Shown: in pieces, positions 1 to 64,000 of the stretch
Layout of the letters: each line of letters opens with the position of its first letter
Numbering within the stretch: position 1 is the stretch's first letter
Source of the DNA: Squalus acanthias
Lineage: Eukaryota
Assembly: GCA_030390025.1 (NCBI GenBank)
Contig: CM059432.1
Span: forward strand, 65,412,001 to 65,476,000
Length of the DNA stretch: 64,000 bases
Direction: 5' to 3'
The notes under the pieces: generated by a model
What the model saw: only the letters and a program-made list of their open reading frames with translations
Database searches by the model: none
Told to the model about the DNA's origin: nothing
Position numbers and translations under genes: made by a program

Positions 1-848
1 ATCTTGTCTATGAGACCCACCTCCTGCTCCTTCGACCCTATTCCCACCAAACTGCTGACCACCCAACTTCCTTTTCTGGCTCCCATGTTAACTGATATTG
101 TTAACAGTTCTCTCTCCTCAGGTACTGTCCCCCTCTCCCTCAAATCTGCCGTTATCACCCCTCTCCTCAAAAAACCAAACCTTGATCCCTCCGTCCTTGC
201 AAATTACCGCCCCATCTCCAACCTCCCTTTCCTCTCCAAAGTCCTTGAACGTGTTGTTGTCTCCCAAATCCGTGCCCATCTTTCCCGCAATTCCATGTTT
301 GAATCCTTCCAATCAGGTTTCCACCCTTGCCACAGTACCGAAATGGCTCTCATCAAAGTCACAAATGACATCCTTTGTGAATGTGACAAAGGTAAACTAT
401 CCCGCCTCAAAATTCTCATCCTTGTTTTCAAATCCCTCCATGGCCTCGCCCCTTCCAATCTCTGTAATTTCCTTCAGCCCCACAACCACCCGCCCCCCCA
501 CCGCCGCCCCCCCACCCCCACCCCCCGAGATATCTGCGCTCCTCTAATTCTGCCCTCTTGAGGATCCCTGATTAAAATCGCTCAACCATTGGTGACTGTG
601 CCTACTGTTGCCTAGGCCTTAAGCTCTGGAATTCCCTGCCTAAACCTCTCCGCCTCGCTACCTCTCTTTCCTCCTTTAAGACGCTCCTTAAAGCCTACAT
701 CTTTGACCAAGCTTTTGGTCACCTGCCCTAATTTATCCTTATGTGGATCGGTGTCAAATTTTTTGTCTTAAAATACTCCTGTGCAGTGCCTTGGGACATT
801 TTACTACATTAAAGGTGCTATATAAATAGAAGTTGTTGTTGTTGTTGT
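1..848 (+). mobile_element. L2-clade LINE 3' fragment (RT region, internally deleted) with (GTT)n tail
   Basis: ORF 4-561 has RT motifs (ITPLLKKPNLDP, NYRPISNLPFLSKVLE, FQSGF). It jumps to the C-terminal region near 400 and ends in GCTATATAAATAGAAG(TTG)n. Confidence 0.9.
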
Positions 849-1862
849 AGTCACTATTGTAATGTCGGAAATGCAGCAGCCAATTTGCACACAGCAGGGT
901 CCCACAAGCAGTCACGAAATCATGACTAGATAAGGGGTAGAGTTTACGCTTTGGGCTCAATCGCCAATCTGGGCGCAAATTGTGGTCGATGACACGCTGG
1001 TTTTTAAAAGTGAAGTTATGGTTCAAGTTTCCACTCAAACTCATTTGAATAATCACAAACGTAAAATCTTCCATGAACCAGCGCAATCGGACTGCGTTTT
1101 AGAACATCATTGTTTATTTTTCCCCTCGCATTAAAAAATATCCCTTGCATGGTAACATGATGCAGTTTTATTAATACAGCTGAAAATGTTTGTATCACAA
1201 AAAATAAGCATTATTAATAAGAGTGTCTAGTCTACCAGCTGGTAGTAACCTGATTTTAAATAACTGAAAATGACTTTAAAAAAAACTATACAGGATCATT
1301 TGCTAGGTTCATTGGTGTACAGTAGTCAGTTTCTCAGTAAATTAAATATTTTTTATTATTTAAAAACTTTTAAAAGAGCCTTCTCGAAAGGCTGCAATGG
1401 ACGCAATTAGTGGAAACCCGCCATGGTGACTAATTCGATCAGGGGGCGTAGCCAGTTTTGTGGGCGGGGCCAGCTTCCAGTCCAATGTTTGTAAAACTAT
1501 CGCAAAAGATCGTGGAGACTCAACTTGTGCTGGACATAATTTATGCTTGGAATACTTTGATCTTTTACGTTGGTTTGGCTGATTTCAGGCAAATTCTATC
1601 CCAATCTGTTTTAGTTATGTTGGTTGAGGGATAAATATTGGCCAGGACACCAGGAAAGCACCCCTACTCTTCTTCAAAATAATGCCACTTGAGAGGGCAG
1701 ATGGGGGTCTCAGTTTAACAGCTCATCCAAAAGGCAGGACCTCCAAAATTGCAGCACTCCCTCAGTACTACCTGGAAAGGCCAGACTAGATTATGTGCTC
1801 AAGTCTCTGGAGTGGGACTTGCACCCACAACCATCTGACTCAGAGGCAAGAGTGTTACCAGA
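847..1862 (-). mobile_element. DeuSINE (SacSINE1-like) copy split by a MITE at 934-1602
   Basis: Reverse complement of the SINE at 14665-15056. The halves rejoin as ACTAGATAA|TCTGTTTTAG. Confidence 0.8.
934..1602. mobile_element. Harbinger-type MITE
   Basis: Imperfect TIRs GGGGTAGAGTTT / AAATTCTATCCC; inserted at a TAA site inside the SINE. Confidence 0.75.
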
Positions 1863-2056
1863 GCCAAGGCTCTGTCACACTGTAGAAAGCAAAATGAAAG
1901 TAAATTGCTTGAGTTCATTATAGTTCTGGAGAGCCAATGTACACTTTCTTGGAAAACCTGACACAACTCTCTATCCAAGCTTTAATCAAGAGGCATGGGA
2001 AATGCTAAAGTATTTTCCAGCACGTCGCTAAGTTGTGAGGGAGCTCAGAGGTATAT

Positions 2057-2672
2057 GGGTGAAATTTACACCCAAAAATGGGTGGGTTTGGGTCGGATCA
2101 GATGTTAAAATTTTTTACATCTGAAACCCAACCCCAATCCGCCCACTTCCGGGTTTAACGGAGGCGGGACAGGGGGCAGGCAGCCAACCCACTCCCAGGA
2201 GGCGGGTTTAGCAATTTCAATATTTTAGTGAGGATGGCAGCTTCTGATTTAACCTGCTTTGCAGGTTTAACAGTGGTGGCCAGGTTTCCCTGGCAGTGGA
2301 GGGAGGCAAAGACAGCTTCGGGGAGAAGGTAAGTGCCTTTACAGCAATGCTTGTGGGCCAGGAGGAGCAGGAATGCTTCCCCCCAGCCCCCCAAGCTCCC
2401 CCCCAATCAGACCATACCCCCCATACAAAGACCTTCGGGGTCAGTGATTGGATCCACCCCGGGGTCGGAGATCAGACCTTCCTGCCACCTGCTCCGAAGT
2501 CCTCCCTGCCCGACTGGAAGCCAAGCCTGTCAATCAGGCTGACTTCCGGATGGGGAACCTGTCAAGTACAAAAGACACACCGTGGAGTTAAAATTTCACA
2601 GCATGTGGTGTGTTTCCTGTTCGAAACTCCGCCACACAGCCTACATAACCTCTCCCTGTTAATATCCAGGCC
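2057..2672. mobile_element. Harbinger-type MITE
   Basis: Degenerate TIRs GGGTGAAATTTA / TAATATCCAGGCC; GC-rich interior with GGCGGG boxes as in the other MITEs here. Confidence 0.6.
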
Positions 2673-2739
2673 ATAAAGTCCCAATGAAAAAATACATTTA
2701 CCAAGCAGTGCATTATCTGAGTTATAAACTATAATGGCA

Positions 2740-3661
2740 TGGAATAAAAACAGAAAATGCTGGAAATACTCAGCGGGTCAGGCAGCATCTGTGGAGAGAG
2801 AAACAGAGTTAACGTTTCAGGTCGATGACCTTTCGTCAGATTCGGAAAAAGTTAGAGATATAACAGATTTTAGCAAGTGCAAAGACAGGGAAAGGAAGGG
2901 AGGGGAGGAAAGAACAAAAGGGAAGGTCTGTGATAGGATGGAAGGCTGGAGTGATTAAATGACAAAAGGGATGATTGTACAAGGCAAAAGGAGATGGTAA
3001 TGGGACAAGTAAAGAAACAAAAGATGGGTCTAGAAGAGGTGTAAATGGGAATTAGCAAAATCATCAACAGCGGCCGTCTGAAAAAATAGGGGCAGAGGTT
3101 ATAATCTGAAATTGTTGAAGTTGATGTTGAGTCCAGAAGGCTGTAAAGTGCCTAATCGAAAGATGAGGTGCTGTTCCTCAAGCTTACATTGACCTTCATT
3201 GGAACAGTGTAAGAGGCCAAGGACTGAGAGGTCTGAGTGGGAGTGGAGTGGAGAATTAAAGTGACAGGCGACCAGAAGCTCGGGGTCATGTTTGTGGACT
3301 GAACGGAGGTGTTGCACAAAGCGGTCGCCCAATCTGCATTTGGTCTTGTCAATGTAGAAGAGACCGCATCGTGAGCAGCGAATACAGTATACTAAATTGA
3401 AAGAAGTACAAGTAAATCGCTGTTTCACCTGGAAGGAGTGTTTGGGGCCCTGGACGGTGGGAAGGGAGGAGGTAAAAGGGCAGGTGTTGCATCTTCTGCG
3501 CTTCCACGAGAAGGTGCCATGGGAAGGGGAGGGGGTGTTGAGGGTGATTGAGGAGTGGACCAGGGTGTTACGGAAGGAACGGTCCCTTCAGAATGCTGAA
3601 AGGGGAGGGGAGGGGAAGATGTGATTGGTGGTGGGATCACGCTGGAGGTGGCGGAAATGGT
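2740..3661 (-). mobile_element. Penelope-like element 3' part: GIY-YIG endonuclease plus pLTR with hammerhead motif
   Basis: ORF 3099-3428 (NLVYCIRCSRCGLFYIDKTKCRLGDRFVQH...HFN...LEEQHLIFRLGTLQPSGLN) is a typical PLE GIY-YIG domain. The downstream region matches 56885-58044. Confidence 0.9.
2807..2843 (-). ncRNA. Minimal type I hammerhead ribozyme motif (PLE-type)
   Basis: Minus strand reads CUGACGA-A-AGGUC(AUC)GACCU-GAA-ACGU-U-AACU: conserved core, helix II and palindromic ACGU helix III. Helix I is partly mutated in this copy. Confidence 0.75.
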
Positions 3662-4009
3662 CCCTCGGGTAGATTAGTGGAGATAATGGTTATTGTATAA
3701 TGGTATGTGGTTATGCAGAGTTGAATTTTTGTTTGATTTTCATGTTTGATTTTGTTGAATTAATCCACCATAATTATAATCCACATTTACATTTATTTTG
3801 TGCAATAATTAATTGTTTAAACTGGTAGTGAAGATATTGATTTCATGACACATTTTATTCTGGGTTATTCCAGTGATAATTGCTTTAACTGTGGTGGATT
3901 TATTTATTTTTGGTCTGCGGCAGATTGTTCTGCACTGCCAAGATTAGGATTATTGACTATTTTACCCAAGAAGGAATTTTGTTTTAATCTGCACCATGTT
4001 TCTGATATG

Positions 4010-4415
4010 AATTCAGGTCCAAGATACAGCCCCCTTCCAGTTGTTTTTAACAGAAGAAAAGGCTAGAGCCAGAGGAAGGCCATAAAGGTAAGTAAAATGT
4101 ATTTGTTAAATGTTTCTTTGTGTGCCATGAGGAGCAGAGTGCTAGGGAACCTAGGGCCCTGGCTTCCCTCCCCGCAGTGTGATCACATGACGCCCCCCCC
4201 CCACCCCCAACCACCTACCTAACTGATGGGAATCATTCCCGTAGATCCGTGGCCTCCTGCTGCACTCGCCTGATTCCTGCTGCTGGCCTGACGTCATTGA
4301 TGCTGGGTTTGGGTGGGATGCTGGTAGATTATAAATAAAGCCCTGAAGTTAAAATGGCCCAGGCTACATGTCGGCTAGCCCATGCTCGCTTATCGCCCCA
4401 AGTTAAAATCAGGGC
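4010..4415. mobile_element. Degenerate Harbinger-type MITE (left end unclear)
   Basis: Right-end motif GTTAAAATCAGGGC and internal AAGGTAAGT...GGAGCAG block like the MITE at 2057-2672. Confidence 0.45.
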
Positions 4416-5559
4416 TGTAATTTCAAACCTCTGGGCAGCTGAAAAGCTAGGTAATTCATTGTTTAGTGAATTTTGTGCTTATCATGGTGAGAGGTGTTAC
4501 TAATAGGAAATGGGGAGTGAGATTGCCAATTTAGTGCTAAATATTGCCAAATTAGCACTATCGGCTCAAACGTACTTGGAACTGGATTGAGAGTGCCCAA
4601 ATCATTTCACATAGGACTCTTACAGCCATCACAAGAAAGCTAGATTTTTAGCATCAACCTGAGAAGGACTGGGAAGGGTGTGTAAGGAACTTCAAAGACA
4701 CAAATGTTGGTAAATCCCTCCCATTTGAAGTACTATCAGGATTCCAAATATGTTTGCACTAATAATAGTAAAATTGCAGAAACATTGGTAATCCTCTGTT
4801 AACAATGTGAAAATGTATGAATTAATGGTACTATAATGTTGGTACAGTAGATTACACCTGCTGTTTCATTATGGGACCTGAATTTGAACCATTCCAGTGC
4901 CTGCTGCTGTATAGATTCAATGTAAACAATCTGGACAATCTCAAGCTAGGTGTTAATAGGCACAGGTTTTCACAATTATAGAAATATCTAACCTAGGAAG
5001 TATTTACAATATCATTGGCACAGAGAAGCCAAAGTAAATCTCTCCCCCACCTCCCCAGACTTCTTCCTTTGGGATTACCAGAGCATCTCTTTCAGGTTAG
5101 CCTGTCTCACCTTTCTTCAATTATAATAAATTACCAATGGAGGTTAAGTTTATGGCATTTAAGATATGTGTCCAATCGTTCAGAACCAACTCCTAAGTAT
5201 ACAGAAAAAGAGAGTCCTTCAGCCCATGTGCAAGATCCAGAACCAAGCTGTGATGTAGACATGGCAAAACGAGTAAGTGTCTGCAGGCAGGGAGGGCTCC
5301 CATCAACATTGACCTATCACTGCATATTCTGGCAAGTCAGCATCAAAGCAAGTTCACCTCTTTACCCAAACCACTACATTATATGTTGGTGATGAGGAAG
5401 TCTGGAACACAGCACTGGACTTGGAAGTATAGAGCATCAAAGTGGCTGGTACAATGTAAGATGCCCTGTTTATGTCCATCATATGACTAATGGAGGTCTG
5501 ATACTTGGGACTGCTGCAGTAAGACATTATCTGGCGACAAGATATGAAAACATGCATAT

Positions 5560-6038
5560 ATGAGGAATACTCTGCTGCTCGTGGCCTAACTCACACCTAG
5601 TCCCGATCCACCCATCGCCCCTGTGCTCACTGACCCACATTGGCTCCCAGTTAAGCAACGCCTCGATTTTAAAATTCTCATCATTGTTTTCCAATCCCGC
5701 CATGGCCTCGGCCCTCCCTATCTCCTGCAGTGGCACAACCCTCCGAGAGATCTGCACTCCTCCAATTCTGGCCTCTTGAGCATCCCTGATTTTAATCGTG
5801 CCACCATTGGTGGCTGTGCCTTCAGCTGCCAAGACCCTAAGCTCTGGAATTCCCTCCCTAAACCTCTCTACCTCTTTTTCCTCCTTTAAGATGCTCCTTA
5901 AAACCTACCTCTTTGACCATCTGCCCTAATATATCTGTATGTAGCTTGATGTCAAATTTGGTTTGATAACGCTCCTGTGAAGCACCTTGGGACATTTTAC
6001 TACTTTAAAGGCGCTATATAAATACAAGTTGTTGTTGT
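5560..6038 (+). mobile_element. L2 LINE 3' fragment
   Basis: HWLPVKQRLDFKILIIVF C-terminal L2 motif; 3' UTR and (GTT)n tail shared with 1-848. Confidence 0.9.
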
Positions 6039-6442
6039 CCATCCAGCGAGGCCTCAAACCCATGCTTGTCACTTGTCTAATGGCCAACAGTAATGACCCT
6101 CTTGGAAGGACATAAACAAGATCTCTTTGGGGGTTGAGATATATCCAAGATGACATGTTTGCTGATGAAATTTAAGAACTAAGTCAACTATCTGTGGCAG
6201 ATTCTGTAATCTAATACCTGAGCCAGGCAGCTCTGTTGCTGATTAACCAGACAGCTGGGAGAGAGGATTCTTCACACTTGGCTCCAGATAAGCTTGAAAG
6301 AAAATGTCCTAATGGTCCTAGCTGGAAAAGTTGTGAAAAGTTTACCAGTACTTTGTACTATTAAGCTACACGGTTTTAGTTAAAGACCAGTAGTACCCCT
6401 GCATACACTTGGAGGTGCCTAAGCCATTGGGTTGGTCATCAT

Positions 6443-7461
6443 GGGGAGAATTTTAATGGAGGCGGGATGGGTGTGGGGGTGGGGGGGGTGTATGTGTGTG
6501 TGCAGCCAACCTGCTTCCAGGAGGCGGGTCATCCATTTAAATATTATAATGAGGCTGAAAGCCTCAGCTTTAACCTCCACTTTGAATTTAACTTTAGCTG
6601 GTCGGCTTTTGCAGGCCTCGTGAAACGCGCCAGCTAAAGTAAGGCGAGGACAGCTAGATCCAGGAGGTAAGTGCCCACCCCCCACGATCGGAGACCCCCT
6701 CATGAGGCCTCCGATTCCCCCCACAAGGCCTCCCCCCCACCATGTTCCTCTGGCCACCGATCGTTCCCTGACTGCCTCCCCCCGCTCCTCCATCTGCCAA
6801 TCATTCCCTGAACCCTCCCCCCCCCCCCCCCGCTCCTGTACCGGTCATTCGCTAACGCCCCCCACCCCCCTGCCACTCCTCCGGCTGCCGATCATTCCCT
6901 AACCCCCACTCCTGCTCCTCCGGCCGCTGATCGTTCCCTAACTTCCCCACCCCCACCCTGTACCTCCGCCCCCCGATCCTAATCCAATTCCACCCCCGCA
7001 CTCTCCGGCCTCCGATCCTCATCCAATACCCCCCAGCTCTTCCGCAGCCCGATCCTCACCTGACCCACCCCACCCCACCCCCCGTACTTGTCCAGGGCCC
7101 TGATCATCACCGACCACCCCCACACCCCCCCACCCCCTGCACTGGTCCCGTTCCCCAATCCTCACCCAACCCGCCCCCTGCACCTCCGGCCCTCCCCGTG
7201 CTCCTCCGGCCGCTCCCCCCCCCCCCCCCCAGCCCCCACACGATCCCTCCCTCCTCTCTGTGGCCTAGTGCTGCAGGCCTTCCCGTCAGGAGCCAGCCAG
7301 CCACTCAATCTGGCTGGCTGCGGGTGGGAAACAGAGGTTTCCCATGTAAATCAGGCCCTGCCGTTAATTTGCATTCTCCCACGTTTCCCGACCTCTTCGG
7401 AGCCACCCCGCCCCCCCCTCACCCCTGCTCCCAACCTGCCTTCCCAATTAAAATTCAGGCC
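6443..7461. mobile_element. Harbinger-type MITE with internal C-rich minisatellite
   Basis: TIRs GGGGAGAATTTTAAT / ATTAAAATTCAGGCC; TSD CAT at 6440-6442 and 7462-7464. Confidence 0.75.
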
Positions 7462-7613
7462 CATGTATCTAAATTCCGTGAACTTAGGCAAATGGGCTGC
7501 ATCAGCTATGGGAATAGAGTATGCATTCTGTATCAAAATTCTATAGATGTAGATTTCTCAGTCAGTTAGTTCAGAGACTCTTAAACATGGTAATAGGCTT
7601 CTAGACGTCCAGT

Positions 7614-9730
7614 TAGAATCATTGAATCATAGAAACTTACAGCACAGAAGGAGGCCATTTGGGCCGTCGTGCCTGTGCTGGCTTGTTGAAAGAGCAGTCG
7701 TGCTTAATCCCACATCCCCGTTTCTTGTCCATAATCCTGTAAGTTCTTCATCCTTAAGTACCTGTCAACTCCTATTTTAAATTATTTATAGAATCAGATT
7801 CCACCAACCTTTCGGGTAATGCTTTCCAGATCCGACAACTCTCTGAGTGAAAAAAAATTCTCCTCATCTCCCCTCGAGATCTTTTGCCAATCATTTTAAT
7901 CTACGACATCTGGTTATTGACCCATTCGCCAGAGGAAACAGTTTTTCTCTGTCTACTCTATCAAACCTCTCATCATCTGGAAAACCTATATTAGGTCACC
8001 TCTTAACCCTCTCTGTTCCAAGGAGAACAGTCCTTAACCTCTCATAACTAAAGCCTCTCATCCCTGGTAACATCCTGGTAAAGCTCCTCTGTACCCTTTC
8101 TAAGGCCTTTTGATCTTTCCTGAAGTGTGATGCCCAGAATTGTCCACAATATTCCAGCTGAGGCCTAACCAGTAATTAAAAAAAAAATGTTTATGGGATG
8201 TGAGCGTCGCTGGCAAGGCCAGCATTTATTGCCCATCCCTAATTGCCCTTGAGAAGGTGGTGATGAGCCGCCTTCTTGAACCGTTGCAGTCCGTGTGGTG
8301 AAGGTACTCCCACAGTGCTGTTAGGTAGGGAGTTCCAGGATTTTGACCCAGCGACGATGAAGGATCGGCGATATACTTCTAAGTCAGGATGGTGTGTGAC
8401 TTGGAGGGGAACTTGGAGGTGGTGGTATTCCCATGCGCCTGCTGCCCTTGTCCTTCTAGGTGGAAGAGGTCGCGGGTTTGGGAGGTGCTGCCGAAGAAGC
8501 CTTTATAAAGTTCTAGTATATATATATTCCTCTATATATAAACCCAAGTAACCCATATGATTTTTTTTTAAACCACCTTATCAACTTGCCCTGCTACCTT
8601 TAAGGATTTGTGTATGTGGACACCAAGGTCTCTCTGCTCATCTACACTTTTCAAAATCGTGCCATTTATATTATACTGTCTTTCCACATTAGTCCTTTCA
8701 AAGTGCATCACTTCACACTTCTCCGCATTGAACTCCATCTGCCATGCTTCTGCCCATTTCACCATCCTGCCTATGTCATCCTGAAGTCTATAACAATCCT
8801 CATCACTATCCACTACTAAGTTGCTAAATTTTGTATTATCTGCAAACTTTATAATGCTGCTTCCTGCACCCGAGTAAAGGTCATTTATAAAAATTGAAAA
8901 GAGTAATGGACCCAAAACTGACCCTTGGGGACCACCACTGCAAACCACCTACCAGTCTGAAAAACATCCATCCATCACCACCTTATCTTCCTGTCACTGA
9001 GCCAATTTTGTATCCATCCTGCCACTTTCCCCTTAATTCCATGGACTTCCACCTTCTTAATAAGCCTCCTGTGTGGCACTTTGTCGAAAGCCTTCCGAAA
9101 GTCCATAAATACAACATCTACTGCACTACCTTAATCAACCTTCTCTGTTACCTCATCAAAGAATTCAATCAAGTTTTTCAGACACGATTTGCCTTTAACA
9201 AATCCATGCTGGCTCTCCTTGATTAACCCATGCCTTTCCAAATGAAAGTTTATTTTGTCTCTGATAATGGTTTCCAATAACTTCCCCAGCACTGATGTTA
9301 GGCTGACTGGCCTGTAGTTTCCTGGTTTATCCCTCTCCCCTTTCTTGAATAGTGGTATAACATTAGCAACCCTCTAGTCCTCCAGCACTGCTCCTGTATC
9401 CAAAGAGGATTGAAAGATTGTGACCAACGCCTCTGCTATTTCTACCTTTGCTTCTTCCAGCAACCTAGGATGCATTCAATCTGGAACAGGTGACTTACCA
9501 ACGTTCAGTAATTCTAATCTTTTTACTGCATCTTCTCTATCTATTACTATGCTGGCCATAACTTCCCTCTCCTCTTTTAGTGTAACGTTCACATCATCCG
9601 CTTCCTTTGTGAAAATTGATGCAAAGTACTCATTTAATACTTTTGCCATGTCCTCTGCCTCTACATGAGGATTTCCCTTTGGGTCCATAATAGGCCCAAC
9701 TTTTTCCCTAGCTAACCACTTTCACTTTAT
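7614..9730 (-). mobile_element. CR1 LINE (RT to 3' end), interrupted at ~8188-8502
   Basis: ORF 8568-8948 PQGSVLGPLLFSIFINDL...KFADNTK...WQMEFNAEKC; (ATTCTATG)-type tail at 7614-7633. Confidence 0.9.
8188..8502 (-). mobile_element. 3' fragment of the tRNA-headed LINE family (see 60604-63592) inserted in CR1
   Basis: Reverse complement begins GGCTTCTTCGGCAGCACCTCCCAAACCCGCGACCTCT, matching 63554-63590, and continues to the family 3' end. Confidence 0.85.
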
Positions 9731-9774
9731 GGGCTAGAAATTCGGTATAGCCAAAAAATGTATTTAGACTAAAA

Positions 9775-10665
9775 GGGGGAGAAATTCAGTATCGCCCCAT
9801 TTGGGGCGCAATTATCGAACGGGCGCAAAGATTAGCGCCTGGCGCTAATTATCGCCTCCGACTGCAAACTTGACTTTTATCGCCCCTGGAGGTGATTGGA
9901 GCGCTAAATCAGGCGCTTCACACCTGCCTTAAGGCGCAAAGGCCGAGGAGCGAGGCGCTACCTCAGAGCGCTGGCGAAGCTCATGTGATGTCAGTCAGCA
10001 ATGGAACACACACACAATGGCATGGGTCAGTTCTTCAAGGGGATGGTTGATCTTGCTTTCCATCCACATCCTGCTCATTGCAGCCTTGAATCTCGGCCTG
10101 GAGAGACCTGCACATCAAATCTGCTGGAAAGAACAATGGAGAGTACCAGGCAAAGAGCTCAGAGTGCAGCCCCCACAGACTCTTCTAAATCGATATAAGG
10201 AATGGCAGATCAAAATGAACTTGCAAAGTGCTGCTCAGTACCCAAAACTCCTTCACACAGCGTTGGATCTCTCCAGAAGTCTTTCTCTCTCTCTCTCAGA
10301 ATGGTGGTTCAAAAATGGCACCAACAATAAAAGGCAGGAAGTGGTCGCCTTTAAATAGCGCTCCCCCAGTCCCTTCATGACTGCAAAATGCTCCCCTCAA
10401 CCTGTCGTTGCTAGCATCAGGCAGTAAGGCAGGGGGCGCCATCAATATCCACTCCGGGGCGATACCGGGGCGTTGTGCACTCGACTGACGTCACGATCTA
10501 CCGGCGCAGGAGATCGTGGCGGTAGTGTTTAGCGCCGCCGCAAAATGTCTAGTTAATTTAGCGAGCGGCGCAAACATCGCCGTGCCTGGGAGCTAGATGC
10601 TTTGCACCCCATTAGCGCCCTCTTAAGGCACTAACGGGATGCGCAACCAACTGAATTTTTCCCCC
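9775..10665. mobile_element. Harbinger-type MITE nested in the previous element
   Basis: TIRs GGGGGAGAAATTCAGT / ACTGAATTTTTCCCCC; TSD AAA. Confidence 0.85.
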
Positions 10666-10960
10666 AAAGTGGTTAAGTAGCGGCAGGTGAAAATCGTCTC
10701 GGCTGCACGTAAAATTCGTCCTAACTCCTCATTAAAATGATTGCAGTCATGATTCTCATCTAAAAACACAAACTCATTGGCGTTACACTGAAAAGATGGA
10801 CCAATATTGGGTGTAGTCTAAACGCAAGTGATGATTCACTACTTAAAGGGAAGGTTCATTGAAGTTGCAGCACCTCATTCTCAGCATTGTTGGGTGTGCA
10901 GCTGCCTCACCAACCATAAGAAGAAGGACAAGGAGAAGGAGCAGTTATTTACAAATCTTG

Positions 10961-11205
10961 ATGGCAGATCGCTGCCCCAGGGAGAGAGCCCGGAGGTTTT
11001 CCAATGAAGCTTTGGAGGCATTGGTTTTAGCAGTGAAGAGAAGGCGGGCGGTCCTGTACCCATCAACTGGCAGGAGACCCTTGCCACAAGTCTGCCAGAC
11101 AATGTAGAGGGAGGTGGCACACCACGTCACGGGCAGCACTGTGGTCCCCAGGACCCACACCCAGTGCAGGAAGAAGTTTAACGAGCTCACACGGGTGGTC
11201 AGGAT
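10961..11205 (+). pseudogene. Harbinger Myb/SANT-like DNA-binding protein, exon 1 remnant
   Basis: MADRCPRERARRFSNEALEALV...LYPSTGRR...M*REVAHHVTGSTVVPRTHTQCRKKFNEL is a Myb_DNA-bind_5-type pattern with one stop. Confidence 0.85.
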
Positions 11206-11561
11206 GAGTGAAGGCTTTAACAAATGCTACATACCAACATCTGTACCACAAGCTTCAAACACTGCTCAATGCACCACACCCCCCGCACTCACCCACCAAC
11301 AATCTCTACCGAGCAACTCACACCCACATCTCACGCCTTGCACACAATGACAGCTTTCAACTATGGCAGGCACAAGGGTCATTAGTTATTAGAATTCATG
11401 TCATATGTGTGATATGTTTATAGATAAATTTATTAAGTGTGTTTGGAATATTTTGTGGTCTCTCTCATTTCACCTTTTTACCCAGGAGGACGCTGTGATA
11501 TGCCATGAGAAAGGGATTGTATGATAGTGATGTGGTGAGCTACGGGAATCTGGGATTTCAT

Positions 11562-11717
11562 TCATGTGAATCAGAGTCTGATGAGTCGGTCATGGATATC
11601 CCATCCAGAAGGCCGATTGTCTTGCTGCCTCCACCCTCCCTCCTGTTCCTCCTCCTCCGCATCCTCCTCCTTCTCATCCTCCTGTGCCTCGTCGTCCTAC
11701 GGTCCTGCAGCCCCCAT
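11562..11717 (-). pseudogene. Harbinger transposase remnant (N-terminus fused to acidic C-terminus)
   Basis: MGAAGP*DDEAQEDEKEEDAEEEEQ...IHDRLIRL*FT* resembles the acidic tail and terminal helix of the transposase at 50744-50900. Confidence 0.6.
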
Positions 11718-12219
11718 GACTGTGAGGAAGTGTTGTGAGCAGAAGCCTTTAACAAATAATGAGTGACTTCTGCACTTGAATCAGCACTCACTGTCACCAA
11801 AAAAATTTGAAATAACTAAAGAAAGCTGTTTCAGTTGCAGGATGTAGCAAACAGGCACTGAAACTGCTGAACCATGTTAGTTGCAGCTGATTGGGGATGG
11901 TACCTTTCAATATTACTGCTGCTACCTGCTTCCTTATGGTAGATGCCAGCTCTCCCTGTTGTTGTTCTGCATTGCCGTTAAGGTAAGTGGCTATAACGAA
12001 GTTGGGAGATCAGACATCCAGTGAGCGTTGCACACTCACTGACGTCATGATCTCCATGATGGCGAGGTCCGTGGCGATTGAGTTTACCAGCAACCATTAC
12101 CATATGGCGTACGGCACTGGAACCAGCATCAGCTGTCGTTACAGCTGTCAACGACATTTTAGTGCCATCTCGTGGCGCTAACATGTGACGCAAACCACAC
12201 GCTTTTTCTAGCCCATTGT

Positions 12220-13072
12220 GGGGCGGGGGGGGGGATTTTGCCAGCCCTGGGGAGGCGGGTTTGAAGGTGGGACTGCCGGGAAAATGTCAGAATCTGGGGG
12301 CGGGTGCCCATCCCACCTCCAACCCGCCTCTGTGCCAGCTTCCCAGGAGGCGGGTACCCGACCCGCGTTGGGAGCTGCCTCCCCGAGGCGGGAAGGGGAT
12401 TACAGCCACTTAACTGCCTGTTAATAGCTAGTTAACAGGCAGTTAAGAGGATTATCCCCATTTTACCCCTGCAAGTGTGGGCTTCCCAATGTCGGGAAAA
12501 TCCGCCAGGATCAACTAGGCGAGCAGTGGGTCTGCGGGGGTTGAGGGGGTCGAAAAGTGCACTGTGGAAGTAAGTGATGGGTGCAAGTGTGGAGAGGTAA
12601 GTGTGTGAGGTGAGTGTAAAGTGATAGAAAATGTTTACTTACCTTTGTTTCTTCCTGCAGGCTTCAACAGTTGGGGAACCAAAGATTCCTGCATCTCACC
12701 GGCAGAGATGGCAGATGGCTGCTGCATTCTCCGATGCAACAGCCATCTGATTTCTGCTCAGCAGATAGGTTTGATGAGTCTTGAATACAAGGACTCATCA
12801 AATAACAGAGAATGTCAGTGTTTGACAGCTTCACAGAGCTGTCAAACGATGATAATTCATCTGTCAAAAATTTTTGACAGATGAAACGTCATACGCTGAC
12901 GTTCTCTGTTACCGGCTTTCCCTTAATTGGCCTGCTAAGCCCGCTGGGCGGGCTTAACAAGGTCAATCAAGGGAAAATAGCATGGGTTGGCCACAAGTCG
13001 ATGGAGGCGGGACTAAAACTCGACAAGTGGGAGTCCCGCCTCCAAAAGCTCCCCATTGGCAAAATCCAGCCC
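12220..13072. mobile_element. Harbinger-type MITE family A, copy 1
   Basis: Ends GG..GATTTTGCCA / TGGCAAAATCCAGCCC; TSD TGT; homologous to 38253-39063, 43481-44324 and 46181-46880. Confidence 0.85.
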
Positions 13073-13967
13073 TGTATGTTTATATATTATTGTTGACAAA
13101 AAAAATCGCCTAGCTTGGAATAAAGCACTAAAATATTAGGGAATGGTGAAGCCAATTTAAAATTAGGAGACCAATTTTAGTTTTTGCTTCACTTATTGAA
13201 TTGTCATTCCTACGGGAAGGCCATTAAAAATGCACTGGATCACTTCACATTATGTCTAATTTTTCTGAAAATAATTAAATCATGTTTGATGGAAATTCAT
13301 CTTCTCTTCCATGGGGAGTGGCTCTGAAAACATCTCCAAGAACTGGCTGCTAATATGTTCTGTACTATTTTTTGATTGCTTCTTATGGTGTTGTAACCTC
13401 AGTAGCCCAAGCTCTGTACACATTGTTGCATGTAGCGTGGCAGTGCATAACCCTGTAGACCTAGGTGCTGCCAGATAAATCACACAAAGACAAAAGACAA
13501 AACCTTGCAGAAATCCAAAGACCAAAATAAATTACTCTGTGCCAAAATATAAGATGTGATATTAATGCTACTTTGATACGGGTTGCACGAATGTCAATTA
13601 AAACAGCAGGGGCAAATTTATGTTCATAAGTCAAATGCAGCATGTTGCCTGTTAGTCATTAATCCTTATGACATAGATTCAATAAGATAGCATAACTTGG
13701 TACAAAACTGCTGAATTGAAACCAATTTGCTAACAATGTCCCAAGTGTAATAGATGTCAGCACTAATACTTCTCCATCAGTTAACATTCTGCTTAACTGG
13801 AATGTTAAACTGAAGAGATTGTTTCTGCCCAAATTGATTCCATTAATGGTATTTTAACTGTATGTATTTCTAAGTGATACGAGTTAATTTTCAAAACCAG
13901 TCACATTAGTTATCCATTTTATTCAGACTTTCCGTTCTCTTTAGACAGTTCTAGTTGTTTTAGAGTA

Positions 13968-14395
13968 ATAAGAACATAACAAATATGAGCAGGAGTAGGC
14001 CATTTGGCCCCTCGAGCCTGCTCCGCCATTCAACAAGATCATGGCTGATCTTCTACCTCAACTCCATCTTCCCGCACTATCCCCATATCCCTTAATTCCT
14101 TTAGATCCCAAAAATCTATCGACCTCTGTCTTGAATATACTCAAAGGCTGAGCCTCCACAGCCTTCTGGGGTATAGAATTCCAAAAATTCACACCCCTTT
14201 GAGTGAACAAATTTCTCCTCATCTCAGTCCTAAATGGCCAACCCCTTATTCTGAGACTGTGACCCCATGTTCTAGATTCCCCAGCCAGGGGAAACATTTT
14301 CTTAGCATTAACCCTGTTAAGCTCCTTAAGAATTTTATATGTTTCAATTAGATCACCTCTCATTCTTCTAAACTCCAGGGAATATAGGCCTAGTA
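13968..14395 (-). mobile_element. CR1 LINE 3' fragment
   Basis: ORF 14058-14363 RGDLIETYKIL...FTQRGVNFWNS...FKTEVDRFL. Confidence 0.9.
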
Positions 14396-14664
14396 TGATT
14401 AAATTTTCTGAACACAGGCAGCTTTAGGCACTGGTAAAAAGTATTGCTGGGTCAGATTTTGCTGGAGTGGGGCATCTCGTGGCATGCCCCTTTAGTTAGA
14501 CTAGTCTGTGCACATTTAGGTTTTTTAAAAAGCTGATATAAAAGCATGACTAGGGCATCAGGGCATCTGGGACCAGTTCACCAACACTGTATTTCCTTAA
14601 CGAATGAGATTTAAGGGTTGAGAAATAAACACAGGAAGGACTGAGAAATAAACACAGGAAGCTT

Positions 14665-15056
14665 ATAGACCTGAGTACAAAAATCTAGGCTGACACTCCA
14701 GTGTAGTACTGAGGGAATGCTGTACTGTCGGAGGTGCCGTCTTTCAAATGAGACGTTAAACCATCTGCTCTCTCAGGTGGACGTAAAAGATCCCATGGCA
14801 CTATTTTGAAGAAGAGCCGGGGAGTTATCCCCGATGTCCTGGCCAATATTTATCCCTCAATCAACATCACTAAAACAGATTATCTGTTCATTATCACATT
14901 GCTATTTGTGGGAACTTGCTGTGCGCAAATTGGCTGCCGCGTTTCCTATGTTACAACAGTGACTACACTTCAAAAAGTACTTCATTGGCTGTAAAGCACT
15001 TTGAGACATCCGGTGGTCATGAAAGGCGCTATATAAATGCAAGTCTTTCTTTCTTT
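14665..15056 (+). mobile_element. DeuSINE (SacSINE1-like)
   Basis: Deu-domain-like core CTGTCGGAGGTGCCGTCTTTC..ATGAGACGTTAAAC...AAAGATCCCATGGCACT and L2-type tail GAAAGGCGCTATATAAATGCAAG(TCTT)n. Confidence 0.8.
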
Positions 15057-15328
15057 CTGGGAGGGAAGGTGAATTAGAGTGGGTGAATTCAATGTCAAAT
15101 CAGGTACAGAAAGAAAAATAAAGAGATGGAAAGAAAAATTGGAATAAGAGAGAGTGAATAAAGAGATAGAAAGGAAAAGTAAGAAAAAAAGAAAAAATGT
15201 AAATTAATTTTTTTTAAAATCTCTAAGAAGAATTTACTACATGCAGGAATGAGGCTGAATAGTTTAAATTGTTCTGTTTCTGGACCAGAATTGACATTTT
15301 AAAATCTCCTAAAATAATTCACAACCTG

Positions 15329-18204
15329 TTTAGTTTAAACTAATTTGGCAGGGAATGGGCACCAGAATGAAGCATTAGAGAGGAGATACAAGGTGCACAG
15401 AGGACTTGGAGAGACAAGCAGCATTAGAATAAAGAGTAGCTCAGAAATAGGAGGGGTCAGACAGGAGGCGAAAGTGAGGCAGACTAAAATAGGCTTGGAG
15501 TGCATGTGCATAAATGCATGGAGTGTGGTAAATAAGATTGGTGAGCTGGAGGTACAAGTCGCCACATAGGATTATGATATAGTGGAAATAATGAAGATCT
15601 GGCTCAAACAAGGGGAGGAATGGGCACTTAATATTACTGGATAGAATGTATTCAGGAAAGATAGGGAAGGATAAAAAGAATGGGGTGGCAGTATTGATCA
15701 AAGATACTATTACAGCACTAGAAAGGGATGATCTACTTGAGGTTTCAAGGACAGAATCTATTTGGTTAGAATTAAGGAATAATAGAGGAACTATTATGCT
15801 GCTGGGTGTATAGAAAAGGCCACCAAATAGTGGAAAGGAAATAGAGGAGCAAACTTGCAGGCAAATTGATAAGTAGTGATAATAGGGGACTTCAATTATC
15901 CTAATATAGACTAGGGAAATAACAGTGTAAAAGGCAAAGAGGGAGAGGAATTCCTGAAATGTGTACAAGAGAACTTTCTTGATATAGTAAGTTTCCAGCT
16001 CAATGAGGAAGGACGCAGTGCTGGGTCTAGTTCTGGGGAATAAAGTGGGGTAAGTGGAGCATGCTTCAAAGGAAAAAAAATTGGTAAACAGTGATCACAA
16101 TATCATTAGCTTTAGAATACTTATGGAAAAGGACAAGGAAAAATCAAATGTGAAAATACTCGACTGGAGAAGGGCTAATTTCAGGGAGTTGAAAAGGGAT
16201 CTGGCCCAGGTGGATTGGAATCAAAGACTGTTAGGTAAAACAGTAAATGAGCAATAGAAGGCCTTCAAAGAGGAGATAGTTCGGCTGCAGACTAGACACA
16301 TTCCCACGAGGGGGAAAGGGCAGCCAAAGCTCGAGCTCCCTGGATGACTAAAGATATATGGTTGGAATTTTGCCGGCGCTCAGGGGGCGGGTTTGGAGGC
16401 GGAACATCCGGCAAAATTGCAAAGATTGACAGTGGGTCGGAAATCTGCTGTCATCCCTGCCTCCAAACAATCTTCCCAGGTGTCAGGTCCCCGATTTGCG
16501 CGTGGACCCGACACCTAGCAGCGGGAAGAGGATTATAGGCACTTAACTGCTTGTTAACAAGTTGTCTTCACTAAAGCTGGCAATGTCACAGTAAGGGAGG
16601 AGGTAGTACAGAAATTGGACAAGATAAAAATAGATGAAGAGGAAGTACTTAAAATGTTGGCAGTGCTCAAAGTAGAAAAGTCATCCAGCCTAGGTTGCTG
16701 AGGGAAGTAAGGATGGAAATTGCGGAGGCTCTGGCCACAATCTTCCAATATTCGTTAGCTATGGGAGTGGTGCCAGAGGACTGGAGGATTGCAAATGTTA
16801 CACCGCTGTTCTAAAAAAAGGGAGAGCGATAAACCTGCCGACTACAGGCCAGTCAGCTTGTCAACAGTGGGGGTGAAACTTTAAGAGAGAATAATCCGGG
16901 ATAAAATTAATTGACATTTGGAAAAATATGGATTAGTAAATGAAAGTCAGTATGGATTTGTTAAAGGCAATTTGTGTTTGATTAACTTGATTGAGTTCTT
17001 TGATGAAGTAACAGAGAGGGTTGATGAGGGTATTGTGGTTGATGTTGTGTATATGGACTTTCAAAAGGCACGTGAACAAGTACCACATAATAGATTTGTT
17101 AGCAATATTGAAGCCCATGGGATTACAGAGGTAGTGGCTACATGGATACAGAATTGCCTATGGGACAGAAAGCGGAGAGTAGTGGTGAACAGTTGTTTTT
17201 CAGAATGGAGGGAAGTATACAGTAGTGTCCTCCAGGGGTCGGTGTTGGGACTACTGCTCTTCTTGATATATATTAATGACATGGACTTGGGTATATAGGG
17301 CATCATTTCAAAGTTTTCAGATGACACAAAATACGGAAATGCAGTCAACAGTGAGGAGGATAATAACAGACTTCAGGAGGGCATAGACAGACTGGTGAAA
17401 TGGGCAAACACATGGCAGATGAAATTTAACTCAGAGAAGTGGGAAGTGATACATTTTGGTAGGAAGACAGGCAATATAGACTAAATGGGTACAACTTTAA
17501 AGGGAGTGCAGGAACAGACAACCTGAGGGTATATGTACACAAATCTTTGAAGGTGGCAGGACAAGTTGAGAAGGCTGATCAAAAAACATACGGAATCCTT
17601 GGTTTATTAATAGAGGCATAGAGGACAAAAGCAAGGAGGTTATGCTAAACCTTTATTAAACACTGGTTAGGCTTTAGCTGGAATATTGTGTTTAATTTTA
17701 GGCACCGCACTTTAGGAAGGATGTTAAGACCTTGGAAAGGGTACAGAAGAGATTTACTAGAATGGTACCAGGGATGAGGGAGTTCAGTTATGTGGAGAGA
17801 CTGGAGAAGCTGGGGTTGTTCTCCTTAGAGCAGAGAAGGTTAAGAGAAGATTTGATAGAGGTGTTCAAAATCATGAACAGTTTTGATAAAGTAAACTGTT
17901 TCCAGTGGTCAGTAACCAGAGGACACAGATTCAGGTGATTGGCAAAAGAACCAGAAGTGACATGAGGATTTTTTTTAACGCAGCAAGTTGATGTGATCTA
18001 GAATGCACTGTCTGATCAGGTGGTGGAAGCAGATTCAATAATAACTTTCAAAAGGGAATTGGATGAATACTTGAAGGGAAAAAAATTACAGTACTCTGGG
18101 GAAAGAGCAGGGGAGTGGGACTATTTGGATAGCTCTACCAAAGAACTGGCACAGGAATGATGGGCCGAATGGCCTCCTTTTGTGTTGTATCATTCTATGA
18201 TTCT
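15329..18204 (+). mobile_element. CR1 LINE ORF2 (EN+RT), decayed, with 3' tail
   Basis: CMCINAWSVVNKIGEL, GDFN, SDHN, QGSVLG and FSDD motifs; CATTCTATGATTCT tail; TSD AACCTG at 15323-15328 and 18205-18210. Confidence 0.92.
16359..16558. mobile_element. Left-end fragment of a family A-like MITE inside CR1
   Basis: TGGTTGGAATTTTGCC...GGCGGGTTTGGAGGCGG...GCACTTAACTGCTTGTTAAC matches the family A left arm; flanking CR1 sequence is deleted. Confidence 0.65.
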
Positions 18205-18537
18205 AACCTGAAGGAATGAGACACCACACTTACAATTGTTTACTTTCTGGGCAAGAGAGGTTGATTTGCAGTCATTATCATGTCCTTAAAAGGGTTCTTA
18301 CGCTGTTAATTACTGCACTTAACTTTCTGTGGCGAGTTTAATGGGCAATTAATGTGCAAATGCAGCAACTTAATGAAAATCATGGGAAAATTAAGCACGA
18401 GATGCCGCTTTTGTGAAGCTAATGGCGCAAATCGGCCAGCAACTTATGCGATTCGCAAGCCACGGGGTATCTTTTCTTCGCTACAAGTTTCTGGCAGATT
18501 TGCACATTAATAACAGCGTGTTTCATTTAGACACCAT

Positions 18538-19299
18538 GGCCCGAAAATTAGACCTAATACGCGAGAGTACGCACTGTGTACTCTCGCGTATTAGGTCCCG
18601 AATTGCCGGTTTCCTGCATGCACTGCGCATGCGCGGGAAACCGGCACTTCGTGTATTGCAAAGGGGGCGGTTCCTAAGTGAACCGCGTGCGCACTACAGG
18701 TTGTGCGCATGCAGTGCACTTAGATTTTTTTTCAGGTTTGAACGCGCAGGTAAGTGGTGAAGATTTTACACATAAAGAAAGCAGGCGTAGGACCCCCTTT
18801 TAACAAGGTAAGTAGTTAATTAAGTGTTATTTTAATTTTTTTTCAACAGGTTTATCTTTTTTAGAGACTTTAAAGAAAGGTGAGTTTATTTTTATAACTT
18901 TTGAAAAGATTTTAAATTTTTTCAAAAATTTAATTTTTTGTTTAAAGTGGTTAATTTATTTAACTATAGTTATTTTATTAATGTGATGGCTTTTTTTAAA
19001 TTTAATTGAGGTTTAGCTGTTCTTTTGGGGGCTTGTAGTATTCATAGCTTTGACAGCCCTTGCTGTCAAAACTATGAATGAAAGATGGTGTGCTGCCATT
19101 GGCTCTAACTGAATCACGTGATCCCAGAGCTCGCACGAACTAATTGCGCCTCTGGGACACGCAAGCACTGCACGGTTGCAACAGGGAGAGGCCCTGAAAC
19201 TAAAGTTCGTGTGGGCCCAAACAAAAAGGTAGGCGCGGAGTGCGATATCGCGGGGAATCCTTACCCCCGCGGGAACCATCGATGTTTAATTTCTGGGCC
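18538..19299. mobile_element. Harbinger-type MITE (related in layout to family D)
   Basis: TIRs GGCCCGAAAATTA / TAATTTCTGGGCC; TSD CAT; subterminal hairpin GACCTAATACGCGAGAGTAC...GTACTCTCGCGTATTAGGTC. Confidence 0.85.
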
Positions 19300-19344
19300 C
19301 ATTATTTTTTCAGCAAAAGTTGTCCCATTGCTGTGGGGGGAGGG

Positions 19345-19702
19345 AGGGACCCAATGGTGGAGCGATTAAAATCGGGGATGCGCAAAAGGCCAGAATTGGA
19401 GGAGTGCAGATATCACGGAGGGGTGTAGGGCTGGAGGAGGGTACAGAGATAGGGTGGGGTGAGGCCATGGTGGGATTTGAAAAGAAGGATGAGAATTTTA
19501 AAATTGAGGCGTTGCCGGACCGGGAACCAATGTAGGTCATCAGGCACTGGCGTGATGGGTGAACGGGACTTGGTGCGGGCAGCCGAGCTTTGGATGAGCT
19601 CAGGTTTATAGAGGGTGGAAGATGGGAGGCCGGCCAGGAGAGGGTTGCAATAGTCAAGTCTAGAGGTAACAAAGGCACGGATGAGGGTTTCAGCAGCAGA
19701 TA
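19345..19702 (-). mobile_element. L2 LINE fragment
   Basis: Reverse complement of the region seen at 5560-5810 and 400-600. Confidence 0.8.
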
Positions 19703-20022
19703 AAAGAGTTTCAGCCGCACTTCTGGTGAAGTTACGGCAGCAGAGCAGGAGCAGCTCCCAGGCTTGTGATCATCTACACAAATGAAATCAAGTAATATGT
19801 GATTATCAGTGCAGCTCAAAACAAATTACATTTTAGGGGATTCCAATCTTGTTGTCTAATAATTTTTATAATATCTACAATTTCTAGTCAATGTATTAAT
19901 AATTAAATATTGAATGGTGTTTGGGTGGAATGAGCCAAGAGATCAACAGCTACAAAAATGGAAACCATATGCATAGTATTAAAATAGCCACTCAATTCAA
20001 ATTAAGGTAAAATTGATACAAA

Positions 20023-21530
20023 GGGCTAGAAATTCATGTACTCACTGCCACTTCGTAGCGCCATGAAATGGTGATAAAATGGCGGCCGCCGCTCTTTCGC
20101 CAGCTGGTGGTGGTTCCCGCGACGGCCACCATATTACTCTCCCCCTTTGCGCCGCTGGCAACTGGCAGCGCCCTGGGAAAAAAATGGCAGCGTGGTGACG
20201 TCAATCGGCGTGCGACGCCGACTTAACATCACCAACACGAACTTTGACCTTAGCGCTGAATTCAGCGCTGGGTCCTAAGCTCCTGGCGTGCAAGCAGATT
20301 GACAGTGGCGATGCCTGCAGCTCTTAAAGAGACACACACATCATTGAGGTAAGTTTGAATTTAAGGGTTTACACTGTTTTTTTTTATTTTATTGAAGTGG
20401 TGGCTTGCTGTAATAGATGTGAAAAGGTTTTTAAGTTTGTAGGAAGTGCTGCTGGATGCTTGCAAGAGCTCGGATGGTAAATGAAGGCCTTTGAGAAGAC
20501 AGAATACTCAGCAGGTCATGCAACATCCTTGGAGAGAAAGGATGCGTTGTGCTAATGGAAGGGCAGGAAAGCAAGAGGTGCATGCCAGAAGGAGGATAAC
20601 ATACGAGGATACCCGCATCTTGTATCCTTTCAGCCCCACCGCTGGCCAAGGGCTCAACCATGCCCTGCCAAGAACGGCCTGCACCGTCTCCTCCAAGTGG
20701 GTGAGGTGAGGCTAGGAATGGGAGATGTGCCTCATCATTGGTGCAGATTGTTGGTAGGTGAGTGATTGGGGGTTGTGCATTGAGCAGTGTGTGAGGCTAA
20801 TGGAGCAGTTGGTAGGAGACAGCTTTTGAAGATGCATTCACTGACCTTGACCAGTGGTCTGAGGTCATGAAGCTTCTTTGGGTACTGGAGCCAGGTGGTG
20901 GGGGCAACACTGCTGTCAGTGACAGTCTTTGTGATGTACTCCCACATCGTTCTTTCTGGAGGGCTTCATGGCCCCTTTGGGTAGAGGGATGCTCTTGCAG
21001 TGTTGACCCCCTGCACAAAGCTGGAGTGCTGAGTGCGAGACCCTCGGTGCCCCTTCCCTGGCTTGCTGAGCCATTTGTGTTAGTGCTGAGGCAGTTTTCC
21101 CATTTGTTGAGTTTAGGACGGCAATTCAGATTTAACAGCTGAATATTCACATTTGGAACTTCTTTTAAATATTGAATATTTGTAAGAAGACAGAAAGGGC
21201 GGAAAAATGTATTGAATCAGTGCATTTTATTTTGTATTGCTTCAGTGTGCATGGCCCTTTAAATCGCAGACCTCTTCATTACCCACAATTCCTTGAGAGC
21301 TCCACAGTTTCGCTCACAGAGGCTGTGGGAAGCTGCAACGCCGGACCTGGACAGAAACTTCGTCCCAGATCCCTCCAGCAAAGCCACCAGGATGGCGTTA
21401 CATGGAAGGTGAGCGCTGTGCCACCTATCTCCATGCCTCCCAGACCAATTTGACTCGGTTAGCGTTGCGGCCATTTCCAGTGGCCGTTAACTGCAGTTAC
21501 CAGTGACACCAGCAACTTTGCTGACGAACA
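20023..21530. mobile_element. Decayed non-autonomous Harbinger (Myb remnant on -, transposase N-terminus on +)
   Basis: Left TIR GGGCTAGAAATTC; minus-strand TTWLQYPKKLHDLRPLVKVS Myb helix at ~20840-20900; right TIR degraded. Confidence 0.7.
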
Positions 21531-22028
21531 CAAATTTTAAAAAGCCAAATGGATGAAAGAAAAAAGGAAAGATGAAAAGAAGAGTAAGAAATGATAGAAG
21601 AGATATGAAGCAACAAGAACATTTATTTCAAATTGTTTAGTGACTTTATCAACATTAATTTATCTTTATGTTTGACAATCAAGATAAATGCAATTAACCA
21701 TTTGCATAGAGGAAAGGAAGTTCCATAAACCAGATTTCTGAGTAGGCAATAACTAGAATTGTATAGCCAGCATTTCTGGTGACAGTCTTGATCCAAACTG
21801 CCTTCCTATGCTTTCACTTCCAAGGGCTTCACCAAAGGTTTCATTCCTTTTCTATTGAATGCAAACCCAACCCCCATTCAAAACAAGGCAGTTATCTCAG
21901 ACTTGGGATGCTTTGCACCCTTATCTTAATAGTGGAGTGATTTTCTCCCTCTACTTCTCTTACATTTGTACTCATGATGCTTCACACTGTTAATGGCACA
22001 GGATGATTGTTTGAAACAAGGAAATATT

Positions 22029-22809
22029 GGGCTGGATCTTGCTGGAAAATAATGGATGTTAACGATGCGCGCGTTATTAATGTACAAATCAGCCAGCAAG
22101 TTCAGGGCATTAAAAGATACGCCGTGAGTTGCAACTCTCCAGACTTGGTCGATTTACACCGCTCCACCATTTGCTTCACACAAACGGCATCTCGCCCTTA
22201 GCCTCCCGTTATTTTTAAGAACTTTCTGGATTGGCACATAAATTGCCCATTAAACTCGCAGCAAAAAGATAGGGCTGTCAATTAAGAGTGTAAGTACCCT
22301 TTTAACGATGTGATAATTGCTACTACAATGTCAATCAACACCTTTGGTCCAGAAATGGAACAATTTAAACTATTCTGTCTCAATCCTGCATGTAGTTAAA
22401 GAAAAGAAAAAAATCCTGCAAGTAGTAAATTCTTAGAGATTTAATTTTTTTTAAATTTTACATTGGTTTCTTACTTTTCCTTTCTGTCTCTTTTTTCTCA
22501 CTCTCTTAATCCAATCTTTCTTTCACTCTCTTTATTTCTTTTTCTGTACTGGATTTGACTCTACTTCACCCACTTTAATTTATCCTCCTTCTCCATCGTT
22601 GCGTTGTTTCTTTCTCAATCCTGAAATCTCATTAGTTAAGGAGATACACTGTTGGTCGAGACCCGGATGCCTGTTGCCCTCGCGGCGCTGTTATCAGTTC
22701 ACACTTCCAGCAAGTTATGGCGCAAAATATTTTTGAGCTGAAGGATGCAGGAAAAAGTCTAACTAATGGCATATGCCGTGGATTGCACCATTCTAGCAAG
22801 ATTTGCTCC
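22029..22809. mobile_element. MITE family C, uninterrupted copy
   Basis: Imperfect TIRs GGGCTGGATCTTGCTGGA / TCTAGCAAGATTTGCTCC; homologous to 14449-19326. Confidence 0.75.
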
Positions 22810-23678
22810 AATTAAGTATAACCAGAACGAGTTATAAGCTATTAATCTTAGATACTGATTTTGATTCCCCACATAGTCTCATCTTAACATTCAAAATGTA
22901 AGACTGGAAGCTGTTATAGAAACATTCTGGAGCTGGTTTTGTATTTGTATCAGTGCTGGTGCAATCATCATAGCCCTGGGCCGCTGATTAAATATTTTCT
23001 TTCTCTTCCTTTTCCCCTTTGGTCATATACATCCTGCTGCCAAGAAATTGAGCAACCTGATTTTCCAACCTAATTCAAGACCTTCTTCAATGGAGCCTTA
23101 ACAAGAGATAAGTATCCTTATGATACTTCTCTTGCATGAAAAGACACAAGAATGTAAAAAAGTCAAGGGTCAAAAAAAGTTGATTTGGCTCATTGAAGTT
23201 CATCTTTCAAGTATCGTAACTCCCCCATTATAGCATCTAGCTGCATTTTGAACATTTCTGATGCTTTTGCCTGGACTTGCTTAAAGAATGTTTATCTTTC
23301 TCAGAGTAAAATCATCTGTTATCTGTTTAAAATTTACTTTCGCTAATTTAAATTTATGTCCTCATAGAAACACTTAGCCCCTGGACCTTACTCAATGGGA
23401 TGAGTAATTGAACTTGTGTTCCCCACTCTCACAGTACAGAGCACTCTACCACATCAATGGACCAAATTGAGTATTAAAATGTACATAATTAAATGACTTG
23501 TATTTAGTGTGCATGAATCCCTTCACACCTTTCAAAAGTGTCGCATCTGAAAGTGTGGCCTCAGAGGAATCCTATTCAAGCATCCTGAACCTCAAGGCAA
23601 AAAATTATATAACTTTTAATCATGTAAACAACAAAAAAAGGAGAGTTTTAGGGGGGGAGAAGGGAAGAATAAGATAAT

Positions 23679-24490
23679 GGCCCGCATTTTGCGGTCGGCG
23701 GCGTAATTAAGGATTACGCTGCCCGCATCTGAACCGAATGCACACTTACCTGCTGGGAACCCTCCTCCGAAAAGTTGCTGTCAGACGCTGCGTACTAGAG
23801 GGCAGCGTAGTGGCCCACAGATCCCAGGGGTGCACCATGTGCGAAAGCATACCTGGGATCACGTGGCCCAGTGCTCCAATCAGCAAACAAAAGGTCTCTC
23901 CTTAATACTATTAGAGATCGTCAGTCTTTGCACTTCAGTACTTCGACAACAACTTAAATTTGTGATTTTGGGGTCTGGGTGTGTGCAGAATGCATTTTGT
24001 AAGTTATCAACATTTTCATTTTTTTCCTCCCAGCAAAAACATTTTAAAAACCTGAGAATAATGCTTTCTTCGAAAATCTATTGGAAGACAGTTCTTAACT
24101 TTTCATGAACATAATTTCATGGGCAAAATCCTGCGGGTCATATGTAAATGCTTCCATTTCCGGCCTCATATAGCTTTTAAATTTAAATATAAATATTTGG
24201 ATTTGTCAGGAGGTATCCCCTTATGCTGTGCAAACAGGCCCTGCGCCTGTTTGCACCAGTCGTAACATTTTCACACATAATTGCTGGGCATTTGGTGAGC
24301 AATTAGCCCAACTCTGCGCCAGCAATTAGGATTTCAATGTTGGAGCGGATCATCTGTCAAATCAGAACTTGACAGATCACAAGTTCGGGATTTAGCGCAT
24401 GTGGAAATCCCGAATTTGCTGTCCATTTCAAAGGCAGTATGATGGCGTACTCTGAGAGTACGCCGTCATAACAATCGCAAATTCTGGCCC
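23679..24490. mobile_element. Harbinger-type MITE family B
   Basis: TIRs GGCCCGCATTTTGCG / CGCAAATTCTGGCCC; subterminal hairpin TATGATGGCGTACTCT-G-AGAGTACGCCGTCATA. Confidence 0.8.
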
Positions 24491-27400
24491 ATTAAGTATA
24501 GTACTTGCACATTGGGCAAATAGTGCAAATCCACCATAAAAGCAAAGTAATTTATCATTTATAACTTGAGTAAGAGATTTTGAGGAACTAAGAATAAAGT
24601 TGCTTGCATCTTAAACAAGTTTTATAAAGTGATAAATAAATAATATTACAAATACGGCATGTTGGTGCCAAAGCAATTCACCCAGTATATGCGTTGGATG
24701 GTTTATACTTCAAAGTGTTCTGTTTAAAGCTCGTTAATCTCCCCATCACTGCTATTAGTACAGTTCAATTTGCTGCAACATTTTTCAATTTGCAGAAAAA
24801 AAAATCAGTTTTGTAACACAACTAGCAAGGCCCATTGTTAATATGTAAATCAAAGAGGATTATGTTGCAAAAAAAATTAAACGTTGAATTAGATCTGTGG
24901 TCGGCAAATGGAACCATAGGTACCAAGTAAGGACTTATCTTGGGTCAGAATTAATTATGCACCAATTTTAGAGCCAAATAGGTTAATTGTTTAGTTCCAA
25001 GCTTTTCCTTTGGGTCATTTGGCCTTTCACTGCCATGAGCAGAACTAAAACTGTGATTGATGCTTCAGCCATAGACGTGACTAGTTAGCTGCACTGTCAA
25101 TCATAATGTTCTAAGCGCTGTTCAAGTCACTAAAACAATCAAAACACTTGGATCAGCATAAGAGGTATCATTATCAGATGTAACAGCTTGGGTCCAAGGA
25201 CTGTGTATTGCAGCTAGTTCAGTCATTTTCTATTTTTCTCCTGAGTTGGCTCTCCTTAGTATAAAGTGCCTCGTAGATGTATAAATTCCACTCCTCATGC
25301 CATCCACAATATTAAGGATAAACTTCCTGCAAACTTAACAGTGCAGTGGGTTCCTTCACCTCTGGGATCTGCTGTTTGTCTCCAGTACAGCATCATTACA
25401 TAGGGCATAAGTGTAATGAGTTTAAACAGTGTCAATAAAACCCTAATCCACAGCCAAATCTGGTCAGAATTTGACGTTTATAGGCATTAAATTGGCACTT
25501 TCACTTGAGGCCACAAAAGACACTGGTGTCAGATATGGACTGGTGCAGTTGGGGGTTGTGACGAATATTGCAGTTGAAATATAGTTTTGGAAATATAAAG
25601 GAAGCTTTATGCTGCATGCAACCATTCATTATTTAATCTAATGGTTGTTCACTGGATTTAAAAAGTAGGAAAAACTGCGCCAATCTCTGGAGCTAAAATC
25701 TTTCAGTTGAGAAGCAAAAAAATCCACCCTTCCCCCCCAAAAAAGGTTGAAAAACTAAATGTTAGGGATATAATTGTAAGATTATTCAATGCTACATGAA
25801 ATATGATATGCTTGTTTAAGAATGAACAATTCTCCATTAGTTGCATATTTTGCTTGCATTACATTTTTGTAGCACTCCCACCAAATATTATCAATTTACC
25901 TCAATTTTCAGTTATGTAAATACAGACTAAAGAATTGAGTATTACCCTCAACAATAAGTCAGTTCACACTATACTGTTTCTCAGGGTGCTCACTGTACGC
26001 AGAAGTAATGTCCAGAATTATTTCATTGGTCGTGTCTGAAGGATGAGGAACTTTCTGCTGATGACTGCTCCACGGTAGATGGATCATATTCAGCACAAGC
26101 GAATGGTGAGTTTTTCACCCAGGTAAATTGTCAAGAATCTTCAGTGAAAAACTAGGCATTGTACTCTATGCATTACCTGTGGACTTTGTTTATTCCACAA
26201 GTCCTTTTAAGTCATGAATTTTGCTTGGCTCCCAAAGGGCATAAGTTAGAAGGGGTGCACTGTAAATCTTAAATTGTAAGAAAAAGACTTTGACAATTTA
26301 AGAGCTATTTCAAACTTAACCATTAGAATAGGTATCAATTACCTCAATTAATCTCTAGAAATAGGTGTTCATTGTTCCAGCCAACTATGTAGGACTAGCA
26401 AGTTTTGATGAAGTTATTAAGCAGACTGAAGCTCAAGTCATGCAGTTTACAAATAGGGTAATTAGAGAGCTGGAAGTCTGAAAGATATGGATCGTGGGGG
26501 CTGGGAGATACGAGTTAAGTTGAAGGAAGATGTCTTGACAGTGCCTCTTGGTAAATGTGATTGTCAGCCCATAGCACTGATTGAAGTATAATTGCAAATA
26601 CAACCTTTGTGCTCTTCCTCTCTTTATCTTTGATTTATTGGATGCAGGCACATAAATATTCCCTTTTGGCTCAGACACAAAAAGTTGTTTCACTCAGTGC
26701 TCCTAAAATCACATTCCAAAGAACACCAACATTTTTATTTAATGGATTAAATGATGATTTTTTTTTAATGTTTGATGTTTTGCCCATTCCCCACTTTTCA
26801 TAGTTGTTATCTGCAAATTGGTTGTCACAGTACACTCTGGATATTGTTGTTCAATGGGATAAGGGTGAAAACTTAACACCCGTAATGCATTTGTCTTTCT
26901 CACACACACACAGAATTTCTCTATTGGAGCTGTAGCTCCCCAGTTTAGTTCCATTGGGTTGTCACGTGATGCAGCTTGTTATGCTGCAGTCTTTGTATTT
27001 TAGTTCCGCTGGAGGAGGGAAAACTAAAATTTCATAATGTATTTCTCTCTCTCACATCCAATTTGTTCAGAGCAGCTGAAAATCCCCAGCACCATTGTGA
27101 AATTTCCAACCCAGGATCCAAACACTAATGTAGGCCTATGTAAAGGAACCTTTTATAGGCATTTCTAAAATTATTTGGCTAATTTCAAGGGTAATTTTAT
27201 TGACTTTTAAAATGGAGTCATTTTTATATTTCATTATATTAAACTTTTTTATTTCTAGATGTATATGTTGACCTGAGTGAAGAAGGAAACTGTTGGATGA
27301 AAACATTGAAGAAACATTGAAGAATTCTGTTTCGTGGCTCATAGCTTGGAAAAAATTGTTGGATTCACTCCATTTTCTGTTGGTTACTCGTTCTACATTG

Positions 27401-27747
27401 GTAATTTTTGATTTAGCGTGTATTAGGATATTTGACTGGTAATGTAACAGATTAGCAGTTGTTTGACGCTTTCAGGTGTGAAGTTTCTGAGATCACACTT
27501 GCAGGTGTGATGCTTTTGAAAGGTGTGACATTACAAATGTGTGTTAGACAAGACTTTTAATTATATAATTATACATTTATATTTTAAATTGTCATGATTG
27601 GTGCTAAAGGCTTTTTGCATCAACTATTGGAAAGCCAAGTGGTTAATGTTATAACTCATGATGCGGAGATGCCGGTGTTGGACTGGGGTGGACAAAAATG
27701 AGAAGTCGCACAACACCAGGTTATAGTCCAACAGTTTTATTTGAAAT

Positions 27748-27782
27748 TACGAGCTTTCGGAGCTCTGCTCCTTCGTCAGGTA
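27748..27782 (-). ncRNA. Minimal hammerhead ribozyme motif
   Basis: UAC-CUGACGA-A-GGAGC(AGA)GCUCC-GAA-AGCU-C-GUA. Confidence 0.75.
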
Positions 27783-27793
27783 CAGTGAGGCTG

Positions 27794-27828
27794 TACCTGA
27801 TGAAGGAGCAGAGCTCCGAAAGCTCGTA
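27794..27828 (+). ncRNA. Minimal hammerhead ribozyme motif
   Basis: UAC-CUGAUGA-A-GGAGC(AGA)GCUCC-GAA-AGCU-C-GUA. Confidence 0.75.
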
Positions 27829-28984
27829 ATTTCAAATAAAACTGTTGGACTATAACCTGGTGTTGTGCGACTTCTCATCAATGTTATAACTACTACTAGA
27901 TAAGGAAAACAACTCCTATCTCTGAAGAGTCAAAAATTTGATATTCAAAGAAAGCCAGTTTCAAGCAACAGTGCAGTACATTGAGTATGAGTAACAATAC
28001 AGCATCTATTTTCTAATCATCTTTCTATGTGCATTTCAAACAGATTGGGAAATCTCAGTGCTCTGGCATAAAATTAAGAAATTAATATGGAGGAGTGTGA
28101 CAAGGAGTTAAACTATGAGAGTTGCACGCCCAGATGACAGTGATGTAATATGGGTATCCTTTGATCTTTGACCCATTTCAGGGTATATTTCTCATGGACA
28201 CAGATTTTCTCTCTTACAAGCATCATTCCTATTAGGAACAAGAGCAATTCAAACTATAGTGACTGTTATATTTTTGATAAGATTTTAAGTTTGATGAGTA
28301 ACAATGCACAGAAATTGCTGTTAATTATAGAATTACAGTGTAATAGCGCATAGTTTTTTCTACTAAAATACTGTTCATGTTGAATTAAGGTTACTTACTT
28401 TACTTCATTTAATTACAGAATGCAATATTAAGCCTTTGATGCTTACTGTTACAAACTGTTCTACTTAAATATTCAACCAGCAAAATAAAGCTGTGTTACA
28501 CTAAGTGCTTATGTGAGGAAATAGTTTCCTGGAAACCCATCCAAATTTAATTGAAGTAAACATTCTCCATATTACCATCTGGCGACAGCTGGAGTGACTT
28601 GAGCTCAATTCCAGATTTTCCTGACTTGTGCTGACAACCTTTTAGTGGTTGCAATGCTTAATTAGTCCTGGACCTCAGTGTTACACCAGAGAAGCAGAAG
28701 GTAAAGGCACAGGACAATGTCCTAGATTTGACAATTAAGATCTCTTTTCTGAAGAACTGCTTTCATTCACGAACGACAAAAATGCGACTCAAAATATAAA
28801 CCTATTAATCATGGAATGATACAGCACAGAAGGAGGCCATTCGGCCCATCGTTCTTGTGCCAGTATAATATTTTTTCTCCTGTAAGGATGAGAAACAGTA
28901 CCATTCAAACCTTTAGTTATACTTTTAGCATCAGTGCGATCCACAGGGGAAGAATGACTCCAGTCACTGTGTGTGGGGATATCA

Positions 28985-29541
28985 TGGTTGAGAAATTGGC
29001 TTTGTATTGAAAAATGGCGCTAAGTAGGTAGCAGGACTGGAATGGGCGCCGAAGCTGTGGCCAGAGGCTTGCTCCAAATTTTGCCTCAGGCTTCATTTCC
29101 ATAAAAGCGGTGAGCTGTTAGGCGTCCTGATGCAGCTTGTCAGTCGGGGCCTTCGCTAAAACGACTGGCTCAGTTGCTGAGCTGGCCCACAGGTACGGCG
29201 GGGGGAGGGCTGCAGGTGAAAGGGAGGAGGGCAATCCTGGGCCAACCGTACTGTTGTGGAGGCAGCTTTAGCACTCCCTGCACTTCCTGACTCCACATTA
29301 AGGCAAATAAACCAGCGGCCCCTTTGAGCACCATTGGTTAGGCCTCAGGAGATCCGGAAAAACTGAGCGGAGCATGCGGGGACCATGCTTCGTCGAGTTT
29401 TTGCCGAATTTGGGAGTGGGGTCCTAAAACAGGCTTTAGGCCCCGATTAGCATTTCAGGCGGGTACCCTTGACACTGGAAAGTTGCCGGCTTCCAATTTG
29501 GCAGCTGGTGCACATTGGCAGTGATCCCAAAATTCGTCCCC
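28985..29541. mobile_element. Degenerate Harbinger-type MITE
   Basis: Ends GGTTGAGAAATT / AAATTCGTCCCC; GC-rich island sharing AAACAGGC(T/C)TTAGGCCCC(C)GATT with 52495-52940. Confidence 0.55.
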
Positions 29542-30139
29542 AAAGCAAACATTTAGTGCTGAGAAATCGTGTGCGATGCGGGCTTTTTCACTGCCCGCAT
29601 GTTTTTAATGTTTGTTAGAAGTATCAGACAGAGGAAATCTGCACAAATTTGTTTACATCATGGCTACACATCATGACAAGAAGAAATCTGACCCTCCCCC
29701 TCCTTTTACTGGTCCTAAAAGAAAAATTCCTAATTTGTAATTTTAAAGCTGATACAAATGATTTTGTGCCAATGTTTCATTTAATGATAAAGTGTCCCAG
29801 ATAATGGGCCAGAGAATTTAAACAGGAGACTTAAAAATATAAATGACATTTTTGTTCAGAATCTGAAAACGCAAATTTGAAAAGAAAAATACAGGGAAAT
29901 TGACCTTCAATTTAAAAGCTGTGAACCCAGAGAATATGCTCCATGCAGCGAACAAAATGGGAGCCGCAGCATCTGTTTGAGTTGAAAGCTGCATTCTGGT
30001 AATCTAATTGCCTGCAATGGTTGCATCCCCAAAACTGTGCAAAAATCATCTCTGGTGTATGACAGAACAAGTAGGAATATTAAGTGCGTCCTTATATTTA
30101 GGTGAACAAATAAAAATAAGCTTTGAATTAAATAAAAAG

Positions 30140-30327
30140 AAAAGAAAGTGAATGCTGGAAATCTGAAATAAAGGCAGAAAATGCTGGACAGGCACAGCAA
30201 GTCTGTCAACATCTGCTAGAGAAACCAGGTTAATATATTGGGTGGAGCCCTTCATCAGAAATGTTGATCTCTAGTTCTCTTTCAGATGCTGACTGACCAG
30301 TACACTACCAGCGTTTTCTACATTTAT
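30140..30327. mobile_element. Old inverted Penelope-like pLTR fragment with decayed hammerhead
   Basis: Left arm resembles 2740-2840 (minus strand CTGATGAAGGG..CCC, GAAA lost); right arm GAAATGTTGATCT...CAGATGCTGACTGACC is the inverted copy. Confidence 0.6.
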
Positions 30328-30447
30328 AAAGTAGAAAGTCTAAAGCATTATTTTTACAACATATGTAAGTGCACAACAAAGGTGGTGACATTTTCAGAGT
30401 TAGTGAAAGCAAACAGTTCTTCAGAAAAGAGATCTTAAATTTTACAC

Positions 30448-30990
30448 GGGCAGCTTTTAACTATCGGCTGGCGGAGAGCATGGACCGGCTGCCCGATCCC
30501 TCTGGCGGGAGGCCCGGTTCATTTTGAGGGTGGGGCCTCATTAACAGACCACCAGCGAGCTGCACGCTCCAGGCTGGCACAATATCAGCCGGCCCACAGT
30601 CTGACGCCACCACCAGGAAGGTAGATCCAGGAAGGGCCTAGATCATCAGGGTGGGCGGGAACGGGGTAGGGAAAGCTTGGGGTGAGAGCGGCCCACATTA
30701 TTCTTGCGGCACTCAGAGGAGCATAAAATAGCCTTAGACTTACATTTCTGGGGCCTCTTCCTCTTGACCGCATGTCAGCACACACCCCACCCAGTAGGTA
30801 CTCAAAACTGCATTGGAATCTGATGTACATCCTGGGATTCCTATAGGCATAGATTAGTTCACCTCCTGTCTGAATCAGTTAGATGCCTGAGCAATCCAGC
30901 AGAAGGCCCCAGGAAATACAATGGCGGAGTGGGAACAGGCAGCAAGTTAACCACCTCTTTCCGCTGGACAGAGAGAGTTCAAATCTTCCC
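30448..30990. mobile_element. Degenerate Harbinger-type MITE
   Basis: Ends GGGCAGCTTTTAAC / GTTCAAATCTTCCC; GC-rich interior. Confidence 0.55.
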
Positions 30991-31149
30991 TATAGTGTCA
31001 AAGTGCATGTACAACTTAGTTTTATTCTTATTTTATATGCCTCTCATGACTGAATGGAGAAATATACTGTATGGTGTGGTACTAAGTCTTACAGAGCAGG
31101 AAAGTCCCACGGTCACTTCACGGCCAATGCGAAGTAAAATAATCTCACC

Positions 31150-31420
31150 ACGTTCTGGCAATGGATGTGTGTAATTGAGCTTAGCTTGCACAGGCAATAG
31201 AGGGAATAATTGGTCAGAGTGGCCACTTCTAATCAATATTCAGAGAATCTTGCTGGAGCTACACGTGAGTGGATATTGGATGAGGACAGAATCAAATTTG
31301 ACTGTGATGCGCCCCCAGTCAGATAGCCTGCCAACACTCACACGGCCCAGGAGCTCACATAAAGAATAGCCACTTATAATAAAGAATTATTAAAGAATAG
31401 CCACTTATTTACCTCTGGAG
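31150..31420 (+). mobile_element. Ancient SINE-like repeat (also at 44745-45100 minus and 60185-60540 plus)
   Basis: Ordered motifs shared between the three loci in pairs or all three: CTATCCAG/TATTCAG, GCTGGA, CTGTGATGC, GCCTGCCAACACTCA, AAGAAT(A/G)GCCA. Confidence 0.55.
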
Positions 31421-32589
31421 CATCACCTCAGCATGAATCAGAGCAATAAATAAATAATTAAATAACATGTTGACAAATCAAAATATTTTGCAGAGTTTGT
31501 GATATGTATCATCAAAAGTTACTTAGTCACATTTCCTTGCCTTTGGCAGAGCTGTAACTTTGCCAAAACTAATGATGTTTCATGACCATTTAAGGTACAC
31601 TCAATTGTTTTGAGTTCAGAAAGTATCTACCAAGCTGATTATTCCATCCCCGCCCCACATCAATGGTAGAGAACTAAAGGTTGGGAAAGAGAAGAGACAA
31701 AACACACTGTAGATCATTGTTTGTAATGGTCTGTCAACAGCTTGCTCTACCACACTGGCAGGGATCATTATAGGAATAAGTACAGCTAAAAGCTGGATTT
31801 ACCATTCACTAATTAATCTATCAGCACATAGAAAATTATGGGAACAGGAAAAGGCCATTTCATCCTGACATATTTTTGTTGTTCTTACCCTTACCTTCCC
31901 AAATTCTTACCATACCTCTCAATCCCCTCTTTTACCAGAAACATATCTGCTTGTCCCTTCAACCCATTTATACTAATTGCCTTCCCAATCTATTCCATAG
32001 GAATTTATTCCAATATGTATATTACCCATTGTATTTAATTATCCTATCTAAATATCCAATTTACTCCTAATTTCCTATATTTTTAAAGTTTTTGAGCCTT
32101 CACCCAAAATTCATAAGATATTTTATAGACTAGCTGATCTCTCACAGCAATGCTTATGATAGTCTGGGTCTGGAATGTAGTTGTGATGTTTAGTAAGGTT
32201 GTTATTCTGACTCAGGAATTTAGCACAGCAGGCGAGGCCATGTATAGACTTTTAAAACTAAAACCTCAAAAGGAATATGGGCTTGTTCTGGGTTTCTTTC
32301 AGGTAACTATTAACTTTAAAACAAACTCAGATAACTACCAGTACAGTGAATGAAAGTCCTAGCTTATTTAGTGCAGTTTCACACATAGTTCCACACAATC
32401 TGTATTCTAATTACCATCTAGAATGCTCCATAGACCCTCAAAGCAGAGATGTGCCCTTAAAGCACCATATCGTTGACCACAATCTGGCAATTCATAGAGC
32501 ATGCCTGTTTGTAAATGCCTTGTACCCCAATTTGAACAGAAGATAGCATCCTGAAGCTGCATTCTGGGATGATATACTCCATCAGAGTG

Positions 32590-34542
32590 ATCCTTGTGGT
32601 GTTTCACAAAATGCCACATAATAGGCTTGCCAGCAAAGTTGAAGCCCATGGAATAAAAGGGACAGTAGCAGTGTGGATACAGAATTGGCTAAGTGACAGG
32701 AAACAGAGAGTAGTGGTGAACAGTTGTTTTTTGGACTGGTGGAAGGTATATAGTGGTGTTCCCCAGGGTTCGGTTCTAGTACCACTGCTTTTCTTGATAT
32801 ATATTAATGACTTGGACTTGGGTGTACAGGGCACAATTTCAAAATTTGCAGATGACACAAAACTTGGAAGTATAGTGCACAGTGAGGAGGAGAATGATAG
32901 ACTTCAAGAAGGCATAGACAGGCTGGTGAAATGTGTGGACATGTGGCAGATGAAATTTAATGCAAAAAAATGTGTGAAGTGATACATTTGGGTAGAAAGA
33001 ATGAGGAGAGGACACATAAACTAAATGGTACAATCCTGAAGGGGGTGCACAAACAGAGACCTGGGGGGTATGTGTGCACAAATCATTGAAGGTGGCAGGG
33101 CAGGTTGAGAAAGTAATTAAAAAGGCTTACGGGATCCTGGGCTTCATGAATAGAGGAATAGGGCTGGATTTTGAATGACCCATGGAGTCGGGTTTGGAGG
33201 CGTGTGGGGGGTTAAATTTGCGGGGTCGGGGTTTCCGACCCCATCCCGACTCCATCCCGCCTCCACGCAATTTTGACAAAATCAGTCGCGGGGTTCCCAA
33301 CTCTCTCCCGCCTCTTGGAGGCGGGAGAGGCCATTAAAGCCCTTAACAAGCCCTAAATTGGGTCTGTAATGCTATTTTGAAACGTTGTAGCTAGTTTAAC
33401 CCTTTTCTGACGTGAAGCACGCCTGGTGTGAAACACTCCAGTGAAACCTGGCAGGAGCACAAATGAATAGCTGACTATCGGCTGCAAGTCCACTGTTACA
33501 ACGGAGATGTGATGAAGGTAGTAGTAGTATTAGGTGTGAAAGTCGCCTCTGATACTGTTACATTCAATGTCATGGCATTTGGTGTAAGAGGACTTAGATG
33601 CAAAAAATTCTCTCTCTCTCTCTGTCTGTCTCTCTCTCTCTGTCTCTGTCTCTCTCTCTCTTGCATCCAGGTCCACTCACATCAGAAGCAATGCAGACAG
33701 GTCCTCTCTCACCAGTAGCCAGACAATCTCTGAGAGCAGGCAGTCAGCAATGATGACATCATCAGAGGCGGGTTTCAGACTGAAACCACTAATTAGTTCA
33801 TGGGTTCCCACATGCTGCAACTCAATTGCCCAATTAAGTGAAAATTGCATCAGGCATCCACATTAATCTGGAGTCGGGGGGGAAACACGAAATGCGGATT
33901 ACACGACCCCAACCTGACCCCAAGACAAAATCCAGCCCATAGAGTACAAAAGTGTGGAAATTATGATGAACCTGTATAAAACACTTGTTCGGCCCCAACT
34001 GGAGTACTGTATCCAATTCTGGGCACCACACTTTAGGAAGGATGTGAAGGCCTTAGAAAAGATTTATGAGAATGATTCCAGGAATGAGTGACTTCAGTTA
34101 CATTGATAGACTGGAGAAGCTGGGGTTGTTCTCCTTGGAGCAGGAAAGATTGAGAGGAGATCTGATAGAGGTGTTCAAAATCATGAGGTGTCTGGACAGA
34201 GTAGATAGAGAGAAACTGTTCCCATTGACAGAAGGGTTGAGAACCGGAGGACACAGATTTAAGGTGATTGGCAAAAGAACCAAAGGCGACGTAAGAAAAA
34301 ACCTTTTTACGCAGCGAGTGGTTAAGATCTGGAATGCACTGCCTGAAAGGGTGGTAGAGGCAGATTCAATCACGGCTTTGAAAAGGGAGTTGGATAATTA
34401 TCTGAAGGAAATACATTTGCAGGGCTACAAGGAAAGGGCGGGGGAGTGGGACTAGCTGAAGTGCTCTTGCAGAGAGCCGGCACGGGCTCAACAGTCCGAA
34501 TGGCCTTCTTCCTTGCTGTAACCATTCTATGATTCTATGATT
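32590..34542 (+). mobile_element. CR1 LINE RT to 3' end, split by a MITE
   Basis: VPQGSVLVPLLFLIYINDL, KFADDTK, RGDLIEVFKIM; tail CATTCTATGATTCTATGATT. Confidence 0.93.
33161..33938. mobile_element. Harbinger-type MITE inside CR1
   Basis: Perfect 13-bp TIR GGGCTGGATTTTG; TSD ATA; removal restores CR1 codons RGIEYK. Contains (CT)n at 33609-33660. Confidence 0.92.
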
Positions 34543-34680
34543 GTGCAGCCTGGAAGTTGCTGTCTATCAGCATTTTGGGAGATGTACTGCACCAAATGAC
34601 AATCACAGTCTGACATTGGTACATGCTGGGAGTTGTACTGAGCAACCTGATTGAGTCTGCACTGATGTCGATGACATAAT

Positions 34681-35411
34681 GGGCCAGATATTCCGATCCC
34701 TACGGGTGTGTACGCGCTGTGTACCCACCTGTAGGGACATCGGAAATGCCGGTTTCAGGCATGTGCTGGAAACCGGCATTTCCGATCTGTCAAGAATGGT
34801 CTTGACAGATCCTCCGGCTGCCCTGGAGCAGGGCCTCTGCGGGAGGATAGTTCCGCTTTTTGGAGACCCTCCACCCGCAGAAAACCCTTACAATTCAGGC
34901 GTAAGGCCTGCTTTTACCAGGATAAGAGTTGAAAAAAGTTTTTTTTTTTAAATTTCCACTGATTTATCCTTTAAAAATACTTTAAAAAAAGTACGTTTAT
35001 TTTTAGCCTCGTAAAAAACTTTAATTATTTTTTTGAAAAATGTGAAGTTTTGTTTAAAATAGTTAATTTATTGTACTTTCAAGTCATTTTAAAAATGTGA
35101 TTTAAAAAAAAAAATGTATTTAAAGTTTTACTATGTTTTGGGGGTGATCTCTATTCATATATTTGACAGGTCTTCCTGTCAAATGTATGAAGGGAGATTC
35201 CATTCTTTGATTGGCTCCCCATGGCCCACGTGATTCCAGGGACGCTGCGAACCGCCTGCGCCTCTGGGATACGTGGGCCCTGCACACCGGCAGTTTGGAG
35301 AGGCCCAGCATCGGAACTCTGCGCCTCCCGGGAGCCCTCAGGTCAGGGCGCAGATTTTTACAGATCGCAGTCCTCCGCCCACGGGAAGCCTGCGATTGGA
35401 ATATCTGGGCC
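34681..35411. mobile_element. Harbinger-type MITE family D, copy 1
   Basis: TIRs GGGCCAGATATTCC / GGAATATCTGGGCC; TSD AAT; highly similar to 56983-57705. Confidence 0.9.
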
Positions 35412-36510
35412 AATACGGGAAAAATCTGTAACAAATCTAAATGGGTTACTTATTTTTGACTTGGAGCCAGAAATCTACGCTCAGTGACAGTCGCCCACCG
35501 ATTGACCTCGGAGTTTACAAGTAGCAATAATTACTTGGATTTGTCTATTTCGACCACTTGCCCACAGAAAGTAATTCACAGTGTCCTTAAGGGACAGGCC
35601 AGATTAGCAATCTGACATCACAACCCTGCTGCAGACCCTAGACTACCTTTGAGCCATACCTTGGGAAATCTGATAGTATTTCATAAAAGCCAATTAACAG
35701 AAAAACTTTGGTTGAAAATTTCCTGTGACAGGTACACTGTTTTCACTGCATCATATATTCTTGCAAATCGGTATTATTTACTTTAATAATTGACTTGGCG
35801 TCCCATTTCTTCTTGGAATCTACTAAGGTTCCATTGGCCTCTACATTGATCTGGCCCTGTCATTGTGCTGTGTTCAATCCATTGATCATAAACCTTCCAC
35901 ATTAGACTTAAATGTCACTTCTGTTGCCAAATTCCATTGATGTAATCTATTCATTTTAAGTCTGGATCGTCTTAAAGGTTTCCCATAAATATCAATAACT
36001 CAAATTCGGGAACAATCTAATGTAGAATTATATTTTAACATCTTTTTCAGCGGAAAAAAATTCTTCAGCCTCACTAAATTGTTGTAAGGTGCCTTAGGAA
36101 CTGATTCTGATGTCTCCTCTAACAATGCATCTAGCGTGTCTCACTGCCTTAAATGTGAATACTAGCTCCACTTCATTAACTTGTCATTAATTGGTCAGTG
36201 AAAATCATTTCTCTTTGTTTTTTAATTATTAAGCAGGCATCTTCTGGATGAGTCAGCATGAATGATATTAAAAGTATATAAAAATATTTTAAAAATATAA
36301 CAATATAATAGAGTTAGGAATTTGTTACAAGAGATCTAGCAGATTCAAACTTCGAGCAGCCCCCAAAAGATGATCCTGTTTACACAAAACAAAAACTACT
36401 GAAAAGGTAGAAAGGGGTTTCTTGAGTGTGCATCTCAATGAATATACATGTTTTGAAAGTAAGACATTTCTTGTTTATGTATCTTACAGTGTACAAATGT
36501 ATATATCCAG

Positions 36511-37790
36511 GAACAACAACAACTTCCATTTATATAGCGACTTTAACGCAGTAAAATGCCCCAAGGTTGGGATTTCGTAAGTGCAGTTGTAAGAGAGTTG
36601 GGAGAGAGTTTTTTCCAGGGACGGACACAGATGGAAGTAAGTTTGGTGGGGTGGGGGGGGGGTGCGGGAAGGGGGATGTGGGTGCAAAGCGATACAAGGA
36701 AGTGGTCAGAGATGGCCTTATCTGCGATTGACACGGTGGGAGTAGCGAGGCCACGAGAGATGGGTGGTCGTGAATATGGGTTGGAGAGTTTACATGAAGG
36801 GAGAGATTAAGGGAGGATAGAAGGGTAGTGAACTCAGAGGAGAGAGAGCATGATGAAGTGAGATGGAGGTTGAAATCACCAAGGATGAGAAGTCACTCGG
36901 TGCAGAGGCTGAGGGAGGAAACCAGTGAAGATATCTCGGTGATAACATTTTTATGGTACTTGGATGGGCAGTCGAGAATGAGAATTTTAAATGAGAGGTG
37001 AGAGGGGTGAAACAAGGTGAGATGCTCAGAAGAGGAGAAAGTTCCAGAGGAGTAGGGGGGCAGACCAAGATGTGATTTGGTGATGAGAGCCACACCGCCA
37101 CCACGGCGGTCTGGACGGGGCAAGTGGCGGAAGGTATAGCCAGGTGGGGAGGCTTCATTTAAGGGTAAGGTGTTATCACCCCTCAGTTTCCGTCAGGACC
37201 ATGATGTCGATGCAATAATCCACGATAAGCTCATGGATGGCAAGGGCCTTGTTAGCAAGTGAGCGGACATTCTGGAGGGAGATGCGGAGAGGGTCGGTGA
37301 TAGCTGATCCACTGCCAGCGTCCACAGGGTCAGCGCTGGGAGGGGTGAGTTGGACGGGGAGGAGATTGCAAAATATTAACCACCAGTGGATGCACTGGGC
37401 AGGAAGGTTGGCAAGCGAGTAGGATGGGACAGTTAGGGTTGCTGCTCGTGAGGAGGCAGCGACGAGTGCCACAGTGGGCCCTTTGGAGGATGCCAAGAGA
37501 GGAACAGAGGGAAGCTGTAGGCTTATCTAAGAGGGAGTCAAGCCTGGGATGGCGGTAGGAGAGTAAGAAGGTCGAAGAGTAACAAAGGGTTGGGGTAGGG
37601 ATTAGGGAGGGCAGAATGTCCGAGAGAGGAGAGATGAAAGGAGGCATGACGACAGGAGAGAGCGGTCAGGGAGGGATAGAGAGAAAAGGAAAAGGGGGAG
37701 AAAAAAGTGGAACTAGAAGTGAACGGCTCAGGTCCAGAGTGGCAGCCAAAATGCACACGTGAATGGACTCAGGGAAAAACTCAAGTTACA
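36511..37790 (-). mobile_element. L2 LINE 5' region with AP endonuclease, joined directly to the 3' tail
   Basis: LQNVRSLANKA...DIMVLTET, RRGGGVALI, GDFN and SDH motifs; L2 tail at 36511-36566. Confidence 0.85.
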
Positions 37791-38252
37791 TAGACCTGGT
37801 TGTGTAGCAATTATTGGGATACATATTTCCTGGTAGTAGCAGGGAATAGGTTGGAGACAATAGTAGGGAGTCCAGAGTTAAAGTCAAAGGTCCCGTGGAG
37901 GGAAAATGTTGGCATAGGTAGGATGGAGTCGGCATGGAGCATCGACGAATTGTTGTTCCAGTTCGGAGACAGGTGTAGCGGGCAAGTGAAAACCAGAAGC
38001 TATTTGAAGGGTAGAGAATTGGAGGATGGATGTTATTGCAGTGGGAATGAGAATCGGTTGTGGTGAAGAAAGATGATGGCGAAGTTGGAGGTCACCGTAG
38101 ATCAGAAGCAGCGGAGAAAATGTAAAACCACTAGCCAGCAACCAACAAAGCTGAAAAACCAGTAGAACGAGTCACCCAGCTCAGCAGAGAAACAGCCGCA
38201 GTGGGAGAAGATGTTTAAGAGTTGTTTAAAAGATTTTAGCAGCAGAAACAGA

Positions 38253-39063
38253 GGGGGAGATTTTGCCAGCCCTGGGGAGGCGGGACTGCCGAGAAAATGA
38301 CAGAATCTGGGGACGGGTACCCAACCCGCCTCCGTGCCAGCTTCCCAGGAGGCGGGTACCCGACCCGCGCCGGGTCCCGTCTCCTGGAGGCGGGAAGGGG
38401 ATTACAGCCACTTAACTGTCTGTTAACAGGCAGTTAAGAGGATTATCCCCATTTTTCTAACAGAGGCGCGGGCTTCCCGACATCGGGAAACCCCGCCAGG
38501 GTCACCGAGGTGAGCAGTGGGTCTGCGGGGGTTGGAGGGGTGCAAAAGTGCGCTGTGGAGGTGAGTGATGGGTGCAAGTGTGGCGAGGTAAGTATGTGAG
38601 GTGAGTGAAAAGTCTTAGAAAATGTTTACTTACCTTTGTTTCTTCCTGCAGGCTTCAACAGTTGGGGAACCGAAGACTCCCGCATCTCACCGGCAGAGAT
38701 AACAGATGGCTGCGGCATTCTCCGATGCAATAGCCATCTGATTTCTGCTCAGCAGGTAGGTTTGATGAGTCTTGAATACAAGGACTCATCAAACAACAGA
38801 GAATGTCAGTGTTTGACAGCTTCATAGAGCTGTCAAATGATGACAATTCATCTGTCAAAAATTTTTGACAGATGAAACGTCATACGCTGACATTCTCTGT
38901 AACCGGCTTCCCCTTAATTGGCCTGCTAAGCCCACTGGGTGGGCGTAACAAGGTCAATCAAGGGAAAATAGTGTGGGTTGGCCACAAGTCGATGGAGGTG
39001 GGCCTATAACCCGACAAGCAGCAGTCCCGCCTCCAACGTGCCCCCATTGGCAAAATAACCCCC
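38253..39063. mobile_element. MITE family A, copy 2
   Basis: TIRs GGGGGAGATTTTGCCA / TGGCAAAATAACCCCC; TSD AGA; L2-like sequence follows on the right. Confidence 0.9.
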
Positions 39064-39767
39064 AGAGACACAGCAGATGAGTCTTACAGTGTACAGAGCT
39101 TAGGGCCTAGGCAGCTGAAAGCACAGCCGCCAATGGTGGGGCAATTAAAATTGGGGATGCGCAAGAGGCCAGAAACATTATACATTAGTATAATTATGCA
39201 TTATACATTAGTATAATTGAAATATTACACTGAGCAGTTTACCCCACTATTAGAAACAGGGATATTCATGTGTTTAAACAGAAAGTATATATATGAAATG
39301 CTTTACTTCATTACTAGGTACGACATTTAAAAATGTAGCGAAAACAACAATGTGTTCCAGCATTGTATTTTTTCCAAAGTTGCCTTGAAAGGTCATAGAA
39401 TTTAGCAATAATGGGTGGTTGTGTAGGAGTACAGTTAATTGTAATTGAGTACAGACAGCTTGATGAAAGGACAAGACCATGGGTTGTCTGTCAATCAAAA
39501 TATGTGCCTTCAATACAAATGTATTGCTGTTTCAGACACTGCTCTTGCAACATGGAGCCATTTTAAATTTGCACCAATCAATTTGGACCAAGAAACTTTG
39601 GTTTTAAAATACATAGGGGATACTGGATACCCTTCAGTGAATTATTATTTTAAGTTCAGTAAGAGGAAGCAGGTGTCATTTATATAGGCACATGATTCTT
39701 GTAAAATTAATTTTCTTGGTGATTATATTTGAAAGTTTCAATGCAACTGGTGGGTCATATAAACTTT

Positions 39768-40142
39768 GGGGGAGGCGAGAGGGGGCAGGTGCTGGCAGGT
39801 GGCCCCCCAAAAAATGGCAGCCCGGCACCTGCCCTTTAATTTACGTCGCCCCGGCTGCAAACATGGCACCCTGACTCTGTCGTACATAGCGTCCGGTGGT
39901 AGGTCAGGGGACGCGAGCCAGGTTTGCGGCCGGAGCGCGAGCGGGGCGCTGCGCATGGTGATGACATCATTGCCGGAGGCGCAGCGCCGCAGGGTGCTAC
40001 CAGCTACCGCCGCCGCTAACCTCCTGCTGAATTTCGCGGGAGGTGTTACCGGTGCCGCGCCCGGGCGCTAGGTGTTTTGTGCCCCGTTAACGCCCCCTCA
40101 GGGCGCTAACGGGAGGCGCAAAGCAACCAAATCTTTTCCCCC
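39768..40142. mobile_element. Short Harbinger-type MITE related to 9775-10665
   Basis: GGGGGA / TCCCCC ends; TSD TTT; right arm GCGCTAACGGGAGGCGCAA shared with 10628-10646. Confidence 0.7.
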
Positions 40143-40734
40143 TTTGGACCTTAAGGAATGCCAGTTTTGTGATGTGAGGCTTCTACTAATAATGGGATAT
40201 TTTTCACATTAAATTGCACATAATTCATTACGTTGTCTGTCAAGGGGCCATGAGAAGGTCATCTGTGGAATGTAACTGTTCAAGGTTGAATAATGAAGAT
40301 TGTAATGTTACACTAATTCTCTGGAGTTTTTATTTGATCAATTCTGGGGTTCAGTGACAAATTTCAGCTTTCTTTACTTTGAAGTCTTCTGTATGATTAT
40401 TCATCTGACCCAGGAAAATAAATACGTTTGGGAGAATCCACGACAGTGCAAGTTGTACATAATCCATTTGCAGTAGCAAGTTCAATGGGCTAAATTATTT
40501 CTTAATTTCCTATTTAAGTATGTCTGTTCTGAATTATGTCTTTTTTAGGGATTTGCTTTATTTCTAATTCAAAGAGATACAACTGTTTGAGAACCTGGTT
40601 AAAAACCTGAATACAGTAATCTATAATTTGGAACACAACAGCCCCGTTCACACCCAGTGGAAGTCCCGAAAATCACCCCCAATGTCTTATTCATTGTTCA
40701 AAGTCGTGATCAATACCTGTTATATCAGGGACAC

Positions 40735-42450
40735 AGTTGGCGGGCTTTTGCTCACCTCATCGGAGTCCAGGGCGGGCGAAGTCGATGGCAGGTCGCAGCC
40801 ATCCCACTCTGGAAAATGAATTTATGTTGATAGGGCTTGTTAAGCCCGCCCAGCGCATTTCCCGGCCCAATTAGAGGAAGCGAGTCTGGTGACGTCATTC
40901 ATGACGCATCATCAGCCGGTTTCCTTAAAGGGACCATGGCCAACTTTATTTTGGCATTGAAGTGCTGCAAACACTGACAATGACTGCACAGAGGTAGAAG
41001 GCTGCACCCAAGCTCTCCCATGACTCCCTCCATATGCTTATGGAGGGAGTCACAGCACTGCAGGGAGGTCCTCTTCCCTTCCCATGGGCGGAAGAGATCT
41101 CCCCAGGAGACCAACACAGCCTGGTTGCACATTGCAGAGGAGGTCACAAGCAGGAATGTTGTCAGGATGACCTGGGTGCAGCGCCGTAAACATTGCAATG
41201 ATCTCATTAGATCACAAAACATTAGTCACCTTCATCCTGCTGTACCTCTCATCACACCCGCATCACTCTGCCTTCCCTACCCTACTCCTGTACATCCTTA
41301 CTCACACAAACTTATCTTGGACCTCCACCCACCCCTCTCTCTCTATCTACATTATCACATCCCCATCTCACTAGCCACCCTTCATACTCACCCTCATCCT
41401 AGTGCAATCATACCAACTAACAACACACAAGGGTAGGCACTTGGGTGTCTTATCCAATGTTCATGTAAAGTTTCTGTTAATGTGATGTCAAACATTGAAA
41501 CCTTTATTTTGAACACTTTGCGTTCTTGGATAGATTTTTGTGCACCTTTGGAAGTGGCTTAGTGAGTTGCAGTGAATGGTGAGACATAATGGTACCCCCT
41601 GCAATGGTCATGAATGTGAAAGGAATGGCTTGGGCATTGTAAGGATACTTTATGGTGTTGGTGTGGGGTGGTGCCAACCTGGCGCATCATGTGGCAGCCA
41701 GGGTGTACAGCATCAAGTGAAGTAAATCTGGCCATGGTGAGGCCATCCCTGGCCTCCCGGGCAGCAATGTGGTCGGGTGCTAATGCCCTCTGTCCTGTGC
41801 AGCATCAAGTGATTGCGGAGAAGGTTGGTGTTGTTGTTGGTGCTGCTGGTGTGCCTGGTGCTGCTGGTGTTGGGGCTGATCATGGTGGGATTCTGAGGAC
41901 CAAGGTGTGACAGTATAAAGGGCACCCATGCTGATGGAATAGATGGCAGGTAAGTAGAGATGACAGAAGCGATCTGTCAATGGTGAGAGTGTTCTTCCAA
42001 TGAGGTGAGAGTGGATGGAGAGTTCAAAGTTGAAAGCCTGCAGAATCTGTGATGGAAATAGACTGAGAAACAGCTTGTGACTGAGGAAAGTGATGATCTG
42101 TCAGGTGGGAGCTTTTACTGTACATTTGAAGCTGTTAAGTAATCAACTGCAGCAATGGCCACTGAACTCCCACCTCAGGTTGACAGACAGCATGGTTCCC
42201 GTGGCCATGAAGTTAAAGTTAAAAAGTAAGTTAAAAAAGCCTGTTAAGGGTCTGTTAAGTACATTATAATGAGTTTAATTGGGTCGCTCGCCGCTGCCTG
42301 TCAGGTCTACTCAGCACTGACAGACCCGACATTGGGAAAGGCGCGCTGCGGCGGGTTGACAATGGGTTCCCGACCTCCTGTCAAAAAAAAACATTTTCCC
42401 ACCCAACCTGCCATCGAGCCCGCCCACTGACACCCTGGAAAATTCTGGCC
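40735..42450. mobile_element. Non-autonomous Harbinger: Myb exon 1 (+, ~40980-41215) and N/C-fused transposase remnant (-, 41713-41929)
   Basis: REVLFPSHGRKRSPQETNTAWLHIAEEVTSRNVVRMTWVQRRKHCNDL; HIAAREARDGLTMARF matches the transposase end at 50744-50800; right TIR GAAAATTCTGGCC. Confidence 0.8.
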
Positions 42451-42619
42451 AAAATGTCAGGTTTAAGTTCCAGTAGAAGTACTGAAGATATTGCTGAGCA
42501 CAACATATGCATCATGTTCAAATTTTATTTAGTATATATATATATGGTGATATATTTGTGTCCCAATAATTTTAAATATGTATAAACTTAAGGACCTTGG
42601 TCTATTTACTTACCTAAAC

Positions 42620-42709
42620 TTACCTGCCGAAGGAGCGAACTGCTCCGAAAGCTTGTAAAATTAAATAAATCTGTTGGACTATAACCTGGTGTTGTGCGAC
42701 TTCTCATTT
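42620..42709 (+). mobile_element. Single-arm copy of the 27.8 kb Penelope-like pLTR, hammerhead core mutated
   Basis: TTAC-CTGCCGA-A-GGAGC(GAACT)GCTCC-GAA-AGCT-T-GTAA, then CTGTTGGACTATAACCTGGTGTTGTGCGACTTCTCAT identical to 27842-27878. Confidence 0.85.
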
Positions 42710-42714
42710 TTATT

Positions 42715-43295
42715 TACTTCAGAGCAGCGTAGACTTAGATGCGCCCTGATAAAGGTCTATAAAACAATTAAAGGCTGGATAGCGTGCTTATTGTGAAATT
42801 ATTCCAGTGTAGCAGATTGGGGAGCACCAGGGGATATAATTTTAAACTGTGTAAGAGTATGAATAGACTGGATGTTAGGCGATTTCTTGTTTCCCAGAGA
42901 GTATGTGAGCCTCTAAAATGCGTTGTCGGTTGGTGCGGTGGGTGCTGCCTCTCTGGATGCCTTCAAGAGGGAGCTGGACTGGTTCTTGACTGGGGCAGAT
43001 ATCGCATCATACAGAAGGTAAGTGTCTTTATAGATAAATCTTGGTCCATGTTGATCTCCTGGACTGGTTTCGATCATCTGAGGGGATCAGAGAGGGATTT
43101 CCCAGAGTATTGTTTCCCTTATTGGTCCTGAATTTTTTCTGTGGTTTTTTGCCTCTCCCAGGAGATTACATGGCTGCGGGACAAGAGGGAGGGTGCGGAA
43201 GTGTCTAGTCAGGATGCTCCAGCCATTATGAGCTGTGGGGCAAGCTTGATGGACCAGGTGGTCTTTTCCTGCCCATTAATTTTGTATGTTCATAT
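42715..43295 (+). mobile_element. CR1-like LINE 3' end
   Basis: LEQRRLR..LIKVYKTIKGW...TRGYNFKL...FLVSQRV C-terminal CR1 pattern, then a 3' UTR. Confidence 0.7.
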
Positions 43296-43480
43296 ATGGT
43301 CAAAGCTTTAGTTACTAAAACTAAACAAATTCACTTGCAAGGAGAAATACCACCATTATCTGTCCACATAAAGGTTACTGATATCCAGATGTGTTCAATA
43401 ATTTACAGCCTATTGTATAACCAATTATCACAATGCTGTAATGTGAAATTACTCTAAAGGCTACAATTGATAAACAGATG

Positions 43481-44324
43481 GGGCTCAATTTTCACCGGCC
43501 CGTGGAGGCGGGTTTGGAGGCGGGAGTGGTGTGAAAATAGCAGATTCGGGGGTCCCGAACCCATCCCGCCCCCAACCCACCTCCATTCCAGTTTCCCAGG
43601 AGGCGGGTACCCAACCTGTGCTGAGACCCGCCTCCCCGAGGCGGGAAAGGGATTAGTGCCAATAAACTGCCTGTTAACAGGTAGTTAACAGGCAGTTTTT
43701 TGCCTAATCCCTATTTTTAGCCCTGAAGTGTGGGTTTCCTGACAGGTCCGAACCACACCGATTTAGTGAGGCGGACCGTCAGTCTGGAGGGCTTGGAGGG
43801 GTCGAGATGTCCGGTGTGCAGGTGAGTGATGGGTGCATGAGTGCAGAGGTAAGGGTGTTTGGTGTGTGTAAAGTGTTTTAAGAACTTTTACTTACCTTAA
43901 CTTTGTCCTGCAGGCTAGCTTCCTTAAGGTGTCGGGAGTCCCTCACATCCACGGCACAGAAAGCAGAATGGCCGCGGAGCTGTCAAAAGCTGCAGTCTCT
44001 GCTTTCTGTGCTGGATTGATTTCTAACTGAGTCTAAGTACAGGGACTCAAGTTAGAAATCATATTGTCAGTGTTTGACAGCTTCACAGAGCTGTCAAACG
44101 CTGAAATTTCTTCTGTCAAAAGCTCTTGACAGATGAAATTTCAATGGCTGACGTCACCTGTATCCAAGGGACCCTTGATTGGCCTGCTAAGCCCGCTGGG
44201 CGGGCTTAACAAGGTCAATCAAGGGAAAGTACAGTGGGTTGGCCACAAGTCGATGGAGGCGGGACTACAACCCAAAATGTGGGAGTCCCGCCTCCATCAC
44301 ATCCCCATTGACAAAATCCAGCCC
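43481..44324. mobile_element. MITE family A, copy 3 (diverged subfamily)
   Basis: TIRs GGGCTCAATTTT / AAAATCCAGCCC; TSD ATG. Confidence 0.88.
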
Positions 44325-44408
44325 ATGGTTTCTGACTAACTTAAGTATGGTCACCACATTGCACATGCTTTGTACCTTCCAGACACAGAACTATGTGATA
44401 ACTAATTT

Positions 44409-44615
44409 GGCCCCGATTTTAACTCTAGGTGGATTCCCCGCTCAGGCCTGAGTTAAAATTACAGTCAGGTCTCAACAGGCACATGTAAAGAAGGACTCTC
44501 AGGAGAGCAGGTTAAAATTGCAGATGTTGTGATCATGGCAGCTTTCGGACAGGTAAGAGATTTTAACTGCCCACCCACCAGATTTCTGCTGAGTGGGTAG
44601 GGTTAAAATCACCCC
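44409..44615. mobile_element. Small MITE
   Basis: TIRs GGCCCCGATTTTAAC / GTTAAAATCACCCC; internal repeats of GATTTTAAC and GTTAAAAT. Confidence 0.65.
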
Positions 44616-44744
44616 AAAAGTTGCTAAATATCACCTAAAATAGAGCTTGAAATTGGATTAACTCAGCTGTTTGAACATATTATTCTGATGAGACCATAAA
44701 AATGTGTGATGGGAAATAGGAATTCCTGAAGCTGTCGAGTTTTA

Positions 44745-45100
44745 CAGTTGATTGGACGTTGGCAATTTTCTGGTACCTCATCCAAATGGCCATTCTTCAT
44801 TTGTAAGCAGCTAGTATCAGCTAGCTATTCATCTATGGACAACATCACTGCTGAACCTAATCCTATCCTAACATCAATATCTGCTGTCTTTCCAACAAAA
44901 GTTCTGGATAGCAATTAGAAAAATTAACCCTAGCTGATTTTTCCACTCCTTAACCCAAGTTTCTTTTGACCAATTGTAGCACCTCAAATGCTACCCAACT
45001 GAAAGCACCTAGCTTAGCACAAACCAAAGGTCAAGCCTTGGACCTTCCAATTTGTATGGTTCAGTAGCAACCAACTGATGCATTTACCCATTTAAACCAT
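44745..45100 (-). mobile_element. Ancient SINE-like repeat
   Basis: Reverse complement shares GGTGCTACAATTGG, CTATCCAG, TGGAAAG and ATGAAGAATGGCCA with 60185-60540 and 31150-31420. Confidence 0.55.
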
Positions 45101-45231
45101 CAAGGATAAATCCAGCTCTGCGCATGTCGTCAGGTTTGCGATCCATCTCACTGCAATAATACATACAACTGTGTTCATTTCAAATGAGATTCCAACTGGT
45201 CACTCTGTAATAAACCCATCTTCATGCTCTA

Positions 45232-45362
45232 ACCTGCAGGGCTACGGACCAAGAGCTGGGAAGTGGGATTAGGCTGGATAGCTCTTTGTTGGCCGGCGCG
45301 GACACGATGGGCCGAAATGGCCTCCTTCCGTGCTGTAACTTTCTATGATTCTATGATTCTAT
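45232..45362 (+). mobile_element. CR1 3' tail fragment
   Basis: GATGGGCCGAAATGGCCTCCTTCCGTGCTGTAAC(TTCTATGA)n. Confidence 0.85.
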
Positions 45363-46180
45363 CAATTTAAATGTTTTTTAATTAAAATGTCTCATTATAC
45401 TAAACATAACTATGAGCATTCACTGAGTTTATAATCGAATAAATACAACTCCATGTATTTCAATAGATTTGTAATCTGTCTCATTAAAACTCTACTAATT
45501 TCAAGGAGCTTGCAATCTGCCTCCCTGTAATAAACCAATCTCCTGTCATTACAGTTAACTTACAATTGGTGCTTTTTCTTGCAAACCCTTGACAATGACA
45601 ACATTTTAAAGCCCCTTCATCGCTTGACCTGTAAAATGCATTGTAATTGACTTCATCTATTCTGCGTGCATTACCAGGACAGCTCCATTTTGTTTTAATG
45701 GTTACCTCAGATATCATGTATGTAAGAAATTCCATATATGCAGAGTTATGTTCCAATGATCCACTGGAGATTCAAGCTCTGTTTTGAAATTCTGGTAATT
45801 TGAATGGATTCCAGATTTAGTCTTAATTGCGGTACATTCATACATTCAGCAAGCACTTTTCTTCATCAGTGTAGAAATAATGATGAAAGTTACAATGTTG
45901 AGTAAAAACAGGACTGATTTGATAAACTGTCAAATTGTTGCATTTTGCACAGATCTTTCCCAATTAAATACATCAAATTAAATGACAACACTGCATGTAT
46001 CTGAGTAATTATGTTGCTTAAACAGAAAATATAAATTGTATTTTGAAAAGAAAATCTGTTTGTTTTTATAACAGTCCTAATTGTTCAGATTTTTTGTAAG
46101 AGATATCTTTCCCATTCTTAAAATACATTTTGTTGATGGAGCCCAGTTTCATCATTCCATAGACTAGAGAAAGAGGCAGA

Positions 46181-46950
46181 GGGGACGATTTTGCCAGCCC
46201 TCGGGAGGCGGGTATGGAGACGGGACTGCCGGGGTGGGTACCCATCCCGCCCCCAACCCGCCTCCGTGCCATCTTCCCAGGAGGCGGGTACCCGACCCGC
46301 ACTGGGAGCTGCCTCCTCGAGGCGGGAAGGGGATTAGTGCCAATTAACTGCCTGTTAACAGGTAGTTAACAGGCAGTTTTTTGGATAATCCCTATTTTCC
46401 CAGCTAAAGTGTGGGCTTCCTGACGGCTCCGAACCTCGCCAAGATCAGCGAGGCGAGCCGTGGGTCTGCAGGGGTCAGAGGGGCCGAGATGTCCGGTGTG
46501 CAGGTGAGTGATGGGTGCATGTGTGCAGAGGTAAGTGTGTGAGGTGAGTCTTAAGTGTTTTAAAAGCTTTACTTACCTTTGCTTCTTCCTCCAGGCTTCA
46601 TCCCTTCAGGTCTCGGGAGTCCCTCATCTCACCGGCACAGAAAGCAGAATGACCGCTGCATTCTCAAATGCACCAGCCTTCTGCTTTCTGCTCAGGACAG
46701 ATCTCTAACTGAGCCTGTGTCCCAGGACTCAACTTAGAAGACAGATTGTCAGTGTTTGACAGCTTCACAGAGCTGTCAAACAATGACAATTCTTCTGTCA
46801 AAAGCTCTTGACAGATGAAACGTCACTCGTTTGATGTCATAGTAACCAGCTTTCCCTTAATTGGCCTGCTAAGCCCGCTGGTCCATTTCAAAGGCGGTAT
46901 GACAGCGTACTCTGAGAGTACGCTGCCATACCCACCGCAAATTCTGGCTC
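46181..46950. mobile_element. Chimeric MITE: family A left part plus family B right end
   Basis: 46181-46880 aligns with family A; 46881-46950 aligns with 24421-24490. Confidence 0.85.
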
Positions 46951-47177
46951 AATGTAAATAATGCATCAATTTAATGACAAACAACACAGCCTGCCAATTA
47001 TAATGGCATTGATAGATTGCGACTGTTCTAATGTCATAATACTTACATTTCTCCAGTGGGTAACAAGTTTGACTTAAAGAAAGAAAAAGAACAAATTTTC
47101 ATTTCTATAGTGCCTTGTTACATTCTCATGAGATTCCAAAATGCTTTGCAACCAATGAATTACTTTTGAAGTGCAGT

Positions 47178-47543
47178 CTCCAGTGCAGTGCTGAGGGAGC
47201 CCTGCCCTGTCGGAGGTGCCGTCTTTCGGATGAGAAGTTAAACCAAGGTCCCCTCTGCTCTCTCAGCTGGACGTAAAATATCCAAGGCACTATTTCGAAG
47301 AAGAGCAGGGGAGTTATCCCCGGTGTTCTGGCCAATATTTATCCCTCAGTTTACATAACAGAAACAGATTATCTGGTCATTATCACATTGCTGTTTGTGG
47401 GAGCTTGCTGTGCGCAATTGGTTGTCGTGTTTTCTACATCACAATGGTGACTACACTTCAAAAGGTACTTAATTGGCTGTAAAGCACGTTGGGACATCCT
47501 GAGGTCGTGAAAGGCGCTATATAAATGCAAGATTTCTTTCTTT
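47178..47543 (+). mobile_element. DeuSINE (SacSINE1-like) inserted into an older antisense SINE tail
   Basis: Matches 14697-15056; flanks 47082-47177 and 47544-47565 are an antisense tail. Confidence 0.8.
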
Positions 47544-48625
47544 CATTGTTGTTATGTGGGCAAGTTATTCCCTTCCATGCCAATTTCAGTTGGCCATATA
47601 GCAATAGTAACTGCACTTCAAAGTAATTAATTGTATGTGAAGTAAATTGCAGCTTGCTGAGGGACAGGATAAGGGGCTATCAAGGTAACTTTTTTCCTAT
47701 TGGGTATCTTAAAGGATTATTGGACTGTTACACAATAAGCATCAAAGGTTCTGGTAAAGCAAGGGGTACAAAGTCCAGATTGAAACTAGTTCTCCAAGAT
47801 AGCCTGGTATTGTGCAAATATTTTTAAATTCATGGTAATGAAGGGTACGTTACTTATAGGCTTCTTTGGAAGAGTTTGATTGGAAGACAGAATAGCAAAG
47901 GGTCAACCTCAGTTTTCAGGTAATATCTTCAGAAAAAAAATATTGCTATTGTTAACTTTTTATTATTTTCTGTGCCTAGTATTACTTCTCTTTCATCTAG
48001 CAAAGTCAATCACAGGCTTGACTGTTTATTTTCTGCTGCTCTTTGCTGGGCTCAAGGGATCTGATCACCTGTCCGTAGGCCGAGAACAAGGGCAGATGAT
48101 GATTCAAGGTTTGTTTCATATATATTTTTGGAATGTTATTGCAAAATTATAATGTGAAGCAAAGATATGAGTGTGTCTCAAAACATAATTCTAAATATGT
48201 GTCTTTGTAATATTTATAAAATAAAAAATGATACAATGTGATCTATACTGTGATATAGAGCTTTTATTTAACTATTTAATTTCTGCACCCATTTAATTAT
48301 AACATAGGTGACACTATGGGCTGAATTTTTACCTGTGAGTGGGTTCGAGTGTGGGGGAGCACGTAGCGGGTCGCCGTCACTGAACTTTCCATCAGCGTGC
48401 TCTCCACTGTGTGTTTAACTTAACGAGATCAATTGACTGAGTCATGTGGGTTTCCCAGCCAGTTAACTGGAGCAGGTCTGATGATGTTACTGATGATTCG
48501 CCTTCAGCTCACCTATTTCAAGGAACATTGCACACATTAGAGTTGAAGTTTGAGGTGGCTGTGAGAGGTGCCGGTCGCTGTTACATCCAATACTTTGATC
48601 GTGAGGATGCAAGCATTTATAGCCA

Positions 48626-50432
48626 ATGATGCAGTCTCAGCGCCAGAAGGCTGCGCCCAGGCTTTCTGATTCCTCCCTGGACATCCTGCTTCAGGAAGTG
48701 AGAGCACAGAAGGAGATCCTCTTCCCTGGTGACGGCAGGAAGAGGCCAGCCAGTGAAACAAAGAGGGCATGGCTGGAGATCGCCCACGAAGTGAGCAGCA
48801 GGGGTGTTGTGAGCCACTCCTGGATGCAGTGTAGAAGAGATTTAATGACATTTAATTTCTGCACCCATTTAATTATAACATAGGTGACACTATGGGCTGA
48901 ATTTTTACTCCTGCACGTCACTCCTCACACCAACCTACCTTGCAGGTGCATCCATCCTCACTGTCTATGCACCTACTCACATCCCCAACTGACTAACCAC
49001 CACTGACACTCACCCTCAGCCTAATGCAATCATAGGAAGTAACGCCACAGAAGGAGGCCATTTGGCAATGTCACGCCACTCCCTCATAGTCACTCTCTAC
49101 AGATGTAGCCCATCCATCCCTTACAATCATTCCATCACACTTACTCAAAGTTTTCTTCTTTCCCTCCATGCAGGAGAAGAGAGCACAGAACAACAGGGAG
49201 AGACAGAGAACCGGAGGTGGCCCTCCAATTTAGACTACATTGTTGCCAGCAGAGGAGGAGGCGCTGGAATTAAGCGGAGTGGCAGAGCTGCTGGCGGTGG
49301 GAGATGGAGAGAGGGGAACCTCCCTGCAACCTGGTGACAGAATTAAATATCATACAGCCACATGGCATACAACAGTCACTCATGGTGACTGATGTCAGCA
49401 GCCAGTGAAGTATCATGATGTGCATAATGGTAATGTTAAACATTCTTATCATAAGTGTTCTAATTTATGTCTTTACACTCATCAAGTGCCCCGCTCCCCA
49501 CGGTCCAACCGGAGGAGGAAGACGACTCCTCAGAGGAAGCTCCATTCTCTGAGGGTGCATTGTCACACGAGCCATGCGCACCCAGCAGCAGCGCAGATAC
49601 GTGAACGTCGGTGGGTCCTGCGAGACATAGAGTAGTGTTGTCACCTGGTGTCTCACACATCTCAAGTGAGCAAGAGCAGATGGTGGAGACAGGGACAGCA
49701 GTGGAGACCATTCGCCGGAGGGTGCAGAACACTCCAAGCTCTGCTCAGCTGCATGCAGATGCTGAACCTAGGGGGCCATCGACAAAGAGGTTGATTTTGG
49801 AGGAGCAGCAACAAATGCGCGAGGCTCTGGCAACTTTTCCAGCCGCGATGTGCGCGATTGTACAGAGAATGGAGGAGTCCATCTCTAACATGAGCAGCAC
49901 CATGTTGCAGGTGATGGCGACGATGTGCTGCTCCATGGAAAGGATGGCCACCTGCATGGAGCAACTAATGCGCCAGTCAAAGGAGTGCATGCTTGCTGTG
50001 AACAACAGCTTGCAGACACTGATTGCAGTTATCTCTAGGAGGGCTACCAACATAGACTTGGGCCTTCATCGCTCCATTGATGTGCAGCATGATGCTCTCC
50101 AGCTCCTTGCTAGCAGAGAAGTGCAAGTGGCCCATGAGAGGGATGATGTTGAGAGGGCACGTAGAAGTGGGGGCTCTGCTCAAAGCGCTCCCCACTTCTC
50201 CCTCGTTGCCTCCCCCTCAGTCAGAGCCCCACATGCTGCCTCGGATCCCGATGACCGAGTCTGCCCCTGCACAGTTGCAGGAGGAGCAGTCTTTGGCGGG
50301 GCCCTCACAAAAGCCAAAGGACATCCGCCAAAAGTGTCTAAGCAGTCAGAACAGGGAAGCGAGCAACCTGCCTCCACCTCTGCTGAAGCCACAGGGGTGC
50401 ATCTCGTAGAAGCACTCGGAAAAGAAAAATGA
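48626..50432 (+). pseudogene. Harbinger Myb/SANT-like protein gene (exons ~48626-48849, 49174-49333, 49487-50432)
   Basis: QKAAPRLSDSSLDILLQEV...LFPGDGRK...AWLEIAHEV...WMQCRRRFND; exon 2 EKRAQNNRERQRTGGGPP with AG/GT borders; exon 3 coiled-coil-like; contains stops. Confidence 0.85.
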
Positions 50433-50743
50433 CACAATCGTAGATGCACAAGGGTGTTTGCCAAAATGTTAGTGTTAAGTTTCAGTTCTGTTTATGAGCC
50501 ACATAAATTTATTTCTTTGCACCACTTTCCCGTCTTGTCCATGTTTGCCTGCTACCTGGGAAGTGGCCTTGTCAGTTGGAGTGAATGGTGAGACATTACT
50601 TAACCTCGAGCAATGGGTGTGTGTGTGACAGGAATGGTTTGGTCATTTCAGGACTGCTTTGTGGTGTTGGTGGGGAGGTCGGTGGGCGGGGGGGAGGGAA
50701 GTTGGTACAGCATCTGGGAGCCAGATGGGTGCACTGGTGCAAC

Positions 50744-51592
50744 TTAACTAAATCGGGCCATTATGAGGCCACCCCGGGCCTCTCGGGCAGCAATGTGCAC
50801 CACTGCTGGTGTCCTCTCTACCTCATGTTCCTCCTCCTCCTCGTGTTCCTCCTGCTCTTCCTCCAAAGAGGCTCTGCGCCTTGCTCCTCCTGCAGCTGCA
50901 ATCCTCGCTGCTGTGCTATGTTGTGCAGCACGCAGCATACGACGATCATTCTGGAGACCCTGGCTGGTGTGTACTGCAGGGCTCCTCCAGATCTGTCAAG
51001 GCATCTAAAGCGCATCTTCAGCATGCCGATTGCTTGCTCTACTACACATGTGGTTGTCATATGGCTGTCTTTATAGCGCTCCTCGGCCTCATTGCTTGGC
51101 CTCCTCAGGGGTGTCGTGAGCCACGTCTTCAGTGGATAGCCCTTGTCTCCAAGCAGCCAGCAGTAAGTCTGTTGGAGGTGCGAAGAGTTGAGGGAGGGCG
51201 GACTGGCGCAGCACCAAAGAGTCATGACAGCTGCCAGGGAATCTGGCACACACAAGCATAATGATCTTTTTGTGGTTGCAGACGAGCTGCACATTGAGGG
51301 AGTGGAAACTCCCGGTTCACAAACACTCCTGGGTGATCTGGGGGTGCCTTGATTGCCACATGTGTGCAGTCGATAATGCCCTGGACTCGTGGGAAGCCAG
51401 CCAGAGCTACAAAGCCGAGTGCCCGCTGAGTCACACTGGCATCATCAGTGGCAGAGTATACATAAGTGCCTGACTTGTATAACATGGCATCGGTCATCTG
51501 GGTGATGCATTTGTGGGCGGCCGACTCCAAGATCCTGTAAATGTCTGCTGCAGATCCCTGGAAGGAGCCTGAGGCGAAGAAGTTGAGGGCTT
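50744..51592 (-). pseudogene. Harbinger DDE transposase (HARBI1-like, DDE_Tnp_4), frameshifted and 5' truncated
   Basis: [66 protein letters not shown]. Confidence 0.95.
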
Positions 51593-52494
51593 CTTGTGCC
51601 AGAGAGACATGTGCCAGAAATGCATCCACCCCCAACCCCCAATAAATGGGTGTCCGAAGATTTCTACCCCATTTTATCATCAAAATGCCATTCTTAAAAT
51701 ACATTTATAAACAAATGACATGAAGCTATTAATGTATATATCACCAGCAAAGAAATTGTTAAATATGTTGTTTATTTCACTGGTGTGAGTTAGATGGTCT
51801 TCTTCACTTCTGGAATAAAATCATATTCAACAACTTTCTTTGCATTATTCTGTGTGTGTGTGTATGAGAGAGTGAGAGAAGATTCCTGCACCATGAGCAG
51901 GCTCTCATTATTTCTGATGCAGATATGAATCATATTTTAACATGTACAAGATTCTTTTTGTTCATTTTTCTTCATTGTTTGCTTAATACTTGAATGTTCA
52001 TTTTAAATCCGTAATACTGCACACACAGTGCTCCACATCATTAGAAAAGGTTGTGATTGAAGATAATAAGCAGTGTGGGGGATTAGCCCAAATTGCATTT
52101 ATTTTACCCTTGTCATTCATCACAAATTCCAGTTGGGGAGGATGAAAATGAAAGCAAATGGACTTTTCAATCAGACCAGCTGCTGCAGTTTGGACTGGTG
52201 ACAATTTCAGACTTAATCATAGAGTCATACAGTAAAGGTCACACAGTCTTTGAAATATTTTACATAATAGAATATCTTTCAAAAGGCAGCTTTCTGCTTT
52301 GACTCCTAAACATCATTTCATTGCAAAATTAATAGAAATAAGGAAAGAGGCAAGTTGCAGGATTTTCTCAGATGGCTACCTTAGTGATTTATTTAATAGC
52401 TTGCAGGGAAATTTAGAAAACCCTTCCTGAGTGCTTTTAATTATGGCAAAAGTAAAGATGGGTAACAATAATAGCGTTGTGTTTAGAAGGACTA

Positions 52495-52945
52495 GCTTAG
52501 AAATTGGATTGCACCAGAAGTGGGGTGTGATCCGGGTGCAGCATAGGGCGCACGCATCTAAAGACAGCAGGACCACGGCAAGCTGGTCCATTGGCTTCAT
52601 TTGTATGTTATCGGCAAGCTGCAAACACCAGTCATGGCCCTGTACACAGTTTATTGGGGGGGTGGGGAGCGAAACTAACCGGTCGCGGGCTTACAGTGAG
52701 TTTGGCAGGGAGTGGAGGAAATCGGGAGGGTGTAAAGCAGTGGTCAGCAACAGGCTGGCAGTCTTAAGAAGCCAGGTGGAGTTTACCTTACCTTTTGGGT
52801 GGCAGCCTCCAAGGTCCCTTTCAGGATCGCTGTTTTGGCTGCTGTGCATCCGAGAAAACTGATCACAGCAAGCACCACACAAATCGGAACCAATTTCCCA
52901 AAGGGGCCTGAAACAGGCCTTAGGCCCCCGATTTGCATAGGCAAA
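52495..52945. mobile_element. MITE fragment related to 28985-29541
   Basis: GCTTAGAAATTGG left end; shared AAACAGGCCTTAGGCCCCCGATTTGCAT block. Confidence 0.5.
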
Positions 52946-53421
52946 TTCAACTATACATCAGCTACAATGAAAACGCTGGCTACTATTACCCAGACATTGC
53001 TCCTTCTCCTCCTCCTCTAGTTAAAGAAGTCTGCCAACTGCTACAGCTTTATAATACTCCCAAATAAAAACACACCAGACAACCAGTATAGTTCCATAGA
53101 AGGGTCTGTATTTGACATATTTTCAGGATACATGGAAGATTAATTGGGTGTTATTAAGTAAATAATTAAATTAACATTTATTTATTTACTTATTTTCAAT
53201 TGTTTGTGAGGGTATAAATCCCTCCATTTTCTCTCTAATTCTACTGGTCACCTTCGGTAATGCAACACCCGCAGCCAAGAGAATGGCCAGGTTGACGTCC
53301 TCCCACACCTACTCCAATGGGGCTCTGAGCTGCCTGGTAAGAGCATGACAAGAGTAGCCTGGGGATGACTTTCCCTTTGATTTCCTTTTGCTTGTGTGCC
53401 CCAATTCAACACCTCCCTACA

Positions 53422-53970
53422 GAAGTGATTTTGAGATCAGCGACTCAGAGTGGGTGGATTGAACCTATGGGGTATTTGACTTCAATGGAAAGTAAAATCA
53501 GGGCGGGCCGATCTGAACCCGTCAGTTTCCCACTCGGTGGGTTAAGTTAGAATTACCCTCCATACGTTGGTGCAGTTTATTGGTGCTTCAGATAACATAA
53601 CATTTGTAAAAAATAAACAAGTTTTTGCTGTCCTTTCTACTCGATAGACTGGTAAGTTGTAATATTGAGCTTTGATTTCTGCTTTGATCTTATTCCTCAT
53701 ACTGACACCCACATGCACTGGAACTTGACAGACATGGCTGTATCCTTTAATGATCATATTGAACAGAGATTTGTGGGCATTATAGAGATGATTTTCCAAG
53801 TCTGCACTGCCTGTGGGGAGCCTCGTCCACCGGCAGTGCATGTCAGGAAATCACAGGCAGTCGCCCACAATTTTCCATTAATTTTAATGGGCGGAAAATT
53901 GTGGGCAGTGCATTGTGATTTCCATGGTCGCAGGCTAGGCACCCCACCACAGATTCAAAAAACTACCCCC
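53422..53970. mobile_element. Two small degenerate MITEs (~53422-53560 and ~53786-53970)
   Basis: GATTTT / AAAA(C)TACCCC-type ends and central palindromes, e.g. CCCACAATTTTCC...GGAAAATTGTGGG. Confidence 0.45.
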
Positions 53971-54019
53971 TATTCCTTTCCATGTGAACATTAAATGAAC
54001 TCTGACTGCCCTGATGACT

Positions 54020-54150
54020 AGAAGTCTTTCACTTCTGGGATCTGGGTTCAAACTTAACTCAAAATAATGATATAAAACTTTTCCCTGTATGCTGCTTGTG
54101 AGGAAATTAATTGGGACAGTCTCAATACAGTTGTTAATGGGCGAACAAAA
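54020..54150 (+). mobile_element. Old tRNA-derived SINE fragment, possibly LF-SINE-like
   Basis: CTTTCACTTCTGGGATCTGGGTTCAAA (B box) and GTCTCAATACAGTT recall the LF-SINE 5' region; comparison is from memory only. Confidence 0.35.
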
Positions 54151-54971
54151 TGGGAAGTGTCCAGTTCCAAAGCACTAACATCCCTCATAGATGAACACAA
54201 ATTCTGCATTTCTTTGAAAAGAATGTTTCAGTTTTAGGCAATATGTTGTGGAATCATTTTCATGAAATTGTGCAATTTTAAACAGATCAAGGATTCCTGG
54301 ACCATTTGTGATAAACAGAAGGCATGTGGTGTTCCAGATTTTTCTCACTGGTTGATCCAATCTTGATAAACAGCAAGCAATAATACTGGCTCACTTGTCA
54401 GGCAAATTCTGGGAGTCTGCATTTTTCATGCCTACATTTCCTTTTAGTCAGCTGGGTGTCTGATTCATGAGGAAACCCATCACAATGTTTGAGTGTCCAA
54501 ACCAAACAACTGAAAAATTCATGTTAGCAGAGTTCCCATTTGCCTCATTTAATCTTGTAAGAACAGACCCCACTTATCTAAGTCTGGATAATCTTGGCAC
54601 AAATAGACAATAGCCAAGTCATAGGGAGCCACGAGTATGTGTAGGGGTACTGCTAGAGTTTAGCTGGCTAAAATAATGTGGCTATCCACACAGAGCACTG
54701 GTAAGCTTCATGCTGCTTGTCCTATTAGGACCACCCTACCTATTCGGGCTTGAAGGATTATCTGGAGAGGAATAGGAAGAATTCCAGCCCCTAGAGTCAT
54801 GTCCATCTTTCCAGGTTGAACCAGGCTGTTTGATCACTCAGTGACAGAGTCCTGAACTGCTGAGGACTCGGGTATTGGATGAAAGAGTCTACCACAAAAA
54901 ATTGCCTCAGTTCCAATTTCCCGTCACCAGGAGTGTCAGTTTGAAACCTACTCAACTCCATAGAGACCTCA

Positions 54972-55082
54972 GAGAAAAGAAAGACTTGCATTTCTATAGC
55001 GCCTTTCACGACCACCGGGCGTCTCAAAACACTTTACAGCCAATGAAGTACTTTTGGAGTGGAGTCACTGTTGTAATGTGGA
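54972..55082 (-). mobile_element. SacSINE1-like 3' tail
   Basis: Reverse complement of 14945-15056. Confidence 0.75.
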
Positions 55083-56434
55083 AGAGGGAGAATATTAATC
55101 ATTTTTTAGGGTTGTTCTGCTTAGGAGAATACTCAGAAAAAAATAAAATAATTAAAAAAAAGATGCTGTGTAGTACATGGGTCCACAGATTCATCTGAAA
55201 ATTTAAGCCTAGAAATTCTTACCATGCTCCTGACATTTCCTTGTCTGCTATTTCAGCAGAGGCATTAATGCCTGTATGAAAATAACAGTTAAAGGATTAT
55301 CATACAAACCTCATAAATGGTAGCCCAATAAAATCCCTTTTCAGTAATTTCTAAATTTTAGCTTTTCTAAATGCAATTCTTTAGTTTATTAAATTGTACA
55401 GTTAATTGGTTTAAGAAAATACGAGAACACTTACTTCATCCAATTATCCCATTGAATACCATCATCTGACTGAAATGTTTAGTTTCTTCAATCATTTTTC
55501 AGACTTCTTGGACTTGCTTAGTTAAGCGTATCTGTTTGATAGCTACTGTTAATATATTTTTCTTTTATTATCCACTTGTTAGCATGTAATTAGAAACTTT
55601 TACTGTTACACTTCACATTGTTTCCGAAAAGAATTATCCACTGGGAGATTTAATGAGAAGGTTTGTCCTTTTATCCTGGAAAGTCATCCTTTCACATGTT
55701 AATGAGTTAATCCACGTGAAATCAAGTTCTGGTTTCCTAGCCTATGCATATTCTAAAAAATGGATTAAAAAAAATCTAATTTTTGGCGAACATTGGAATA
55801 AAAATAGTAAGAATTAAATTAAGTCACTCTGGTAATAAGAGATTTTATGAAAATGCCATATTTTTCCCCATTTTATCTTGACAATGGCACCATTATTTAT
55901 GGGAAGGCGGGGAGGGTGCGGGCAAGGCCGATAAGATGGCCGAAGAACCCGGCAAAGCCGAGGACGCGAAGGTCCTGTCACACTTAACGGCAGGACCTCA
56001 TTATCATTCTTTTTCTTCTGTTTCTCAAACAGAGCTTCATCCTCCTAGAGTGTATGTCAGAAATACAGGCTTGGGTTCTACATAATCTTTTGTCAATGAG
56101 ACACAGGAAAATGTGCTGAAAGCTTCCATTATAGCATTTAGGATTATGTAATATTTTAGTAGGAAAAGTGGTCCAATCTGTAGCCAGTGTAAAGTGATAC
56201 ACTACAGTTTGCCTAGACGCAAATCTGAAATTGTAATGTATAATACTGTATAGGTCACCTATAAAAAATTTGGAATTTATAGGGAAATTATACAACTCCA
56301 TTTACTCATCTACAACAACGATTGAGGCCACAAATCTGTGTGTGTGTGGTCGGGGGTGAGGGTGTGGGGTGAGAAAGAGCACATCCCAGTGTAAATGCCA
56401 GGATGCACACTGATGACCTGTGACACTGGCTGCC

Positions 56435-56880
56435 CCTCGGTGACATCATCGCGACGTCAGGTGCTACATGTATGCTGACGACACCCAGCTCTACCTCACC
56501 ACCACCTCTCTTGACCCCTCCACTGTCTCTGATTTGTCACACTGCTTGTCCGACATTCAGTACTGAATGAGCAGAAATTTCCTCCAACTAAATATTGGGA
56601 AGACTGAAGCCATTGTCTCAGTCCTCGCCGCAAATTCCGTCCTTGGTCACCAACTCCATCCCTCTCCCTGGCAATTGTCTGAGACTGAACCAGACCATTC
56701 GCAACCTTGTGTTGTATTTGACTCCGAGATGTGCCTCCGACCACATATCCGCTCCATCACCAAGACTGCCTACTTCTACCTCCATAACATCACCCGACTT
56801 TGCCCCTGCCTCAACTCATCTGCTGCTGAAACCATCATCCATGTCTTTTTTACCTCTAGACTTGACTAATCTAATGCTCT
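56435..56880 (+). mobile_element. L2 LINE RT fragment
   Basis: MYADDTQLYL, MSRNFLQLNIGKTE, RNLVLY, TSRLD motifs. Confidence 0.9.
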
Positions 56881-56884
56881 CACA

Positions 56885-58044
56885 ACACAAATACTGTGGA
56901 TGCTGGCAGTCTGAAATAAAAAAAGAAAATGCTGGAAATACTCAGCAGGTCAGTCAGCATCTGAGAGAGATACAGAGTTAATGGCCCAGATATTCCGATC
57001 CCTACGGGTGGGTACGCGCTGTGTACCCACCCGTAGGGACATCGGATATGCCGGTTTCAGGCATGCACAGCGCATGCGCTGAAAACCGGCATTTCCGATC
57101 TGTCAAGGGCCTCTGCGGGCGGATAGTTCTTCATTTTGGAGACCCTCTGCCCACAGAAAACCCTTACAATTCTTACACCTGGTAAAAGCAGGTGTAAGGC
57201 CTGCTTTTACCAGGATAAGAGTTGAAAAAAGTAAAAAAACACATTTTTTCACTGATTTATCATTTAAAAATACTTTTAAAAAAAGGTAAGTTTATTTTTA
57301 GCCCCGTAAAAAACTTTAATTATTTTTTTCAGAAAATTACATTTTTGTTTAAAATACTTAATTTATTGTAATTTCAAGTCATTTTAAAAATGTGATGTTT
57401 TTTAAAAAATTTATTTAAAGTTTTACTATGTTTTTGGAGTGATCTCCATTCATATATTTGACAGGTCTTCCTGTCAAGTGTATGAAGGGAGATTCCCTTC
57501 TTTGATTGGCTCCCCATGGCCCACGTGATCCCAGGGACGCTGCGAACTGCCTGCGCCTCTGGGATACGTGGGCCCCGCGCATTTGGAGTTTGGAGAGCCG
57601 CAGGAGTGGAAGTGTGTGCACCCAGGAGCCCTCAGGTAAGGGTGTAGATTTTTCCAGATCGTAGGCCTCTGCCCGGGGGAGGCCTGCGATCGGAAAATAC
57701 AGGCCAATGTTTCAGGTCGATGACCTTTCATCAGAACTGGAAAATGTTACAGATGTAACAGGTTTTAAGCAAGTACAGAGGCAGGGAAAGGGGGGATGGA
57801 AGGAAAGAACAAAAGGAAAGGTCTTCGATAGGGTGGAAGGCAGGAGAGATTAAATGACAAAAGGAATGATGGTACAAGGCAAAAGGGGATGGTAATGGGA
57901 CAAGTAAAGAAACAAAAGATGGGTTTAGAGGAGGTGTAAATGGCAATAGCAGAATCATTACCAACAGCTGCTGTCCAAAAAAATGGGAGCAGTGGTTATG
58001 ATCAGACCATCACCCTTTGCCTTGCACCATCATCCCTTTTGTCA
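56885..58044 (-). mobile_element. Penelope-like pLTR fragment split by a MITE, with a short terminal inversion
   Basis: Matches 2740-3105; 58006-58044 is an inverted copy of ~57855-57893. Confidence 0.85.
56983..57705. mobile_element. MITE family D, copy 2
   Basis: TIRs GGCCCAGATATTCCGATC / GATCGGAAAATACAGGCC; TSD AAT. Confidence 0.9.
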
Positions 58045-60184
58045 CCTGATGAGTCTAGGACAACCATTATAATAATTTGTGCTGCACAAAGTTGTGAAGG
58101 CAATAACATACTATTTTGCTCTTAACATCTACATGTCTGCCCATCCAATTGTATTTATTGAAATCCATAGCGACAAAATATGTTTTACATTTAGATTATG
58201 GAGCCTGGCATTTAGGCAGTTAAATCTGTTTACAATAGACTTACAGATCCAGCAAATTCAGTCACTGTGGATTTTAATAGGTTGCATTGGGTGGATAGAC
58301 ATATAGATACCAGAGAAGAACAATTTAAAGCAGCTTATATTTAGAAGTAGGTAGTTATGCACTCTGTGGCATGAGGAGGATGAGGAGAAATGAATGATGA
58401 AATGCCATTTTTTTGTTTTAAATGAAAAAATGAATGAGTGGAAAGTGAAGCGGAAGAAAAGTAACAGAAATTAAAGGGAGGAGAAATACAAGAGGATGGA
58501 AATGATTTGTGTAGGACATTCATTTAATCAGTAAAATGTTTGAGAACACCTAACTAAATGGATGAGAATGTTATTTGGTAAGGATTAGAGAATCTGCCAA
58601 TGATGATCTATAGATGCCAGCTTTCCAATAGTTATCCAGGGTCATGAGATTTTAATTATACACAATTAATTTGTAATTTAAATCTGTAATTTACCTGGGG
58701 AGGGGAGGAGTGCTTTTATGCTCATGTGTATTATCAAGGATAGGCAAGTTGCTTGAGAAAGCTGCAAGGGAAAGCAAGCTTAAAATATGAAAAAAAGGTA
58801 TAATTTTTCTACAAGGCCGTCTCTGTGTCTTATGAAAAAGTATTTTTGACAGACCTTTCTGTTTTGTTTGTTTGGTGGGGGGGGGAAATAAACTAGGAAA
58901 TCTTTGCATCCCCATACTGTTATGTGTAAATATCACACTAACGCCTTTCAATGTGGTTTTCATCAATGTATCCTGTGTTTCAAAACACATGAAGAAAGTG
59001 GTGCCAAATATATTCTGATGAAACTGTGCCCCTTATGTTTTCTGGTATATATTTAGCCATTCCTTCTCAAGTATCAGTTTGAAAACCCTGGTCACTGGGT
59101 ACAGAGTGAAAGAAATGTCTTTCACTTAAAATAAGCTGCATATTGACAGTCAAACTGTCACATCTTGTTTACAGTGTTGTCCTGATGTTTTCAACAGACT
59201 AGTAGAAGTAGCACCATGCACACAGCTACAGTTATAGCTGCATTAAAGCCATTCACTGCACACTGCTCTTGAAGTCTTTTGTTGCAGTCCATATCCACTC
59301 TGTGGAGCTGAAGCAATGACATTATCTAGCATCTCCTCAAGATCAAGGACTCGAGCAAGAATGAGGCCAAATGGAACATCCATAAAACTAAATAAAATAA
59401 CTCCTTTACAGTGCAGATCTGCTCCAACTTGGGGAGCAGCACAGAAAAGTAAATGAAGTGCTGCACCTTCCTCCATATATACCAGTAACCACCTCAAGAG
59501 ATTTTTCTTGGGACCTCCAGAAGCAGCAATGCTGTCATTGGTGCAGGCCATCATTTTTCTTGCCAAATGGTAGCCTGAGCGCAACTTCCATAGTCATCAG
59601 GGAAGATCTAGCGCCCAGAAATAAAATGGAAATGAAAAATCATAACTTTTGAACAGCTGCTGATGTGTAGTTTGTTTGTAACTATCACAGTGCTCTAATA
59701 TTTGCCTGCAATGTAAATCGGATGTATTCCACAGCAGTGAGACCCCAAGACCTTAGCCAACCATTTCTATTTGATGATGCAACAGAAGAATCCAGAATGT
59801 CACCAATAGTAGGATATAGGATTGGTTGTTGACAACAATTTAAAAATCAGGATATACTGATAGATGAAAGTGAAATGTTGTCACCTATCAGCTGATTATC
59901 TGAGAAGTATACTCTCTCTCTCTCTCTCTCTATAGTAACAAACTCTCTAGCACTCTCTACCCAGTAATATATTGTATTATGCCATACTTAAACAGAGGTA
60001 CTTAACTGAGCAGAGTAGTCCAGCATACAGCAGCACAATGGCTAAAATAAGTACTGATCAAAGTTTGTGGGAATACAAGGATGGAAACAATTTCAATGAT
60101 CTCCTGATTTCATGTTATTTATAGACACTGATGACATCTCTCTCCAATTCTTGGTAGATGTGCAAGTAAAAGATCTCAATAGCT

Positions 60185-60540
60185 TCACTGGTAACTGCGC
60201 TGTGGAGTGAACAATCAAGCCAGGCTGATGCTGGGCTCAGTTGCTGGGCTGTGGTGAATTAACTGAAGTTGGGACAGTAGTAGGGGTGCTACAATTGGCC
60301 TCAGTTCCCTTGGTGTTGTGAGGGTTGCCGCTCCAGACCACTATCCAGTAACTCCTGCTGGAAAGTCTGCATGTGTGAACATTAGTCAAGGGCGGGATTG
60401 GACAAAGCTGTGATGCCTGCCAACACTCATTGTATGGGTTTAAACATGAAAAATAATCCCTTTGGCAAGATACCGGAGTGCAGCTGGTGCTTGTGAACCT
60501 ATACCCCAGCATTAATCGAAGCTTTCATGAGAGGAAGGGA
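60185..60540 (+). mobile_element. Ancient SINE-like repeat
   Basis: Homologous to 31150-31420 and 44745-45100. Confidence 0.55.
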
Positions 60541-60603
60541 GAAAATTGGAGTGCAGAAAAACACCCAAAATCAATCAGAAAATATATAACTCAAACAGAG
60601 AAC

Positions 60604-60690
60604 GGTAGCATAATGGCTTTGTCACTGGACCAGTAATCCAGAGGCCTGGACTAATGATCTGGAAGACGTGAGTTCAAATCCTACCACGGC
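60604..60690 (+). promoter_or_regulatory. tRNA-like head with Pol III internal promoter
   Basis: A box TAGCATAATGG 60606-60616; anticodon-like stem CTGGA-7nt-TCCAG 60625-60641; B box GTTCAAATCC 60672-60681. Confidence 0.8.
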
Positions 60691-63592
60691 AGCTGGGGAA
60701 TTTAAATTCAGTTAATTAAATAAATCTGGAATAAAAAACTAGTATCAGTAATGGTAACCATGAGACTATCGGATTGTTGTAAAAACCCATCTGGTTCACT
60801 AATGTCCTTTAGAAAAGGAAATCTGCCATCCTTACCTGGTCTGGTCTATATGTGACTCCAGACCTACAGCAATGTGGTTGACTCTTAACTGCCCTCAAAA
60901 ATGGCCTAGCAAGCCACTCAGTTGTATACAACTGCTACGAAAAACAATAAAAATAAAACCGGATAGACCACCCGGCATCGACCTCGGCACCGGCTATGGA
61001 CATGGCAGCGGCACAGCCAGCTCAGTCACCCCTGCAAAGTCCTCCTCACCAACATCTGGAGACTTGTGCCAAAATTGGGAAAGCTGTCCCACAGACTAGT
61101 CAAGCAACAGCCTGACATAGTCATGCTCAAAGAATCATACCTTACAGCCAATGTCAAAAATTCCTCCATCACCATCCCTGGGTATGACCCACCAGGGGTG
61201 GCAGCACAGTGGTATACAGTCGGGAAGGAGTGGCCCTGGGAGTCCTTAACATTGACTCTGGACCCCATGAAGTCTCATGGCTTCAGGTCAAGCATGGGCA
61301 AGGAAACCTCCTGCTGATTACTACCTACCGCCCTCGCTCAGCTGATAAATCAGTACTCCTCCATGTTGGACACCACTTGGAAGAAGCACTGAGAGTAGCA
61401 AGGGCTCAGAATATACTCTGGGTGGGAGACTTCAATGTCCATCATCAAGAGTGGCTCGGTAGCACCACTACTGATCGAGCTGGCCAAGTCCTGAAGGACA
61501 TAGCTGCCAGTCTGGGCCTGTAACAATGGTGAGAGAACCAACACGAGGGAAAAACCTACTTGACCTCGTCCTCACCAATCTACCTGTCGCAGATGCATCT
61601 GTCCATGACAACATTGGTAGCAGTGACCACCGCACAGTCATTGTGGAGATGAAGTCCTGTCTTCACACTGAGGAAACCCTCCATCATGTTGTGTGACACT
61701 ACCACTGTGCTAAATGGGACAGATTCAATACAGATCTAGCAGCTCAAAACTGGGCATCCATGAGGCGCTGTGGGCCATCAGCAGCAGCAGAATTATATTC
61801 CACCACAATCTGTAACCTCATGGCCCGGCATATCCCTCACTCTACCATTACCATCAAGCCAGGGGACCAACCCTGGTTCAATAAGGAGTACAGAAGAGCA
61901 TGCCAGGAGCAGCACCAGGCATACCTAAAAATGCAGTGCCAACCTGGGGAAGCTGCAACATAGGACTACAGGCATGCTAAAAAGTGGAGGCAGCATGCTA
62001 TAGACAAAGCTAAGGTATCCCACAATCAACAGATCAGATCAAAGCTCTGCAGTCCTGCCACATCCAGTCATGAATGGTGGTGGACCATTAAGCAACTAAC
62101 GGGAGGAGGAGGCTCCATGAATATCCCCATCCTCAATGATGGTGGAGCCCAGCACGTGAGTGCTAAAGACAAAGCTGAAGCATTTGCAACCATCTTCAGC
62201 CAGAAGTGCCGAGTGGATGATCCATATCGGCCTCCTCCGGAGGTCCCCACCACCACAGAAGCCAGTCTTCAGCCAATTTGATTCACTCCACGTGATATCA
62301 AGAAATGGCTGAGCGCACTGGATACAGCAAAAGCTGTGGCCCCCTGAAAACATCCCGGCTGTCGTGCTGAAGACTTGTGCTCCAGAACTAGCCACGCCTC
62401 TAGCCAAGCTGTTCCAGTACAGCTACAATGCTACGACAATGTGGAAAACTGCCCAGGTATGTCCTGTCCACAAAAATCAGGACAAATCCAATCCGACCAA
62501 TTACCGTCCCATCCGTCTGCTCTCAATCATCAGCAAAGTGATGGAAGGTGTCAACCTCAGTGCTGTCAGGCAGCACTTACTCACCAATAACGTGCTCACT
62601 GATGCCCAGTTTGGGTTCTGCCAGGACCACTCGGCTCCAGACCTCATTACAGCCTTGGTCCAAACATGGACAAAAGAGCTGAATTCCAGAGGTGAGGTGA
62701 GAGTGACTGCCCTTGATATCAAGTCAGCATTTGACTGAGTGTGGCATCAAGGAGCTCTACTAAAACTGAAGTCAATGAGAATCGGGGGGAAAGCTCTCCA
62801 CTGGCTGGAGTCATACCTAGCACAAAGGAAGATGGTTGTGGTTGTTGGAGGGCAATCATCTCAGCCCCAGGACATCACTGCAGTAGTTTCTAAGGGCAGT
62901 GTCCTAGGCCCAACCATCTTCAGCTGCTTCATCAGTGACCTTCCCTCCATCATAGGGTCAGAAGTGGGGATGTTCGCTGATGACTGCACAGTGTTCAGTT
63001 CCATTCGCAACTCCTCAGATAATGAAGCAGTTCATGCCTGCATGCAGCAAGACCTGGACGACATTCAGGCTTGGGCTGATAACTCACAGGTAACATTCGC
63101 ACCACACAAGTGCCAGGCAATGACTATCTCCAACAAGCGAGCATCTAACCACTGCCCCTTGATATTCAATGGCATTAACATCGCCGAATCCCCCACCATC
63201 AATATCCTGGGTGTCACCATTGACCAGAAACTTAACTGGACCAGCCACATAATTACTGTGGTAACAAGAGCAGGTCAGAGGCTAGTTATTCTGTGGCGAG
63301 TGTCTCACCTCCTGACTCCCCAAAGCCTTTCCACCATCTACAAGGCACAAGTCAGAAGTGTGATGGAATACTCTCCACTTGCCTGGATGAGTGCAGCTCC
63401 AACAATACCCAAGAAGCTCGACACCATCCAAGACAAAGCAGCCCACTTGATTGGCACCCCATCCACCACCTTAAACATTCACTCCCTCCACCACCGGCGT
63501 GTCTATATCTGCAGTGTGTACCATCTACAAGATGCACTGCAGCAACTCGCCAAGGCTTCTTCAGCAGCACTTCCCAAACCCGCGACCTCTAC
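60604..63592 (+). mobile_element. CR1-group-like LINE, single EN-RT ORF (decayed), tRNA-derived 5' end, 3' truncated
   Basis: EN: LLTNIWRLVPKL, PDIVMLKESYL, GDFN, SDH. RT: NYRPIRLLS, QFGF, DIKSAFD, GSVLGP, FADD. The ORF starts ~430 bp after the head. Confidence 0.92.
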
Positions 63593-64000
63593 TATTCAGA
63601 AAAATACACCATTCTATGAAAGAATTCTGGCCTTATTAAAACATGACAAACTGGGTTTGGAAATCTAGAAACCTAACTATGAAAAAGCTGTGAAAGCATT
63701 TTGGCTATAGAGATAAGATAGTTGTTGACACTGAATCAATAACCTTATTGAAACAGAAGGTTAAAGGCTCCGGTAGGCTGAACCTTTGGGAACAAAACAA
63801 TGGTTCACACTGTACAAGGTGTTCTAATTTACACTTCGTAAAGAAGCACATAAAAGTAAGAAACATCTGCCTTCGTAAAAATGACATCAAGTAAAACACA
63901 CCTGCCGTTACACCGTTTTTTATGGTCAACTTATAACACCTAGAGAAGAGACATAATTCTGTAATGCTACCAGCTGAGGTGACTGTAAGAATTGCAGGGG

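Follow-up and report, generated by a model that had tools for sequence, protein, structure and literature searches.

The insertion at positions 27645-27891 of the window, the whole 64,000-nucleotide stretch of DNA analysed here, is composed of a pLTR end, a 41-bp tail, and an inverted pLTR of a Neptune/Nematis-type Penelope-like element (PLE). Hairpins of this family were probably made by twin priming on a sense, unspliced, capped element RNA, two cDNAs reaching the RNA 5′ end and being joined there. Taken alone, the locus is a commonplace by-product of a PLE, a promoterless and likely dead-end insertion of an endonuclease-bearing PLE, and the significance sits in the hairpin population. Thousands of short hairpins naturally record both products of individual insertion events, preserving a cap-like base, coupled arm lengths, and a step in the agreement between arms. 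They bear on the origin of head-to-head inverted PLE ends, from a sense or an antisense template, a question that PMC3846280 does not settle and that PMC8557442 describes as undefined. The features of the insertion are as follows.

27645-27656, no strand: left copy of the target-site duplication (TSD), AATGTTATAACT, 12 bp
27657-27697, minus strand: PLE tail, 41 bp, whose final ATG is the start of the 892-aa ORF of full-length copies
27698-27790, minus strand: main arm, the 3′ part of the pLTR, beginning at -11 (numbered from C3 of the core) and including the hammerhead and AATAAA
27751-27779, minus strand: minimal type I hammerhead motif with a CUGACGA core, predicted cleavage between 27751 and 27750
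27780-27796: head-to-head junction, main arm end at -11 and inverted arm end at -6
27791-27878, plus strand: inverted arm, a second pLTR end without tail, outer end at CTTCTCAT
27797-27825, plus strand: minimal type I hammerhead motif with a CUGAUGA core, predicted cleavage after 27825
27880-27891, no strand: right copy of the TSD, AATGTTATAACT, 12 bp

The first-pass annotation of this DNA had described a 12-bp TSD, a 223-bp insert, and 88-bp arms with one mismatch, all of which were confirmed in the window sequence. The insert (27657-27879) lies between the only two copies of AATGTTATAACT present in the window, and the arms (27698-27785 and 27791-27878; 88 nt each) are 99% complementary. The mismatch falls, as annotated, at the variable core position, position 7 (T27801 on the plus strand, C on the minus strand), and T27801 is a C-to-T change at a CpG. 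The minus strand reads inverted arm, junction, main arm, and 41-bp tail with its terminal ATG. The 3′ end of the tail and the outer end of the inverted arm at CTTCTCAT would be the first and second reverse-transcription starts, respectively; C27791, the first base of the inverted arm, may also be cap-templated and is ambiguous at this locus. The main arm and tail are identical to a promoter-bearing copy, L092, at 129/129 bp (100%), indicating that the insertion is young. The folding energy of the hairpin RNA is -184.2 kcal/mol (z -27.5), and 0 of 200 shuffles folded equally well.

A hammerhead motif had been annotated on each strand, and parsing of the sequence bore this out for both cores (27797-27825, plus strand; 27779-27751, minus strand). 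Each arm combines a helix I of 3 bp and a helix II of 5 bp with the sequences CUGANGA and GAAA, an additional A, and the palindrome AGCU. An Rfam search of the hairpin returned no hammerhead family match and one sub-threshold miRNA-hairpin match only; the motif is therefore based on hand parsing and family covariation. In an alignment of 47 distinct promoter-bearing copies, 96% of the stem cells were paired, the core was nearly invariant, a U-A/C-G swap was present in helix I of 17 copies, and loop II varied from 3 to 9 nt. These copies are related to one another, which inflated the shuffle control, and the covariation supports the predicted hammerhead fold without proving it. The antisense arm precedes the hammerhead on both strands of the hairpin. 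The annotation's proposal that the ribozyme could mask itself in a read-through transcript agrees with modelling, in which forcing the hammerhead fold costs 62 to 66 kcal/mol; read-through from a host gene would thus yield a masked ribozyme in a duplex of ~90 bp. At about one 90-bp hairpin per 0.5 Mb, the family may, judging from its copy number, be a source of dsRNA in the host.

The PLE origin of the hairpin also held, since its pLTR end and tail match a family with an 892-aa ORF partner. Extension of the tail past its ATG led to a tandem of 3142-bp units, in which the 892-aa ORF starts at that ATG. The ORF contains an RVT_1 domain (E 3e-8), DKG and YIDD, the motifs VVYLIRCRKECTAAWYIG and LRQRMNEH, and a GIY-YIG-like C terminus; Pfam gave no nuclease score in the 892-aa query itself, and many relatives carry PF01541. 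Its nearest named relatives are shark proteins (80-94% identity). A CX2-5CxxC linker between RT and EN characterizes the Neptune and Nematis clades (PMC8557442), and the CX5CxxC linker found here (CHGKLCKTC, residue 753) points to one or the other of these two. The family thus combines an RVT_1-containing 892-aa ORF, a 3142-bp tandem, an inverted copy at 54 of 92 tails, a 41-bp tail, and a TSD, as expected of an EN+ PLE. TSD length was 12 to 13 bp, the mode of the family, in 80 of 119 hairpins, and copies with distinct TSDs, which the annotation had proposed to look for, were found among these 119. Intact, near-identical 892-aa ORFs occur in tandem arrays on two contigs (L151:1467-7287 and L152:3029-5707), which, on sequence grounds, suggests that the PLE is active at present.

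Exact matches to a 35-nt motif of the tail number 7,593 across the 3.7-Gb genome. A pattern search retrieved 7,533 hairpins (59 + 1,444 + 6,030), a lower bound since the pattern demanded exact flanks of 15 to 16 nt separated by 40 to 70 nt. In five loci (L046, L084, L097, L016, and L154), a further pLTR piece directly follows a tailed hairpin or short copy; these compound insertions suggest repeated priming at one site. EN+ PLEs typically retain a spliceosomal intron close to the pLTR. A stretch of ~68 nt of the form GT(A/G)A...CCCCAG looks intron-like by eye (L151:4509-4587; window 27683-27750, minus strand). It starts just after the predicted cleavage site, its removal would drop AATAAA before the ORF, and the second priming site falls at its branch-point-like CTCAT. 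No spliced copy was present among the examined loci, and no splice joint was found in the contigs of four presumed-RNA runs covering the family.

Two sets of copies were used to map the ends of the arms, both drawn from the first matches listed and mostly located on contigs C1-C2. The tail set comprised 92 of the first 100 tail matches listed, picked regardless of their 5′ side. The second set comprised 117 pattern-chosen hairpins (120 minus one duplicate and two of unclear orientation); its patterns force the pivot to lie within 25 nt, so that only the 92-copy set informs on a hot spot. Among the matches listed, an adjacent inverted arm was present in 54 of the 92 tail-anchored copies, with its outer end at +1 to +14 of CTCATTTTT in 51 of the 54, and the tail ended 8 to 12 nt past GGCATC in 65 of the 92. 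Outer ends thus form two clusters, one at the ATG that ends the tail and the other ~40 nt upstream. In longer copies, TATATA begins 37 to 48 nt ahead of C3 (20 of 21 references) and is accompanied by an Inr-like TCACT, a TATA and Inr-like pair described for a rotifer PLE (PMC3846280). This TATA/Inr region is kept in 38 of the 92 main arms among the matches listed and is absent from the hairpins.

The annotation had taken randomly placed inversion points as the mark of one-off abortive insertions, and the pivot proved to be nonrandom. Among the matches listed, 46 of 146 inner arm ends lie at -15 to -1 before C3, ~30 nt after the TATA box, and 21 lie within the motif (0 to +14). The hazard of an inner end was 0.25 to 0.33 per 10 nt at the pile-up versus 0.01 to 0.07 upstream. 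Cleavage by the ribozyme was rejected as the cause of the pivot, because a single end of the 146 fell at the predicted cleavage site (+27 to +33), with no pile-up there. In the 117 hairpins, the modal arm end was -7, the A of the Inr-like motif, ~31 nt after TATA. The pivot therefore matches the start of transcription predicted from the sequence, not the cleavage site. In the TACCT(T/C)TAC lineages of the GTAA set, the modal end was -10 (20 of 76 arms), on a GTAC palindrome, and this mode fits joining at the palindrome equally well. The two arms of a copy end in a coupled manner: among 54 pairs, both ends were in the interval -16 to +25 in 29 pairs, one only in 3, and neither in 22 (p 8e-12).

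An extra base marks the -7 end. In the 117 hairpins, the base following this end was G in 65 of 76 arms, and the genomic base at -8 was never G in 57 promoter-bearing copies (T, C, or A). At -7 junctions with at least two filler bases, excluding bases of the partner arm, G was found in 18 of 21 cases, versus 18 of 59 at other ends (p 2e-5). The extra G was present on both arms in four hairpins (L174, L206, L209, and L253). Reverse transcriptase can copy the cap into an extra base. An untemplated G has been taken as the transcript start in work on LINEs (PMC3510499). The G is likely the footprint of a cap, both transcription start and cap being deduced from DNA; RT can add C at any template end, so that the G is better evidence of a 5′ end than of a cap. 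This evidence comes mostly from the ACTTCAC lineage. At 27645-27891, the junction G is also part of the partner arm, and in the lineage of this locus G precedes CCTCAC in 6 of 18 listed nonpromoter contexts, mostly ambiguous ones. The extra G favours twin priming on sense RNA over the published self-priming on antisense RNA.

In the twin-priming scheme, transcription would start 7 to 11 nt before the core under the control of the TATA/Inr promoter, a staggered cut of 12 to 13 nt would open the target, and both cut strands would prime reverse transcription on sense RNA. Short hairpins would result from priming at the pLTR-ORF junction nearest the cap, and long inverted copies from priming on a read-through RNA at its downstream pLTR. 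The two cDNAs would be joined through 1 to 4 nt of microhomology or through filler. The hammerhead was copied intact, implying that the template was uncleaved or religated. Sense twin priming, together with a possible role of the hammerhead, is testable with the intact ORF from the same genome. One junction type counts against twin priming by its asymmetry, the main arm being the complete one in 17 hairpins versus 3, and some fold-back would give the same.

Fold-back was the best surviving alternative and is nonetheless unlikely. It would have an antisense RNA (as in PMC3846280) or one cDNA fold near the ribozyme and be copied into the inverted arm. Perfect or near-perfect palindromic junctions, with GTAC overlaps and, in L073 and L107, junctions inside helix II, are what it predicts, as are the completeness of the main arm in 17 of 20 hairpins of the asymmetric junction type, the concordance of 3′ markers between arms in >97%, and the near symmetry of some long pairs (-295/-307, -194/-179, -211/-221, and -90/-92). 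It does not account for the extra G on both arms of four hairpins or for arms that differ in alleles at multiple sites. In the 117 hairpins, the inverted arm was longer in 42, the main arm in 58, and the two were equal in 17; fold-back of one tail-primed cDNA cannot give a longer inverted arm, and this count therefore favours two cDNAs. Self-priming on antisense RNA meets the further difficulty that the G is located at the start of the sense transcript, a position that an antisense template would leave unmarked. In its Discussion, PMC3846280 prefers self-priming on antisense RNA, of which it takes palindromes at the junctions to be the trace, and leaves the sense option open; the junctions of the present family point instead to 5′ ends of sense RNA.

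It is also improbable that the pivot reflects a hot spot of RT stalling or of annealing, located at the hammerhead of long RNAs, rather than an RNA end, with two identical cDNAs annealing through the ribozyme stems and being trimmed. The 21 of 146 ends inside the motif are in keeping with such stalling, and annealing of palindromes would likewise couple the arms. The peak, however, is found on the 5′ side of the structure, where the Inr-like A follows TATA by ~31 nt, and is accompanied by a nongenomic G, and independent stalling predicts about half mixed pairs, of which 3 in 54 were seen.

The annotation's suggestion that the hairpin is a minimal nonautonomous, retrozyme-like unit, transcribed and moved as such or kept for dsRNA-based control, can draw on the high copy number, on a few recurring junction strings (17, 9, 9, and 7 of 117), and on the ~90-bp duplex formed if read through, but it fared poorly and is very improbable: the hairpin has no promoter, the TATA located ~40 nt before the core in longer copies being missing from it; 69 junction types in 117 hairpins, with mirror forms, reveal no fixed internal structure; the junction at 27645-27891 was found in no other examined locus; the arms are head to head, with no tandem array; and they are often unlike, a propagated unit being expected to give families of identical arm pairs.

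The mismatch between the arms at 27645-27891 is most simply explained by CpG decay, a selective story being unneeded. Genome-wide, C/C, C/T, and T/T hairpins numbered 2404, 480, and 25, versus 2403, 482, and 24 expected for independent arms, and T-bearing promoter copies exist (L045 and L069). An apparent confinement of T to the inverted arm in a first BLAST set of 30 loci was traced to query bias, since pattern-chosen hairpins had T at the core position in 29 main and 26 inverted arms. The C/T mismatch is weak as a proof of two templates: it exceeds a G/A control (480 versus 151), yet other CpGs are strand-biased by up to 11 to 3.

Non-CpG markers are more informative. Three nucleotides past the cleavage site, the arms were discordant in 59 of 7,533 hairpins (0.8%), versus 31% under random pairing. 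Within helix II, 229 GGGG/GGAG pairs were found, versus 339 and 2,404 concordant pairs (7.7%; 26% expected at random). Scoring of the first 50 GTAA and 40 GTGA hairpins listed revealed discordance of helix II in 29 of 80 scorable pairs (15 of 44 and 14 of 36, respectively); both alleles were recurrent in 20 discordant pairs, and some of the others are perhaps point changes. The AATAAAN marker was discordant in 1 of 47 GTAA and 1 of 37 GTGA hairpins, and the H17 marker in 1 of 50 and 4 of 40. In 22 parsed loci of 30 GGGG/GGAG loci, three 3′ markers differed 0, 0, and 2 times. In the tail set, non-CpG differences restricted to helix II were found in 7 of 19 short versus 0 of 17 long pairs (p 0.008), and all helix II differences combined in 8 of 19 versus 3 of 17 (p 0.16). 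The arms of L058, L063, and L092 differ on both sides, as if from two whole RNAs. Repair of a quasi-palindrome was rejected as the source of the helix II mismatch, as it fits only 4 of the 22 parsed GGGG/GGAG pairs. In a small sample at a CpG site, all seven H17-discordant hairpins (L157, L162, L189, L190, L192, L240, and L251) carried C on the main arm and T on the inverted one.

A second template thus seems to contribute near the ribozyme. It is conceivable, though somewhat short of an even chance, that in about one-third of short events one cDNA ends on the 5′ end of a second RNA after switching at the ribozyme. Minimal PLE hammerheads probably act as dimers, paired by way of a palindromic helix III, and show unusual variability (PMC4209133), which would provide a route for a second template at this site. 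More tentatively, the hammerhead may be a site of RNA pairing and template exchange rather than a cutter. Two RNAs would be held together by the palindromic AGCU helix III and by helix I in trans; both target strands would prime on one RNA, and one RT would cross to the partner at the ribozyme. Alternatively, cleavage and religation could swap capped 5′ pieces of 37 nt. Template exchange, if true, would account for the contrast between discordant arms 5′ of the cleavage site and concordant arms 3′ of it, confined to capped short hairpins, as well as for the reported hypervariability of PLE hammerheads. Competing accounts of the discordance are two RNAs from lineage-specific pools with a fast-changing helix II and short conversion patches. 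Some arms are lineage-type on both sides of an odd helix II, which a single crossover leaves unexplained, and the parsed loci did not establish a single crossover exactly at the cleavage site: L370 and L407 fit one, and L355, L357, and L360 keep lineage-type sequence upstream of their discordant helix II.

Two other elements of the window carry hammerhead-like sequences.

42617-42711, plus strand: second copy of the same PLE family, a single tail-less arm of another subfamily with a damaged core
30140-30335: old element from another family, now a decayed inverted pair, ending in a hammerhead-like sequence of its own

Alignment of the copy at 42617-42711 upheld the annotated helix I (UUAC/GUAA) and different loop II; its core reads CUGCCGA (A6 changed). 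The old element does turn at its ribozyme, as annotated, when its arms, missed by self-BLAST, are recovered by alignment to family copies. Its left arm keeps CUGAUGA and has lost GAAA, and its right arm starts at GAAA, without the core; the element thus has one decayed core only and not a hammerhead on each strand. Its repeat family is older and abundant, forms inverted pairs, and is also present in the flanks of L094, L343, and L378. Other dispersed repeat families have several copies in the window, at 12235-13072, 38320-39063, 43488-44324, and 46169-46881, and at 34677-35280 and 56979-57575.

In L1 twin priming, the second target strand primes internally, and a nongenomic G is found at complete 5′ ends. 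L1 inversions flip the upstream segment without duplicating the 3′ end, whereas here both cDNAs copy the same stretch, and the result is a hairpin. Searches of the openly accessible literature, judged mostly from listings, brought up no paper on twin priming, cap bases, coupling, or arm discordance in PLEs, and a prior description is possible.

The hairpin architecture itself is already published. The EN+ PLE insertion unit consists of a pLTR, an adjacent inverted 5′-truncated copy, a 30- to 40-bp tail, and a TSD (PMC8557442, PMC3846280), and the hairpins share with it the head-to-head inverted pLTR, the tail at one end, and the TSD, as well as TATATATA plus TCACT in the pLTR and tandem full-length units. 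Unlike in the units published there, both arms are cut back to ~90 to 130 bp, with no ORF or promoter left, in thousands of copies. With the minimal type I PLE hammerheads of PMC4209133, the motifs have in common the extra A between A9 and G10.1, the G10.1-C11.1 pair, a short helix I, a palindromic GC without loop 3, and a variable helix II. They differ from them by a 5-bp helix II, activity here being predicted from sequence, and by spacing, since opposite-strand cores are <30 nt apart, versus motif pairs 100 to 700 bp apart on opposite strands in metazoan PLEs. The mixing of alleles between arms is a feature of the present hairpins that is not described in the portion of PMC4209133 covered here. 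Non-LTR retrozymes (bioRxiv 10.64898/2026.07.22.740005, PMC7229834) are, like the hairpin, noncoding, pLTR-derived, and equipped with type I hammerheads, but they form head-to-tail tandems with at least two ribozymes on the same strand (bioRxiv 10.64898/2026.07.22.740005), whereas the hairpin is head to head with one per strand.

A biochemical parallel is provided by PAc, a Poseidon element of Anolis, for which cutting and extension of both strands from two internal sites bracketing the tail, on uncleaved RNA, have been obtained in vitro (PMC11167929). The two outer-end clusters of the family described here match those internal RT starts; AT-rich targets and the predicted dimer are common to both elements, as would be the extension of both cut strands on uncleaved RNA. 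The PAc ribozyme overlaps the start of the ORF, and reverse transcription begins 111 to 118 nt into that ORF (PMC11167929), whereas here the ribozyme is situated ~90 nt upstream and the ATG forms the end of the tail; the 892-aa partner has the CX2-5CxxC linker, and Poseidon is without it.

What the first reader, a model, noticed from the sequence alone, without database searches (positions are those of the whole stretch)
60604..63592. Candidate RNA polymerase III-transcribed LINE: tRNA head, no ORF1, no AUG, no TTTT
Seen: (a) the element begins with a tRNA-like fold with A and B boxes; (b) after a ~350-nt leader the AP endonuclease starts at ~61033, leaving no room for ORF1; (c) in that frame there is no ATG between the stop at 60964 and the first EN motif; (d) by manual scan the ~3 kb sense strand has no run of four T and only about nine TTT, while AAAA runs are common and the CR1 copies in this window contain several TTTT; (e) the separate 3' fragment has no sense TTT across 8190-8502. 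Known: Pol III terminates at T4 or longer, its transcripts lack an m7G cap, and LINEs are normally Pol II units while tRNA heads mark SINEs. Inference: a formerly autonomous SINE-LINE hybrid transcribed by Pol III and translated non-canonically, with the leader as a possible IRES-like element. I cannot check whether this has already been described.
Basis: partly seen in the sequence, partly recalled or inferred. Interest (0 to 1): 0.85.

Follow-up and report, generated by a model that had tools for sequence, protein, structure and literature searches.

The report
Protein-coding LINE with a tRNA head
This is a broken copy of an abundant 3.3-kb jumping gene that encodes its own copying enzyme yet starts with the tRNA-type promoter normally found only on short non-coding repeats, and several sequence signs suggest, without proving, that it is made by RNA polymerase III and translated without a normal start codon.

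Summary
Real and family-wide. The window copy (60598-63590, 3'-truncated, dead) belongs to a ~3.3-kb single-ORF endonuclease/reverse-transcriptase family. Head, ORF and tail are colinear in 33 of 40 fetched loci (chosen for head plus ORF), the 5' edge is sharp in 48 heads, and 9 of 33 copies split an older sequence as one unit. The head is tRNA-Thr(AGT)-like with intact A and B boxes. The family-majority sense strand has no T4 and only 7 TTT. Two other LINE families of this genome have 9-10 T4 in their ORFs, one at nearly equal T content. T3 depletion survives codon shuffling (P=0.005); T4 alone does not (P=0.12). Correction: an in-frame ATG exists (60901), but in most copies two stops follow it; 3 of 68 copies are open. 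Stop-bearing lineages still show purifying selection, so they probably made protein without a usable AUG. About half of head-first hits are ~420-nt SINE-like internal deletions. Pol III transcription is inferred (about 0.6), not shown. The scan flagged this family four times before in this genome; I found no paper describing it, but Repbase and Dfam could not be checked.

The parts
60598..60690 (+). tRNA-Thr(AGT)-like head, the 5' end of the element (family start GGGAAC, here GAGAAC); D arm, anticodon arm, a duplicated anticodon arm in the variable region, T arm
   Evidence: homology among 48 heads begins at this position
60606..60616 (+). A box of the type-2 Pol III promoter
   Evidence: only changes at two degenerate positions (13, 16) reach 8% of LINE-type copies
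60672..60682 (+). B box (GTTCAAATCC), 65 nt after the A box start in the family
   Evidence: no variant in 3 or more of ~59 LINE-type copies inside the 10-nt core
60691..60927 (+). Non-coding leader or body shared with the short SINE-like derivatives; holds five of the eight leader ATGs in the family majority sequence
60901..60909 (+). In-frame ATG-GCC-TAG micro-ORF, overlapping a hairpin with a 7-nt anticodon-like loop (60902-60916); ATG open into the ORF in 3 of 68 copies
60934..60939 (+). GCT-ACG: candidate near-cognate start (ACG) or anticodon-codon-like pairing site, in an A-rich linker where 5' truncations and SINE-type junctions cluster
60928..63590 (+). Single ORF (basic N-terminal extension, AP endonuclease from 61039, reverse transcriptase with FADD near 62973-62984); broken here by stops and frameshifts, cut off at family position 3022
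8178..8503 (-). Separate 5'-truncated copy showing the family 3' end that the main copy lacks: end of ORF, tail stem-loop, terminal T10 run

Best explanation
An autonomous non-LTR retrotransposon of the short single-ORF (Zenon-like, CR1-group; clade names recalled) type whose own promoter is a tRNA-derived A/B-box head. SHOWN: head, leader, ORF and tail move as one 3.3-kb unit; the ORF was under purifying selection in the source elements; the sense strand avoids T-runs; short head-plus-tail elements arose repeatedly by internal deletion. INFERRED: TFIIIC/Pol III starts at the first G and reads all 3.3 kb because internal terminators were purged, stopping at a T-run at or behind the tail. The uncapped RNA is translated at low level without a usable in-frame AUG, most likely by internal entry or re-initiation after the in-frame micro-ORF, starting at or just after the TAA (ACG is the best single candidate). 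The protein recognises the 3' stem-loop and copies both the full element and the short derivatives by target-primed reverse transcription. The head probably came from a SINE that fused to an ordinary AUG-started element; the rare open-ATG copies may preserve that state.
For: Linkage in 33 of 40 loci, 5' edge, 9 of 33 nested insertions. ORF selection: lineage-shared changes 42 synonymous to 35 non-synonymous versus 522 to 1680 for singletons, p=2e-8. Among changes confined to TAA-bearing copies 62:77 with 1 stop, p=3e-7. T-runs: T3 5 versus 11.3 expected (P=0.005) and 4-of-5-T windows 1 versus 9.5 (P=0.004) under synonymous shuffling. A Tx1-like ORF2 with T=0.208 has 38 T3 and 9 T4; a CR1-like ORF has 24 and 10. 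Private mutations create T4 as readily as they hit other sites (16 of 37 versus 40%), so genomic mutation bias is not the cause. Phe is 1.9% versus 4.4-4.6% in the controls and 2.6-3.3% in the nearest relatives. All 5 lineage-shared changes in the modelled stems keep pairing, versus 25 of 90 rare ones. No excess G at position -1 (8 of 48), where capped RNA often leaves one (recalled). A basic motif shared with P0010, P0005 and P0008 places the start within about the first 11 codons.
Against: No transcript evidence. Absence of T4 alone is not significant once codon usage is kept (P=0.12) or dinucleotides are kept (P=0.18). The CR1-like control is also slightly T3-poor (P=0.046). The test for purged T4 among lineage-shared variants has no power (0 of 37). 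The stem test left out the outer pairs 213-215/237-239, where one change in 12 of 61 copies breaks a pair. The T-run before the A-tail reaches T4 or more in 9 of 87 copies, the same as the genomic background of 67 of 628. 3.3 kb is far beyond the 100-700 bp given for SINEs, a limit ascribed to weak Pol III processivity (PMC10886601, passage). Eight leader ATGs and two in-frame stops leave translation unexplained in detail.
Confidence: 0.6

Rival explanations
1. Pol II-transcribed LINE that captured a SINE as its 5' UTR. The A/B boxes act as a weak Pol II promoter or are kept for the short derivatives, and T-poverty reflects avoidance of U-rich processing signals or inherited composition.
For: LINEs are described as Pol II units (PMC10886601, PMC5786205 passages). 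T4 absence alone is within chance. The family ends in an AATAAA-like A-tail. Leader haplotypes look recombined among subfamilies, so box conservation could be fed by the short elements.
Against: Two other LINE families of the same genome keep T-runs. The depletion is strand-specific (15 T4 on the antisense strand). Five AATAAA/ATTAAA sites are tolerated in the sense strand. The boxes are intact in LINE-type copies. Even a capped RNA would meet seven upstream ATGs and two in-frame stops.
Confidence: 0.25
2. Only the minority lineage with the open ATG (CAG and TAC in place of the stops) makes protein; the abundant stop-bearing full-length copies and the short elements are mobilised in trans.
For: 3 of 68 copies are open from an ATG in strong context. 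Relatives usually have a predicted Met 14-38 residues before the endonuclease motif (gene-caller starts, which may be GTG or TTG). The tail stem-loop (z=-3.1) would allow trans recognition.
Against: Changes shared only by TAA-bearing copies are still enriched for synonymous ones (62:77:1 stop). The youngest group (18 copies, 2.4% divergence) has 22:17:0 and an intact majority ORF. Trans-mobilised masters should decay. Caveat: only 4 open-codon copies served for the exclusion, and recombination could import selected ORF segments.
Confidence: 0.12
3. The head is an independent SINE that happens to lie next to a 5'-truncated LINE at this locus.
For: SINE-like elements with the same head are common: 15 of 29 head-first loci. 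Clear TSDs are rare (4 of 41).
Against: The same seamless head-ORF junction occurs in the 40 best hits and in 10 of 29 loci picked by the head alone. Flanks rejoin across the whole unit in 9 of 33 copies. The short elements have 12 different junctions, as expected of deletions from the long form.
Confidence: 0.01

Closest known systems
tRNA-derived SINEs (SINE2) with LINE-type tails, including shark HE1/HER1, SacSINE1 and CmiSINE (PMC3747384 table passage; PMC5499810 parts 1-2 of 6)
   Same: tRNA-derived head with A and B boxes, non-coding body, 3' stem-loop and A-tail; the ~420-nt derivatives look like ordinary SINEs
   Different: Here the head and body also sit on the full 3.3-kb coding element, so SINE and LINE share both ends. 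PMC5786205 states that SINEs cannot encode a protein. Identity with the named shark SINEs could not be tested by alignment.
Short single-ORF CR1-group (Zenon-like) LINEs and their internally deleted derivatives, SIDEs such as Persaeus (PMC6740152 passages)
   Same: One EN-RT ORF of ~950-990 aa running almost to the 3' end; RT tree groups the family with such proteins, apart from this genome's CR1-like family; derivatives made by internal deletion
   Different: Persaeus is described as lacking tRNA homology and a Pol III promoter. This family has both, plus T-run depletion and stops after its in-frame ATG.
Bipartite RTE/Vingi-derived SINEs, Okada-Hamada model (PMC5786205, PMC7245038 passages)
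   Same: SINE body and tail match the 5' and 3' parts of a LINE
   Different: In that model the RNA head is added after the deletion; here the head is already on the autonomous element, so one deletion yields a SINE.
T+ SINEs (B2, Can; PMC9599045 passages)
   Same: AATAAA near the end and a T-run of variable length (1-10) before a short A-tail
   Different: The T-run lengths match the genomic background, so T+ behaviour is not shown.
AUG-independent ORF2 translation of L1 (PMC11485995 passage) and dicistrovirus IGR IRES (PMC10516663, PMC12221177 passages; raised for LINEs as a speculation in PMC3894237)
   Same: Main ORF opens right after an upstream stop with no AUG; a hairpin with a 7-nt loop can pair with an in-frame codon at the ORF start
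   Different: No ORF1, only a 2-codon or 8-codon micro-ORF. Only 3 bp are invariant, no nested pseudoknots were identified, and there is no Rfam match.
TRIMp3: Cassandra, Helenus, Ajax (PMC10886601 passages)
   Same: Pol III-type promoter inside a retrotransposon other than a SINE
   Different: Those are LTR-type, non-coding, non-autonomous and at most 1.3 kb.

Membership tests
APE-type autonomous LINE | AP endonuclease and reverse transcriptase in one ORF | tested here: met
   PF03372, PF14529 and PF00078 over cut-off in one natural open frame, L207; 972-codon majority ORF
APE-type autonomous LINE | Variable 5' truncation, fixed 3' end with A-tail | tested here: met
   Starts spread from 1 to 2532 among 126 alignments; 94 of 103 tails have A5+
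APE-type autonomous LINE | ORF selected in source elements (autonomy) | tested here: met
APE-type autonomous LINE | Target-site duplications | tested here: inconclusive
   6 nt or longer in 4 of 41 (null mean 0.44); most copies have none
APE-type autonomous LINE | Pol II transcription | not testable with these tools
   No raw RNA reads offered
Two-ORF CR1/L2 LINE | ORF1 upstream of ORF2 | tested here: not met
   330-nt leader, longest ATG-started leader ORF 75 codons; no shared upstream sequence
CR1-Zenon group | RT phylogeny with named Zenon references | tested here: inconclusive
   Groups (91/97, unresolved inside) with short single-ORF proteins, apart from the genome's CR1-like family; no named references held, label recalled
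2A-bearing single-ORF LINEs | DxExNPGP before the endonuclease | tested here: not met
   Absent from the family; present in P0016, P0018, P0019, P0069 and others
SINE2 (tRNA SINE) | tRNA-derived head with A and B boxes | tested here: met
SINE2 (tRNA SINE) | Short and non-coding | tested here: not met
   Long form is 3.3 kb and coding; met by the 320-560 nt derivatives
SINE2 (tRNA SINE) | No internal Pol III terminator | tested here: met
   0 T4 and 0 five-of-six-T windows in the majority sequence; 17 of 34 single copies have none
SINE2 (tRNA SINE) | Pol III transcription | not testable with these tools
   needs ChIP or 5'-end chemistry
Conserved-domain SINE superfamilies (Meta, V, CORE, Deu, UCON3) | Conserved body domain after the head | tested here: inconclusive
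   No match by motif search or by eye to the bivalve Meta, V and CORE alignments seen in the PMC4824008 supplement; Deu and UCON3 not compared
Type 6 (IGR) IRES | 3'-terminal anticodon-codon mimic (PKI) in frame before a non-AUG codon | tested here: inconclusive
   AGC loop can pair with in-frame GCT (2.5% of shuffles, post hoc); the fourth pair is broken in 16 of 61 copies
Type 6 (IGR) IRES | Nested PKII/PKIII with conserved loop motifs | tested here: not met
   No Rfam match at E<=10; leader fold z about -0.2; subtypes 6c-6f may lack Rfam models
HDV-ribozyme-headed LINEs (R2, RTE, Ingi) | [quoted passage not shown] | tested here: not met
   No Rfam ribozyme hit in the leader; the 5' end is tRNA-like

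The most novel reading that the evidence does not exclude
A naturally occurring autonomous, protein-coding retrotransposon transcribed end to end by RNA polymerase III from a tRNA promoter, whose uncapped 3.3-kb RNA is translated without an AUG, possibly through a tRNA-mimicking anticodon-codon pseudoknot at the ORF start, and which gives birth to SINEs by single deletions.
Probability: 0.5. Interest if true: 0.9.

Novelty: new variant of a known kind. Interest (0 to 1): 0.72.

Why it matters
The papers I read divide retrotransposons into Pol II, coding LINEs and Pol III, short, non-coding SINEs (PMC10886601, PMC5786205). A selected, abundant 3.3-kb element with a tRNA promoter crosses that line. 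It offers a one-step route to SINE birth (deletion from a headed LINE, seen here with 12 different junctions). If Pol III is confirmed, it is a natural test case for two open questions: how long a Pol III transcript can be, and how an uncapped cellular RNA is translated. Young, nearly intact copies exist, so both are directly testable.

Tried and rejected
Expression: no RNA holder listed. The four runs laid were contigs with a guessed RNA label, so they say nothing on transcription, start site or strand. No listed contig bridged leader and ORF in those runs, though the table was cut. Relatives' DNA: a metagenome scan gave one unrelated bacterial contig; three viral-collection scans gave nothing; the prokaryote-genome scan gave three distant LINE-like contigs. 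So whether the invertebrate-type relatives carry tRNA heads is open. A protein search of the own genome for sister families gave no answer. Two further control LINE families were listed but not analysed. IGR-IRES idea: raised, then weakened (3 invariant bp, no Rfam hit, no excess folding); kept as a lead only. Terminal T-run as a built-in Pol III terminator: not above background and unrelated to copy age. Purging of T4 among lineage-shared variants: no power. The ATG at family position 355 (42 of 75 copies) and the ATG at 274 are in the +1 frame; I saw no slippery site by eye and one subfamily lacks the first, so both were rejected as starts. Meta-domain origin of the body: only an 11-nt resemblance by eye. 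The window's 3' fragment as the missing end of the main copy: rejected, different divergence. Paper searches for five sequence motifs and for a Pol III-driven coding LINE returned 0 papers.
Full report
WHAT IS THERE. The window lies in a 3.7-Gb genome. The repeats and the best named vertebrate hit (an exonised fragment in a Heptranchias protein) point to a shark-like host; that is inference. The stretch 60598-63590 is a dead copy of a repeat family: stops, frameshifts at 61187, 61527, 62345 and 63501, and loss of the last ~290 nt. A second, younger 3' fragment at 8189-8503(-) shows the tail. Seven family fragments lie in 99.6 kb of loci chosen for another family, which scales roughly to a few hundred thousand fragments in the genome.

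LINKAGE. A 697-nt head-plus-endonuclease query gave 11,827 candidates; all 40 scored match across the head-ORF border at 87-91%. I fetched 40 loci (31, 6, 3, so biased towards long copies); 33 carry head, ORF and tail colinearly over about 3.1-3.7 kb. A sample picked by the 97-nt head alone (29 loci besides the window) gave 10 that run on into the ORF, 15 short head-plus-tail elements of 320-564 nt, 1 longer deletion and 3 unclassified. Among 48 distinct heads, homology starts at GGG and the bases upstream are random. Of 52 upstream flanks only three, duplicates of one locus, share sequence. TSDs of 6 nt or more occur in only 4 of 41 copies (null 0.44), but in 9 of 33 the two flanks rejoin into another repeat. 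Head, ORF and tail therefore insert as one unit, and there is no ORF1. Four laid runs from four coded organisms hold contigs over all 30 bins of the element and leader-to-tail joints, so long and short forms are not confined to this assembly; head-ORF linkage in those organisms was not shown.

THE HEAD. Rfam aligns a young head to tRNA with D, anticodon and T arms and a 22-nt insert (E=0.036, under the gathering score). The insert is a duplicate of the anticodon arm (sequence inspection). ARAGORN heads in 60 loci, 6 as Thr(AGT), but not the window's. In 61 LINE-type copies the shared variants fall at degenerate A-box positions and none in the B-box core. All 5 lineage-shared changes in the modelled stems keep pairing, through G-U, against 25 of 90 rare changes. 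I left out three outer pairs of one helix, where a change in 12 of 61 copies breaks a pair, and about half of transitions would be compatible by chance, so this is suggestive only.

THE ORF. The majority of 34 aligned rows has one open frame of 972 codons whose first Met is codon 286; a natural copy gives endonuclease and RT families over cut-off. Changes shared by at least 8% of copies are 42 synonymous to 35 non-synonymous, against 522 to 1680 for singletons, so the source elements needed the protein. Nearest proteins found are 908-995-aa single ORFs from unnamed metagenome contigs and a Branchiostoma protein, 41-48% identical over the RT end. In an RT tree of 46 rows (one short row dropped) the family sits in an unresolved group of short single-ORF proteins, apart from this genome's CR1-like family. 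I call that group Zenon-like from recall; CR1-Zenon-like LINEs are mentioned for the whale shark (bioRxiv 443036, passage; its supplements were closed).

T-RUNS. The majority sequence has 7 TTT and no T4, against 46 AAA, 51 CCC and 38 GGG runs; the antisense strand has 15 T4. With protein and codon usage kept, T3 is 5 versus 11.3 (P=0.005), four-of-five-T windows 1 versus 9.5 (P=0.004), T4 0 versus 1.9 (P=0.12). A young two-ORF Tx1-like family of the same genome (label recalled) has almost the same T content (0.208 versus 0.190) but 38 T3 and 9 T4 in ORF2; the CR1-like family has 24 and 10. At those rates zero T4 has Poisson probability 0.001 and 6e-7. After insertion, copies gain T4 at the ordinary rate. 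The depletion thus belongs to the source lineage, the sense strand and this family. Pol III termination at T-runs is the simplest known cause; it is not the only conceivable one.

TRANSLATION. A basic motif shared with three relatives lies in the first 11-25 codons of the open frame, so the start is near its 5' end. An in-frame ATG in GAAATGG context sits at 60901. In most of 68 copies TAG follows at codon 3 and TAA at codon 9. About 16 replace TAG by CAG or GAG, a few replace TAA, and 3 (L040, L087, L110) have both replaced and read through in frame; two more scored open only through private frameshifts. The three large subfamilies all carry TAA, have intact majority ORFs with no T4, and show selection within the group (22:17, 6:7 and 7:6, no stops; p=1e-5, 0.09, 0.02). 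Changes confined to TAA-bearing copies give 62:77 with one stop. The successful lineages therefore appear to have made protein without a usable in-frame AUG. My odds, all inferred: re-initiation or internal entry with start at or just after the TAA, ACG being the best codon, about 0.55 (L1 ORF2 is described as AUG-independent, PMC11485995 passage); an IGR-like anticodon-codon mimic about 0.15; stop read-through about 0.1; protein only from the open minority about 0.15-0.2. For the mimic, a hairpin with loop CTAGCAA can pair AGC with the in-frame GCT just before the ACG (2.5% of shuffles, post hoc), but the fourth pair is broken in 16 of 61 copies and no other IRES feature was found.

SHORT DERIVATIVES. 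The 15 short elements leave the long form at positions 305-352 and rejoin at 3167-3270 through 12 different junctions, one of them shared by three or four copies. Five 5' truncations also fall at 324-351, with none between 352 and 551 (sample biased by the queries). This fits repeated deletion from the long form at the A-rich linker, with some products amplifying as SINEs. They are slightly more diverged in the leader (0.938 versus 0.952-0.956 identity), so an older SINE origin of the head itself remains likely but unproven.

THE 3' END. The tail is a stem-loop (z=-3.1) followed by GAA, a T-run of 0-10 and a short A-tail, resembling T+ SINEs (PMC9599045, passages). The T-run lengths match the genomic background, so this does not count as evidence.

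LITERATURE. Ten searches found no description of a tRNA-headed coding LINE. The library lacks most subscription papers, and Repbase and Dfam were not available, so a database entry may exist. Seen: PMC5499810 parts 1-2 of 6; PMC4824008 part 2 of 6, searches of its supplement and part 3 of 4 of file 2, file 1 unavailable; PMC3894237 parts 1-2 of 3; passages only of PMC11481361, PMC10516663, PMC12221177, PMC5786205, PMC6740152, PMC3747384, PMC11485995, PMC9599045, PMC10572872, PMC10886601, PMC7245038 and bioRxiv 443036. Four earlier scan notes report the same family elsewhere in this genome; they are not independent support, and look-ups by sequence and for relatives in other genomes were empty.

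VERDICT. The architecture is established: an autonomous single-ORF LINE with a SINE-type tRNA head, purged T-runs, a blocked in-frame ATG and SINE-like deletion products. Pol III transcription is the best explanation at about 0.6. I file it as a new variant of a known kind; it would approach a new category if Pol III transcription and AUG-free translation are shown.

Noticed in passing
L198, L199, L201-L203, L213, L214: A young, intact two-ORF LINE family (ORF1 ~730 aa, ORF2 1306 aa, both ATG-started; Tx1-like by recall). Several hits lie in pairs about 7.2 kb apart, suggesting tandem or target-specific insertion.
   Followed up: partly
L195, L196, L212: Three loci share 97-98% identical upstream flanks and a family copy cut at position 2683 whose open frame runs on into a distantly related endonuclease-like sequence (26-29% identity): a duplicated chimeric locus.
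   Followed up: no
L170-L190: Tandem tRNA gene arrays with a period of about 1.78 kb on several contigs; ARAGORN types among all fetched loci include tRNA-Lys(TTT) and Cys(GCA).
   Followed up: no
family leader, positions 57-303 (window 60654-60903): Six of the eight leader ATGs lie in the frame of the main ORF, including a 34-codon upstream ORF; by arithmetic about 2% by chance.
   Followed up: no
family position 309 (window 60907): The T of the first in-frame stop is C or G in 16 of 61 copies scattered over the copy tree: recombination among leaders, or recurrent loss of the stop.
   Followed up: partly
L192, L193: LINE-like ORFs (913 and 1085 aa) on short contigs of bacterial genome bins, probably animal-host contamination.
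   Followed up: partly
P0016, P0018, P0019, P0065, P0069, P0073, P0082, P0120, P0129: Relatives with a 2A-like NPGP motif, the recoding solution described for ORF1-less LINEs; this family lacks it.
   Followed up: partly
window 8571-9694(-), 16813-17466(+), 32590-32973(+), 34-336(+): Fragments of other LINE families, 29-42% identical in RT, with ordinary T-run content.
   Followed up: partly
L107, L096, L125: Full-length copies inserted inside another copy of the same family, inside the Tx1-like element, and inside another short repeat.
   Followed up: partly
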